Below are positions 1 through 51,417 of a DNA stretch of 51,417 bases, in pieces (position 1 is the first letter of the stretch; each line of letters opens with the position of its first letter). The notes under the pieces were generated by a model, which searched no databases, was not told the origin of the DNA, and saw only the letters and a program-made list of their open reading frames with translations. This stretch comes from an uncultured candidate division Zixibacteria bacterium (GTDB lineage: Bacteria; Zixibacteria; MSB-5A5; UBA10806; 4484-95), in the NCBI GenBank assembly GCA_963668625.2, contig CAXXKA010000007.1, positions 1 through 51,417 on the forward strand, read 5' to 3'. The position numbers were made by a program, and so were the translations under genes.

Positions 1-67
1 ATACCTTAAATACTCAGGCATCGAGCTGGGATTAGTTTTGTTAATATACGATTACACCTTACGTCAT

Positions 68-108
68 CAGGATATGTAAGGCTGAAAGCGGAGCGACATC
101 CTGACACG
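68..108. repeat. Solo REP-like palindromic module, homologous to an internal segment of the MITE
   Basis: caggatatgt...acatcctg inverted arms. Ungapped manual alignment gives 31/41 identity to 6331-6371 inside MITE copy 3. Confidence 0.6.
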
Positions 109-131
109 TTGATAGTATGATTATACCGAAT

Positions 132-386
132 CACTACTGTCCGGTCTTTTCATCTCGTTGCGAAGCGCTGCTTCGCAACGTGGCTTGTTTGCCGGCAGAA
201 TGCGCATTCTACATGATTCAAGAAGGTTTCCAAGCAGCGCTTGGAAACCAGAAAACCAAGCCTAACATCGGCAGGATATGTCAGGATGAATGATACGCTG
301 AATAAAATAATTATATCGGAAAATATTTTTCATTAACAATTCCAAGGAGAAACTTAAAATTTAACGAAAAACACCGGACACTAGTG
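132..386 (+). mobile_element. MITE family A, copy 1 (255 bp)
   Basis: TIR CACTACTGTCCGG / CCGGACACTAGTG (12/13). Perfect 9-bp target duplication ATACCGAAT at 123-131 and 387-395. No transposase. Confidence 0.93.
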
Positions 387-807
387 ATACCGAATAATAA
401 TTTTTAGCAACGATTCCCACTGGAGCTAAATAATCGACTGAAAAATACCGAGCACCAGTGGAGCATTTTTTATATCTCATAGCCTTGTTAAATTCGTTCG
501 ATCAAATCGATTATATAGCAGCCTTAAGGTTATGAGCTGGTATTATCATTATGGTTAATATGAATAATCCATAACCTAAAATTGGTGTTATAGATAATTA
601 TATCAGAACATATTTGGGTAACTAGATAAATTTATAATAGCTTGTCAGCTGGTAAATGGTATTTACATATGAATCAATAAACCAAGACTATTTGTTATTG
701 TTTAAAGATGTTTCAGCAAAACAAGCAAGGCTTTTAAATTATAATCCAGAGCAGTCTAGATTCCGAAATAATGACAAAGTTCAATAATAAATTACTGGGG
801 AGGAGTA

Positions 808-2829
808 ATGAATCTCAAACTTAAAATTAAAACTAAAATTCTAGCATCTATTATTGGCCTGGTTGTCGTGATGTCCGGTGTTATAGGTATTCTTGCTTAT
901 AACGCGGCATCTAGAAACCTTGAGGTTGCCGGTAAGACCGATCTGGAGCATCTTGTTTATCAGGCAGGGGAGCTATGCAAAGCTTACAATGAAGTTACCA
1001 CGAAAAACATCGAACACTCTCTGAATGCTATGGAAGAGGTGTTCAATAATTACGGAGGAAAGAACGCTGAAATAAGGAATGGTAAATTAGTGCTGACCGG
1101 TCTGGGCGTCGATTATGTCGTGAATGATGACCATGTGATTCCCGACAGGACAAACCAGATGATGGATTGTGTCGCCTCGATCTTCCAGGTGCAAGGCAAT
1201 TCCGCCACCCGGATTTCGACCAGCGTAACCGATGACAGTGGTAAGAGAGCCATAGGCAGCCAGCTTTCGCGTGAGGTTTACGATAAAGTGGTTCGCCAGG
1301 GGCAGTCATATACCGGTCGCGCCGACGTTTTAGGCGAGTGGTATGTCGCCTCATACAGGCCGGTTGAAGACAGTCAGGGAAAAGTAGTCGGTGTGCTTGC
1401 TACTGCCGTAAGGGAGAAAGATTCCGAAGCTTTAAGACAAGCGATCCTAAACGTGAAAATCGGTGATACCGGTTATATTTATACTATGGATAAAACAGGT
1501 GTACTGATTATTCATCCTAGCTCCGAGGGCTCGAGTATCGCTCAACATGCGTTTACTCAGGAAATTATCAGTAAGGCCCCGAATTTATCTCCTGGCGAGG
1601 TCGGCTGGGTAAACTACGAATGGGATCGCGGTGGCAAACCTGCCGAGAAGATCGTTGCCTATACTTATTTTAAAGATTGGGAATGGGTGATCGCCGCTGG
1701 TAGTTATCTGGATGAATTTACGGCCGGTGCTCAGGAAGTTGCCACGACCGTGATGTTTATTTCGCTGGGTATCATTTTAGCCGGCGCTATTATAGGCTGG
1801 GTACTGGCCTCATCAATTACCAAGCCTATCAATAAAGTTGTAGATATGTTAAAAGATATTGCTCAGGGCGAGGGAGATTTAACCAGGCGCCTGGAGTTAT
1901 CCTCACAGGATGAGGTAGGTGATCTGGCTAAATGGTTCGATACATTCATGGATAAGCTTCATGATATCATTTACCAGGTCGCGCTTAATACCGAACAATT
2001 GGCCTCCGCCGCTACCGAGATATCATCCTCGGCTGAGGAGCTTTCAGCCGGTATATCCGAGCAAACCAACCAGACCGCCCAGGTATCGACCGCAGTGGAG
2101 GAGATGACTGCAACTATTGTAGAAACCTCGAAAAACACTCAGGAAGCCGCTGAGCGCGCCAAAGAGGCATCGGATAAATCTCAGGAAGGAAGCAGGTTGG
2201 CTGATGAAACTTCCGGGGGCATGGAGGAGATCGTTCAGTCCTCGAATACGACCAGCCACAATATCGAGGGGCTGGCCGAAAAAGCCACTGCCATCGGTGA
2301 GATAATCAAAGTTATCGATGATATCGCCGACCAGACTAACCTCCTGGCATTGAATGCCGCTATCGAAGCCGCCCGTGCCGGAGAACAGGGACGCGGATTC
2401 GCGGTCGTTGCCGATGAAGTTCGCAAATTGGCCGAGCGTACTACCAAGGCGACTAAAGAGGTTGCCGACACGATCAAAGGAATTCAAGCCGGTGTATCCG
2501 AGGCTAATCAGCAAATCAACGAATCCAAAGAAACAGTTGATAAAGGCAAAGAGCTCGTTCAACAAACGAATGCCTCTTTGAATGAGATATTCAGCGCTAT
2601 CGAATCGGTGCAGGAAATGATGCGTCAGGTAGCGGCCGCCTCAGAGGAACAGTCTGCAGCCGCCGAGGAGATTTCCCGGAGTGTCGAGAATGTCAACCGT
2701 ATTACCAAGGAATCAGCTACCGGAGCCGAACAGGCCGCAACAGCCGCCGAACAGTTAAACCGCCAGTCCGAGGAGTTAAGGAATATCGTGGGTGGATTTA
2801 AACTCAGAAAAGATATCGAAGTCGGTTAG
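808..2829 (+). CDS. Methyl-accepting chemotaxis protein with Cache-type periplasmic sensor
   Basis: Two TM segments, Cache-like sensor, HAMP (GEGDLTRRL), signalling hairpin [49 protein letters not shown]. Confidence 0.95.
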
Positions 2830-2840
2830 GAGACTTGAAT

Positions 2841-3314
2841 ATGGCTGAAAGTACGAACCAACAACATATCGACGATCTTGAACAGATGGTTACATTCAAT
2901 CTGGCACAGGAGGAATACGGAGTAAATATCCTCCAGGTGCAGGAGATAAACCGTATGGTCGAGATAACCGACGTTCCGCAAACGGATCATTACGTGGAGG
3001 GTATTATAAACCTGCGCGGTAAGGTAATCCCGATAATTGATTTGCGGAAGAAATTCAACATGACCAATAGGGAGTACGACAACCATACACGTATCGTTGT
3101 CGTGGATGTCAACAACGAGACTATTGGCCTGGTTGTCGATGGCGTCTCGGAGGTCCTTCGCGTTCCGGCCGGTTCGCTCGAGGCCGCACCGCAATTGGTG
3201 GCGGGTGAATATGCCTCATCCGATTATATCAAATCGATTGTCAAACTCGAGGATCGCCTGTTAATATATCTCGATTTGGAAAAGATTATATCATCGAGTA
3301 ATTTACCGGCTTGA
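2841..3314 (+). CDS. cheW: Chemotaxis coupling protein CheW
   Basis: EEYGVNILQVQEI, GIINLRGKVIPIIDLR, IGLVVDGVSEV motifs. AGGAG RBS before ATG 2841. Confidence 0.95.
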   Translation: MAESTNQQHIDDLEQMVTFNLAQEEYGVNILQVQEINRMVEITDVPQTDHYVEGIINLRGKVIPIIDLRKKFNMTNREYDNHTRIVVVDVNNETIGLVVDGVSEVLRVPAGSLEAAPQLVAGEYASSDYIKSIVKLEDRLLIYLDLEKIISSSNLPA

Positions 3315-3344
3315 ATATCTGAAATCTTGATTCGAGTTGTTTTC

Positions 3345-3374
3345 AAAGCCCATGGCAATCAGCCATGGGCTTTT
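3345..3374 (+). terminator. Intrinsic terminator after cheW
   Basis: aaagcccatggc-aatca-gccatgggcttt 12-bp stem ending in a short T run. Confidence 0.8.
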
Positions 3375-3425
3375 CGTATATATTTTACTTCATCATACAG
3401 CAATTATTGAATTATCATGGAATGC

Positions 3426-3679
3426 CACTGGTGTCCGGCCTTTCCATCCCGTCGCGAAGCGCTGGTTCGCAACGTGGTTTGCTTGCCGACAAAATGCGAA
3501 TTCTACATGACTCAAGAAGGTTTCCAAGTAGCGCTTGGAAGCCAGGAAACTAAGCCTGACATCGACAGGGTATATCAGAATGTATGATACGATGAATGTT
3601 TAATTATATCGGAAAATATCTTTAACTAACAATTCCAGGGAGAAATCTGAAATTTATCGAAAAACACCGGACACCAGTG
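3426..3679 (+). mobile_element. MITE family A, copy 2 (254 bp)
   Basis: Perfect 13-bp TIR CACTGGTGTCCGG / CCGGACACCAGTG. 9-bp TSD ATGGAATGC at 3417-3425 and 3680-3688. Confidence 0.93.
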
Positions 3680-3982
3680 ATGGAATGCATTAATATTAAT
3701 CGTTCAACAACGGTTTCAAAAAGGCATATTTATTTCCATGAATGTCAATATTTAATAAGTTAATACGATAATGACAATAACATGTCTATAGTGTCATTTT
3801 CGAATAATTTATTCGGGATGATATATAATATGCTGGTGACGATAATCGGCTTTTATCGGATAATTGTCAGGATTGGTTGTTTGCTTTATTTCAGAGTAGA
3901 GTTGGAATTAGCTGATTATCAAATTGCTAAACAGGACTAGTACAGCAATAATATTACAGTACAAGCAAATATTGGAGAAACC

Positions 3983-6028
3983 ATGCAAAAACTGAATTTG
4001 AAACTCAAACCGAAGCTGATCGGCGCGTTTATGATTTGTGGTATTGTTCCGTTGGTTGCTGTGGCTTATTTCAGTATACAGAAAGCTAATGAAGGTATGA
4101 TGAAACAAGCCTTCAATCAACTTCAAGCGGTCAGACAAATCAAGGCCAATCAGATCGAAAGCTTTTTCGAGGACCGCATAAATGACCTGGAGGCTCTAGC
4201 TGACAATCCTTACACCAAATTTGCAATGATAGAACTCGGCAAAGCCGATATTTCAGCCAGAGCGAAAGGTTTCGAGGGATTGGAATTGTTGGATGAACCG
4301 AAATTCAAATCGGCTTACGATTCTTATAATGCGACATTCAAATATTATATGGATACATACGGGTATTACGATATCTTTTTGATATCTCCCGAGGATGGTG
4401 ATGTTTTTTTCACGGTTGCCCTGGAGAACGATTTTGGAACGGAATTATCCCACGAGAAACATCACCTGGCATCAACCTGGCGTGAGGTCCTGGACGATGG
4501 CCGACCGGTGCTTTCGGATATGGCGCCATATGCGCCATCATTTGGCGCTCCGGCGATGTTCATGGCCTGTCCGGTAAACGATGACGGTAAAACTATCGGG
4601 GTTCTTGCCATGCAGATTTCCTCGGATGCCATAAATGTAATCATGCAGGAAAGATCGGGCATGGGAGAAACCGGCGAGAGTTATCTGGTGGGTTCGGATA
4701 AGCGAATGCGGTCGGATTCGTATCTCGATCCAGAGGGACATTCTCTTTTAGCCTCATTCAAAGGTTCCGTTGAACAAAACGGTGTCGATACCAAGGCAGT
4801 AAGGGAATCGATATCCGGCAACAACAATAGTGATATAATTATTGACTATAATGGCAATCCGGTACTTTCGGTATATGGCCCCTTGGAAATCGGTGAACAT
4901 ACCTGGGCCTGTATTTCGGAGATCGATCTGGCGGAGATCGAAAAGCCGATTAACGCGATCAGTAAAGCGATTGTTGGTATTGGCATTGTCGCCGGACTAT
5001 TAATTGCCGTTTTCGGTTTCATAGTGGCGATTGGAATTTTAAAGCCGATTAATAAAGTCGTCGATATGATAAAAGATGTTGCCCGGGGTGAGGGTGATTT
5101 GACTAAACGTCTGGCAGTCGATGCCAGAGACGAGATTGGAGATCTGGCAATGTGGTTTAATACTTTCATGGATAAACTTCATGATATAATTTCCAGGGTG
5201 GCCCGGAATACCGGACAGTTGGCCTCGGCGGCAACCGAGGTTTCATCCGCTGCCGAGCAGTTATCTACCGGCTCTAAAGAGCAAACCAATCAGACCGCCC
5301 AGGTTTCAGCCGCTATCGAGGAGATGACGGCGAGTATATTGGAAAGTTCGAAAAATACTTCCGAGGCGGCCGAAAAAGCCCGTGAGGCTTCCGATAAATC
5401 GCAAGAGGGTAGCAGGCTGGCACAGGATACCTCATCCGGTATGGATGAAATAGTTAGCTCGGCCTCGGTTACCGCAGGAAACATCAAGGATCTTTCCGGC
5501 AAGACTAACTCTATCGGTGAGATAATCAAGGTCATCGATGATATAGCCGATCAGACCAATTTGTTAGCGTTAAACGCCGCTATCGAGGCGGCCCGGGCCG
5601 GTGAGCAGGGACGAGGATTCGCGGTCGTGGCCGATGAGGTTCGTAAACTGGCCGAGCGTACCACGAAAGCCACTAAAGAGGTTGCCGAAACGATCAAAGC
5701 CATTCAAGCGGATGTTTCCTCTGCAAACGCACATATGGAAGAGGCCGGTGAAAAAGTCGGTAAGGGCAAAGATCTTGTCGAGCAGACCAACTCCTCGTTG
5801 AGCGAGATATATGGCTCGATTGAAGCGATGCAGGAAATGATGCGTCAGGTAGCGGCCTCCGCCGAAGAGCAATCCTCGGCCGCCGAGCAAATCTCTAAAA
5901 ACGTGGAAAACGTGGATAGGATATCCAAAGAATCATCCAGCGGGGCCGAACAGGCCGCCGCCGCCGCCGAGCAATTAAGCCGTCAAGCGGAGGATTTACG
6001 AACGATAATTGGCGGATTTAAGCTATAG
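3983..6028 (+). CDS. Methyl-accepting chemotaxis protein with dCache-type sensor
   Basis: TM-sensor-TM-HAMP-MCP signal domain. YGYYDIFLI and [12 protein letters not shown] motifs typical of dCache receptors. Confidence 0.95.
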
Positions 6029-6189
6029 TGATTTTCTGATTATTTGATCAACAGGCTACATCGCGGCGATACCCAAGGCGGAACAGATTGCATAAAATAG
6101 TATTAGTCTGGACGGGTCGCAGTGAAACGTAACCTGTTTGTCACTTGATGTCGGATCATTTACTTCAGGCTAAGATCCGGCGTTTTTTT

Positions 6190-6461
6190 CACTACTGTCC
6201 GGCCTTACCTTCTCGTTGAGAACTGCTGCTTCGCAACCTGGCTTGCCTGCCGGCAGAATGCTCATTCTACATGACTCAAGAAGACTGCCAAGCAGCGCTT
6301 GGAAACCAGGGAAACTAAGCCTTGCATCGACAGAACATATTAGGAAGGAAGTGGAGCGATATCCTGATACGCTAGCTACATATATTATATCGAAAAATGG
6401 TTTCCGCTAACAATTCCAATGAGAAATTAAGCAAATTACCGATAAACACTGGACACTAGTG
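6190..6461 (+). mobile_element. MITE family A, copy 3 (272 bp, longer variant)
   Basis: Ends CACTACTGTCCGG / CTGGACACTAGTG, collinear with the other copies plus ~17 extra bp. Flanks cgttttttt / atattttct are not a clean TSD. Confidence 0.88.
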
Positions 6462-6628
6462 ATATTTTCTATCGACAAAATCAGATAGCTCCTCAGAATG
6501 GCTGAGCATCGCAATGACCTACCGTTTTTTTGATGGAATCCTTTTGATCTTGACCGTAAAGACAATTTATGTTTATATATATAAATTGATACAATTTGAT
6601 AATTTAATTCAAAAGGAAAGGGGCATAC

Positions 6629-8986
6629 ATGTTCGCCCGCAAGTTATTGTATTTTTACATTATTATTATGCTGGGGCTAATATTTAGTTTTACCAGTGTT
6701 ATTACAGCTCAAGAATTAAAAGAAGCGCCTTTTTCAGGTAAGAAATTGGATGAATCAGGGATTTTCCAGGGGTATTTGCCCATACAGGTGGATTTGTCTC
6801 ACTTAAAGAATGCGAGAATTAACGATAACCTGACATTGGACTTACCTATTCGGTTTGACTGGCGGGAACATGGCATGGTAACCCCGGTGAAGAATCAGGG
6901 TAATTGCGGTAGTTGTTATGCGTTCGCTTTTTTATCGTGTTTCGAATCGAAAATTCTGATGCGGGAAGGGCAGTCTTACGATCTCTCCGAAAACAACGCC
7001 AAAGAATGCAACTGGTACGAATCAAGTTGCGACGGCGGCGCAGATTGGGCAATGGCCAGTTATTTAAACAGCTTCGGAACGGTACTCGAATCGAGCGACC
7101 CGTATGTTGACAGTGATGTTTCATGTAGCGGGTCAGCCCCGAAGAATAAAACGCTTCTTGAATGGAATATAATTTCATATGATTTAGCTCCGCCCGCTTC
7201 GATTTTAAAATACATTATAAAATCCCGTGGTCCCATTGTATCGTATATGTTTGCAGGTGATTCGAATAATCCCAATTGGAACCAGGAATTTTACGACTAT
7301 GACGGTTCATATACGATACATTACCAACCGTCCGAAGCTGCCGATGTAAACCATCTGGTAGCAATTGTCGGCTGGGATGACACCTTATCACATGACGGTG
7401 GCCATGGCGCCTGGATAGTGAAAAATAGCTGGGGAAATTCCTGGGGGGGGCCTTGTGGTTATGGTACCGAGGGTGGTTATTTTACAATTGCGTATAATTC
7501 GGCGCTAATCGGTCAGTACGCATCTTACATAGGTGATTACCAGGATTACGATGAGTATGGGCAAGCCTATAGGCATGATGAGGCTGGATGGAATTCGAGT
7601 TGGGGCGCCGACGGTTATCTATCGACCTGGGGGATGTGTAAGTATAACATTCCTGAAGATTGTATGTTGGACCGGGTCGAGTTTTGGACTAATGATGAAA
7701 ATACCGGTATCAGTATCGGAATTTATGATGTTTTTGATGGCAATGTACTTTCGGAGATGCTTGCGAATAAAAGCGGTTTGGTTTTTGAAAACCCGGGTTT
7801 ACATTCGGTACAGCTTGATTCGGCGATACGAATAACCGCAAATGACAATATATTCGTAGCGATTAAATTTACGAATACCAGCAATTATTTTCCTGTGCCC
7901 GCCGATAATCTTGGCCCAAGTCAGGCATATCAGTCGTACTTGAGCCTGAATGGAAACGCCGGTTCCTGGCTTGATCTCGGAAGTGAATATCAAAGCGATG
8001 TAGGCATCCGTATACGCTGCACTAACTCGGCTCTGTACCTGAGCGCGCCTGATGGCAACGAAAATATTAGCGCAGGAACAAGCAGGGAGATAACATGGTC
8101 GAGCCTCGGTGACAATATCGATAACGTGAAATTGGAATATACCTCCAATGACGGCGATGACTGGTACACGATCGAATCATCCGTACCCAACAACGGTTCG
8201 TACGATTGGATAGTGCCATATACCATTTCGAATGACTGCCGGGTGCGTATCTCGGATGCCGAGGATGGCGTGCCCTCGGATGAAAGCGCCGGCTCATTCG
8301 CGATTTATTGCCCGGTATGGCCGGGTGATCTGGATGCCAACGGGCTCGTTGACGCCGAAGATATTCTGCCATTAGCGGAATATTGGTATCGTACCGGCCC
8401 GGCAAGGTCCGATGTCAACTTTAGCTGGTCGGGAAAAGATTCCTCTCCCTGGGATGATATCCTGATAACATACGCGGATGCCGATGGTTCGGGGCGTGTC
8501 GATATTTCGGATTTCTTCCCGATATGCATAAACTGGAATAGATCGCACGGTGACGCGCTGGCCTTGAAATTTCAAAAACGAGACTATGATATTGAGGGTA
8601 ATCGCGAGGCGCTCATGAGACTTTATGATCAAGTCTCGGATGCCGAGACTGGAGCCGGCCTGAAGATACGAGAGTATATATCGAAAATTCTTGGTATTCA
8701 ATTACCGTTGATATTCGAATTGGAAGACTCATACCCGAATCCGTTTAACAGCACCACGGTGATAAAATACACCCTGCCCGAGGCCTCGGGGGTAAATCTT
8801 TCGATTTACAATATACGAGGGCAATTGGTGAATACGCTAATCGATGAATACGAACAACCGGGCAGATACCAGGTTAAATGGAGTGGCCTTAATTTCGATG
8901 GCGAAACCGTAGCCAGCGGAGTTTATTTCGTGAAACTTCAAAACGAAAATAACACATCGGTGAAGACCATGTCGTTAATCAAATAG
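6629..8986 (+). CDS. Secreted papain-like (C1A) cysteine peptidase with lectin-like, Ig-like, dockerin-like and FlgD/T9SS-like C-terminal domains
   Basis: Signal peptide. QGNCGSCYAF (catalytic Cys), NHLVAIVGW (His), KNSWG (Asn). Duplicated Ca-loop GDLDANGLVDAED / ADADGSGRVDISD. YPNPFN...VASGVYFVKL tail. Confidence 0.9.
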   Translation: MFARKLLYFYIIIMLGLIFSFTSVITAQELKEAPFSGKKLDESGIFQGYLPIQVDLSHLKNARINDNLTLDLPIRFDWREHGMVTPVKNQGNCGSCYAFAFLSCFESKILMREGQSYDLSENNAKECNWYESSCDGGADWAMASYLNSFGTVLESSDPYVDSDVSCSGSAPKNKTLLEWNIISYDLAPPASILKYIIKSRGPIVSYMFAGDSNNPNWNQEFYDYDGSYTIHYQPSEAADVNHLVAIVGWDDTLSHDGGHGAWIVKNSWGNSWGGPCGYGTEGGYFTIAYNSALIGQYASYIGDYQDYDEYGQAYRHDEAGWNSSWGADGYLSTWGMCKYNIPEDCMLDRVEFWTNDENTGISIGIYDVFDGNVLSEMLANKSGLVFENPGLHSVQLDSAIRITANDNIFVAIKFTNTSNYFPVPADNLGPSQAYQSYLSLNGNAGSWLDLGSEYQSDVGIRIRCTNSALYLSAPDGNENISAGTSREITWSSLGDNIDNVKLEYTSNDGDDWYTIESSVPNNGSYDWIVPYTISNDCRVRISDAEDGVPSDESAGSFAIYCPVWPGDLDANGLVDAEDILPLAEYWYRTGPARSDVNFSWSGKDSSPWDDILITYADADGSGRVDISDFFPICINWNRSHGDALALKFQKRDYDIEGNREALMRLYDQVSDAETGAGLKIREYISKILGIQLPLIFELEDSYPNPFNSTTVIKYTLPEASGVNLSIYNIRGQLVNTLIDEYEQPGRYQVKWSGLNFDGETVASGVYFVKLQNENNTSVKTMSLIK

Positions 8987-8997
8987 AGGTACATATA

Positions 8998-9510
8998 ATG
9001 AATATTTCAAGAATAGTAATATTGGCATTGGTGATTCCGGTGATAATGATTTGCGGCTGCAAGAAAAGCTCTGATTCCGGAGATTCTAGTTTCGCGCTTC
9101 AGCTGACTCCTCAAAGAGCAGAGCCGGATGTATACGAGGAATTCACACTGACTCTCGAGATTTCCGATGTTCGAGACATGTTCGTAATCGGATTCAATTT
9201 GCTGTACGATCATTCGAGGTTGAGATTATCCGAGACGAGTACGTCATCTGGTGGAATACTGGGTAATGACATCATAAGTTTCACCGAGGAAATAAACGGT
9301 GGAATCGGTGTTAGCATCGGTCGAACTCAATCTGCCGGAGATGATAACGTGTCTGGTTCAGGCAATATCTGTGAATTTACGTTTTTAGCTATCGGCATGG
9401 GAGAATCTCAGGTAGAGTTGAATAATGTCACGATATTAGACGAGGACGGGAGCAGTAACACGCAGATATCCGAATCGAATGTCGTATCAGCAGAGGTGAA
9501 TGTCGATTAA
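8998..9510 (+). CDS. Lipoprotein with cohesin-like domain
   Basis: Hydrophobic N-terminus with lipobox ICGC, Ser-rich linker, then beta-rich pattern FTLTLEI..GFNLLYD..L..SGSGNICEFTF..G.G...VEL..VTILD typical of cohesins. Confidence 0.75.
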   Translation: MNISRIVILALVIPVIMICGCKKSSDSGDSSFALQLTPQRAEPDVYEEFTLTLEISDVRDMFVIGFNLLYDHSRLRLSETSTSSGGILGNDIISFTEEINGGIGVSIGRTQSAGDDNVSGSGNICEFTFLAIGMGESQVELNNVTILDEDGSSNTQISESNVVSAEVNVD

Positions 9511-9519
9511 ATCGGTGAA

Positions 9520-9704
9520 TATCCGGCCTTTCGGGGCAAATCACGAATCGGGAAGATAAGCCGGATCATACGGTCGAGTCATGATCCGGTTCGCTTTAAC
9601 GGCTAAAGCTTTTAAAGCGTCAAACCGACCGAAAGGCATAGTCAGTTTGCTATCCGAAGGAGTTTTTATCAAACCCGATTTTAACTCTGATGAGATCGTG
9701 GATA
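9520..9704. ncRNA. Candidate structured ncRNA (multibranch junction), family unknown
   Basis: Nested closing stems enclose three to four abutting hairpins (details in findings). Confidence 0.45.
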
Positions 9705-9804
9705 ATCAAAAATCTTGCGCAATCGCCCCGTATATATTAATCTAGAGGCCGACATGAGCGCGCGATATGTCCTGTTTGATTCGTATGATTAATTCGGAGG
9801 CATT

Positions 9805-10689
9805 ATTCCATACCTGGGCGAAATTTTTTCACTGACAACTGCTATAACCTGGGGCATTGCCGTTATTCTATTTAAAAAAAGTGGCGAGTCGGTTCACCCG
9901 ATAGCTTTGAACCTGTTTAAAAATGTCATGGCTGTCATATTGTTAGTGCCCACGATGTACTTATTCGGTGAGTCGTTTTTATACAATGTGTCCGGCTATG
10001 ATTATTTCCTTCTGTTTATTAGCGGTGCGCTGGGCATAGGGATTGCCGATACGTTGTTTTTCATGAGTTTGAATTTGGTTGGCGCATCCCTGATTGCCAT
10101 CCTCGATTGCCTGTACAGTCCATTCGTGATAGCGCTTTCTTTCATCTTTTTAGGCGAGAGCCTGACTTTAACCCAGATGCTGGGTGTGGTATTAATTATC
10201 TCGGCTGTTCTGACAGTAAGCCGTCCCAAAGCCCGGGCTGGAATTAGCGGTAAAAACCTGGTATTAGGGATACTGTTCGGCGCTCTGGCGATGGCAGCGA
10301 ATGCGGCCGGTATAGTGATGGTAAAACCGATCCTGGAAAAATCTCCGTTGCTCTGGGTAACAGAGATGAGATTGTTAAGCGGTTCGATCATTCTGGCGTT
10401 GGTGCTTATTTTTCATCCGCAGCGTTACAAAATAATCAATTCGCTTCATGCTATCGGAAGCTGGCATTATACATTGTTAGGATCGTTTTTCGGGGCGTAT
10501 CTTTCGATGGTGTTCTGGCTAGGCGGGATGAAGTATACTCAAGCTTCGATATCCGCCTCGCTGAATCAAACAAGCAATGTTTGGATTTTCCTAATGGCCG
10601 CCTTGTTTTTAAAGGAGTCTTTGAATAAGCATAAAATTATCGCTATAGTGATGGCTGTGGTGGGTGTTTTTATTGTTACCTTTGGTTGA
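9805..10689 (+). CDS. DMT/EamA family transporter (start uncertain)
   Basis: About 10 TM segments with EamA repeats. The frame is open and EamA-like upstream of the called TTG (PYLGEIFSLTTAITWGIAVILFKK) back to a TAA at 9790-9792. Confidence 0.85.
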   Translation: MPYLGEIFSLTTAITWGIAVILFKKSGESVHPIALNLFKNVMAVILLVPTMYLFGESFLYNVSGYDYFLLFISGALGIGIADTLFFMSLNLVGASLIAILDCLYSPFVIALSFIFLGESLTLTQMLGVVLIISAVLTVSRPKARAGISGKNLVLGILFGALAMAANAAGIVMVKPILEKSPLLWVTEMRLLSGSIILALVLIFHPQRYKIINSLHAIGSWHYTLLGSFFGAYLSMVFWLGGMKYTQASISASLNQTSNVWIFLMAALFLKESLNKHKIIAIVMAVVGVFIVTFG

Positions 10690-10988
10690 CTGTTACGGCA
10701 GGTTTAAAATTATCTAACTTATCTATTATCAATATCTTATACTATACTTTTCACTATATGTTTAAGCTAAAAAAATATTGCATTATGTTGAAAATTATAT
10801 ATATTTATTTCACTAGATCACGATTCTCAATAGAATGATTTCAGCTCGATTTCTGTTTAAAGTTTGGCGATAAGACAGTAGTTCTAACCTTATTATTTTT
10901 TGTAAACCTTTAGCAATGGAGGTGATGCTCATTTAATTAATTTTTAATAGAGTTGTTGTGTCTATTAAACTATCTCTGGGGAGTCCTT

Positions 10989-13900
10989 ATGAACAAACTT
11001 CAACTTACTCTGGTTGCCGCAATTGGTTTAATCATGATGATATGTTTAAACGCCTCCGCGGGAACCTACAGCGACGATTTCCATCAATATATTTCCGACA
11101 GGCAATCGGATGATTATGTCGGAGCTATTATCTCGATGGCAGACAGGGTTGATCTTGGTGAGCTGAAAGCCGAACTCTATGCCCGCAAAGCCAACAGGCA
11201 GCAGTGGCATGAGGCGGTCGTTTTAGCTCTTCAAGAGAAAGCCACCTATACTCAATCATCAATTCTAGCACAACTTGATGATTTACAGCGTCAGGGCCTG
11301 GTCGAAAGCTATCGCGGCCTGTGGTTGGGCAATATAGTGATTGTCGAGGCTACGCCCGAGGCATTATCTGTCCTGGTGCAAAGAGATGATGTAGATCAGA
11401 TTAATCCCGATTATATCCTCGAAGGTGATAAGCCGATAATCCGCGAGGAAGAGGAAAGACTTATTGCCACTGTCGAACCCGGTCTCTCGGCTATTCGTGC
11501 CGATGAGGTCTGGGCGATGGGATTCACCGGTGAAGGCCGTCTGGTAAGCCATCTCGATACGGGTGTTGACGGCGCTCATCCGGCGTTAAATGCCCGCTGG
11601 CGCGGTTACGATTCCCGCTATTCGGAAAACCCGGAATGGGCCTGGTTCGATCCGGTGACTAATACTACTTTCCCGTTCGATTCCGGCTCTCATGGTACTC
11701 ATACTATGGGCACGATATGTGGCCTGGGTGAGGCTACCGGCGATACGATCGGTGTGGCGTTCGGCGCCGAGTGGATGTCTGCCGGAGTTATCGATCGTGT
11801 TTCCATAGAACAAACGGTTGCTGATGCGCTACTGGCGTTCCAGTGGGTGGCGGACCCCGATGATAATCCCTCCACTGTTTGGGATGTTCCGGATGTGTGC
11901 TCCAATTCCTGGGGAGTCACCACCAGTCACGGCTACCCTCCGTGCGATCCGACATTCTGGGATGTTTTGGATGATTTAGAGGCAGCCGGTGTCGTGGTGG
12001 TATTTGCCGCCGGTAACGAGGGGCCGACTGCCAGCAGTTTAAGACGTCCCTCCGACAGGGCTACAGATGATTTGAACACGTTCTCGGTTGGAGCGGTGAA
12101 CGGTAACGATCCCAGTTTTCCGATTGCCAGTTTCTCCTCCCGTGGGCCATCATATTGCACGCCGGATGGCGAGCCTACTTTCAAACCCGAGGTCTCAGCG
12201 CCGGGCGATGGTGTCAGAAGCTCGATACCGGGCGGCGGTTACCAGGGGGGCTGGAGCGGCACCTCGATGGCCACTCCGCATATCGCGGGTGTTATCGCCT
12301 TGATGCGTCAGGCTAACCCGAACCTTACCACGGATCAGATCAAACAAATCCTTCTGGATACCGCTACCGACCTGGGAACCGAGGGTGAGGATAACGATTA
12401 TGGTATGGGCATCGTGGATGCCTACGAGGCCGTGCAACGAGCGCTGGCCTATCTCGAGGGTTGGGGTACGTTAGCCGGACAGATCACCGATGAGGCCAGT
12501 AGCGATCCTATTCACGGCGCTACAGTCTCGGTGCTCGATCGTCCCTGGCAAGCTACCTCCCGCGCTGACGGCTGGTATTACCTGTTTATGCCCGCCGATA
12601 CTTTGTACGATATAAAAGTAGATTACTCGCCTACTCATCTGCCGATATATGATGTTCAATCGGTAACGGAAAACGAGACAACGTATGTCGACTACGCTCT
12701 TGAGGGCAAGGTCTCGGTTACTTTAATCGCCTCGTTCGGCAATCCCGAGGACATTAACTATCGTTCGTTCTTCCTTAAAGGAAGTTGGGATAACGATGGT
12801 TTCTACGATGATTCGTGGTCGGGAGATTATATCGAAATAGCGGACGATGGCGAAGCTCCGGATGAAACCGCCGAGGACGGCATTTTTACCGGCCATCTGC
12901 TGTTGGCCAGCGATGAACTTAACACGTATAGCTGGGCAATATTCTCTGAAAATTACGGTGGTGATGACGCTCGCCTCGATGAGGGCGCCGATTTTGACAT
13001 ACCCGATTTGAATCCGCCGGTTGTTCCTACCCTGGAGGTAAATCCATCGGGTACGGAGAATAATTTCGTGTTCACCGCGGTCGGTGATAACGATTTATAT
13101 CTCGATCTGATGCCGGGCGTGGATAACAATGCCCGGAAATGGGGCGCCTCGGATTCGCTTCTCGAGGGCTTGACTTATACATTCAATTTCCAGACGATGC
13201 ATTCGGATCAGGTTACTTACGGTTCCGGCGGTGTCGGCGGCGCTGATATTCAGTTCACGCCCGAGGTCACCGGTGCGTACGATATCATTTTCAACGATTA
13301 TGATGATTCGTACCTGATCCAATTGACCGGTACCGAAGGGCCGCCAACGTTCGTGTCCGCGCAAAGCGGCTACGATGGTCATATCCCCGTGGGCTGGTTA
13401 CCTCCCGGTACTGTTGAAAGCCAGGAAGTAGCTTATGATGACGGCACGTTGGCAAACGGCTATTACTACTACGACTATACTTTCCTGATGGCAACGATGT
13501 TCGTGCCGGAAAGTTATCCGATGACTATCGACTCGGTGATGATACATGTGCTTACCGAGGGCGATGAGTATTGGCCCTGGCCGGACGGTAACCACGATCC
13601 TGTTGGAATTTACATATTCGTCGATGACGGCTCCGGTTATCCGCAGCCCGATCCGGTATTTTATACCGAAACCACCTGCGAACTCGGCCAGTGGATAAGG
13701 GTCGATGTCGATGAGGTGCTGGTCTCCGAGGGTAATTACTGGGTTGCGATGGCAAACCTCGCCAACGCCGCTAACTACGATGGTATAGGGGTGGACGTCT
13801 CAACCGATTATCCGGCCAACAAGTGGGCCAGGACGGATGGAGGCGCCTGGGGACTTCAGGATACATACGCCGGCGACCATATGATAAGGGCGAAGATATT

Positions 13901-16900
13901 CGGCGCTGATGCCGCCTCGTGGGTTGGTTATGATGATGCCAAGCCCGCCGACCTTATCGCTCCACAAATCAACAGCCTTCCCCAAAATCCCGGTCAGGTG
14001 GCCGGTACCGGTATGGTACGGAGCAAACCGAATCAATCTGACAGGCTCGCGTATTATCCACACATAATATCCGATCCGCCGGTTGTGCTGGAAACCGAGG
14101 TACTTGCCGGTTATAATCTCTACCGCGATACCTCGCCCGCGCCGTTCGATCGTGATATGCAGATCAATTCCGAGCTTATCACCGATACCTGGTATGATGA
14201 CTGGGGAGCCGATCCGTATGGCCCGATCGATAACGGCGTTCTGTATTACTATCAGGCCAGCGCCGTATACGATATCGGCGGCGGTGATTTCGTCGAGGTA
14301 GGGCCCTCGAACGAGACTACCGGTATGGCCGAAAATCATCCACCGGCAGCGCCTTACGAGCTGACCTCGGAAACGGTTGATCGTAATGTCAATCTCGAAT
14401 GGCTGTATGACGGCGCCTACGATTTCGACTATTTCAATATTTATCGTAAGCTAATGCCTTACGGTGAATGGGAAAATGTCGGAACCTCGGTTACGAACGG
14501 CTATACGGATGTTATCGAGGAGGGTGGTGATGGCACTTACGGCTATCGTGTTGCCGCTGTAGATAACGGCGATCCCGCTCTGGAGTCGGAATTCTCGAAT
14601 ACTATTTACGCTCTCGTTGGTACTCTTCCGCCCAATGGCTTGGTTGCTTTAAGCGGTTTCGAGTTTGCGGTGCCGCTGCGCTGGTTGTTGCCCGGTTCCT
14701 GGAGTTCGGGAGACAATACGCATGTGGATCCCGAATACCTGCCGGTATTAACCAGCGAATTCAATACTCTCAATGATGGTTCGGAAATAGAACGCGCATT
14801 CAAAGGTCTGACCGGTCCGGCGAATGATCCTGTCGTGCTCGATCAGGGTGGCCCGGATGAATTCGGTTATACCTGGATTGACTCGGATGAACCGGGAGGT
14901 CCGGTTTACGATTGGCGCGATATTACCGATGTAGGCGAGCTGATACCGATCACCAATGATGACCATAATATCGGCCCGATAGATATCGGTTTCGATTTCC
15001 CATTCTATGGTGAAACTTTCAGCACGTTCAATATTTGCTCCAACGGTTGGATTTCATTTACCAGTACCAATGCTGATTATTACAATCAACCCTTACCTGA
15101 TCCTGCAATGCCTTTGAATATGGTTGCGCCTTTCTGGGATGATATGTATCCGCCCAATGGCGGCGAGTACTGGTACTATTCTGATGGCTCCGAATGCGTG
15201 ATATCGTTTATCAATATACCGCATATATCGGAAGGCGGGCCATATACCTACCAGATTATCCTGCGGGCCACCGGGACGATTATCTACCAGTACGGGGAGA
15301 TGAACGATCCGTTGAATACCTGCACGGTCGGCATACAAAACGGTGATGGAACGATCGGCTTACAGGTCGTTTTCGATGCTGAATATATCCATAGCGATAT
15401 GGCTATCAGGCTGGGTACCGGCCCCGAGGGCGTGCCGCCGGTTCACTATAATCTATATCGTTCGACATCAAGTCCGGTGCCGATCGATCCGGGATACCTG
15501 TTGACCAGCGATATACCGGGTGAGGAAGTTTCTTATACCGACATGAGCGGTATTGTCAATGGCCAGACTTATTACTATGCCATGACAGCCACCTGGGCCG
15601 ATTCGGCCGAGTCGCCCGCCTCTAATGAGGCCGACGCGACTCCCGCCAATCATGAGCCGGAAGCTCCTACGGATCTCGAGGCGGCGGTTGATTATTTCGA
15701 CGTTAACCTTACCTGGGAATTCAACGATGTCATGGGTGATTTCGATCATTACAACATCTATCGTAAGTTAGTCGAAGAACCTGATTTCGAGCTTATCGGC
15801 GCAAGTGATGTTGATAGCTATACCGATGAGATCACCATAGGCGAGGATGGTGTTTACAATTATATCGTAACCGCCGTCGATAACGGTGACCCGGAACTTG
15901 AGTCCGCTAATTCCAATATGGCGTTCGCGCCGGTAGGCAATTTACCGCCGCTGAACCTGGTAGCTACCGATAATCAGGATTCCCATGTTCCGTTGCGGTG
16001 GTCGGCTCCGGGAGTTAGTCCATGTACGACCCTGGCCTGGGATGACGGAACGCTCGCCAACGGCTACTACTACTATGCCTCCGCCGATATCATGGCTAGC
16101 CATTTTATGGCGACCGCACCGGTTCAGATTTGCACTCTCTGGGTACATATACTCACCGAGGGTGATGAATACTGGCCGTGGCCCGATGGCAACCACGATC
16201 CTGTCAGGGTGACTGTCTGGGAAGGCGATGGCGAGGGATATCCCTCCACGATGATCGCCGAGCAGGTTGGCACCGCCGAGTATGGCGAGTGGCTGCGGAT
16301 TGTTTTGGATTCACCGGCAATATGTACTACCGATAATTTCTGGATTGGCGTGAATAATCTTTCGGACTCCGGGCCATACGATGGCTTGGGATTGGATGTA
16401 TCGACGGACTACCCCGAGCACAAATGGGCATTTGCCAGTGGCTCCTGGGGAGTTCAGGATACCTACGCCGGCGATCATATGATTCGCGTGGCAATAACCT
16501 CCAGTGGAGCCGCAGAAGTGCTTTCCGAGGAGATGCCGCTTAGCAGACATATGGATCAAGCTAAGGCGCAGGCTTTTTCCAAGCAAGCTTTGGAGAATAG
16601 TCCTGACAACCCGATGCCTTACGATACCGAGGAGATGCTGGGTTACTATATCTACCGCGATATATCGCCGGGCGTGCCTATCGATGATGCTTATCGTATT
16701 ACCGAGGATTACCTGCTGGAGACTTCCTATGATGACGATGATGTCGAAAATGGCTTGGACTACTACTATATTGTCGTAGCAGTGTACGATAACGACGGCG
16801 ATATCGAATTCTCAGAGCCATCCAACGAGGAAATGGGTACGCCGATGGCGCCGGGTGTTCTTTCGGTAGACCCGACCGAGATCGACACCTCGGCCTATTT

Positions 16901-18176
16901 GGGAAGCGAGATCATGAATGTCCCGATGACATTGACCAATAGCGGCGGATTACCGGTCGAATTCGAAATCGTCGTGGTTGGCGATCATGCCGCCGGCGAT
17001 CTTCCCTACCGTTATGAAACCGCCCAGGCCAAGTTCTCCAGTATATCTCATGACTACGAGAAATCGACTGTTGAACCTCAATCGGATAACTCGCCGGTGA
17101 TCACCGATTTCGGCGGCCCGGATGAGTTCGGCTACACCTGGATCGATTCGGATGAGGAAAACGGCCCGCATTATGACTGGGTTGATATTACCGGCGTAGG
17201 CGAGGCTCTTTCCATGTCGGATGACGACAACCAGGGGCCGTTCGGTATCAATTTCGATTTCCCGTTCTACGGCCAGGAATTCAACACGCTCAGGATTTGC
17301 TCGAACGGCTGGATTTCGTTTACCAGTAGCAATACATCATATAGCAACTACGGAATTCCGGGGACAAGCGCGCCTGAAAATCTGGTCGCGCCGTTCTGGG
17401 ATGATATGGATCCTACGTCAGGCGGAATGATCTATTACTATTCCTCGGATGATTCCGCGATAGTGTCGTGGGTTGATATGCCGCATTACGATGAGGGTGG
17501 ACCATACACCTATCAGATTATCCTCACCTCGGCCGGTACTATCACTTTCCAGTATATGTACATGTACGAGCCGCTAAACAGCGCCACGATCGGTATTCAA
17601 GATGCCTCGCAGACAGTTGGTTTGCAGATTGCTTTCGATCAGTATTATATACATGATGGGATGGCTGTCGAAATCAACACGCCGTGGCTGGATGTCAGCG
17701 AGTATGATGGCGAGGTTATGCCAGGAGAAGATTTCGACCTGTACGCTATCCTGGATTGTACCATGCTCGAACATGGCGTTCATACCGGTATGATTGCGAT
17801 AAGCTGCTGGGATATGAATCACGATCTGCCGTTAATGGAAGTTCCGGTCATACTTGATATGATGACCGATATCGACGATAATTTCGTACTATTACCGCAA
17901 TCGTTCGCGCTGGATCAGAACTACCCTAATCCGTTCAACGCCAAAACGGAGATCAGGTATGCTCTGCCGGTCGAAAGCGATGTCAGGCTGGAGGTCTACA
18001 ACGTACTTGGCCAGAGGGTTTCCAAGCTGGTTGACACCAAGCAGCAGCCGGGTTACCACACGTTTGTCTGGGATGGTACCAACTCCAGCGGCGAGGTTGT
18101 CGCCTCGGGTATGTATATGTACAAGTTGATTACCTCCGAGGATGTATTCGTGAAGAAGATGCTACTTCTGAAATAA
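10989..18176 (+). CDS. Giant secreted S8 (subtilisin-like) serine peptidase with repeated accessory modules and FlgD/T9SS-like CTD
   Basis: Signal peptide from ATG 10989. Triad LDTGVDGAHP, HGTHTMGT, GTSMATPHIAG. FN3-like segments, two duplicated domain types, NYPNPFN...VASGMYMYKL tail. Confidence 0.93.
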   Translation: MNKLQLTLVAAIGLIMMICLNASAGTYSDDFHQYISDRQSDDYVGAIISMADRVDLGELKAELYARKANRQQWHEAVVLALQEKATYTQSSILAQLDDLQRQGLVESYRGLWLGNIVIVEATPEALSVLVQRDDVDQINPDYILEGDKPIIREEEERLIATVEPGLSAIRADEVWAMGFTGEGRLVSHLDTGVDGAHPALNARWRGYDSRYSENPEWAWFDPVTNTTFPFDSGSHGTHTMGTICGLGEATGDTIGVAFGAEWMSAGVIDRVSIEQTVADALLAFQWVADPDDNPSTVWDVPDVCSNSWGVTTSHGYPPCDPTFWDVLDDLEAAGVVVVFAAGNEGPTASSLRRPSDRATDDLNTFSVGAVNGNDPSFPIASFSSRGPSYCTPDGEPTFKPEVSAPGDGVRSSIPGGGYQGGWSGTSMATPHIAGVIALMRQANPNLTTDQIKQILLDTATDLGTEGEDNDYGMGIVDAYEAVQRALAYLEGWGTLAGQITDEASSDPIHGATVSVLDRPWQATSRADGWYYLFMPADTLYDIKVDYSPTHLPIYDVQSVTENETTYVDYALEGKVSVTLIASFGNPEDINYRSFFLKGSWDNDGFYDDSWSGDYIEIADDGEAPDETAEDGIFTGHLLLASDELNTYSWAIFSENYGGDDARLDEGADFDIPDLNPPVVPTLEVNPSGTENNFVFTAVGDNDLYLDLMPGVDNNARKWGASDSLLEGLTYTFNFQTMHSDQVTYGSGGVGGADIQFTPEVTGAYDIIFNDYDDSYLIQLTGTEGPPTFVSAQSGYDGHIPVGWLPPGTVESQEVAYDDGTLANGYYYYDYTFLMATMFVPESYPMTIDSVMIHVLTEGDEYWPWPDGNHDPVGIYIFVDDGSGYPQPDPVFYTETTCELGQWIRVDVDEVLVSEGNYWVAMANLANAANYDGIGVDVSTDYPANKWARTDGGAWGLQDTYAGDHMIRAKIFGADAASWVGYDDAKPADLIAPQINSLPQNPGQVAGTGMVRSKPNQSDRLAYYPHIISDPPVVLETEVLAGYNLYRDTSPAPFDRDMQINSELITDTWYDDWGADPYGPIDNGVLYYYQASAVYDIGGGDFVEVGPSNETTGMAENHPPAAPYELTSETVDRNVNLEWLYDGAYDFDYFNIYRKLMPYGEWENVGTSVTNGYTDVIEEGGDGTYGYRVAAVDNGDPALESEFSNTIYALVGTLPPNGLVALSGFEFAVPLRWLLPGSWSSGDNTHVDPEYLPVLTSEFNTLNDGSEIERAFKGLTGPANDPVVLDQGGPDEFGYTWIDSDEPGGPVYDWRDITDVGELIPITNDDHNIGPIDIGFDFPFYGETFSTFNICSNGWISFTSTNADYYNQPLPDPAMPLNMVAPFWDDMYPPNGGEYWYYSDGSECVISFINIPHISEGGPYTYQIILRATGTIIYQYGEMNDPLNTCTVGIQNGDGTIGLQVVFDAEYIHSDMAIRLGTGPEGVPPVHYNLYRSTSSPVPIDPGYLLTSDIPGEEVSYTDMSGIVNGQTYYYAMTATWADSAESPASNEADATPANHEPEAPTDLEAAVDYFDVNLTWEFNDVMGDFDHYNIYRKLVEEPDFELIGASDVDSYTDEITIGEDGVYNYIVTAVDNGDPELESANSNMAFAPVGNLPPLNLVATDNQDSHVPLRWSAPGVSPCTTLAWDDGTLANGYYYYASADIMASHFMATAPVQICTLWVHILTEGDEYWPWPDGNHDPVRVTVWEGDGEGYPSTMIAEQVGTAEYGEWLRIVLDSPAICTTDNFWIGVNNLSDSGPYDGLGLDVSTDYPEHKWAFASGSWGVQDTYAGDHMIRVAITSSGAAEVLSEEMPLSRHMDQAKAQAFSKQALENSPDNPMPYDTEEMLGYYIYRDISPGVPIDDAYRITEDYLLETSYDDDDVENGLDYYYIVVAVYDNDGDIEFSEPSNEEMGTPMAPGVLSVDPTEIDTSAYLGSEIMNVPMTLTNSGGLPVEFEIVVVGDHAAGDLPYRYETAQAKFSSISHDYEKSTVEPQSDNSPVITDFGGPDEFGYTWIDSDEENGPHYDWVDITGVGEALSMSDDDNQGPFGINFDFPFYGQEFNTLRICSNGWISFTSSNTSYSNYGIPGTSAPENLVAPFWDDMDPTSGGMIYYYSSDDSAIVSWVDMPHYDEGGPYTYQIILTSAGTITFQYMYMYEPLNSATIGIQDASQTVGLQIAFDQYYIHDGMAVEINTPWLDVSEYDGEVMPGEDFDLYAILDCTMLEHGVHTGMIAISCWDMNHDLPLMEVPVILDMMTDIDDNFVLLPQSFALDQNYPNPFNAKTEIRYALPVESDVRLEVYNVLGQRVSKLVDTKQQPGYHTFVWDGTNSSGEVVASGMYMYKLITSEDVFVKKMLLLK

Positions 18177-18201
18177 ACCTGTTCGAACTCCGATAAACTC
18201 T

Positions 18202-18231
18202 AACGGGCGGCCGCGAGGTCGCCCGTTTTTT
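18202..18231 (+). terminator. Intrinsic terminator of the S8 peptidase gene
   Basis: aacgggcggcc-GCGA-ggtcgcccgtt followed by a T run. Confidence 0.88.
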
Positions 18232-18572
18232 AATTGATCCTAAGAACCACCGGTTTGTCCGGTGTATGTGTTTGAGGCGAAGCGTTTGTAGAAGAGCCTG
18301 TCCCGATCGGGGAGCCGGGACTCAGAAGGGGAGGGTGAACTGCAATATAAAGTAAAGAATCCTTCCCCAACCCCTGGACCTTTAATCAAATTCAGGATGA
18401 CATAGTCGACTTAAGTCGGCAGGATGAGAGCCACCGGCCCTGTGACCTGTTGTAGCTTATAAAAATCATTTTGTTTAAATATATGATGATATTGTGGCAG
18501 GTAAAAGATAGAACCACTGAAGGGATCTCTTTCCGATTGGATATTTTGCCCGGTCGGTTCCGGTTAGCTTGC

Positions 18573-18926
18573 TTACTTTTTATAGCCGGCTAAATCTATA
18601 CCATAGTTTGGGGCGTGACGTTGGATTATGCCGAGTTCGCCCAGACCGGCTATTATCAACGAATCGAGTACCGAGCGGATTTTAGCTTTTACTTGCTCAC
18701 GTTCATAAATTAGTTGAACCGAGATCAGGTTGTCATACTCCTGGTCATCCATTAGATGTTTGGCAACCTCGCGTTCTCGGCCGATTCCAGCTTTCTCGGC
18801 CTGACGTCTGTTCATAGCTATCAACTCCGTTAATTCGAATTCTTTCTTGGCCAGTTCGCCCAGCTCTTTAAGAAGCTCGAGTTGATCTTTTGATAATTTT
18901 TTTATGACTTCGGGTGTTAAATCCAT
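18573..18926 (-). CDS. Hypothetical helical protein, last gene of the partner-switching operon
   Basis: 117 aa, GGAG RBS, starts 14 bp after the PP2C gene on the same strand. Confidence 0.75.
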   Translation of the reverse strand: MDLTPEVIKKLSKDQLELLKELGELAKKEFELTELIAMNRRQAEKAGIGREREVAKHLMDDQEYDNLISVQLIYEREQVKAKIRSVLDSLIIAGLGELGIIQRHAPNYGIDLAGYKK

Positions 18927-18940
18927 GCCTTACTCCGGTT

Positions 18941-21151
18941 CTATTTAGCTTTAATTACCACCACGGTCATATCATCCATCTCCTCGGCGTTATGCGTTGC
19001 GAATTGACGAATGCTTTTGATCATATGACCGATTATAAACTGCGCCGATTTGGAGGACGCCTCCCTGACCGATTGAATCAACCTCTCCTCGCCGTATTCC
19101 TCGCCGTCCTCGCTGAACGCCTCCGATAGACCATCGGTGTAGATAACCAGGATATCGCCGCTGTTCAACTTTACGGTCGCAGGCTGGTATTTGCTGCCCG
19201 GCAGGGCGCCTAAAATCAAACCGCCATCGGTCAGGTATTCTATGCTTTTATCCTTATGCAGTATGAACGGATAATTATGACCGGCATTACAGAACCCAAA
19301 ATCACGCTTGTTCAAATCGAGTTCTCCGTAAAACATAGTAACGAATTTGTCAGGCGAGGTCGAGTTAACCAGGAATTCATTGACGCCTGCTATCATGGTG
19401 TCCTGCGGTAGCCCTCGGTTGCCCTCCGATTGCAGCACCGCCTGCAATCGGGCGACTAACAGGGCCGCGCCGACACCCTTACCGGAAACATCCGCCACCA
19501 CCACGCAGATATTACCGTTATCCGATAAGATAAAATCGTAGTAGTCTCCTCCGACCTGACGCGAGGGATGGTTGAAGGCCGCGAACTCGTAGTTTTCGTG
19601 CTCCGGTACTTTTTTAGGCAGAAGATCAAGTTGTATCTGGCGGGCTACTGCCAACTCCTCCTCGAGACGTTGTTTCTCAATCGACTCGGCGTACAACTTG
19701 GAATTGTTCAACGAAACCACTACCTGATTGGCCAGCACCGATAAAAGCGAGATATCCTCGTAAGTGTAGCGGAAATTAGCCACTTTGGCCGAGGTGGCTA
19801 TTAGCCCGACCAGCCGACCTTTATCGGTTAACGGCACCAACAACTGGCAGTTGATTTCCAGCATGTAGCTTGTTATCGAGCCGCCCCGGGCAAGACGTTT
19901 GATATTATTCAAAAATATTGGATTTTGCTTTTCGAGAAGGAGCAGATTTATCTCCTCCTCGAGGCTGAATTCCCTCGAATCACCGATTATCTTAAACGTG
20001 CCGGTCGATTTTTTAAACAACGCGAAATAAGTTCGTTCTATGAACATCTCTCGGTTCAAGGTATCGCCGACGAGAGTTGCCAGCCGGACTTTATCGAATA
20101 CCGCTACCAATTCGCGCGAGAGCTCCTCCATCACGTAACGGTAGTCGCTTCTACTGCGAATGAATATCCGTCTGACAAAATCATCCACCTGCGTATATAT
20201 GGGCTGGAAGAAGAACAGCATGATTACCACCACCATCATGTCGAGTATACGCGACTGGATTCCGAAAACATTGGAGAATATATCGGAAAGCTGGTTTATG
20301 ATAAGCAGGTAACCGCCTACGACGATAGCTGTTGTCATGCTATAAACCAGGCTCTGCCGGGCGATCAAACCGATATCGAGGAAGCGATACTTGATAATCG
20401 CCCAGGCGATCGCACCCGGCCCGACTATCAATGCGGTGAGAATCATTATTTCCTGCACCGCCTCAGGCATACGTATCGAGAGTATGGTGGGAATTATCAT
20501 AGCCAGCACGTATATGCCCACGGCTGCGATAACGCCGGCTATCACTACTTTTACCTGTGTTTTAAGCGCCGGATTCGTCACCCTCCTGAAACCGCGCGAC
20601 AGGAAGTAAATCGATAGAATGACGTAGGTCAGATTGATGAGCGAGAAGAATTTGTTATGGAACGAGTACAAGAATCCGAAAAATGTCGCGACAATTTTCA
20701 ACAGCGATAAAATGACATCCAGGAAGAAACCGATTATCGGCATTGAGGTATCGATATCCAGGGCGGCTACCATTTTGTCAGGATCGTTCAAAGCAACCGC
20801 TATTAATACATGAAAGATATGCGGTACGTAAGCAAGTTGCAGTAATCGTTTGTGACGTTTATAAACCGGTAACGGCTCCGGGAACAGAACCGAAAAGATC
20901 AGAAGTGTGGGGAAGAATAGTTCCCAGATATAGAAGATGTTGGTAATCGATTGGGAGATACGGTCAGGTTCTATTATGATCGTATCGAACACCGAAACCA
21001 TTAACGAGGCGATACCGGCAAAAAACAACATCCCGGCAGTTGCTCTGTTTTGTGATGATCTAACGTTTTCTTTTAAGATGATACCGGCTGTCAGAAACAG
21101 CACTATAGCGGAGGCCAGGTAGATAAGGGATATTAAGAAATACAAACTCAT
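18941..21151 (-). CDS. Membrane-bound RsbU/SpoIIE-family PP2C phosphatase (multi-TM sensor + GAF + PP2C)
   Basis: VGGDYYDF, VADVSGKGVGAAL, NAGH, YTDGL, DDMT motifs. Multi-TM N-terminus and GAF-like segment. Confidence 0.93.
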   Translation of the reverse strand: MSLYFLISLIYLASAIVLFLTAGIILKENVRSSQNRATAGMLFFAGIASLMVSVFDTIIIEPDRISQSITNIFYIWELFFPTLLIFSVLFPEPLPVYKRHKRLLQLAYVPHIFHVLIAVALNDPDKMVAALDIDTSMPIIGFFLDVILSLLKIVATFFGFLYSFHNKFFSLINLTYVILSIYFLSRGFRRVTNPALKTQVKVVIAGVIAAVGIYVLAMIIPTILSIRMPEAVQEIMILTALIVGPGAIAWAIIKYRFLDIGLIARQSLVYSMTTAIVVGGYLLIINQLSDIFSNVFGIQSRILDMMVVVIMLFFFQPIYTQVDDFVRRIFIRSRSDYRYVMEELSRELVAVFDKVRLATLVGDTLNREMFIERTYFALFKKSTGTFKIIGDSREFSLEEEINLLLLEKQNPIFLNNIKRLARGGSITSYMLEINCQLLVPLTDKGRLVGLIATSAKVANFRYTYEDISLLSVLANQVVVSLNNSKLYAESIEKQRLEEELAVARQIQLDLLPKKVPEHENYEFAAFNHPSRQVGGDYYDFILSDNGNICVVVADVSGKGVGAALLVARLQAVLQSEGNRGLPQDTMIAGVNEFLVNSTSPDKFVTMFYGELDLNKRDFGFCNAGHNYPFILHKDKSIEYLTDGGLILGALPGSKYQPATVKLNSGDILVIYTDGLSEAFSEDGEEYGEERLIQSVREASSKSAQFIIGHMIKSIRQFATHNAEEMDDMTVVVIKAK

Positions 21152-21179
21152 CCAGTACCGGGCCGGTTAATGATGGGGG

Positions 21180-21605
21180 TTAATCGTTTAAGTCTTTTTT
21201 CATCACTACCTCGGTACCGTTTCCGGTTACTTTGAAATCGACCGAATTCATTAGTGATTTTACGATGAAAATTCCTCTGCCAACCTGTTTTAAAAGGTTG
21301 TCTTTTTCCAGGGGATCGGGAAGGCTGTCCGGGTCGAATCCCGGGCCCTGATCTTTGATAGAGATGGTCGCTTCGGAATCGCTGAACTCGACAGTTACCG
21401 TAACCGGCTTGCTTCGATTACCCTCACTGCCATATTCGATAGCGTTGTTGACTATTTCAGATACGGAGATGGCGAAATCGGCAATGGTAGATTTGGCTAC
21501 GCCTTTTTGGCCGAAAGTCTCATAAATGAAATCATCGACAGCCGCCAGAAATAGAGCATCCGAGGGAATCGTGATCGAGTTGCCTGATATTTCAGGTTTA
21601 TCCAT
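21180..21605 (-). CDS. Anti-sigma factor Ser kinase (RsbW-like)
   Basis: HATPase_c_2 motifs SEIVNNAIEYG, DQGPGFDP, GRGIFIVKSLM. Confidence 0.9.
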   Translation of the reverse strand: MDKPEISGNSITIPSDALFLAAVDDFIYETFGQKGVAKSTIADFAISVSEIVNNAIEYGSEGNRSKPVTVTVEFSDSEATISIKDQGPGFDPDSLPDPLEKDNLLKQVGRGIFIVKSLMNSVDFKVTGNGTEVVMKKDLND

Positions 21606-21697
21606 ATGATACTCCAGGTAATCTCAGTTAAAAACGATTGCCGGGTGATGCCTTGAGTTACTGGTTCGTTATGGCACCACCCCGCGGAATTTTGGTG

Positions 21698-22033
21698 TTA
21701 AAAACTTGCTATGGCATGTTCCACGTTTTCGTGGGTTTCGAATACCGTAATCAGCTTGGTAATAGTCAGCAGAGATTCGATTTTCTCCGTGACACTGGCA
21801 AGCTTTAACTCACCGCCGTTGTTTTTCATCGTAGTTAAACCTGAGATCAGTATACCCAGACCGGTCGAATTCATCCATTCGACTTTGGATAAATCGATAA
21901 TGACTTTCTTTTTGTTCTGGTCGATATACTCGTGAAGTTTGTCATGAAGCAATGTGGCATCCGGCCCGCCCATGATTTTACCTTTGGGCTCGAGAATCAC
22001 AATATCATCAACCGTGCGATCTGTGAGCTTCAT
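21698..22033 (-). CDS. Anti-sigma factor antagonist (STAS, RsbV-like)
   Basis: IDLSKVEWMNSTGLGILI phospho-acceptor motif, 111 aa. Confidence 0.93.
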   Translation of the reverse strand: MKLTDRTVDDIVILEPKGKIMGGPDATLLHDKLHEYIDQNKKKVIIDLSKVEWMNSTGLGILISGLTTMKNNGGELKLASVTEKIESLLTITKLITVFETHENVEHAIASF

Positions 22034-22275
22034 TTTTGTCTCCTTAATTAAATTGTGTATTTAAAGTTAATCTTTACCAATACATTATTAACACTGCTAA
22101 AAAGCTTGTCGGACGATTATCCGCCTCCGATAAAACATTTACTGAAAATAATTGCTGTTTTTTACTCGTTTGTCAAGCTTTATCAGTAGTATGCTCAAGT
22201 CCTGATATATCTTATAGGGATTTATGTATATAACGAAAATTCTATCGATTTGTTGCCCGGCCCTGAATTAATAGT

Positions 22276-22301
22276 AAAAAAAAACAGCCATAGCGGCTGT
22301 T
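22276..22301 (-). terminator. Intrinsic terminator for the 22329-22742 gene
   Basis: aacagcc-atagc-ggctgtt stem preceded by a long A run on + (T run on -). Confidence 0.75.
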
Positions 22302-22328
22302 CGAAAGTTTCCGAATTTTATTTATAGC

Positions 22329-22742
22329 CTATTTGAATAGCGCTTTAATCTTTCCCCAGGTATCAAGCTTGATACTTAAGGCATAAAGGGAGAGATCGTG
22401 CCGTAGCCTGCCCTGCTGGGCTGTTAAAGATGGTGTGGCCGGTGTACCATTTATCTGTATCACTATGATATCGCCCTCGGCCCAACCCTCTTTCTCGCCT
22501 GTATCCGGATTATCTTTGGCAACTATCAAGGCGTACTGACCGCTCAGAGTAGTACATCTGGCGAATTCCTGACCATCAATAATGGCGGTGATAACGATAT
22601 TATCAGCCACCGGTTCGCTATCGATGGCGATCGAACCATATGGTTCACAGGCTGTCCCCAGCAATTGAGCTTGTCCGCTTACGGAGGCTATTGTTACTAT
22701 GGTTAATATAAGAAAAGCAGTTCTAATCATAATCTTACCCAT
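22329..22742 (-). CDS. Small secreted protein with C-terminal TWGKIKALFK motif
   Basis: Signal peptide ending GQA, small beta domain with DNPDTGEKEG loop, C-terminal DTWGKIKALFK. Confidence 0.85.
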   Translation of the reverse strand: MGKIMIRTAFLILTIVTIASVSGQAQLLGTACEPYGSIAIDSEPVADNIVITAIIDGQEFARCTTLSGQYALIVAKDNPDTGEKEGWAEGDIIVIQINGTPATPSLTAQQGRLRHDLSLYALSIKLDTWGKIKALFK

Positions 22743-22759
22743 TATTTAAAAATCTATTT

Positions 22760-22788
22760 AATATATGCACGCCGAATTTTCATGTCAA
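22760..22788 (-). promoter_or_regulatory. Sigma70-type promoter of the TWG-motif gene
   Basis: TTGACA-17 nt-TATATT on the minus strand. Confidence 0.6.
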
Positions 22789-22922
22789 GGGATAATTGTC
22801 CATGAATAAAATAGTTACTCCTCACTAACATCTGTTTAAATGATTTTCAGGATTATTTTGTTCCCATAATATTATCGTCACTAAAGTCACAAAATTAACA
22901 TGAATGTTGCAATATTCAACAA

Positions 22923-23564
22923 TTAATTCGAATTTTCGGTTTTATTGCTCAGGGCAAAGGAGAGATGTTCTAACTCTATGCACATGTTCTGGTTACGCAA
23001 AATAACATTGCCCGGAAGGCGCAAATTAATGGGAGCAAAATTCAATATAGCTTTTATACCGGCCTCAACAACCTCATCGGCAACCGATTGAGCAACGTGG
23101 GATGGCACTGCGATGATAGCGATGTCTATTTTTTCTTGGCTCAATAGTTTTTTCAGATCTTTCATATCCGAGACTTTAATACCTTTGTGATTCGAGCCTA
23201 TTTTTCGCTGGTCGTTGTCGAATATCAACTTGATATTAAAACCCTGCTTGGAGAACTCTTTATATGATACCAGGGCGGAGCCAATATTACCCACGCCAAT
23301 TAAAGCAACATCCCAGAGACGGTTCAAACCTATGATCTCGGCAATTCGCAGGCGAAGCTCAACTACCGGATAGCCAAGGCCACGAGTACCGAAACTGCCG
23401 AAAAACGACAGATCTTTTCGAACCTGTGCCGGTGTGAGTTTCTCCCGTCTGGCCAGCTCTTTCGAGGATATGGTCTTGTAGTTTTCGTTTTCCAGGGTTA
23501 CTAAGGCCCTGTAGTAAATCGAAAGCCTATGGATGGTTGATTCGGATATTTTCTTCGTTGGCAA
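22923..23564 (-). CDS. rex: Redox-sensing transcriptional repressor Rex
   Basis: RLSIYYR, ISSKELA, QVRKDLSFFGSFGTRGLGY, GVGNIG Rossmann motif, ILNFAP. Confidence 0.96.
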   Translation of the reverse strand: MPTKKISESTIHRLSIYYRALVTLENENYKTISSKELARREKLTPAQVRKDLSFFGSFGTRGLGYPVVELRLRIAEIIGLNRLWDVALIGVGNIGSALVSYKEFSKQGFNIKLIFDNDQRKIGSNHKGIKVSDMKDLKKLLSQEKIDIAIIAVPSHVAQSVADEVVEAGIKAILNFAPINLRLPGNVILRNQNMCIELEHLSFALSNKTENSN

Positions 23565-23591
23565 TTTATCAATAATCCGTCTAATGGTTAT

Positions 23592-23609
23592 TTGTGAACT
23601 GTTTCACAA
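23592..23609. promoter_or_regulatory. Rex operator (autoregulatory)
   Basis: Perfect TTGTGAA-ctgt-TTCACAA palindrome 27 bp upstream of rex. Confidence 0.92.
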
Positions 23610-23614
23610 ATTTT

Positions 23615-23643
23615 AAAATAGACAGACTGCAATTTGTTGTCAA
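23615..23643 (-). promoter_or_regulatory. Sigma70-type promoter of rex
   Basis: TTGACA-17 nt-TATTTT on the minus strand, with the Rex box over the predicted start site. Confidence 0.65.
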
Positions 23644-23861
23644 GTAAAAATTTGCCTCAATCCTAAATAATTTCATCTAGGATAATATAAGCTACTTGTT
23701 ATGAAGCAAAAATATCATAGCGGTACTACTCGAGCTATTTACCTATAGGTTAACCACCCGGCGAAAGGTTTGTTTTTATAATTAACTAAACCAGCTAATA
23801 ACCGATAGTTTAGCTAGAGTGTTTGGATGTTCACAGCAGTTTAGTTTTAAAGGTCTATTTT

Positions 23862-24932
23862 ATGTCATCAAACAGGTTAGAAAGTCAGGGTAGCTCCACT
23901 ATCGACAATAGCGAAAGCAGATTAAGTTTAACTGATGCAATCGAAGTTTTAAGCAGTCGCTGGAAATTTATTGGTATGTTTGCTTTTGCTTGTGCTGTTA
24001 CTACCGCTGCGATTACTTTATTTATCCCGAATAAGTATACTGCCAAATCGACTATACTCCCCACGACCAACGATTACCAGACAAGCGGGTTGATGTCCCT
24101 GGCCGAGGGTATACCGGGACTGGATATGATGGGTTTGAATCTGGGTGGTCAATCATCCTCAGCGTTGTTCCCACAGGTGCTTAAAAGCCATCAACTGGCG
24201 GAAAAAGTACTGACAAGGAAATATACTTATATCAACGGCGATGATTCGGTCACGCAGGATTTGTATGAATATTTCGAGGTTGACAACGCTGATGAAGCTT
24301 ACGAACAATTGCATAAGAATTCTGTAGTCGAATATGATAAAAAAACGGGTGTGGTAGGAATTTCCGTAACTACCGAAAACGCCGAGCTTTCGGCCCGGGT
24401 GGCTAATTACTTTATCACCTGCCTCGATTATTTCAATATGAATCAACGTAGAACCGGCGCCGATATGAACCGGGATTTCGTCGAAAAACGTATAAGTGAG
24501 GCGGAGGGCGAGCTTGAACGCGCGGAGGAGGCGTTAAGGGAGTTTCGTGATAATAACTTGAACTACTACAGCTCCACCGACCCGGAATTACTCATGATGA
24601 ATGACAGGTTAACCCGGGACGTACAGATACAGAACCAGGTTTACCTGACTCTAAAACAGCAATACGAGATCGCTACGATTCAGGCTAAAAAGGAGTTGCC
24701 GGTTATTCAGATACTTGATCATGCCGTACCTCCTTATTTGAAAAGCAGCCCGCCTCGTTCCAAAATAACGATACTGGGATTTGTACTTGGTTTACTGGTA
24801 GCCGCCTGCTATTCGTTTTTGAAATATCTTTATACCGAAAGATATAAATCCCAAAACATGAAAGAATTCATCAGCAAACTTCGTTTCGTCAATCCCTCAC
24901 CCCAGACCGAACAGTCCGAATATGTTCGATAA
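23862..24932 (+). CDS. Wzz/GumC-like polysaccharide chain-length determinant
   Basis: N- and C-terminal TMs, PNKYTAKSTILP, coiled coil, IQILDHAVPP..KSSPPR motif. ATG 23862 preferred. Confidence 0.88.
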   Translation: MSSNRLESQGSSTIDNSESRLSLTDAIEVLSSRWKFIGMFAFACAVTTAAITLFIPNKYTAKSTILPTTNDYQTSGLMSLAEGIPGLDMMGLNLGGQSSSALFPQVLKSHQLAEKVLTRKYTYINGDDSVTQDLYEYFEVDNADEAYEQLHKNSVVEYDKKTGVVGISVTTENAELSARVANYFITCLDYFNMNQRRTGADMNRDFVEKRISEAEGELERAEEALREFRDNNLNYYSSTDPELLMMNDRLTRDVQIQNQVYLTLKQQYEIATIQAKKELPVIQILDHAVPPYLKSSPPRSKITILGFVLGLLVAACYSFLKYLYTERYKSQNMKEFISKLRFVNPSPQTEQSEYVR

Positions 24933-26487
24933 ATTGAAAGGCTTTTTTAAGACCACGGCTATTTATGGGGTGGTGGGTAGCATCAGGTCTTTCAGCGAAT
25001 TCCTTCTCCTGCCGTTATATGCCCGTTTTCTCACACCGGAAGATTTCGGGACACTGGATATCTTGATGATTTATGTGATGGTTGGTATGGTACTCGCGGT
25101 TTTGGAGATGAATAACGCAGCTTTCAGGTTTTATTTCGATAAAGATAGTTTTAATCATCAGCAAGAAGTTATATCCTCCTCATTTATTGCAACATCATTA
25201 AACGGCTTCGTGATTTTCCTAATATCCATCTGGCTTGCGGAGAAATTATCGCTTTTGTTATATGATACTCCCGATAATTCGAACCTGTTTTATATAGCGG
25301 GATTAATAATATTCCTAAATTCGATATGTACCGTGCCCTTTAACCTGTTAAGGATTCGTAATAAACCTGCTCAATACACTATCCTGTCCCTGGCGCTGGT
25401 AAGTATATCGATAGGATGTACTGTCGTTCTTTTAGCGAAATATAAAATGGGTGCAGAAGGTATACTGCTGGCTAAAGCACTGGCGTTCATACCAATCGTT
25501 CTCATTAGTTTATTTGTTAGCAGACATCATATCAGGATCAGGATAAATTTTAGAATGATTGGCAGTATGCTAAAGTATTCTTTACCCCTTATTCCTGCTG
25601 GTATGGCTATCTGGGGAATAAATGGCCTTAATCGGATATTCATGATTCACTACCTCTCTTTAGAGCAAATCGGTTATTTCTCTCTGGCATCAAAGTTTGT
25701 CGTGGTGATTACGCTGAGTGTGATAGCCTTTCAGCTTGCCTGGCCGCAATTCGCTTTTTCTAACATGAACACTAAAAACGTAGCTCGAACATTTTCGCAA
25801 GTCTTTAATGTTTGCGCCGCTCTTGGTATTTGGCTGGTACTATTTATTACGATGTTCTCGGGAAATTTTATCAATATTGCCATGAGCAAGAAATTCCTGC
25901 CGGCTATAGGTGCGGTAATGCCGTTGGCTACCGGTATGTTTTTTTACGGTATTTTTTATTTTTTCACGACGGGCGCTATTATCGAGAAGAAAACATCATC
26001 AATACTGTTTCCGCTTATTTCGGCTATGGTATTTAATATCGTAATGAATATTATCGTTACACCGGTATACGGATTCAAAGGTACGGCCTGGGTTACTCTA
26101 GCCTCGTATTTTATTATGGCCATTGCTATGTTTTTGATGATACGAAATTCGAAATATATAGAGTTGAATTATGTGAAAATTTTCAGATTGGCGGTGGCAT
26201 CATCGATAGTATTACCGGTAGCGATACTTTTATCATATGAAAACAGCGTCGCGTTTCTGGTCGTAAAATCAGCTTTCTTTTTGAGTTTTCCATTTATTCT
26301 TTGGCTTATAGGATTCATCGATAGAATAACTGCAACGGCTGTGGCTGATATACTAAAACGAAAAACCAATAGCAAAATCATGTTCGTTAAAAAATCAAAC
26401 TCAGCAATGGAGGCAAACCCGGCAGATCGAATAGTAGATAGAAATAGCCGACAACAAATGACGTCACCTCTAGACCAGTCAGGTTGA
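24922..26487 (+). CDS. Wzx-type oligosaccharide flippase
   Basis: About 14 TMs. LLLPLYARFLTPEDFG and MLKYSLPLIP motifs. Confidence 0.9.
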   Translation: MFDKLKGFFKTTAIYGVVGSIRSFSEFLLLPLYARFLTPEDFGTLDILMIYVMVGMVLAVLEMNNAAFRFYFDKDSFNHQQEVISSSFIATSLNGFVIFLISIWLAEKLSLLLYDTPDNSNLFYIAGLIIFLNSICTVPFNLLRIRNKPAQYTILSLALVSISIGCTVVLLAKYKMGAEGILLAKALAFIPIVLISLFVSRHHIRIRINFRMIGSMLKYSLPLIPAGMAIWGINGLNRIFMIHYLSLEQIGYFSLASKFVVVITLSVIAFQLAWPQFAFSNMNTKNVARTFSQVFNVCAALGIWLVLFITMFSGNFINIAMSKKFLPAIGAVMPLATGMFFYGIFYFFTTGAIIEKKTSSILFPLISAMVFNIVMNIIVTPVYGFKGTAWVTLASYFIMAIAMFLMIRNSKYIELNYVKIFRLAVASSIVLPVAILLSYENSVAFLVVKSAFFLSFPFILWLIGFIDRITATAVADILKRKTNSKIMFVKKSNSAMEANPADRIVDRNSRQQMTSPLDQSG

Positions 26488-26625
26488 TTTTGTCAAATCA
26501 ACTACAGGAATGATAAATCATGAATAATATGTTAATTATTTTTAATGATTTCAGAAGTCTTAAACCTATTAACCGATTTAAGAAATATCAGTATGGGATG
26601 CTCGAGTTAACGATTTTCCGAGGGG

Positions 26626-27978
26626 ATGCAGATGCCGATTATTAAAGCGAATAAATTAAATTCGTTCCCTATCCCAGCCAAAAAAAATAATAAACTCAGG
26701 ATAGCGATATCTCATGAATTCGTTGAGCTATACCGAGGCGACAAAGATTTGCGTGTTGGCAAGATATTGTGCCAGGATTATGGGTGTGAGATCGTTCATC
26801 TTGGCACTGATGTAGCCAGCACAGCTGATTCGCATTTTTTCAATACTGAAATGTATCCCGTTGATATGGTCGGCCAACTTCCCCCGGAGTATTACCTGCT
26901 ACTCATGAAAACCAGAATTATATACCATCGAAAGGGAAATGTTGGTATGGGGGGATATTTCAGGTTCACGCCGGGAATTATCAAATATCTAAAACGCTGG
27001 AAACCGGATTTGATATTCGAGAATCCGTTTCTAACTTTGTCTCCTCGTTCGTATATGACTTATGCCGTTTCGAGAATACTTGATATACCGTTGGTGTATA
27101 TAGACTGTGGCGATATCATCCATGACTTAAAATTAAAACACAAGATAGTATTACCCTTCGAAAAACCTGTAGCCAATCACGCGGCAGCGGTTATCACATA
27201 CAACAATGAGGGTAGAACCAGATTCATGAGAAAGTACGATTACCCACCTGAAAAAATACACGTAATTCCCAAACCTATAGATACCAATATGTTTAATTCC
27301 TTTGCCAACACTGATAAATTCAGGAGCCAATATGATCTGAACGATAAATTCACTGTTGCTTATTTCGGCCGGTTGTGTACTAACAAGGGAGCTAAAGATT
27401 TGCTTGAAGCTGCGGAAATTCTACGCTACCGCGGTTTGTCGGATAAAGTGCAAATAGTATTTGTCGGCGGAAACGTGGAAAGCGGCCAGTCTGCGGAATT
27501 CAAAAGCTATTATGAAAATTTAAAGCTTCCTAATATAACGTTAACCGATATGATACCACATAAACGAATGCCTGAAGCTTATGCGGCGGTTGATGTAGCT
27601 GTATTTCCAGACGTGACTAATCCGCCCGGTTTTTCCACTGTATTGGCTGAAAGTATGGCAGCCGGCTTGCCTATTATCATCGGTATTAAGGGATGGGAAA
27701 GCGCTGTGCCTATTGTTGATGGAGAAAGCGGGTTGATAATAGAGGCAGCCAACCCGAAACAGATAGCCGATAGTATCGAAACCTTAATGGGTAACCATAA
27801 TTTACGTAGCTCGATTGGCGAAAACGCCGCCAGGTACGCACGCGATGAAATGGACTACGATCTTATAGTAAGTAAATACTATTCCATTTTTGAGAACATA
27901 TTGAATAGAAACGGATCGAGGAAGAATTCGAGGCATGTTGAACGTTTCAGCAACAATACTGAAAAATCAGCCGTATAA
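26626..27978 (+). CDS. Glycosyltransferase family 4
   Basis: YFGRLCTNKG and FSTVLAESMAAGLPII GT-B motifs. Confidence 0.9.
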   Translation: MQMPIIKANKLNSFPIPAKKNNKLRIAISHEFVELYRGDKDLRVGKILCQDYGCEIVHLGTDVASTADSHFFNTEMYPVDMVGQLPPEYYLLLMKTRIIYHRKGNVGMGGYFRFTPGIIKYLKRWKPDLIFENPFLTLSPRSYMTYAVSRILDIPLVYIDCGDIIHDLKLKHKIVLPFEKPVANHAAAVITYNNEGRTRFMRKYDYPPEKIHVIPKPIDTNMFNSFANTDKFRSQYDLNDKFTVAYFGRLCTNKGAKDLLEAAEILRYRGLSDKVQIVFVGGNVESGQSAEFKSYYENLKLPNITLTDMIPHKRMPEAYAAVDVAVFPDVTNPPGFSTVLAESMAAGLPIIIGIKGWESAVPIVDGESGLIIEAANPKQIADSIETLMGNHNLRSSIGENAARYARDEMDYDLIVSKYYSIFENILNRNGSRKNSRHVERFSNNTEKSAV

Positions 27979-29440
27979 CAACTGGCTGATCGCTTTAAGC
28001 GGAATAGCAGCGGTTTCGATTATTGCGGTGTTTGCTCCGCTTTTAGTCTATCTGATACCAGGTGTATTTCTATTCACCTATTTCTGGAGTCATAAGGATA
28101 GACTTATTGTCTTTCTGCTGATTTATACTCCATTCGAAGAACTGATTATTAAATTGGTACCACAAGAATCGTATGCTTTTGTGAGATTTATGTGGGAGGG
28201 TTTACTATTTATTTTTATAACTTTGATGGTCGTTGAAAAACTAATGATCAGTAAAACATGGAAGAAAAGTATAATAGATAAGTTTATTTTAGTATTGTTA
28301 TTTGCCTGGTTTCTTTCTACGATTTGGAATGATGTTTCATGGATGCTTTCGATTTATCAAATAAAAAATTTAATCAGGTATATCACGGTATTTTACATCG
28401 TTTACAATTTAGAACCAGAATCGAAATTCATAAATAGAATCATAAATTTATTAATTATTATGGGTGTTATTCAATCGCTACTTTGCATCTGTCAGGCAAT
28501 TGAGGGTGATCTTCTGGTAAAATTATTCCGTCCCAAGGAGGTTATAATTGGAGGCGAGCTGATTAAAGGTCAGGATATTGCTGAGGGTACGTACTATACT
28601 AAATTCACCGGATCATTCCAAAGATCGAATGAGCTTGCTTACTATCTTGTGGCGTCAATCGGTTTCGCAATGACAAAATATTTTCTAGGTGAAAAATCAA
28701 GAAAAATGCTGTTGGCAATCACGATAATGATAACGGCTCTTTTCCTTACTTCCTCAAGGATAAATTGGATTGCTTTATATTTCGTAGTTGGAATAATCTT
28801 AGTTAAAATAAGATCCAAATTCAAAATTGCATATTTAGTCGTTCCGGCAGCAATTTTAGCACTTGCTATAGGAAGTTACTCCATGATTAATACAGGCGAC
28901 TTGTATAGCGATTTCAATATAATAAACAGATTTATGTACATTTTTACTCCTGAGTATATTGAGATAATAGGCAGTTTGGGGCGATTGTATGCCATTCTGT
29001 ATGTGGCCCCAGCCGTATTCATGACTAATCCTATTTTAGGCATTGGTCCTGGTAGTTTTATGTTTATTTCTCAGCAAATGTCTGTTGAGGAAATATTTGG
29101 CAAAGCGGATGCTCTTGGCCTGGAGATGGCTCCTCTTCAATATGTGCATGATGTAGGAATTGTCGCATTATTCATTCAGGTCGGTTTAATGGGGGCATTG
29201 GCAATGATAGGAATATTCTATGCATATTACAGGCAAGCCTCGAAAAAATTCAATATTTGTAAAGGTTCAACCGGCAAAATTTTGTATCTGGGTGCTATTG
29301 GCTTGATTATCGCTACAGCTATACAGCAGTTTGCCTCGTTTAATTTAGTTTACAGGAATCAATCTTTAGTAATCTGGACAATACTCGGATTAACAGCGTT
29401 GTACTCATCAAGGAGCTTGAATGAAAATAATATTAGCTAA
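27935..29440 (+). CDS. Wzy polymerase / O-antigen ligase family membrane protein
   Basis: Multi-TM. GSF..SNELA, LTSSR, NPILGIGPGSF, YVHD motifs. Confidence 0.82.
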   Translation: MLNVSATILKNQPYNNWLIALSGIAAVSIIAVFAPLLVYLIPGVFLFTYFWSHKDRLIVFLLIYTPFEELIIKLVPQESYAFVRFMWEGLLFIFITLMVVEKLMISKTWKKSIIDKFILVLLFAWFLSTIWNDVSWMLSIYQIKNLIRYITVFYIVYNLEPESKFINRIINLLIIMGVIQSLLCICQAIEGDLLVKLFRPKEVIIGGELIKGQDIAEGTYYTKFTGSFQRSNELAYYLVASIGFAMTKYFLGEKSRKMLLAITIMITALFLTSSRINWIALYFVVGIILVKIRSKFKIAYLVVPAAILALAIGSYSMINTGDLYSDFNIINRFMYIFTPEYIEIIGSLGRLYAILYVAPAVFMTNPILGIGPGSFMFISQQMSVEEIFGKADALGLEMAPLQYVHDVGIVALFIQVGLMGALAMIGIFYAYYRQASKKFNICKGSTGKILYLGAIGLIIATAIQQFASFNLVYRNQSLVIWTILGLTALYSSRSLNENNIS

Positions 29441-30704
29441 TAAATATCTCTACCCAAGAGGCGGCGACTGTATTTATACTCTTCGCTTGATGGATTTGCT
29501 TACACGCAACGGCCATCAGGTTTACCCGTTCAGTATGCATCACCCGCAGAATATAACAACAAAGTATAGCAGGTATTTCGTGCCGTATATTAATTTCCGT
29601 GATGAGTTGAAAAACTACAGTGTTAAAAATGCGATAAATGTATTATCCCGAGCGATAGTAAATAAACAGGCCGCTCGGTTGCTGGATGAGCTAATTCGTG
29701 ATGTTAAACCCGATATAGTCCATCTGAATAATATTCATCACCAATTAACACCTGAGATAATCAAAGCCCCGGCAAAATATGGTATCCCAATCGTCTGGAC
29801 TTTGCATGATTATATATTGAATTGTCCCGATCACGAATTTTTGCGAGACGGCAAGACATGCAACAAATGCGCCTCTGGTAATAATATACATGCCGTAATT
29901 CATAGATGTAAAAAAGGCTCGCTCGGGGCAAGCGTGATCGCGGCGATCGAGTCAACATATTACAATCCTCGGCAACTGGCGCAACATGTGAAAAAATTCA
30001 TCTCCCCTTCGAGGTTTTTAGCTGATGTGTTGACCGATAACGGCATCCCGAAATCACGGGTAACCAGTATCCCCAATTTCCTGGCATCACCCGATATCAA
30101 ATCTACCGGTGATGATTATATCCTGTATTTCGGCAGGCTTTCTAATGTCAAGGGTGTGGATACTCTGATAAAATCATTTGCAAAAGCGGGTAAAGGAACG
30201 CTCGTAATTGTCGGGGATGGCCCGGATCGAGCTGAACTCGAGAAACTTGCCGAGATGATAGCGCCGGGTAAAGTCGAGTTCGTTGGATTTCAACCGCAGG
30301 AAAAGGTATTCGAGTACCTGGCCGGTTGCCTCGTATCAGTTGTCCCATCGATATGGTGGGAAGTTTTTGGATTGACAGTCACGGAAGCAATGGCTGCAGG
30401 TAAACCTGTTATCGCATCCCGAACAGGCGGTATTCCTGAAATCATTGATCACGGTGAAACCGGCCTATTATTTACTCCGGGCAATGTTGATGAGTTAACA
30501 GCGTGCATTATGAAGCTTAACGACAATAAATCATTGGCCGCATCAATGGGTAAAGCCGGTCGTGAAAAAGCGTTAACCGAATATAGCGCTGAAACGCATT
30601 ACAAAAGAATTATGAAAGTTTATCGTGAAGTACTCGATAAAGAGGAATATACTCGGGGCGAATCTCGTGTTTCCGATTCAAAAGAATTAATGGCGAAAAT
30701 TTAA
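29421..30704 (+). CDS. Glycosyltransferase family 4
   Basis: VHLNNIHHQL, WTLHDY, YFGRLSNVKG, EVFGLTVTEAMAAGKPVI. Confidence 0.93.
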   Translation: MKIILANKYLYPRGGDCIYTLRLMDLLTRNGHQVYPFSMHHPQNITTKYSRYFVPYINFRDELKNYSVKNAINVLSRAIVNKQAARLLDELIRDVKPDIVHLNNIHHQLTPEIIKAPAKYGIPIVWTLHDYILNCPDHEFLRDGKTCNKCASGNNIHAVIHRCKKGSLGASVIAAIESTYYNPRQLAQHVKKFISPSRFLADVLTDNGIPKSRVTSIPNFLASPDIKSTGDDYILYFGRLSNVKGVDTLIKSFAKAGKGTLVIVGDGPDRAELEKLAEMIAPGKVEFVGFQPQEKVFEYLAGCLVSVVPSIWWEVFGLTVTEAMAAGKPVIASRTGGIPEIIDHGETGLLFTPGNVDELTACIMKLNDNKSLAASMGKAGREKALTEYSAETHYKRIMKVYREVLDKEEYTRGESRVSDSKELMAKI

Positions 30705-30719
30705 TCAATAGGGACAACT

Positions 30720-32924
30720 ATGGAAGCCAGTATTATTACTACCTACCGCTGTAATGCTAAATGTCACATGTGTAATGTTTGGATGCATCCCACGAAAGCT
30801 CGCGAGGAGATTAAGCCGGATATCATCTACAAATTACCCGATTTGAATTTCTGCAATATAACCGGCGGCGAGCCATTTTTGCGTGATGATATAATGGAAT
30901 TCGTCGAGGCGGCAACAAGCAAAGCAAAACGAGTAGTTATAAGCACCAACGGTTATCTGACCGATAGAATAGTCGAGGTTGCCAGCCGTTACAGGGATAT
31001 AGGAATACGCGTAAGCATAGAGGGATTGCCCTCCGCCAACGATGAGCTTCGCGGCTTGAAGGACGGATTCGATCACGGCCTGCGAACATTATTGCAGCTT
31101 CAAAGGCTGGGTTTGAAAGATATCGGTTTCGGCATTACGGTTTCCGACAGGAACGCCGAGGATATGATAGAGCTTTACCACCTGGCCCAATCGATGGATT
31201 TCGAGTTTGCCACGGCTGCTGTACATAACTCGTATTATTTCCATAAAGGCGATAATAAACTTACCGAGGTGGATTTAGCTACGCGGAATTTCGAAAAATT
31301 GATTGACGAGCTTTTAAGCACCAAGAAAGTTAAAAACTGGTACCGCGCCTATTTCAATCATGGCCTTATCAATTATATCAGGGGTAATAAGAGGCTGTTA
31401 CCGTGCGAGGCGGGCAGCGAACATATTTTCGTCGATCCGTCCGGCGAGGTGCGACCCTGCAATGGCATGGAAAGCAAACACTGGCTGGATAGTTTCGGCA
31501 ATCTCAATACGCAAACATGGGATGAAATCTGGCATGGCGAGAAAGCCGAGAAGATAAGGGAACGGGTGAGAACCTGCCCGAAAAATTGCTGGATGATAGG
31601 TTCGGTTTCTCCTGTAATGAAAAAGTATATCTGGAAACCCTCGCTATGGGTATTAAAAACCAAGCTTTTCGGTTATAAAAAAGGTATCAGGGTGGCGGTG
31701 CTGGGTACACGAGGATTCCCGGGAGCGCAGGGGGGCGTAGAGACGCACTGCGAGGAGTTGTACCCGAGGCTCGTTAAACTGGGCGCCGAGGTAAGAGTAT
31801 ACGGTCGCAAAGGCTATATCGATTCGAATGTGAAAGAATATAACGGAGTGGAGATAAAACCGCTCCGGGCACCGAAATTAAAAAGCCTCGAGGCTATATA
31901 TCATACGTTCCGAGGCATCGTTTCTGCAGCGTTAAGCAGGCAACGTTTCGATATCGTTCATATACATGCCGTGGGCCCCTCACTGCTGGCGCCGCTGGCA
32001 CGGTTGATGGGTAAAAAAGTGGTAGTTACCAATCACGGCCCCGATTATAACCGTGAGAAATGGGGTAAGCTTGCGAGGCGGGTAATGAAAGCCGGCGAAA
32101 ATTTCGGTACACGCTATGCCAATGGTGTAATAGCGGTATCCAAGGATATCGCGAGCCATCTGGAGCAAAACTACAACCGGGCGGTGAACTATATCCCCAA
32201 CGGCGTAAATAAACCGAAAATCATTCCGCCGGGCGAATACTTGAACAGCCTGGGTGTCGAGCATGAAAAATATTTTCTGACTGTTGCCAGGTTCGTGCCG
32301 GAAAAAGGATTGCACGATTTAATCGAGGCATTCAGCAAAATCAAAACCGATTGGAAACTGGTTATCGCCGGTGATGCCGATCACGAGGATGATTACAGCC
32401 GCAAGATAAAACGGATGGCAAATAATGATAAGCGCATTATTCTTCCCGGGATGATTCGCGGCGCCAAACTTGCGGAGGTTTACTCCAATGCCGGCCTGTT
32501 CGTGTTGCCGTCCTACCATGAGGGTTTGCCGATCGTACTGCTGGAGGCATTAAGCTACGATCTCAAAGCTATCTGCAGCGATATACCGGCTAATACCGAG
32601 GTAATCGGTGAAGAGGTATTCCTGTTCGAGCCGGGTGATGTCACCGGTCTGCAGGCGAGGATGTCCGACTACATAAACGGTTTGATTCCGAATCCGATTA
32701 TATCGCCTGAAGAGAGACTGGAGGAATACGACTGGGATATGATAGCCGCCTCCACCTATAAACTTTATCTCGAGGTAACCGGTGAAATTCACAGCGCGTT
32801 CGAGGAGGAGGATATCAACAAGGTCAGCCTGGAGAAAGTGTTAAGCGAATTCGACACGGTGCATCGTAAAAACATTAAGGTTGTGAATAAGGGAAGTGGG
32901 TTTGAGCGAATTAGTAAAAGATAG
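30720..32924 (+). CDS. Radical SAM (SPASM/twitch-like) - GT4 glycosyltransferase fusion
   Basis: CNAKCHMC (CxxxCxxC), TGGEP, auxiliary Cys CEAG/PCNG/CPKNC. Then VAVLGTRGFP..GGVETHC, FVPEKG, YHEGLPIVLLEA. Confidence 0.88.
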   Translation: MEASIITTYRCNAKCHMCNVWMHPTKAREEIKPDIIYKLPDLNFCNITGGEPFLRDDIMEFVEAATSKAKRVVISTNGYLTDRIVEVASRYRDIGIRVSIEGLPSANDELRGLKDGFDHGLRTLLQLQRLGLKDIGFGITVSDRNAEDMIELYHLAQSMDFEFATAAVHNSYYFHKGDNKLTEVDLATRNFEKLIDELLSTKKVKNWYRAYFNHGLINYIRGNKRLLPCEAGSEHIFVDPSGEVRPCNGMESKHWLDSFGNLNTQTWDEIWHGEKAEKIRERVRTCPKNCWMIGSVSPVMKKYIWKPSLWVLKTKLFGYKKGIRVAVLGTRGFPGAQGGVETHCEELYPRLVKLGAEVRVYGRKGYIDSNVKEYNGVEIKPLRAPKLKSLEAIYHTFRGIVSAALSRQRFDIVHIHAVGPSLLAPLARLMGKKVVVTNHGPDYNREKWGKLARRVMKAGENFGTRYANGVIAVSKDIASHLEQNYNRAVNYIPNGVNKPKIIPPGEYLNSLGVEHEKYFLTVARFVPEKGLHDLIEAFSKIKTDWKLVIAGDADHEDDYSRKIKRMANNDKRIILPGMIRGAKLAEVYSNAGLFVLPSYHEGLPIVLLEALSYDLKAICSDIPANTEVIGEEVFLFEPGDVTGLQARMSDYINGLIPNPIISPEERLEEYDWDMIAASTYKLYLEVTGEIHSAFEEEDINKVSLEKVLSEFDTVHRKNIKVVNKGSGFERISKR

Positions 32925-33792
32925 ATCATTGGTACAAAAAGTTCTCAACTATCGGGATATATTAAACTACCATCGCGGACAGACCGAAGTATTCGCTCAT
33001 CACGACTACGATGTTTTCACCAGCTTGAACGAGCGGATCGGCAAATACCTGCCGGATGGCAAATCGAAATTGAGGGTTCTCGATATCGGTTGCGGTCAAC
33101 GGTATCCGAATACTCTTTTATTCGCCAACACCGACAGGTTCGAGGCGGTTGGCATAGATGCTGATGTCGTAGGACCCGGGGTATCCAAGTATGTTAAGAT
33201 GGTGTTAAAAAACGGGCTGGAGCGATCGGTAAAAAGCGCTATAAGAGAGACACTGTTCGATAGGGCGTATTTCTCCACGCTGGAAAAAGCGGCAGGGAAG
33301 AAACTCACCAAACGTAATTTGAATATCGTAAATACCGATTCGGACAGGCTACCGTTTCCGGATAACTATTTCGATGTCATAATTTCTAACGCTGTTTTCG
33401 AGCATATCGAGGATGTCGAGGCGGCCATTGCCGAATTGGTGAGAGTAAGCAAACCGGGGGCGGTGCTGTATAACGTGATACATCTATATGCCTCTTTGTC
33501 CGGCGGCCATAATCTTCAGTGGGCATACCCCGAAAAGCATACCCCGGATGATGTTCCGCCGTGGGACCATTTGAGGCAAAACAAATATCCGACCCATATT
33601 TACTTGAATAAGCTTCGTGAATATGACTATAAAGCCTTTTTCGGAAAACATACCGAGATACTGGAGTGGAACGATGGCGTTAGCGAGGGGCGGGAATTAC
33701 TGAGCAATGAGATTCGCAATGAGCTTTCGCGATATTCCGAGGATGAGCTATTAAAACGGGATGTTACGGCTATCTGCAGGCCAATTAAGTAA
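32896..33792 (+). CDS. Class I SAM-dependent methyltransferase
   Basis: VLDIGCG, LPFPDNYFDVIISNAVFEHI, RVSKPG. Confidence 0.9.
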   Translation: MGLSELVKDRSLVQKVLNYRDILNYHRGQTEVFAHHDYDVFTSLNERIGKYLPDGKSKLRVLDIGCGQRYPNTLLFANTDRFEAVGIDADVVGPGVSKYVKMVLKNGLERSVKSAIRETLFDRAYFSTLEKAAGKKLTKRNLNIVNTDSDRLPFPDNYFDVIISNAVFEHIEDVEAAIAELVRVSKPGAVLYNVIHLYASLSGGHNLQWAYPEKHTPDDVPPWDHLRQNKYPTHIYLNKLREYDYKAFFGKHTEILEWNDGVSEGRELLSNEIRNELSRYSEDELLKRDVTAICRPIK

Positions 33793-33855
33793 GCTTTTAA
33801 GGCTTTCCTGCTTTCAGTAATTGATTTATCAAGTACAAATATATAAATTAGGCTT

Positions 33856-35751
33856 ATGATTATTGCCTCGATTTCAAATGTGACCAAATCGTACCCCTCG
33901 ATGACCGTACTGCAAGACATCCGTCTGGCAATCAAGAAGGGCGAGAAGATAGGTTTCGTTGGCGCTAATGGCACCGGTAAGACAACTCTTCTGGAGGTCA
34001 TATACGGTTTGAGCGAGTACGAATCCGGCTCGGTTGATATTGTCAGGGGAACGAGTGTTAAATATCTGCCGCAGTCTATAGCCGAATCATATGATGGCAT
34101 CGACACGCACGGGATCAGTGTTTTCGATTTCATCAAGTCGGGGCTGGATAAAATCGACTCATTGAAAGATACGCTGGCGGAACTCGAGGCCAAAATCAGT
34201 ACTGACGAGGCAACCGAGAGAGAGAAATCGCGTTACAGCGAGGCGCTTCATCAATTTCAGATGATGGATGGTTACAGTGTCGAGACCAATGTCGAGAAGG
34301 TCGCTTACGGGCTTGGTTTCCCGCGTGAAATGCTCGATACCTCGGTTGATGTACTTTCCGGGGGCGAGAAAAACCGTGCCGCGCTGGCAAGGCTTTTAGT
34401 CGCGAATCCGGAGTTAATGCTTTTAGATGAGCCGACAAATCATCTGGATATAAACGGAATCGAGTTTTTGGAGGAATATATCAAGTCCTCGCCTGCGGCA
34501 GCGATTATCGTATCTCACGATAGGCGATTTCTCGATAGAACCGTTGAGAATATCTGGGAAATATATTCCGCCGAGATAAGGACATACAAGGGGAATTACA
34601 GCCGCTATCTCGAATCCAAAGAGAAGATAAGCCAACAGCAGTTAAAAGCTTACGAGCAGCAGAAGGATTTCATCAGGAAGACAGAGCGGTTTATCGCGGC
34701 CAATATAGCCGGTCAGAAAACCAAACAGGCACAGTCGCGCCGCCGGATGCTTTCCAAGTTGCAGCGAATGAATAAGCCGGATGGGGTCGATAAAAGTATC
34801 ATTCTCAATTTCAGCGGGGTGGCTCGCTCGGAGAGAATCGTCTGCAAAGCCGAAAACCTGGAATTCAGCTACGATACCAAACCGATTCTCGAACAATCTG
34901 ATTTCACGATAGAACGGGGAGAGCGGATCGGTTTTCTGGGAAGAAACGGGTCGGGAAAGACCACCATAATCGAGGTTCTGCTCGGAAGTAAAAAGCCCTC
35001 AGGCGGAGACCTTCTACTGGGCAAGAAATTGAATATCGGCTATTACCGTCAAACACGAACGGAGTTTAACCCGAAAGACCGGGTCATCGATGTTATCTGG
35101 CAAGTTCTGCCGGATCAGACCGAGGGCAAGCTTCGTGACTACCTCGGCCGGTTTCTATTTTCCGGCGAGGATGTTTTCCGCCAGGTAGGCACTTTCTCGG
35201 GAGGTCAGCAAAGCCGTCTGGCCCTGGCGGTGCTGATGGCGCAGAATCCTAATTTCCTGGTGCTCGATGAACCCACGAACCATCTGGATATACCCTCGCA
35301 AGAGGCCCTGGAAGATGCTCTGGATGATTACGCGGGTACGCTTCTGGTAGTATCGCACGATCGCTATTTTCTCGATAGCGTGGTGGATAAAGTGTTCTCG
35401 CTGGAAAATCGCCATATCAAAACATACCTGGGTGACTACTCGTATTATGAATCGAAGAAGCGGGAATTGCTGGAAAACCGGGCGCAGGCAAAAGTCAATA
35501 ATGATAAAAAAGTAAAAGAAAAAACACGACCTAAAAGCAAACGCGTAAATCCGATTATCATAAACAAGCACAAGGATGAAATCGAGATGACAGAGAAGAA
35601 ACTTCAAGCCGTTTACGATAATCTCGAATCATCCGAATACGCCTCCGATTGGGGTAAACTCGAATCTCTGAACAAAGATAAAGATGAGTTGGAACAAGAA
35701 TTGTTGATTTTATACGAAAAGCTTGATAGTTTAATAAGCGATGAGGAATAA
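33856..35751 (+). CDS. ABC-F family ATP-binding protein (Uup/YheS-like)
   Basis: Two ABC domains (GANGTGKT, GRNGSGKT, two LDEPTNHLD), linker, coiled-coil tail, no TMs. Confidence 0.93.
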   Translation: MIIASISNVTKSYPSMTVLQDIRLAIKKGEKIGFVGANGTGKTTLLEVIYGLSEYESGSVDIVRGTSVKYLPQSIAESYDGIDTHGISVFDFIKSGLDKIDSLKDTLAELEAKISTDEATEREKSRYSEALHQFQMMDGYSVETNVEKVAYGLGFPREMLDTSVDVLSGGEKNRAALARLLVANPELMLLDEPTNHLDINGIEFLEEYIKSSPAAAIIVSHDRRFLDRTVENIWEIYSAEIRTYKGNYSRYLESKEKISQQQLKAYEQQKDFIRKTERFIAANIAGQKTKQAQSRRRMLSKLQRMNKPDGVDKSIILNFSGVARSERIVCKAENLEFSYDTKPILEQSDFTIERGERIGFLGRNGSGKTTIIEVLLGSKKPSGGDLLLGKKLNIGYYRQTRTEFNPKDRVIDVIWQVLPDQTEGKLRDYLGRFLFSGEDVFRQVGTFSGGQQSRLALAVLMAQNPNFLVLDEPTNHLDIPSQEALEDALDDYAGTLLVVSHDRYFLDSVVDKVFSLENRHIKTYLGDYSYYESKKRELLENRAQAKVNNDKKVKEKTRPKSKRVNPIIINKHKDEIEMTEKKLQAVYDNLESSEYASDWGKLESLNKDKDELEQELLILYEKLDSLISDEE

Positions 35752-37288
35752 AATCAAAAATCATACCGGCTGGCTGATTGTGCTCGCGTTCACGCTACTT
35801 TACTTGATTTTCCCCAACAACAATCAAGGCTACGATTCTTATAGCTACGCTATTTCCGCTAAAGAAGGCGCTGATCTTTTTCATCCCCATCACCTGATAT
35901 ACAACCTGTTCGGCTATGCTTTGTTCAGCTTGTTGTCATTTACCGGGCTGGGAAGTATGAAAATACTTTCACTGGCCAACACCGTGTTCGGCGTTTTATC
36001 TCTTCGATTCGTATATGATATTTTATCGAAAAGATCGGGCTATTTCGAGTCGTTGGCGGGCACGGTTTTGACAGGCTCTCTTTTCTCGTTCTGGTATTAC
36101 TCAACCTCGGCCGAGGTAAACATGCCGGCGATATTTTTCACGATCGTGGCTTTGTATTTCCTGGTAGCGAAAGATGAGCATCCCGCCTCCGGCTGGTTGG
36201 TTTATCTTCTGATGCTGATAGGTGTGCTGTTTCATCAACTGGTAGCGCTGATAGGTATACCCGTATTGCTATACGATATGCGCCGATCCGGTTCGGCAAC
36301 AGCCGCTTTGAAAAGAGCTCATCCGGGGATTCTTCTGGGGGCATTGATTTATACCGTAGTCGCCATAGAGAACGCAGCCGAGAAAAACGCCGCCGGGATG
36401 TTGAAATGGATAACGCAATACGGCCACGCCGGTGAGTGGGGCAAACTCGGTACGGCTAATATCAGCCAGGGAGTATGGGGTAAGATCAAGACGGTATTCG
36501 GCGGTGAGATAATACGTGAGATTTTCTACGGTGGCCAATGGAGAACGTTCAGCATTATTTATATTGCCATAATCGCGATTATTTATCTGGGGCTAACCTA
36601 TTTATTCATCATTTCCTGTGTTAGGCTATATAAAAACCGTGACCGTATAAGCGCCCTGTATCTGGTGCTGATAGTTTCATTGTCACTATTCGCCGGCTGG
36701 TGGGCGCCCCATGATGATGGTTTCTGGCTTTATCCTTTCGTGATCTTGGGTCTTTTCATTTTCGGTATGCCTTTTAGAAGCAAAGTTAACCGTGTTATTG
36801 CCGGTGTGACCATAGCCATTCTTTTGATGCTGAATATCTCCTGCGAGTTCATTTCTTCATCCGATAAATCCAACTCACTGATATATGAAGGAGCGATGTC
36901 ATTCCGTCGATTGGAACTTACCTCGAACGATCTGGTGATTACCAACCTCAGTCAATCACGACTGGCATACGAGTATTACACCGGCGTGCATGTTCCGACC
37001 ACCTGCATGATGTTTTTACCATTGGGCGATAAAGATAGCGTCATAGAGGGATACCATCGTAGAATTAGCGAGGCTAAAGATACTGCGCGTGTTTACATGT
37101 TCGAGGATGAGATATATCCAGATGATTACCGGGGATATCTCTTCGGTAGATTCACCGCCGAGGAATACTCCAATACCTACGAACGATATTATCCGCATCT
37201 TATGGCGGCGGATTCCGTATATATGCATGGAAGGTATGTCAGGATATATCAATTGAAAGATGATAATCCTATCGGCTCGATCGAGTAA
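35741..37288 (+). CDS. Multi-TM protein, probable GT-C-fold (DUF2723/ArnT-like) glycosyltransferase
   Basis: YDSYSYA, FHPHHLIY, SFWYYSTSAEV, LFHQ motifs and many TMs. Confidence 0.6.
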   Translation: MRNKIKNHTGWLIVLAFTLLYLIFPNNNQGYDSYSYAISAKEGADLFHPHHLIYNLFGYALFSLLSFTGLGSMKILSLANTVFGVLSLRFVYDILSKRSGYFESLAGTVLTGSLFSFWYYSTSAEVNMPAIFFTIVALYFLVAKDEHPASGWLVYLLMLIGVLFHQLVALIGIPVLLYDMRRSGSATAALKRAHPGILLGALIYTVVAIENAAEKNAAGMLKWITQYGHAGEWGKLGTANISQGVWGKIKTVFGGEIIREIFYGGQWRTFSIIYIAIIAIIYLGLTYLFIISCVRLYKNRDRISALYLVLIVSLSLFAGWWAPHDDGFWLYPFVILGLFIFGMPFRSKVNRVIAGVTIAILLMLNISCEFISSSDKSNSLIYEGAMSFRRLELTSNDLVITNLSQSRLAYEYYTGVHVPTTCMMFLPLGDKDSVIEGYHRRISEAKDTARVYMFEDEIYPDDYRGYLFGRFTAEEYSNTYERYYPHLMAADSVYMHGRYVRIYQLKDDNPIGSIE

Positions 37289-37382
37289 CTGTCCTGAGTA
37301 GATATAATCAATATAGAGATTTCTGATTTACAGATTACTTTACAACCGCTAAATTTTTGAACATTAGTGAAAGGGCTCTCCA

Positions 37383-37787
37383 ATGAAACCAAGCAGGATA
37401 ACAGGAGCGTTAGGAATCGTACTGGTAGCATTCGGTATTTACGGACTGACAGTTTCTTTTAATCCCGGCTCCGGCATTCCCATAGTTATAGGCGGAACAC
37501 TTATTTATTTGGCGATAAAAAGGGGACGAATTGCCACCCTGGTTTTCGGCCATACCTGTATCGTTGTCGGCGCTTATCTTATCACCTGGGGCATATTACT
37601 GCTTCCTTATTCCGAACCGAGGATCGCCCACATATTCGGCCGGCCATTATTCTGGGGATTATTTTCGATGATGGGCGGCGTATGCGCTATATTCCATGGC
37701 TTTTGCAGATGTGTTACTCGTCAGGTGGATGAATTCGAGGGGGATAATAAAAGGGGTGAATCTCAACATTGCGCGAATCATCAATAA
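37383..37787 (+). CDS. Hypothetical membrane protein
   Basis: 134 aa, about 4 TMs, C-terminal CAIFHGFCRC. Confidence 0.7.
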   Translation: MKPSRITGALGIVLVAFGIYGLTVSFNPGSGIPIVIGGTLIYLAIKRGRIATLVFGHTCIVVGAYLITWGILLLPYSEPRIAHIFGRPLFWGLFSMMGGVCAIFHGFCRCVTRQVDEFEGDNKRGESQHCANHQ

Positions 37788-37840
37788 AAGACATCATACG
37801 CCTGACAACTCGTAATTCCAGAGTTAGGTAATGAGGATAT

Positions 37841-37874
37841 AAAAAAAGGCCGCCCTTACAAAAAGGACGGCCCT
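37841..37874 (-). terminator. Intrinsic terminator of the PEP-CTERM gene
   Basis: Minus strand gggccgtcctt...aagggcggcct then a T run. Confidence 0.8.
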
Positions 37875-37897
37875 GGGGGGCATTGGTTAGCTAAAAA

Positions 37898-38617
37898 TTA
37901 TTTTCTTCTGCGACGGCGAATGGTTAAGGCCGTACCGATAAGACCGGTACCCAGAAGTAATAATGTACCCGGTTCCGGAACCGAGGACAGGCCGATAACC
38001 ATATCATCATGATCGAAATTCGGGCCGGTATGATCATCATCAATAAAGAGAAGGTAATCATAGTCTCCGGATCCGGACCAGCTTGATAATTGGTAATCCG
38101 AATCTCCGAAATCGCGAACATCGTACATGACAAAGAACTGTTGCTCGAACCAGGAGGTATTACCGTAGGTTAAGCCTCTCTCCGAGAACAGATATGAGTC
38201 GCCATCAGATTCCCACCATCTGCGGGTATCATACTGGCCGTTGCCGTTAACATCATTTAGAAGCCAGAAACCAACATCGGTACCGGCGCTATAATTGGTC
38301 GTAATCGTACTGCCGACACCATCATTGCCATCAAAAAGCATCTGCTGGTTGTTACCCTGACCTATATCGTTGTAAAGACCGAACTGGTTGACATTACTCC
38401 ACTCTGACTGTTCGCCGAGCATAGTCCATGTCTGCCGGTTGGATTCCATGGTGAATGTAAGATCCTGCCATGGAAATAGAGGGCTGCCGCCGTTGAGACG
38501 ATGTTGATACGGATCAACGACTGCGCCATCGATATAAAGATCGGGAGTAGCCATCGCGGTTGAGATGCCAAGAACAAAGGTGCTCAGGATAATCATTGCG
38601 AATAACTTTTTCATCAT
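37898..38617 (-). CDS. PEP-CTERM sorting-domain protein
   Basis: Signal peptide, acidic domain ending DHDDMVI, then VPEPGTLLLLGTGLIG-TM-RRRRK. Confidence 0.93.
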   Translation of the reverse strand: MMKKLFAMIILSTFVLGISTAMATPDLYIDGAVVDPYQHRLNGGSPLFPWQDLTFTMESNRQTWTMLGEQSEWSNVNQFGLYNDIGQGNNQQMLFDGNDGVGSTITTNYSAGTDVGFWLLNDVNGNGQYDTRRWWESDGDSYLFSERGLTYGNTSWFEQQFFVMYDVRDFGDSDYQLSSWSGSGDYDYLLFIDDDHTGPNFDHDDMVIGLSSVPEPGTLLLLGTGLIGTALTIRRRRRK

Positions 38618-38666
38618 TTCCCTTTCCTGGAGTTTCGTTTTTCACACTTTAACATTTAACATATTA

Positions 38667-38683
38667 AGCAATACTCGTGCCAA
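38667..38683 (-). promoter_or_regulatory. Sigma54 (-24/-12) promoter of the PEP-CTERM gene
   Basis: Minus strand TTGGCACGAGTATTGCT matches TGGCAC-N5-TTGC. Confidence 0.88.
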
Positions 38684-38698
38684 TTGACAATAGTTGTG

Positions 38699-38711
38699 TA
38701 AGCTATTGATA
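38699..38711 (-). promoter_or_regulatory. IHF-like binding site
   Basis: Minus strand TATCAA-TAGC-TTA matches WATCAANNNNTTR just upstream of the sigma54 box. Confidence 0.65.
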
Positions 38712-38819
38712 TCTAAAAAGATAGTAGTTCATTTCTATGTTTTGTCGGGGAAAGATTGATATGAGCAATATGAAATCCATTGCAGCTATAGTCGGAAATC
38801 TGAACAGGTTAAGTAAGTA

Positions 38820-39590
38820 TTACCTCCGGCGCAGCATATACATAGCTATGCCGGCGGCTACCGAGGCGTTGAGTGAATCAACCTTGTTTGATTGTTCTAT
38901 TCTGAAACGGTGAGGTGAAGCAACCTCGATTTCCGGGCTGATACCGGCAGTTTCTCCGCCAACTATAAGCAGCGGCCGTTCGATTTCAGGAGAATTCGAT
39001 AACTTAGTGGAATAGTCGCCGCTTAAGCTGATTAATTTAAAGGCGCCGGAGAACGTATTAAGGAAAGTAGACACCGAATTGATTTCCACTATCGGGATAT
39101 TGAATACGGCGCCCTGGGTAGCGCTGATGGTTTTCGGATTGTAAATATCAGCGCAGTTACCAACCAGTACAACCGCGTCATATGTAAAAGCTGCTGCGGT
39201 GCGGATTATAGTGCCCAGGTTACCCGGATCGGAGATATTATCGCAGGCGATAATGGAACCGGCATTCTGGGCTATTTCAGGAATAGTCCCCGATTGATCG
39301 GCGGTTCTCAAAATCGCCAGTATTCCCTGAGGTGTTGAGGATGGTGATATACGGTTGAAATGCTGGGTATCGGCTATGGTTATCGAATCATCATCGATTC
39401 CCAATTTTGCCGCATACTCCAGGCAGTCCGATCGTACTATTACGGTTTTAATTGGCCAGTTGGCTTTAATCGCCTCCTCCACCAGGTGAACGCCATCAGC
39501 GATAAATAAGCCATGTTGGCGGCGGAATTTCTTGTTTTTCAACGAGGCATAAAGCTTTGTTAGGTTAATGGTAAGTTTAGATACCGGCAT
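38820..39590 (-). CDS. TrmH/SpoU-family RNA methyltransferase
   Basis: PQGILA, DPGNLGTIIRTA, GGETAGIS, DSLNASVAAGI SPOUT motifs. Confidence 0.93.
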   Translation of the reverse strand: MPVSKLTINLTKLYASLKNKKFRRQHGLFIADGVHLVEEAIKANWPIKTVIVRSDCLEYAAKLGIDDDSITIADTQHFNRISPSSTPQGILAILRTADQSGTIPEIAQNAGSIIACDNISDPGNLGTIIRTAAAFTYDAVVLVGNCADIYNPKTISATQGAVFNIPIVEINSVSTFLNTFSGAFKLISLSGDYSTKLSNSPEIERPLLIVGGETAGISPEIEVASPHRFRIEQSNKVDSLNASVAAGIAMYMLRRR

Positions 39591-39652
39591 AGACTCTCTT
39601 TTCTTGATTTTCCCGAATCAGACCGATATAATCATAGAAGAGGTATATCATC

Positions 39653-42268
39653 GTGAAAATTTCAGTACTTGCGACATTTTTACTCCTGCTGTTGTTATGC
39701 CCTCAGGCTTTCAGCCAGGATATCATTATAAAACCTGACCATCAGTTAGATCAACTTAATAATGATGATTCTTTCTATAGCGTATTCAGGTTCGGCACCG
39801 AGGGTATATCGCTGGCGTTATCGGGAGGCGGCGCCAGATGTTTGGCCCAGATAGGCGTGCTGGAGGTATTCGAGGAGAACGATATACCGATAAAATTCAT
39901 TGCCGGCACCAGCATGGGAGCGATTATCGGCGGCCTGTATTGCGCCGGCTACTCGCCAGCAGAGCTGCATGTGATTGTAGTCGAAACCGACTGGGATGAA
40001 CTATTGTCTTCCGCTCCGATACGCTCCTCGATACTTGCGACCGCCAAAGGCCGTCAGGAGAAATCCCTCATAAAAGTCGGTATCGATAATTTCCAACCTG
40101 TGCTCCCTCGGGGTATTACCTCCGGCCAGAAACTCTCGAATCTTCTGACGGAGTTGAGCTATCGTGCGGGTGTAAAAACAACCATAAGCTTCGACCTTCT
40201 GAATCCGCCATTCCGGGCGACCGCCACCGATCTGGTTACCGGTAAGCTGGAGGTAATATCCTCGGGTGACCTGGCCGAGGCGATGCGCGCCTCGATGTCA
40301 TTCCCTATCGGCTTTACGCCGGTGGTAACCGAGGGCAAACTTTATGTCGATGGCGGGCTGATCAACCCGATACCGGTTGATTTATGCCGTGAGATCGCCG
40401 GCGGGCCGACCGTGGCGGTAAACACCACCTCGCCTCTATTGCCGGCGGCGGAGATCGCCGACGCTATCGATATGGCCAACCAGACGACCACCGTGATGTC
40501 AATGCATAATCTCGAGGATCAACTGGCAAAAGCCGATATCGTACTCACGCCCGATGTCGGTAATCACAAAACGTTCGATTTCTCCGATTCGGAGCGCCTG
40601 ATAGAAGTAGGCCGTCAAGCTGCCCGGCGTATTATACCACAGATAAAAAACGCCATGATGCTGGAGAATAAACATAGAGGAGCGGTTTTCCCGATCTCTA
40701 AGGTAAAGATCGCGGGCATGGTAAACATGCCGGAATCGTTTTTCGAATCGTATATCGAATCCGGAGATTCCGTGTACGAATCGACTATCAGGAATAATCT
40801 CAACGTACTGCAACGCTCCGGGTATATCCGCAACGTCAGGGCCGAGCTCACGGATTCGGCCGGGTCATACTGCCTGACTTACGTTATCGAGGACAATCCG
40901 CGTATCAGGGGATTCGCGTTTTCGGGTCTGACCAAGTTTTCCCCGCGCACTATCTCGAATAACTTACAGTCCAAAATCGGCGAGATTGCCAATTACAACA
41001 AATTCCTCGAGGATGTCAACTCTATCGAAAATATTTACTCAGGGTCGGGTTATCCTCTGGCCAGGGTAAAACTACCTTATGTGAATCCCAAAACCGGTAT
41101 CGCGCTGATTACCGTGGATGAGGGAATAATCAATGATATGTCTTACGTGGGGAACGATTACACCCAGGACTGGGTAATTCAACGCGATATACAACTAAAA
41201 AAGGGCAAACTTTTTACGGCCGCGAGAGCCCAACGAAGTTTGAACGATTTGTATGCCACCGGCTTGTTCGAGACCGTTAAGCTGACCGCCGAACCGTGCA
41301 CGGTTGGTATCGACCTTACTATCAAGGTAGAGGAGAAATCGTTTAACTATATTCGTTCGGGAATGAGGTACGATACGGAATACAAGGCGGCGGGATTTAT
41401 CGATATGGTTGGTTCCAACCTGTATGGTACGGGTAATGAGGCGTTCCTCTCCGGGCAGTTCGGCGAGCGGAAGCGGGCATATCAATTCAATCTTAAAGCA
41501 GATAGGGTGTTTAAAACATATTTAACTTATAAACTGACCGTGGGATATTCGCTTTTCAAACGCAATTACTATTCGATGCACGAAAAAATAGGCTTTTTAA
41601 AAGAGACCTCTACGGGGGCTGAACTGGAGATAGGCCGTCAATTTCCGAGGCTGGGCAAACTTTCGATGGTGCTCAACTATTCCCGCAATCTTTACGACAA
41701 CCCGGGTGATACCGATACCGAAGATTTCCGGCAGGTTTCGATTTCGATCAGGTCGTTAGTCGATACGTTCAATTCATTGCCTCTTCCCGAAACAGGCAAG
41801 TACCATTATTTCGACCTGGAGTTTTCCAGTGATGTTTTCGGAGGTGAGTTGATCTATACCAAGTTTTATACCATGGCCGAGGCATATTACCGACTGCCGC
41901 TGGGATTTAATTTTCATCCCCGGGGGGAACTCGGGTTTTTCAACAGGACTCCGCCGTATTTCAAGAAATTTTTCCTCGGGGGGCGAAACTCGTTTTACGG
42001 CCTTCACCAGCACGAGCTTGCAGGCGAGAAAATACTGGGTGTGTCATTCGAATTGCGCAAACGTATATACGACTTCCTGTACGTAACCGGTCGATACGAT
42101 TTCGGCAAGGTCTGGAATAATTTGCAATCGATTCGTTTCGATGAGTTGGAGCACGGAGTGGGTGGCTCGGTTGTTATCAAAACACTTGTCGGCCCTATCG
42201 GAGTAGATTACGGGCGCACCTCGGACGGGCTGGATATGTGGTATTTCTACGCAGGATATGACTACTGA
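39653..42268 (+). CDS. Patatin-like phospholipase fused to POTRA domains and an Omp85 barrel (PlpD/type Vd-like)
   Basis: Signal peptide, SGGGAR, GTSMG, DGG, POTRA-like repeats (LYATGLFETV), beta-barrel ending YAGYDY. Confidence 0.9.
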   Translation: MKISVLATFLLLLLLCPQAFSQDIIIKPDHQLDQLNNDDSFYSVFRFGTEGISLALSGGGARCLAQIGVLEVFEENDIPIKFIAGTSMGAIIGGLYCAGYSPAELHVIVVETDWDELLSSAPIRSSILATAKGRQEKSLIKVGIDNFQPVLPRGITSGQKLSNLLTELSYRAGVKTTISFDLLNPPFRATATDLVTGKLEVISSGDLAEAMRASMSFPIGFTPVVTEGKLYVDGGLINPIPVDLCREIAGGPTVAVNTTSPLLPAAEIADAIDMANQTTTVMSMHNLEDQLAKADIVLTPDVGNHKTFDFSDSERLIEVGRQAARRIIPQIKNAMMLENKHRGAVFPISKVKIAGMVNMPESFFESYIESGDSVYESTIRNNLNVLQRSGYIRNVRAELTDSAGSYCLTYVIEDNPRIRGFAFSGLTKFSPRTISNNLQSKIGEIANYNKFLEDVNSIENIYSGSGYPLARVKLPYVNPKTGIALITVDEGIINDMSYVGNDYTQDWVIQRDIQLKKGKLFTAARAQRSLNDLYATGLFETVKLTAEPCTVGIDLTIKVEEKSFNYIRSGMRYDTEYKAAGFIDMVGSNLYGTGNEAFLSGQFGERKRAYQFNLKADRVFKTYLTYKLTVGYSLFKRNYYSMHEKIGFLKETSTGAELEIGRQFPRLGKLSMVLNYSRNLYDNPGDTDTEDFRQVSISIRSLVDTFNSLPLPETGKYHYFDLEFSSDVFGGELIYTKFYTMAEAYYRLPLGFNFHPRGELGFFNRTPPYFKKFFLGGRNSFYGLHQHELAGEKILGVSFELRKRIYDFLYVTGRYDFGKVWNNLQSIRFDELEHGVGGSVVIKTLVGPIGVDYGRTSDGLDMWYFYAGYDY

Positions 42269-42465
42269 TACGAAATATAAATTGTAATTAATCCGAAATA
42301 TTCAACTCATATATTTAAATTACATTATTCTCCCAGCTAATGATTTTAATGGTAATTGATGTTTCGATTTTCAGGTTTTGTTCAGAAATTTTCTCTCCCG
42401 ATAAAGAATTAATATGTATCTGTCGAAAATTAGTGTGTAATCTCACAATTCTCATAGGGGGCAAG

Positions 42466-44073
42466 TTGTCTACACTTGGTAAACGAGTATCGAGGTTGAG
42501 TATAAATGTAAAGTCTATCGCTTTCATGGCCGTGGTAATTACATTCATTCTCGGCGTATCGTTTTTCTATTTGATAAACCGTCAGATAGGCTTGGATCAG
42601 GAGAAGAAGAAGCAGGATTTGCTTACGGCTACCTCGATGCTTATCTCGGGTATGGATTACCCGATGGTAATCGGCGAAATGGATCAGGTCGATAAGCTGT
42701 TCAGGAAAACGGTAACCGATAGTATTCTTTACTCGATACGGTTGATTAACCGCGAACGTATGATATCGATATCCGATAAAAGCGATGAGGTCGGGAAGAA
42801 ATTCGGCGATAATATTTTCGATGAGGTCGAGCAATCGAAGAAATCCGCTTATATTGAGGAGGAACACAAACTCCGATATTACACCCCTTTGCTTGCGCGG
42901 GCCGAATGTGTCGATTGCCATGATATAGAAATCGATGGTGTTCTCGGAGTGGTCGAGATGACCATGGCTACCGAGGATATAGAGGCTCAGGCTGCTTATA
43001 ATAAAATGCTTTACCTCCTGACTCTCGGTGTTTTACTTATCGCGATCACGATTTCGTTATATATCAATATCCGGCATAATATTATCAGCCCGATAAAAGC
43101 GATCGAGGAGACTTTGAAGGATATAGCTCAGGGTGAGGGAGATTTGACCAGAAAATTGAACATAGCCTCCGAGGATGAAATCGGACGCTTATCGGGTTGG
43201 TTCAATTTGTTTATCGATAAGATAAGGGATATTATAATCAAGGTGGCCGGGAGCACCGACCATGTTCTGGAGATTGCCGGTCAGGCGTTATCGGCGGCGG
43301 AGCAGTTAACCTCTGGGGCAGGCGAACAGGCCGAGCAAACCTCCCAGGTTTCGGCGGCTATCGAGCAGATGTCGGTTTCTGCCGTTGAGTCCTCGAACAA
43401 GATCAGCGATATCAACAACATGACCGAGAACGTAGCCGAGACCTCGCGCACCGGCAGCCGTCTGGCGGAGGAGACAGTTTCGGGCATGGATAAAATAGTG
43501 GAGGCCTCGAATATGTCGGCCATGAGTATCGAGGGGCTGGCCGAAAGAGCGGCGGGTATAGGTGAGATCATCAAGGTAATAGATGATATTGCCGATCAGA
43601 CAAACTTACTGGCGCTAAACGCCGCTATCGAGGCCGCCAGAGCGGGGGAGCAGGGACGCGGTTTCGCGGTAGTTGCCGATGAGGTAAGGAAATTGGCCGA
43701 TAGAACCTCGAAAGCCACCCGGGAGATAGCCGAGAATATCAAAAATATTCAGGATGAGGTCAAGATATCATACGAACAGGTAAATGAGTCGAAAGAGTAT
43801 CTCGAAAGCGGCCGCAAGCTGGTGGAGGATACCAATCAATCGCTTCAGGGTATATTAACCGAGGTCGAGTCGGTTCAGGATATGATGCGGCAAATATCCG
43901 GTGCTGCCGGTGAACAGGCCGAGGCCGCCCAGATAGTCGCTAAAAGCGTTCACGAGGTGGATAGAGTTAGTGGTAATACGAAAGAGAATGTCGCCACGAT
44001 AGAGTCAATATCCGAGAAGCTAAACGAGGAGGCCGGCGAGTTGAAAAAGCTGGTCGGAGCGTTCAAGCTGTGA
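42466..44073 (+). CDS. Methyl-accepting chemotaxis protein with periplasmic c-type heme motif (start uncertain)
   Basis: TM-sensor with CVDCH-TM-HAMP-MCP signal domain. In-frame TTG at 42466 after GGGGG. Confidence 0.88.
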
Positions 44074-44206
44074 TACTCCCGTAAATTACTCCCTTTGGAT
44101 ATGCCGAACCGGCAACCTCCGGTTCCAAAACGCCGCTTTGTAACCTGCTTGTATAAACCGGGAATGATTGAATAACATCTATAAATAAAACACGCTACGA
44201 AGCAGT

Positions 44207-44364
44207 GGGATTGTTGAAAAAGTCATCATTGACGTCATTGCGAGGTAGTGAAACGGATGAAGTCCTTTGTTCATCCTTTCCCGGCGATATACCGCATGAA
44301 ATCAGGTGTCAGGAAATGGTTCCTAACACCTCAGGTATAAAACAAGAACTTTTTCAACAAGCCC
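44207..44364. mobile_element. MITE family B (158 bp) inserted in a hairpin
   Basis: TIR GGGATTGTTGAAAAAGT / ACTTTTTCAACAAGCCC (16/17). Flanks cgctacgaag-cagt | cttcgtagcg reconstitute a 10-bp stem. Confidence 0.75.
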
Positions 44365-44414
44365 CTTCGTAGCGAGGTATTGATCTTGATTTTAATTCTG
44401 GATGTGAATACTTC

Positions 44415-45023
44415 CTACAATAACTCCTCGATTTTCGAAGTAATCTCATCACTCATCGGAGCTACTTTCGTCTCGAAACGCGCCACCGGTTTACCATCCC
44501 TATCGAGCAGGAACTTGGTGAAATTCCACTTGATATCCCCCTCAAAACCGCTTTCCGTGGTCAGGTATTCGTACAGCGGACTAATGTCATCCCCTTTAAC
44601 GCTGATTTTCTCCATCATGGGGAAGCTGACATCGAAATTGGTAGTGCAGAACTGGAGTATCTCCTCGTTGGAGCCCGGCTCCTGATTGCCGAAATTGTTG
44701 GCCGGGAAACCGATCACCACCAGGCCTTTATCCTTGTACTTGTCATAAAGCTCCTCCAGACCGGCGTACTGTTTCGTGTAACCGCATTTGGAGGCGGTAT
44801 TGACTATCAGCACGATTTTACCGTGATACGATTCCAGGTCGGTCTGTTCGCCGGTTATGGTATTGAATGTGAAATTCGTTTGAGTCGCTTGCATATTATT
44901 ATCCCCCTCGTGCGCGTGTGTATTGTTATCGCCGACACCGCAGGAACCGCAGTGGGCCAAAGCGTATGATGCTACCCCCATAAAGGCTAAGATAGCCATC
45001 ACCATGAGTTTTTCTTTAACCAT
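44415..45023 (-). CDS. Exported Cys-type glutathione peroxidase family protein
   Basis: VNTASKCG, FPANNFGNQEPG, KWNFTKFL. AAAGGAG RBS before ATG 45023. Signal peptide. Confidence 0.92.
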   Translation of the reverse strand: MVKEKLMVMAILAFMGVASYALAHCGSCGVGDNNTHAHEGDNNMQATQTNFTFNTITGEQTDLESYHGKIVLIVNTASKCGYTKQYAGLEELYDKYKDKGLVVIGFPANNFGNQEPGSNEEILQFCTTNFDVSFPMMEKISVKGDDISPLYEYLTTESGFEGDIKWNFTKFLLDRDGKPVARFETKVAPMSDEITSKIEELL

Positions 45024-45191
45024 TGTCTCTCCTTTATTGAAAAGCGTTTTCAATATCATGTTTGTTGATAGTATAACGATTGGAGGGTGGGATGATGTTC
45101 CGAGTAGATACAAGGAGGTTATCTGCTTGACTATATTGGCTATAAATATTATTTATTTACTACCGAATTAGGTAATAATAAGGATGATACG

Positions 45192-46274
45192 ATGAAATTG
45201 AAGAAGATAGTTCTTAAGGGATTTAAAACATATAAAGAATTAGATTTTGAGTTATCTGATATTAATGTGCTAATTGGTCAAAATGGGGCCGGGAAATCTA
45301 ATTTTTTATCTTTATTTAGGTTAATTTATGAGATAATTCAGAATAATCTTCAAACTTACATTCTTGAGGCGGGCGGCTACGATTACTTTTTATATTATGG
45401 TCGAAAAACTACAGAAGAGTTAGAATTTAGATTAGTCTTTGAGGATTTTTTTTATAAGGCTATACTAATTCCTTCTCAGAAAAATAACCTATTTTTTAAT
45501 TATGAAAGTATTGTCCCCAATGGGGGAGACATAGAATGGGGAGATCCTAGAGCAAATAGAGCACATGAAGAAACTGGTCTTCACCGTGGAGTGAGTGGGA
45601 GTTTTGGTGAAATTATTACGCAAAACATAGAGTACCTTAAAAAGTGTGTTCTTTATCATTTTCATGATACCAGCGACTCTTCGAAAATGAAAAAATTATC
45701 AGATATTAACGATAATGAAATTTTAAGAACTGATGGAGCCAATATAGCTGCTTATCTTTACTATATTAGGGAATCACATTATCAGTATTATGAAAACATT
45801 TTAGATATAATAAAAAGAGTTGTACCCAATTTTGAAGATTTTAATTTAAGATTGAGTAGATATAATAATAATAGAATATTATTAGAGTGGAAAGAAAAAG
45901 GTACCGATTCTTACCGTGATGCCAATTACCTGTCCGATGGATCACTGCGATTTATCTGCCTGGTAACCTTGCTTATGCAACCGGAATTACCACCTATTAT
46001 CATTTTAGATGAACCGGAGTTGGGTTTACATCCCTCAGCGATCAATATTCTTGCAGGCTTAATTAAAAGCGCTTCTTCAAAAACGCAGATCATCTGTTCT
46101 ACTCAATCGGTAACCCTCGTAAATAAGTTCGAGCCTCATGATATTATCGTTGTCGATCGAAAAGACAAAAAATCGACCCTTGAGAGATTGGGCGAAAAGC
46201 AATTACAGGAATGGCTCGAAGACTATGAACTCGGCGATCTCTGGGAAAAGAACGTCATTGGCGGTACCCCTTAA
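45192..46274 (+). CDS. AAA/ABC-type ATPase (AAA_21-like)
   Basis: GQNGAGKSN Walker A, LSDGSLRF signature, ILDEPELGLHP, STQS. AT-rich. Confidence 0.9.
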   Translation: MKLKKIVLKGFKTYKELDFELSDINVLIGQNGAGKSNFLSLFRLIYEIIQNNLQTYILEAGGYDYFLYYGRKTTEELEFRLVFEDFFYKAILIPSQKNNLFFNYESIVPNGGDIEWGDPRANRAHEETGLHRGVSGSFGEIITQNIEYLKKCVLYHFHDTSDSSKMKKLSDINDNEILRTDGANIAAYLYYIRESHYQYYENILDIIKRVVPNFEDFNLRLSRYNNNRILLEWKEKGTDSYRDANYLSDGSLRFICLVTLLMQPELPPIIILDEPELGLHPSAINILAGLIKSASSKTQIICSTQSVTLVNKFEPHDIIVVDRKDKKSTLERLGEKQLQEWLEDYELGDLWEKNVIGGTP

Positions 46275-46276
46275 AA

Positions 46277-46936
46277 ATGACACAGTTAATAGCAATAGTG
46301 GAGGGGCAAACTGAACTAGAATTTGTGAAACAGATTTTATATAATCATTTATGGCCAAAGGGTATCTTTGTTCGACCTTTATTAGTTAGTACTAAAATTA
46401 AAGGCCCCGTTACATTAACTAAAGGTGGAGTAGTTAAATATATATTAGCGAGAAAAGACATCCTCAGCGGCCTAAATCAAAATGACAAACCTTATGTCAC
46501 AACTATGATTGATTATTATGGTTTACCAAAAAGCTATCCTGGAATGGACAGTGTTCCAAACGGTACCTGTAATAATAAGGTAGAATTCTTAGAACAACAA
46601 ATCGCAGATGATATAAACCATAGAAGGTTTATACCTTATCTACAATTACATGAATTCGAGGCGATTTTATTCGCATCGCCTGAAAAAATATGTGATACTT
46701 TAATTCAATCGGATAAATTGCAGGAAGTACAAAAAGTCAGGGATACCTTCAATAATCCTGAAGAGATTAATGATAATCCCCAAACCTGCCCATCAAGAAG
46801 AATTAAAAATATCTTCCCTGAATATAATAAAGTCGTATATGGTCCTCTTATTTCACAAAGAATTGGACTATCCATCATAAGAGAAAACTGTCCCCATTTT
46901 AATCAATGGCTTACTAAGCTTGAAAGTATTCAATAG
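46277..46936 (+). CDS. DUF4276-like TOPRIM-fold protein
   Basis: IVEGQTE, TTMIDYYGLP, YLQLHEFEA, PEEIND, CPHFNQWL. Starts 2 bp after the ATPase gene. Confidence 0.82.
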   Translation: MTQLIAIVEGQTELEFVKQILYNHLWPKGIFVRPLLVSTKIKGPVTLTKGGVVKYILARKDILSGLNQNDKPYVTTMIDYYGLPKSYPGMDSVPNGTCNNKVEFLEQQIADDINHRRFIPYLQLHEFEAILFASPEKICDTLIQSDKLQEVQKVRDTFNNPEEINDNPQTCPSRRIKNIFPEYNKVVYGPLISQRIGLSIIRENCPHFNQWLTKLESIQ

Positions 46937-46962
46937 TTAAGCAATCCCCTTAACATTTCCTC

Positions 46963-46990
46963 TTGCCGAATTTCAATTTTATATTATACT
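46963..46990 (+). promoter_or_regulatory. Sigma70-type promoter upstream of tRNA-Ala/SRP RNA
   Basis: TTGCCG-16 nt-TATACT. Confidence 0.55.
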
Positions 46991-47146
46991 AAAGCAAGGA
47001 AGTGGGTCGCGGGATTTTATCTCTTTGATAACCCCAGGCGCATATTTCCGTATAAGTCACTCGTTGCTATTGTAGTTAAGGGTGATAGCGTAGTTAGCGG
47101 ATGAGGATGTCCACTAACCACGTGCCATGTTCTTTTACGATATCAC

Positions 47147-47219
47147 GGGGCTGTAGCTCAGTTGGGAGAGCGGTACGTTCGCAACGTACAGGTCGTCGGT
47201 TCGATCCCGATCAGCTCCA
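47147..47219 (+). tRNA. tRNA-Ala(CGC)
   Basis: Full cloverleaf, anticodon loop ttCGCaa, G3:U70 pair, TTCGA T-loop. CCA not encoded. Confidence 0.97.
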
Positions 47220-47236
47220 TTTAAAACTAAATATTG

Positions 47237-47505
47237 CAGCGTGCTAAGCGGGGAGTTAGCGGTGCCCTGTACCCGGAATCCGCTATACCGGGGCCTAATT
47301 CCCACCCAAGGCCTGTAACTGTTTGATGACATCGATTCGGAGGTGTTGATCGAACGGGCCTTGCGCAACGGCAGGCCACCCAACCCCGTCAGGACCGGAA
47401 GGTAGCAGCGGTAAGTGGATTCTCCGTGTGATGCAAGTCTACTCGGACGTGAGCTTTTCGGTCGATGAAGTCACTCGGCCAAAGGTCGATGGTGGGTGCA
47501 CGTTG
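47237..47505 (+). ncRNA. ffs: Signal recognition particle RNA, large (Alu-containing) bacterial type
   Basis: Helix-8 motif cccgtcaggaccggaaggtagcagcgg. 5' Alu-like gcggtgccctgtacc..aatccgcta. Ends pair cagcgtgc/gcacgttg. Lies just upstream of dnaX. Confidence 0.92.
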
Positions 47506-47536
47506 TTTTTTTTTACAAGGGGGAACCTCTTAATCG

Positions 47537-49241
47537 ATGAGTTACTTAGCCTTAGCCAGGCGCTACAGGCCCGATAGTTTCAGCCGTATACTTGCCCAGA
47601 ACCATATTACGAAAACTCTGGCCAACGCGCTGAAATCGGGACGGATCGCCCATGCTTTCTTGTTTTGTGGGCCTCGCGGTACCGGCAAAACCTCAACCGC
47701 CCGGGTTCTGGCCAAGTCGCTTAATTGCGAAAAGGGGCCGACCTCCGAACCCTGTGGTGAGTGCAACAATTGCAAGGAGATCAAAACCGGGGTATCGCCC
47801 GATGTTTTCGAGATCGACGCCGCCTCCAATCGGGGTATCGATGATATCCGGGAGTTGCGCGAGAACGTGCGTTATTCGCCGGTATCGGGACGGTACAAGA
47901 TATACATCATCGATGAGGTCCATCGCCTTACAAACGAGGCTTTCGACGCCCTCCTGAAAACATTGGAAGAGCCCCCGTCACATGTGATATTCATGTTTGC
48001 CACCACCGAGCCGCAGAATCTGCCGGCTACGATACTATCGCGTACCCAGCGTTTCGATTTCAAGCGCGTGCCGGTGAACTCGCTGGCCGAGACTGTCACC
48101 AATGTGGCTAAGGAGGAGGGGCTGGTAATCGAGCCAAAGGCGGCCATACTGATTGGGCGTAAAGCCGATGGTTCTTTACGTGATGCTCTCTCGCTACTCG
48201 ATCAACTGATCAGTTTCTCCGAGGGCGAGATCACCATGAAATCATGCGCCGATATACTGGGGCTGGTTCGCACCGAGTTCCTGTTCGATCTGACCGGGGC
48301 GATATTTACCCACGATACGCACGCGGTGATGGAGTATTTTCGGGTCTATTTCAGCGAGGGTAGTGATATAGAGCAACTGGCAGATGAACTTCTGAGCTTC
48401 ATCTCCAAGCTGCTGATGATTAAAAACGATATCAAAGATACCTCGCTTCTGGAGATGGACATGAAAGAGGTGGAGAAAGCGGTTACATTAATTGCCGAAC
48501 TGGACACCTCCGATCTTCTACGCATGATGAACCTTTTAAGCGAGTTCAATCTCAATAAGAAAGCCGGGTGTTGATCCGGTCGTGGCGATGGAGGTGGCGC
48601 TAACCTCTATGGCCGGGCTTGATAAGACGATCGAGTTAAGCAAGTTGCTTTCGGGCATGAATAATCCCGGTGTGCCGGGCAATCCGGGTAATCCCGGAAG
48701 GGGGTCGGTTCCGGTAAGCAATCAGGCGCCGGTGCGTAAGGTGACTTACGCCAAACCGCCGGGGTATATCGGCAATAGTAATAATAATAATGTCAGCGTG
48801 CAGCCAAAAAACTCGAATCAACCCAAAGAGGTGGAGCCGCCGACCGGCGATCATGATTTGAAAGAAATCGATCAATGGTGGGCTAATTTTCTGGGATTCA
48901 TGCGCGCTAAAAGTATGATGCAATGGAGTCAGATTAGTCGACTTACCCTGGAGGGTACCGAGGATAGCGCCGTTCTACTGGGTTATACCGATGGCACCAA
49001 GCCACTTAAGGACCTGTTGAGTAAGTCGAAAAAGGCGGTTTGCGAACATTTAAGTGAATTTTGCGGAAACGAGACATCCATAACGTTCGTTAAAGCCAAC
49101 AATATCGGGAAATCAACCCCGAATAATGGCGGGCTAAAATCGCTTGATTCCGCCAAAGAATTTTTAGATAATCACCCGAAGATAAAAAAGGTGAACGATT
49201 TGATTGATGGTGACATCATTGGATATAAAGGGAGCAACTAG
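47537..49241 (+). CDS. dnaX: DNA polymerase III subunit gamma/tau (one apparent +1 frameshift near 48566)
   Basis: LARRYRP, GPRGTGKT, EIDAASN, IIDEVH. Removing one G from gccGGGtgt joins the two ORFs as KKAGVDPVVAMEV. Confidence 0.93.
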
Positions 49242-49283
49242 ATGAATCAGAAATTATTCATAGATATGATTAAAGGAGCTTAT

Positions 49284-49601
49284 ATGGCTAAAGGACTCGG
49301 CGATTTGATGAAACAGATGCAAAAGATGCAGGCATCTGTGGAGAAAATGCAGGAAGAGCTTGCCGAAAAAGAGGTCGAGGGCTCGGCCGGTGGCGGCATG
49401 GTTAAGGTGAAAGCCAACGGCAGACAGGAAATTCTAGAGATCAAGATCGATCCCGAGGTAGTAGACCCCGAGGATGTCGAGATGCTCGAGGAGCTGATTT
49501 TAGCGGCCGTCAATCAGGCTCGCGAAAATGCCGAGAAACTTCAGGCGGATGGCCTTTCCGGATTGGCAGGCGGCTTGCCGATACCCGGGCTGAAATTCTA
49601 A
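49284..49601 (+). CDS. ybaB: YbaB/EbfC nucleoid-associated protein
   Basis: MKQMQKMQ, GSAGGGMVKV, DVEMLEELILAAVN. AAGGAG RBS. dnaX-ybaB-recR synteny. Confidence 0.95.
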   Translation: MAKGLGDLMKQMQKMQASVEKMQEELAEKEVEGSAGGGMVKVKANGRQEILEIKIDPEVVDPEDVEMLEELILAAVNQARENAEKLQADGLSGLAGGLPIPGLKF

Positions 49602-49605
49602 TACC

Positions 49606-50202
49606 ATGTCCGGTCTTCTAAATGATCTCATAGAAAGTTTGACTATACTTCCGGGAATCGGTCGCAAGAGCGCTTCCCGGATTGCATTTTTTCCTTCTTA
49701 AACTACCCCCGCAAAAAGTACAGGAGCTGGCAGGCACCATGGTTACCTCCCGGCTCAATCTCAAACCCTGCCGGAGATGTGGTAATCTTACCGAATCGGG
49801 AGTTATGCAATATCTGCACCGACAGCAAACGCGATCCCTCGATCGTGTGCGTGGTGGAGGAGTCCCTCCGATGTTGTGGTGATCGAGAACACCTCGGAGT
49901 ATCGAGGAGTCTACCATGTAATAGGCGGCGCGCTTTCACCGCTGGATGGTATCGGCCCGGATGATATCAACCTGGCCTCGCTGGAGAAACGTATCACTGC
50001 CGATGGCATAACCGAGGTGATACTGGCAACCAATCCCAACACCGAGGGCGAGGCGACCTCGGCATTCATTGTCAACCTGCTAAAATCTCACAAAATCAAG
50101 ATCACCCGTATAGCCCGTGGTATCCCGGTAGGAGGATTCCTGGAGTACGCCGATAAGACAACGCTGTCGAAAGCGTTGGAGAATCGGACTGAGGTTAAGT
50201 AG
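49606..50202 (+). CDS. recR: Recombination protein RecR (three apparent +1 frameshifts)
   Basis: [19 protein letters not shown] zinc finger, [29 protein letters not shown], spread over shifting frames. Confidence 0.92.
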
Positions 50203-50315
50203 GGGGGAGAGTGTTCTCTTAAACCAGATTGATACTAATAAACAAAGGATTAACAATTACAAATTTATTTTCGTATTCTATATAGTTTTTCACTTCATAA
50301 ACTTCTATTAAATAT

Positions 50316-50570
50316 CACCACTGTTCGGCCTTTTCATCTCGTTGCGAAGCGCTGCTTCGCAACGTGGCTTGTTTGCCTGCAGAATGCGCATTTTACATGA
50401 CTCAAGAAGGTTTCCAGGCAGCGCTTGGAAACCAGGGAACTAAGCTTAAAATAGGCAGGACATGTCAGGATGCATGATACGCTAAATATAATAATTATAT
50501 CGGAAAATATCTTTCACTGACATTTCCAAGGAGAAAGTTGAAATTTACCGAAAAACACCGGACACTAGTG
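50316..50570 (+). mobile_element. MITE family A, copy 4 (255 bp)
   Basis: Ends CACCACTGTTCGG / CCGGACACTAGTG. Flanks ATTAAATAT / ATCAAATAT (8/9 TSD). Confidence 0.9.
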
Positions 50571-50680
50571 ATCAAATATAATATTGTACCATATGAAATC
50601 TTTGCGGAAACTAATTGATATATAATCAATATTGATATATAAAATGTGAAATAAAATTATGAACATGAGGAGTTAGAGTA

Positions 50681-51417
50681 GTGCCTATACAAAAAGACTT
50701 CGACTATTTAAAAAGCCTTATTTTTGAATTATGTAAATTACCCGATGAGACCGAATGGGCTGAATTCAAACATAATAATGACAATCCAGAAGAAATAGGG
50801 GAATACATATCATCATTATCCAATTCCGCTTGCTTAAATGATAAATCTCGTGCGTATGTTGTTTGGGGGAATAGAAGATAAAACCCATAGTATTATTGGA
50901 ACAACGTTTTCTCCTGCCATTAAAAAAATAGGTGCCGAGGAACTTGAAAATTGGTTGCTCAAATTGCTTGAGCCAAAGATTAATTTTCGTTTTTATGAAG
51001 TTACTATCGAAGAGAAGAAATTAGTATTACTTGAAATCGCCCGAGCATTTAGGCATCCTGTGAGGTTTAAAGGAATAGAGTATATTCGCGTGGGGGAGTT
51101 ATAAGAAAAAATTAAAAGATTACCCCGATAGAGAAAGAGATTTGTGGCGGGTATTTGATACCATCCCTTTTGAAGATCACATATCCGCTGAAGGTGTTAC
51201 AAGTGACCAGGTCATAAAATTATTAGATTATCCTTCTTATTTTGAGATATTAGATCAACCTCTGCCCGAAAGTAAGGATGGAATACTTGAGGTCTTCGAG
51301 GGTGATTCATTAATAATAAAAAATGATGCAGGATTATGGAATATTACTAACCTTGGAGCTGTTCTACTAGCTAAAAATTTAACGGATTTTAATAATCTAA
51401 AAAGAAAAGCAATAAGG
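50681..51417 (+). CDS. AlbA_2 (Schlafen-like) domain protein, partial, with two apparent frameshifts
   Basis: ETEWAEFK, IGEYISSLSNSA, YVVWGIED, YIRVGSYKKKLKDYPDRERDLW after removing one G from each G5 run. Runs off the window end. Confidence 0.8.

Follow-up and report, generated by a model that had tools for sequence, protein, structure and literature searches.

The analysed window, a stretch of 51,417 nucleotides, contains on its forward strand a gene for a papain-family (C1A) protease of 785 residues and, 11 nt beyond its TAG stop codon (8984-8986), a gene for a cohesin lipoprotein of 170 residues. Both reading frames and their spacing are present as the initial annotation of this DNA described them. 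Features of the locus are summarized in Table 1. The overlap of an AGAGGT motif with the protease stop makes translational coupling of the two genes possible. No terminator was called between the genes or directly 3' of them, a promoter scan stayed at chance level (8 found against 8.7 expected) and no island was seen in GC content. Positions 5599-10500 are covered by single contigs in both runs (at most one sample), so that neither the fusion of protease and module nor the adjacency of the genes is a visible misjoin.

Table 1. Features of the protease-lipoprotein locus
Feature	Position	Strand	Basis or composition
C1A protease gene, 785 aa, T9SS cargo	6629..8986	+	signal peptide, C1A, lectin-like, Ig-like, hairpin-dockerin, type A CTD
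Predicted Sec signal peptide, ~residues 1-27	6629..6709	+	cleavage site placed by eye
Papain-family (C1A) catalytic domain, residues 72-290	6842..7498	+	PF00112, 116.7 bits
Lectin-like domain PF18560, residues 314-460	7568..8008	+	50.6 bits
Ig-like spacer	8048..8308	+	weak Kre9/KNH-like match 474-536, 19 bits, under cut-off
Dockerin-like core: Ca loop 1, helix, insert, Ca loop 2, helix	8312..8545	+	Pfam, motif, structure model
Two extra helices, residues ~656-668 and ~675-688	8594..8692	+	model pLDDT 95
Type IX secretion type A C-terminal sorting domain (FlgD-Ig/Por tail)	8705..8983	+	TIGR04183; PF18962, PF13860
AGAGGT, ribosome-site-like, 8985-8990	8985..8997	+	overlaps protease stop; 7 nt 5' of lipoprotein ATG
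Cohesin lipoprotein gene, 170 aa	8998..9510	+	signal peptide II, Cys21, short Ser/Asp linker, one cohesin domain

In the protease, the C1A active-site residues Q90, C96, H242 and N266 are all intact according to a cathepsin L alignment and motif positions. Its Ig-like spacer is missing in a tag-only paralogue. The FlgD/T9SS-like C-terminal domain noticed in the initial annotation is confirmed by a TIGR04183 score of 41.3 bits (cut-off 23), and together with the signal peptide, assigned by eye, it gives the protein both features of a type IX secretion system (T9SS) cargo of type A.

Just inside this tag lies the duplicated Ca-binding loop-helix module that had been read as a dockerin. The duplicated peptide spans V563 (8315) to W636 (~8536); its two Ca loops (D567-D578 and D617-D628) both carry the complete motif of D/N/S at positions 1, 3, 5, 9 and 12, and are split by a Trp/Arg-rich insert of ~25 residues. 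Dockerin_1 (PF00404, cut-off 22.9) scores 21.3 bits on the whole protein and 25.1 bits in the genome search, and several orthologues exceed the Pfam cut-off. Across 110 pairs, conservation of Asp at loop positions 1 and 12 is 97-98% (weighted) in each of the two loops. The four best Foldseek rows for the dockerin model are all entries of cohesin-dockerin complexes, but with E-values of 0.3-1.0; among them 2y3n_B gives an rmsd of 2.2 A and a TM of 0.72 over the target. The fold comparison likewise lists dockerins first, at weak scores: the best, 2y3n_D (Z 3.5, rmsd 2.2, 47 aligned), is tied with an unrelated helical protein, and the dockerin of 2ozn ranks near it (Z 3.2). The module continues into two extra helices, which the initial annotation had missed. 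Lying 3' of the core and before the tag, they mark, by the class counts given below, the subtype that is paired with a separate lipoprotein cohesin. Neither Foldseek nor the fold Z comparison matched a solved structure resembling the whole module including the helix pair. The helices with which a dockerin usually binds could be masked here by the insert and the extra helices.

The lipoprotein was proposed to consist almost entirely of one cohesin domain, and this description holds. Cohesin (PF00963) matches at 30.9 bits (cut-off 24.1) over ~residues 33-170, downstream of a lipobox-like Cys21 (codon at 9058) found by eye and by regular expression. The structure model (pLDDT 93.4) has the nine strands of a jelly-roll, and cohesins fill the first 20 places among its structural matches (Z 16.4-11.4, the next fold reaching Z 9.3), with 6kgc_A at Z 16.4, rmsd 2.2 and 133 aligned residues. 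The best Foldseek match is 2xdh (E 5e-9; Z 16.3), and cohesins or scaffoldins account for the 22 best PDB matches of the cohesin profile. Used as query in a word-indexed homologue search, the lipoprotein retrieved only itself among 57 candidates, a blank that reflects the sensitivity of that search because the genome searches then found many relatives. Cohesin strands 3 and 6 carry conserved alternating small or polar residues with an entropy of 1.3-2.3 bits, versus 2.9-3.6 bits at positions assigned to the other sheet, the faces being assigned from strand alternation rather than coordinates and the assignment of strand 8 being doubtful. A lipobox is present in 103 of 110 paired cohesins.

The genome encodes SprA, PorU, a PorV-family protein and LpxA, all above cut-off, and so has the SprA, PorV and PorU expected in a host of type A cargo. 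A PorZ-like gene is also present at full length, with 213 bits against a cut-off of 260. GldK reaches 82 bits, far under its cut-off of 350, and GldM gave no match above cut-off, the GldM control being likewise silent everywhere. The genes above cut-off support the view that the host, an uncultured Zixibacteria-like bacterium, is a diderm, as was originally assumed, and has T9SS outer-membrane parts. Since PorU and a PorZ-like gene are present, covalent lipid anchoring may already be available to it.

Adjacency of the two modules is conserved well beyond this contig. For an independent linkage test, a cohesin profile was built from only 7 downstream lipoproteins and run on 285 genomes of the phylum. 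It placed 44 of 59 cohesin matches within 7 kb, on the same strand, of this dockerin subtype, and 28 of the 44 lie upstream of the dockerin, an order outside the profile's training. Broader profiles, which are partly circular, give 77 linked loci in three gene orders (40 cohesin-then-dockerin, 22 convergent and 15 dockerin-then-cohesin). Both partners occur together in 86 of the 285 genomes, the dockerin only in 13, the cohesin only in 7 and neither in 179. Genomes with several pairs (three in G240, two in G243) have a separate cohesin for each. The linkage is not universal: a cohesin within 7 kb is lacking for 54 of the 132 dockerin modules, and of the 99 genomes with the dockerin 26 are without a linked pair. 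Fragmented assemblies may account for some of these cases. Modules with a long tail never have an adjacent lipoprotein cohesin (0/68), and 51 of the 68 have a cohesin match in the same chain, 3' of the module. Short-tail modules carry the helix pair in 80 of 84 cases; an adjacent lipoprotein cohesin was found for 45 of the 84 and none was seen for 39. One-chain forms with dockerin and cohesin are common among the matches listed for other phyla, and the two architectures combined make up a family of 4651 cluster representatives at E <= 1e-10. Pfam often misses the family.

The pair is conserved and the protease is not. Cargo encoded beside the pair includes C1A, C10, DUF6055, BNR, CotH, beta-helix/PKD, C39-like and LamG proteins, and among 119 close C1A homologues the module is present in no more than 3. 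Cargo is freely swapped among relatives, and the idea of a system specific to the protease finds no support. The same observations bear on the possibility that the lipoprotein is a beta-sandwich inhibitor of the neighbouring cysteine protease. A small lipoprotein directly after a papain-family gene is the familiar layout of protease-inhibitor operons; the fold here is that of a cohesin, though, and the orthologues stand beside non-protease cargo and track the dockerin instead of the protease. We consider such a function extremely improbable and have rejected it. The notion of a minimal two-gene system survives in part: it describes this lineage, while in other families the pair comes last in an operon of six genes that include a PEGA-bearing membrane Ser/Thr kinase and two TPR/CsgG-like proteins. 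The beta-barrel of this larger operon has no match here.

The genome also contains a far larger set of dockerins. An ordinary, tag-less dockerin is carried by 71 other ORFs, against only 10 cohesin matches at E <= 0.01, an imbalance that would suit a lipoprotein cohesin acting as a general hub for the many dockerin enzymes, and the initial annotation had suggested that it might dock them. However, this cohesin is found in 9 of the 24 closest genomes and the hairpin-dockerin subtype in the same 9, whereas ordinary dockerins are found in 24 of 24, which points to a dedicated one-to-one pair and not a hub. A profile built from the ordinary dockerins of the genome does not detect the module in the window, and tag-bearing cohesin proteins form a cluster apart, on another contig (C10). 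A role as hub is thus very unlikely, and was rejected on the 15 of 24 genomes that have ordinary dockerins and in which this cohesin was not found.

Whether dockerin and cohesin touch was approached in three ways. Complex prediction of the two domains with alignments scored 0.02 and 0.04 against a mark of 0.32, values that, with the controls not folded, say nothing either way. The top covariation z of 9.0 (110 pairs, effective 88) exceeds the maximum of the fully shuffled null (7.5) but lies inside the range of the clade-preserving nulls (means 8.2-9.8), and hence carries no information on contact. The distances of the dockerin core correlate with those of the cohesin at r 0.65, versus 0.56 for the tag, and the core shares 51 of 107 splits with the cohesin tree, versus 42 for the tag; in this congruence binding is not separable from linkage.

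That the tag, which is not expected to bind a cohesin, also tracks it would agree with an account in which the partners do not interact at all. The pair would then be a split relic of a single dockerin-plus-cohesin gene, copied as a block, with the helices capping the dockerin in place of the lost cohesin and the dockerin serving as a Ca-stabilised spacer. The frequency of one-chain forms in other phyla, the occurrence of the helix pair where an in-chain cohesin is absent and the modules without a linked cohesin all accord with it. Unless the pair is under selection, it is nevertheless difficult to account for three gene orders, the gain of a lipobox in nearly all paired cohesins, joint presence and absence, and retention through many cargo swaps, and we regard a non-interacting relic as improbable.

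A less remote, though still unlikely, alternative is that binding takes place in the periplasm, where an inward-facing lipoprotein would be a cargo-specific pilot, chaperone or holding site ahead of the T9SS and, in the larger operon, could report the state of the cargo to the Ser/Thr kinase. It accommodates all the linkage evidence equally well, and the kinase and TPR/CsgG-like neighbours agree with it. The Bacteroidetes surface-export signal (K-(D/E)2 or Q-A-(D/E)2 after the lipidated Cys) is absent in the lipoprotein of the window and occurs in strict form in just 5 of 103 paired lipoproteins, so the sequence gives surface exposure no support. Tight cohesin-dockerin binding would, however, hinder export, and the long FN3 or LRR stalks that bear some cohesins (loci L088 and L107) suit display. 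Moreover, the consensus of the export signal, in the available part of its description (PMC5080379), is defined for Bacteroidetes only.

Our preferred interpretation is that T9SS cargo is tethered to the cohesin lipoprotein by a protein-based link, the predicted docking of the dockerin, and we consider this likely. The last 225 residues of the protease and the gene that follows would form a portable cassette for cargo retention. Sec would take the protease across the inner membrane, and the type IX system would take it across the outer one by means of its C-terminal tag, which the PorU sortase, going by known T9SS biology, probably removes. The dockerin-like module lies just inside the tag and hence would be left on the protein after cleavage; it would bind Ca2+ and dock, by non-covalent contacts, with the one cohesin that the putatively co-translated lipoprotein carries. 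The lipoprotein would in turn retain the enzyme at the outer membrane, most likely on the side that faces outward. The proposal that export and anchoring use separate signals is supported by this arrangement, in which the pair would be a dedicated one-to-one system apart from the larger pool of tag-less ordinary dockerin proteins and probably holds chosen secreted proteins on the cell. More tentatively, a wider generalization seems possible, if short of probable: in many FCB-type diderms, a hairpin-dockerin and a surface-lipoprotein cohesin would provide a second, non-covalent and cargo-specific means of retaining T9SS cargo in parallel to sortase/LPS attachment; the cassette would stem from the splitting of a one-chain cohesin-dockerin-cohesin tail, have been grafted onto unrelated cargo genes and be orthogonal to a second system in which tag-less dockerins dock on tag-bearing cohesin scaffolds.

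In the current view, T9SS cargo either becomes covalently linked to a lipid or is set free. Capture of one chosen cargo by a lipoprotein cohesin would add a third outcome, and would carry cohesin-dockerin anchoring beyond the Gram-positive cell wall to outer membranes. An orthogonal pair would also serve surface display and designer enzyme complexes, both domains being small and easily expressed. No description of a lipoprotein cohesin paired with a T9SS-tagged dockerin was found in searches of openly available papers, and subscription papers and supplements may contain one.

Non-cellulosomal cohesin-dockerin pairs are already known, and the present locus would be a single-cohesin lipoprotein variant of non-cellulosomal anchoring, with binding predicted. 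A cellulosome was rejected: the locus has a single-cohesin lipoprotein and a protease cargo and not a multi-cohesin scaffoldin with a cellulose-binding module and glycoside hydrolases. OlpA and OlpC of Clostridium thermocellum are single-enzyme anchors. They likewise place one cohesin on an envelope anchor for a dockerin-bearing protein (PDB 3ul4, 4dh2; Z 15.3 and 15.0 to the cohesin fold), at 11-13% identity, and OlpA is counted among SLH-bearing secondary scaffoldins in the available part of PMC4788478. The SLH cell-wall anchor and monoderm host of that type are not found here: SLH has no match in the 170-aa lipoprotein and LpxA is present. Instead there is a lipid anchor and a diderm host, the cargo bears a T9SS tag, the two genes form a dedicated pair, and the dockerin contains an insert and two additional helices. 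The pairs of Archaeoglobus fulgidus (PDB 2xdh) and Clostridium perfringens NagJ/NagH (PDB 2ozn) also act outside cellulose breakdown; unlike the present pair, they involve no diderm lipoproteins and no T9SS cargo. Tethering of peptidases by cohesin and dockerin in diderms has been proposed in silico for a cellulosome-like complex of Ca. Stygibacter (Williams et al. 2021, PMC8542988) and for the 'planctosome' (Andrei et al. 2019, PMC6461901). As far as the available parts of these papers describe them, both rely on dockerin-ended enzymes and on large scaffoldins of many domains whose anchor is a CTD or lamin-tail domain, whereas in the present pair it is the dockerin partner that bears the tag and a small lipoprotein that serves as the cohesin; the 71 tag-less dockerin proteins of the genome are closer to these proposals than the pair is. 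With T9SS systems that anchor cargo through PorU and A-LPS, the locus and its host share the type A tag, SprA, PorU and PorV. A cargo-specific partner for surface retention has a parallel in type B cargo, which is retained by PorP-like proteins (PMC11611037, available part), with the difference that here a cohesin lipoprotein would recognise an internal module, in place of a barrel that recognises the tag.

The two ORFs reported in the initial annotation, the 11-nt gap between them and the peptide quoted from the calcium-binding module are all present in the window sequence. The cohesin assignment was confirmed, with the 170-aa lipoprotein matching Pfam Cohesin above cut-off. The dockerin proposed for the protease gave a Dockerin_1 match in the expected place that falls slightly below cut-off. 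The active-site residues Q90, C96, H242 and N266 are all present. The locus is spanned by contigs of two runs (both from at most one sample), and close homologues of the protease carry Zixibacteria source labels, on which ground the host is taken to be Zixibacteria-like.

Features of the protease-lipoprotein pair and the paralogous protease
Feature	Position	Strand	Basis or source
Protease ORF, 785 aa	window:6629-8986	+	
Cohesin lipoprotein ORF, 170 aa	window:8998-9510	+	
C1A domain	protease residues 72-290		Pfam
Lectin-like domain	protease residues 314-460		Pfam
Ig-like match, weak	protease residues 474-536		Pfam
Dockerin_1 match	protease residues 565-629		21.3 bits
T9SS type A tag	protease C-terminus		profile match
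Tag-only C1A paralogue	C8:155292-156986	-	own genome

The lipoprotein cohesin is modelled with a pLDDT of 93.4. Its best 20 structural rows are all cohesins (Z 16.4 to 11.4), followed by pilin-type folds (9.3), and its best Foldseek row is a non-cellulosomal Archaeoglobus cohesin (E 5e-9). The module with its C-terminal extension also gives a confident model (pLDDT 95), in the order loop-helix, extended Trp/Arg insert, short helix, loop-helix and two long helices. Its top structural rows are dockerins, but because these matches are weak (Z 3.5; Foldseek E 0.3-1.0) we describe it only as dockerin-like, both Ca loops being complete.

Conserved adjacency of the pair is supported by other genomes of the phylum. 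In eight of the ten closest loci the gene carrying module and tag is followed after 3-12 nt by that of a cohesin lipoprotein; the remaining two end at contig ends, one inside a lipoprotein gene. A cohesin profile trained on seven downstream lipoproteins only gave 59 matches in 285 phylum genomes, 44 of them co-oriented with a module match and no more than 7 kb away from it (16 downstream, 28 upstream; best 132 of 153 module matches, 18 weak rows left out). With broader profiles (best 150 of 166 cohesin matches), linkage to a module was 45/51 at 120 bits or more, 31/48 at 85-119 bits and 1/51 below 85 bits, figures that are partly circular because 42 pairs were in the training set. Linked loci are arranged cohesin-first (40), convergently (22) or dockerin-first (15). 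Per genome, presence of one part goes with presence of the other: both occur in 86, the module only in 13, the cohesin only in seven and neither in 179, kin not being independent. Cargo varies freely between loci, and it is extremely unlikely that the lipoprotein, here beside a protease, is a protease inhibitor.

In several families the pair terminates an operon encoding a PEGA Ser/Thr kinase, two TPR/CsgG-like proteins and a barrel-like protein. The conserved six-gene form (L083:1194-11126, L081-L095 in other families) continues from the barrel-like protein (~375 aa) to the cohesin lipoprotein and a module-bearing beta-helix/PKD cargo; the barrel-like protein has no match in the window's own genome. 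At convergent-type loci (L108:137-5400, L113:162-8052) type VI secretion-like genes (VasE/TssK, TssG Pfam) and a double-GTPase-like gene precede the cargo gene, likewise without a match there. At L005:1500-2700 (genome G253) an in-frame TAG interrupts the module, and the cohesin gene enters an N-run; either the gene is defective or the assembly is wrong there.

Two scans beyond the phylum (best 80 of 535 and best 80 of 243 matches) revealed two architectures; some loci of one scan duplicate training sequences, and ten modules were unclassified. Among the matches listed, long-tail forms have a cohesin following the module within one chain (51/68), rarely the helix pair (2/68) and never an adjoining lipoprotein cohesin (0/68), while short-tail forms have the helix pair (80/84), no cohesin after the module and, in 45/84, an adjoining lipoprotein cohesin. 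In the metagenome set alone, the latter accompanies 0/26 long-tail versus 30/49 short-tail forms listed. Record titles of paired short-tail loci include Krumholzibacteriia, Marinimicrobia, Cloacimonadota, Electryonea and Latescibacterota, and one Cloacimonadota-labelled locus (L139) has the same cargo as the pair described here, with module and adjoining lipoprotein. A lipobox (regex) is found in 103/110 non-redundant pairs, two of the seven misses being truncated at the 5' end. One-chain cohesin-dockerin-cohesin-tag tails (L127, L129, L131, L137, L171 and others; KSB1, Calditrichota, Latescibacterota and Balneolales records) are attached to very diverse cargo and might bind in cis or form polymers.

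Since the pair persists through inversions, swaps of order and cargo and duplications, and appears fused without a separate partner, the simplest account is that cohesin and dockerin-like module would bind each other. By the broader profiles 54/132 modules and 26/99 module-bearing genomes have no linked cohesin, which runs counter to pairing. A complete lack of binding between the two is improbable.

The window's genome also holds a large pool of ordinary C-terminal dockerins (71 ORFs by a local profile; Pfam at E <= 0.01 gave 24 dockerin and 10 cohesin matches). None of the 71 ends in a T9SS tag, though 213 ORFs of the genome do, and the local profile of ordinary dockerins did not find the window's module among them. 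Profiles of the window's subtype match only its own module, and a narrow cohesin profile only its lipoprotein; a broader one adds three weak matches (21-29 bits vs 123). Among the 24 closest genomes both parts occur in the same nine, and ordinary dockerins in all 24. Despite this supply of potential partners, a lipoprotein cohesin acting as a general hub for dockerins is very doubtful. Elsewhere in the genome (C10:242758-276142) tag-bearing cohesin proteins cluster beside dockerin proteins of 5816 and 2128 aa; with the tag-less ordinary dockerins they look like a second system of reversed logic.

A C1A paralogue, 45% identical across the protease and lectin domains, has the tag without the Ig or dockerin part, and the module occurs in only 3/119 close protease homologues. 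We therefore infer that the cassette was grafted onto the window's protease. Convergent with the paralogue lies a 145-aa lipoprotein-like gene (C8:154671-155108, +) whose start presumably resembles chagasin-type cysteine protease inhibitors.

LpxA, SprA, PorU and PorV-family genes are all above cut-off in this genome and a PorZ-like gene is below its own; GldM and GldK gave none above cut-off, the GldM control also giving no match. In studied systems PorU cleaves the T9SS tag (PMC11611037), so the module, lying just inside the tag, would remain on the mature enzyme. The lipoprotein cohesin probably tethers its cargo at the surface. Surface exposure is the weakest step, because only 5/103 paired lipoproteins carry the Bacteroidetes export signal (PMC5080379), which is defined for Bacteroidetes only; binding in the periplasm instead is unlikely but not negligible. 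A PEP-CTERM protein (window:37898-38617, -) indicates that an exosortase-type sorting route is also present. A 2407-aa S8 protease (window:10953-18176), 1.4 kb downstream of the pair, bears a T9SS tag along with FN3-like repeats and two stretches resembling NIDO, and gave no dockerin match. At window:9874 the X2 contig has one base fewer in an A-run; in the window assembly the EamA transporter ORF (window:9907-10689) may carry a frameshift near its start. An apparent polysaccharide biosynthesis cluster (window:23823-33792) was recognized by eye; its ORFs look like chain-length, flippase, glycosyltransferase and ligase genes.

In the literature searched, supplements aside, no account was found in which T9SS cargo with a dockerin is paired with a lipoprotein cohesin. 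The locus adds evidence of cargo grafting, a helix-pair switch and separation from the 71-member pool of ordinary dockerins. A cellulosome was rejected as the identity of the pair. The passages of PMC12484212 on the Archaeoglobus pair mention nothing beyond its engineered use on E. coli. The pair resembles OlpA (PMC4788478) and OlpC in working as a single-cohesin anchor, but is not a member of that group because it lacks SLH and its host is diderm. In silico diderm precedents (PMC8542988, PMC6461901) involve large scaffoldins, whereas the cohesin here is a small lipoprotein.
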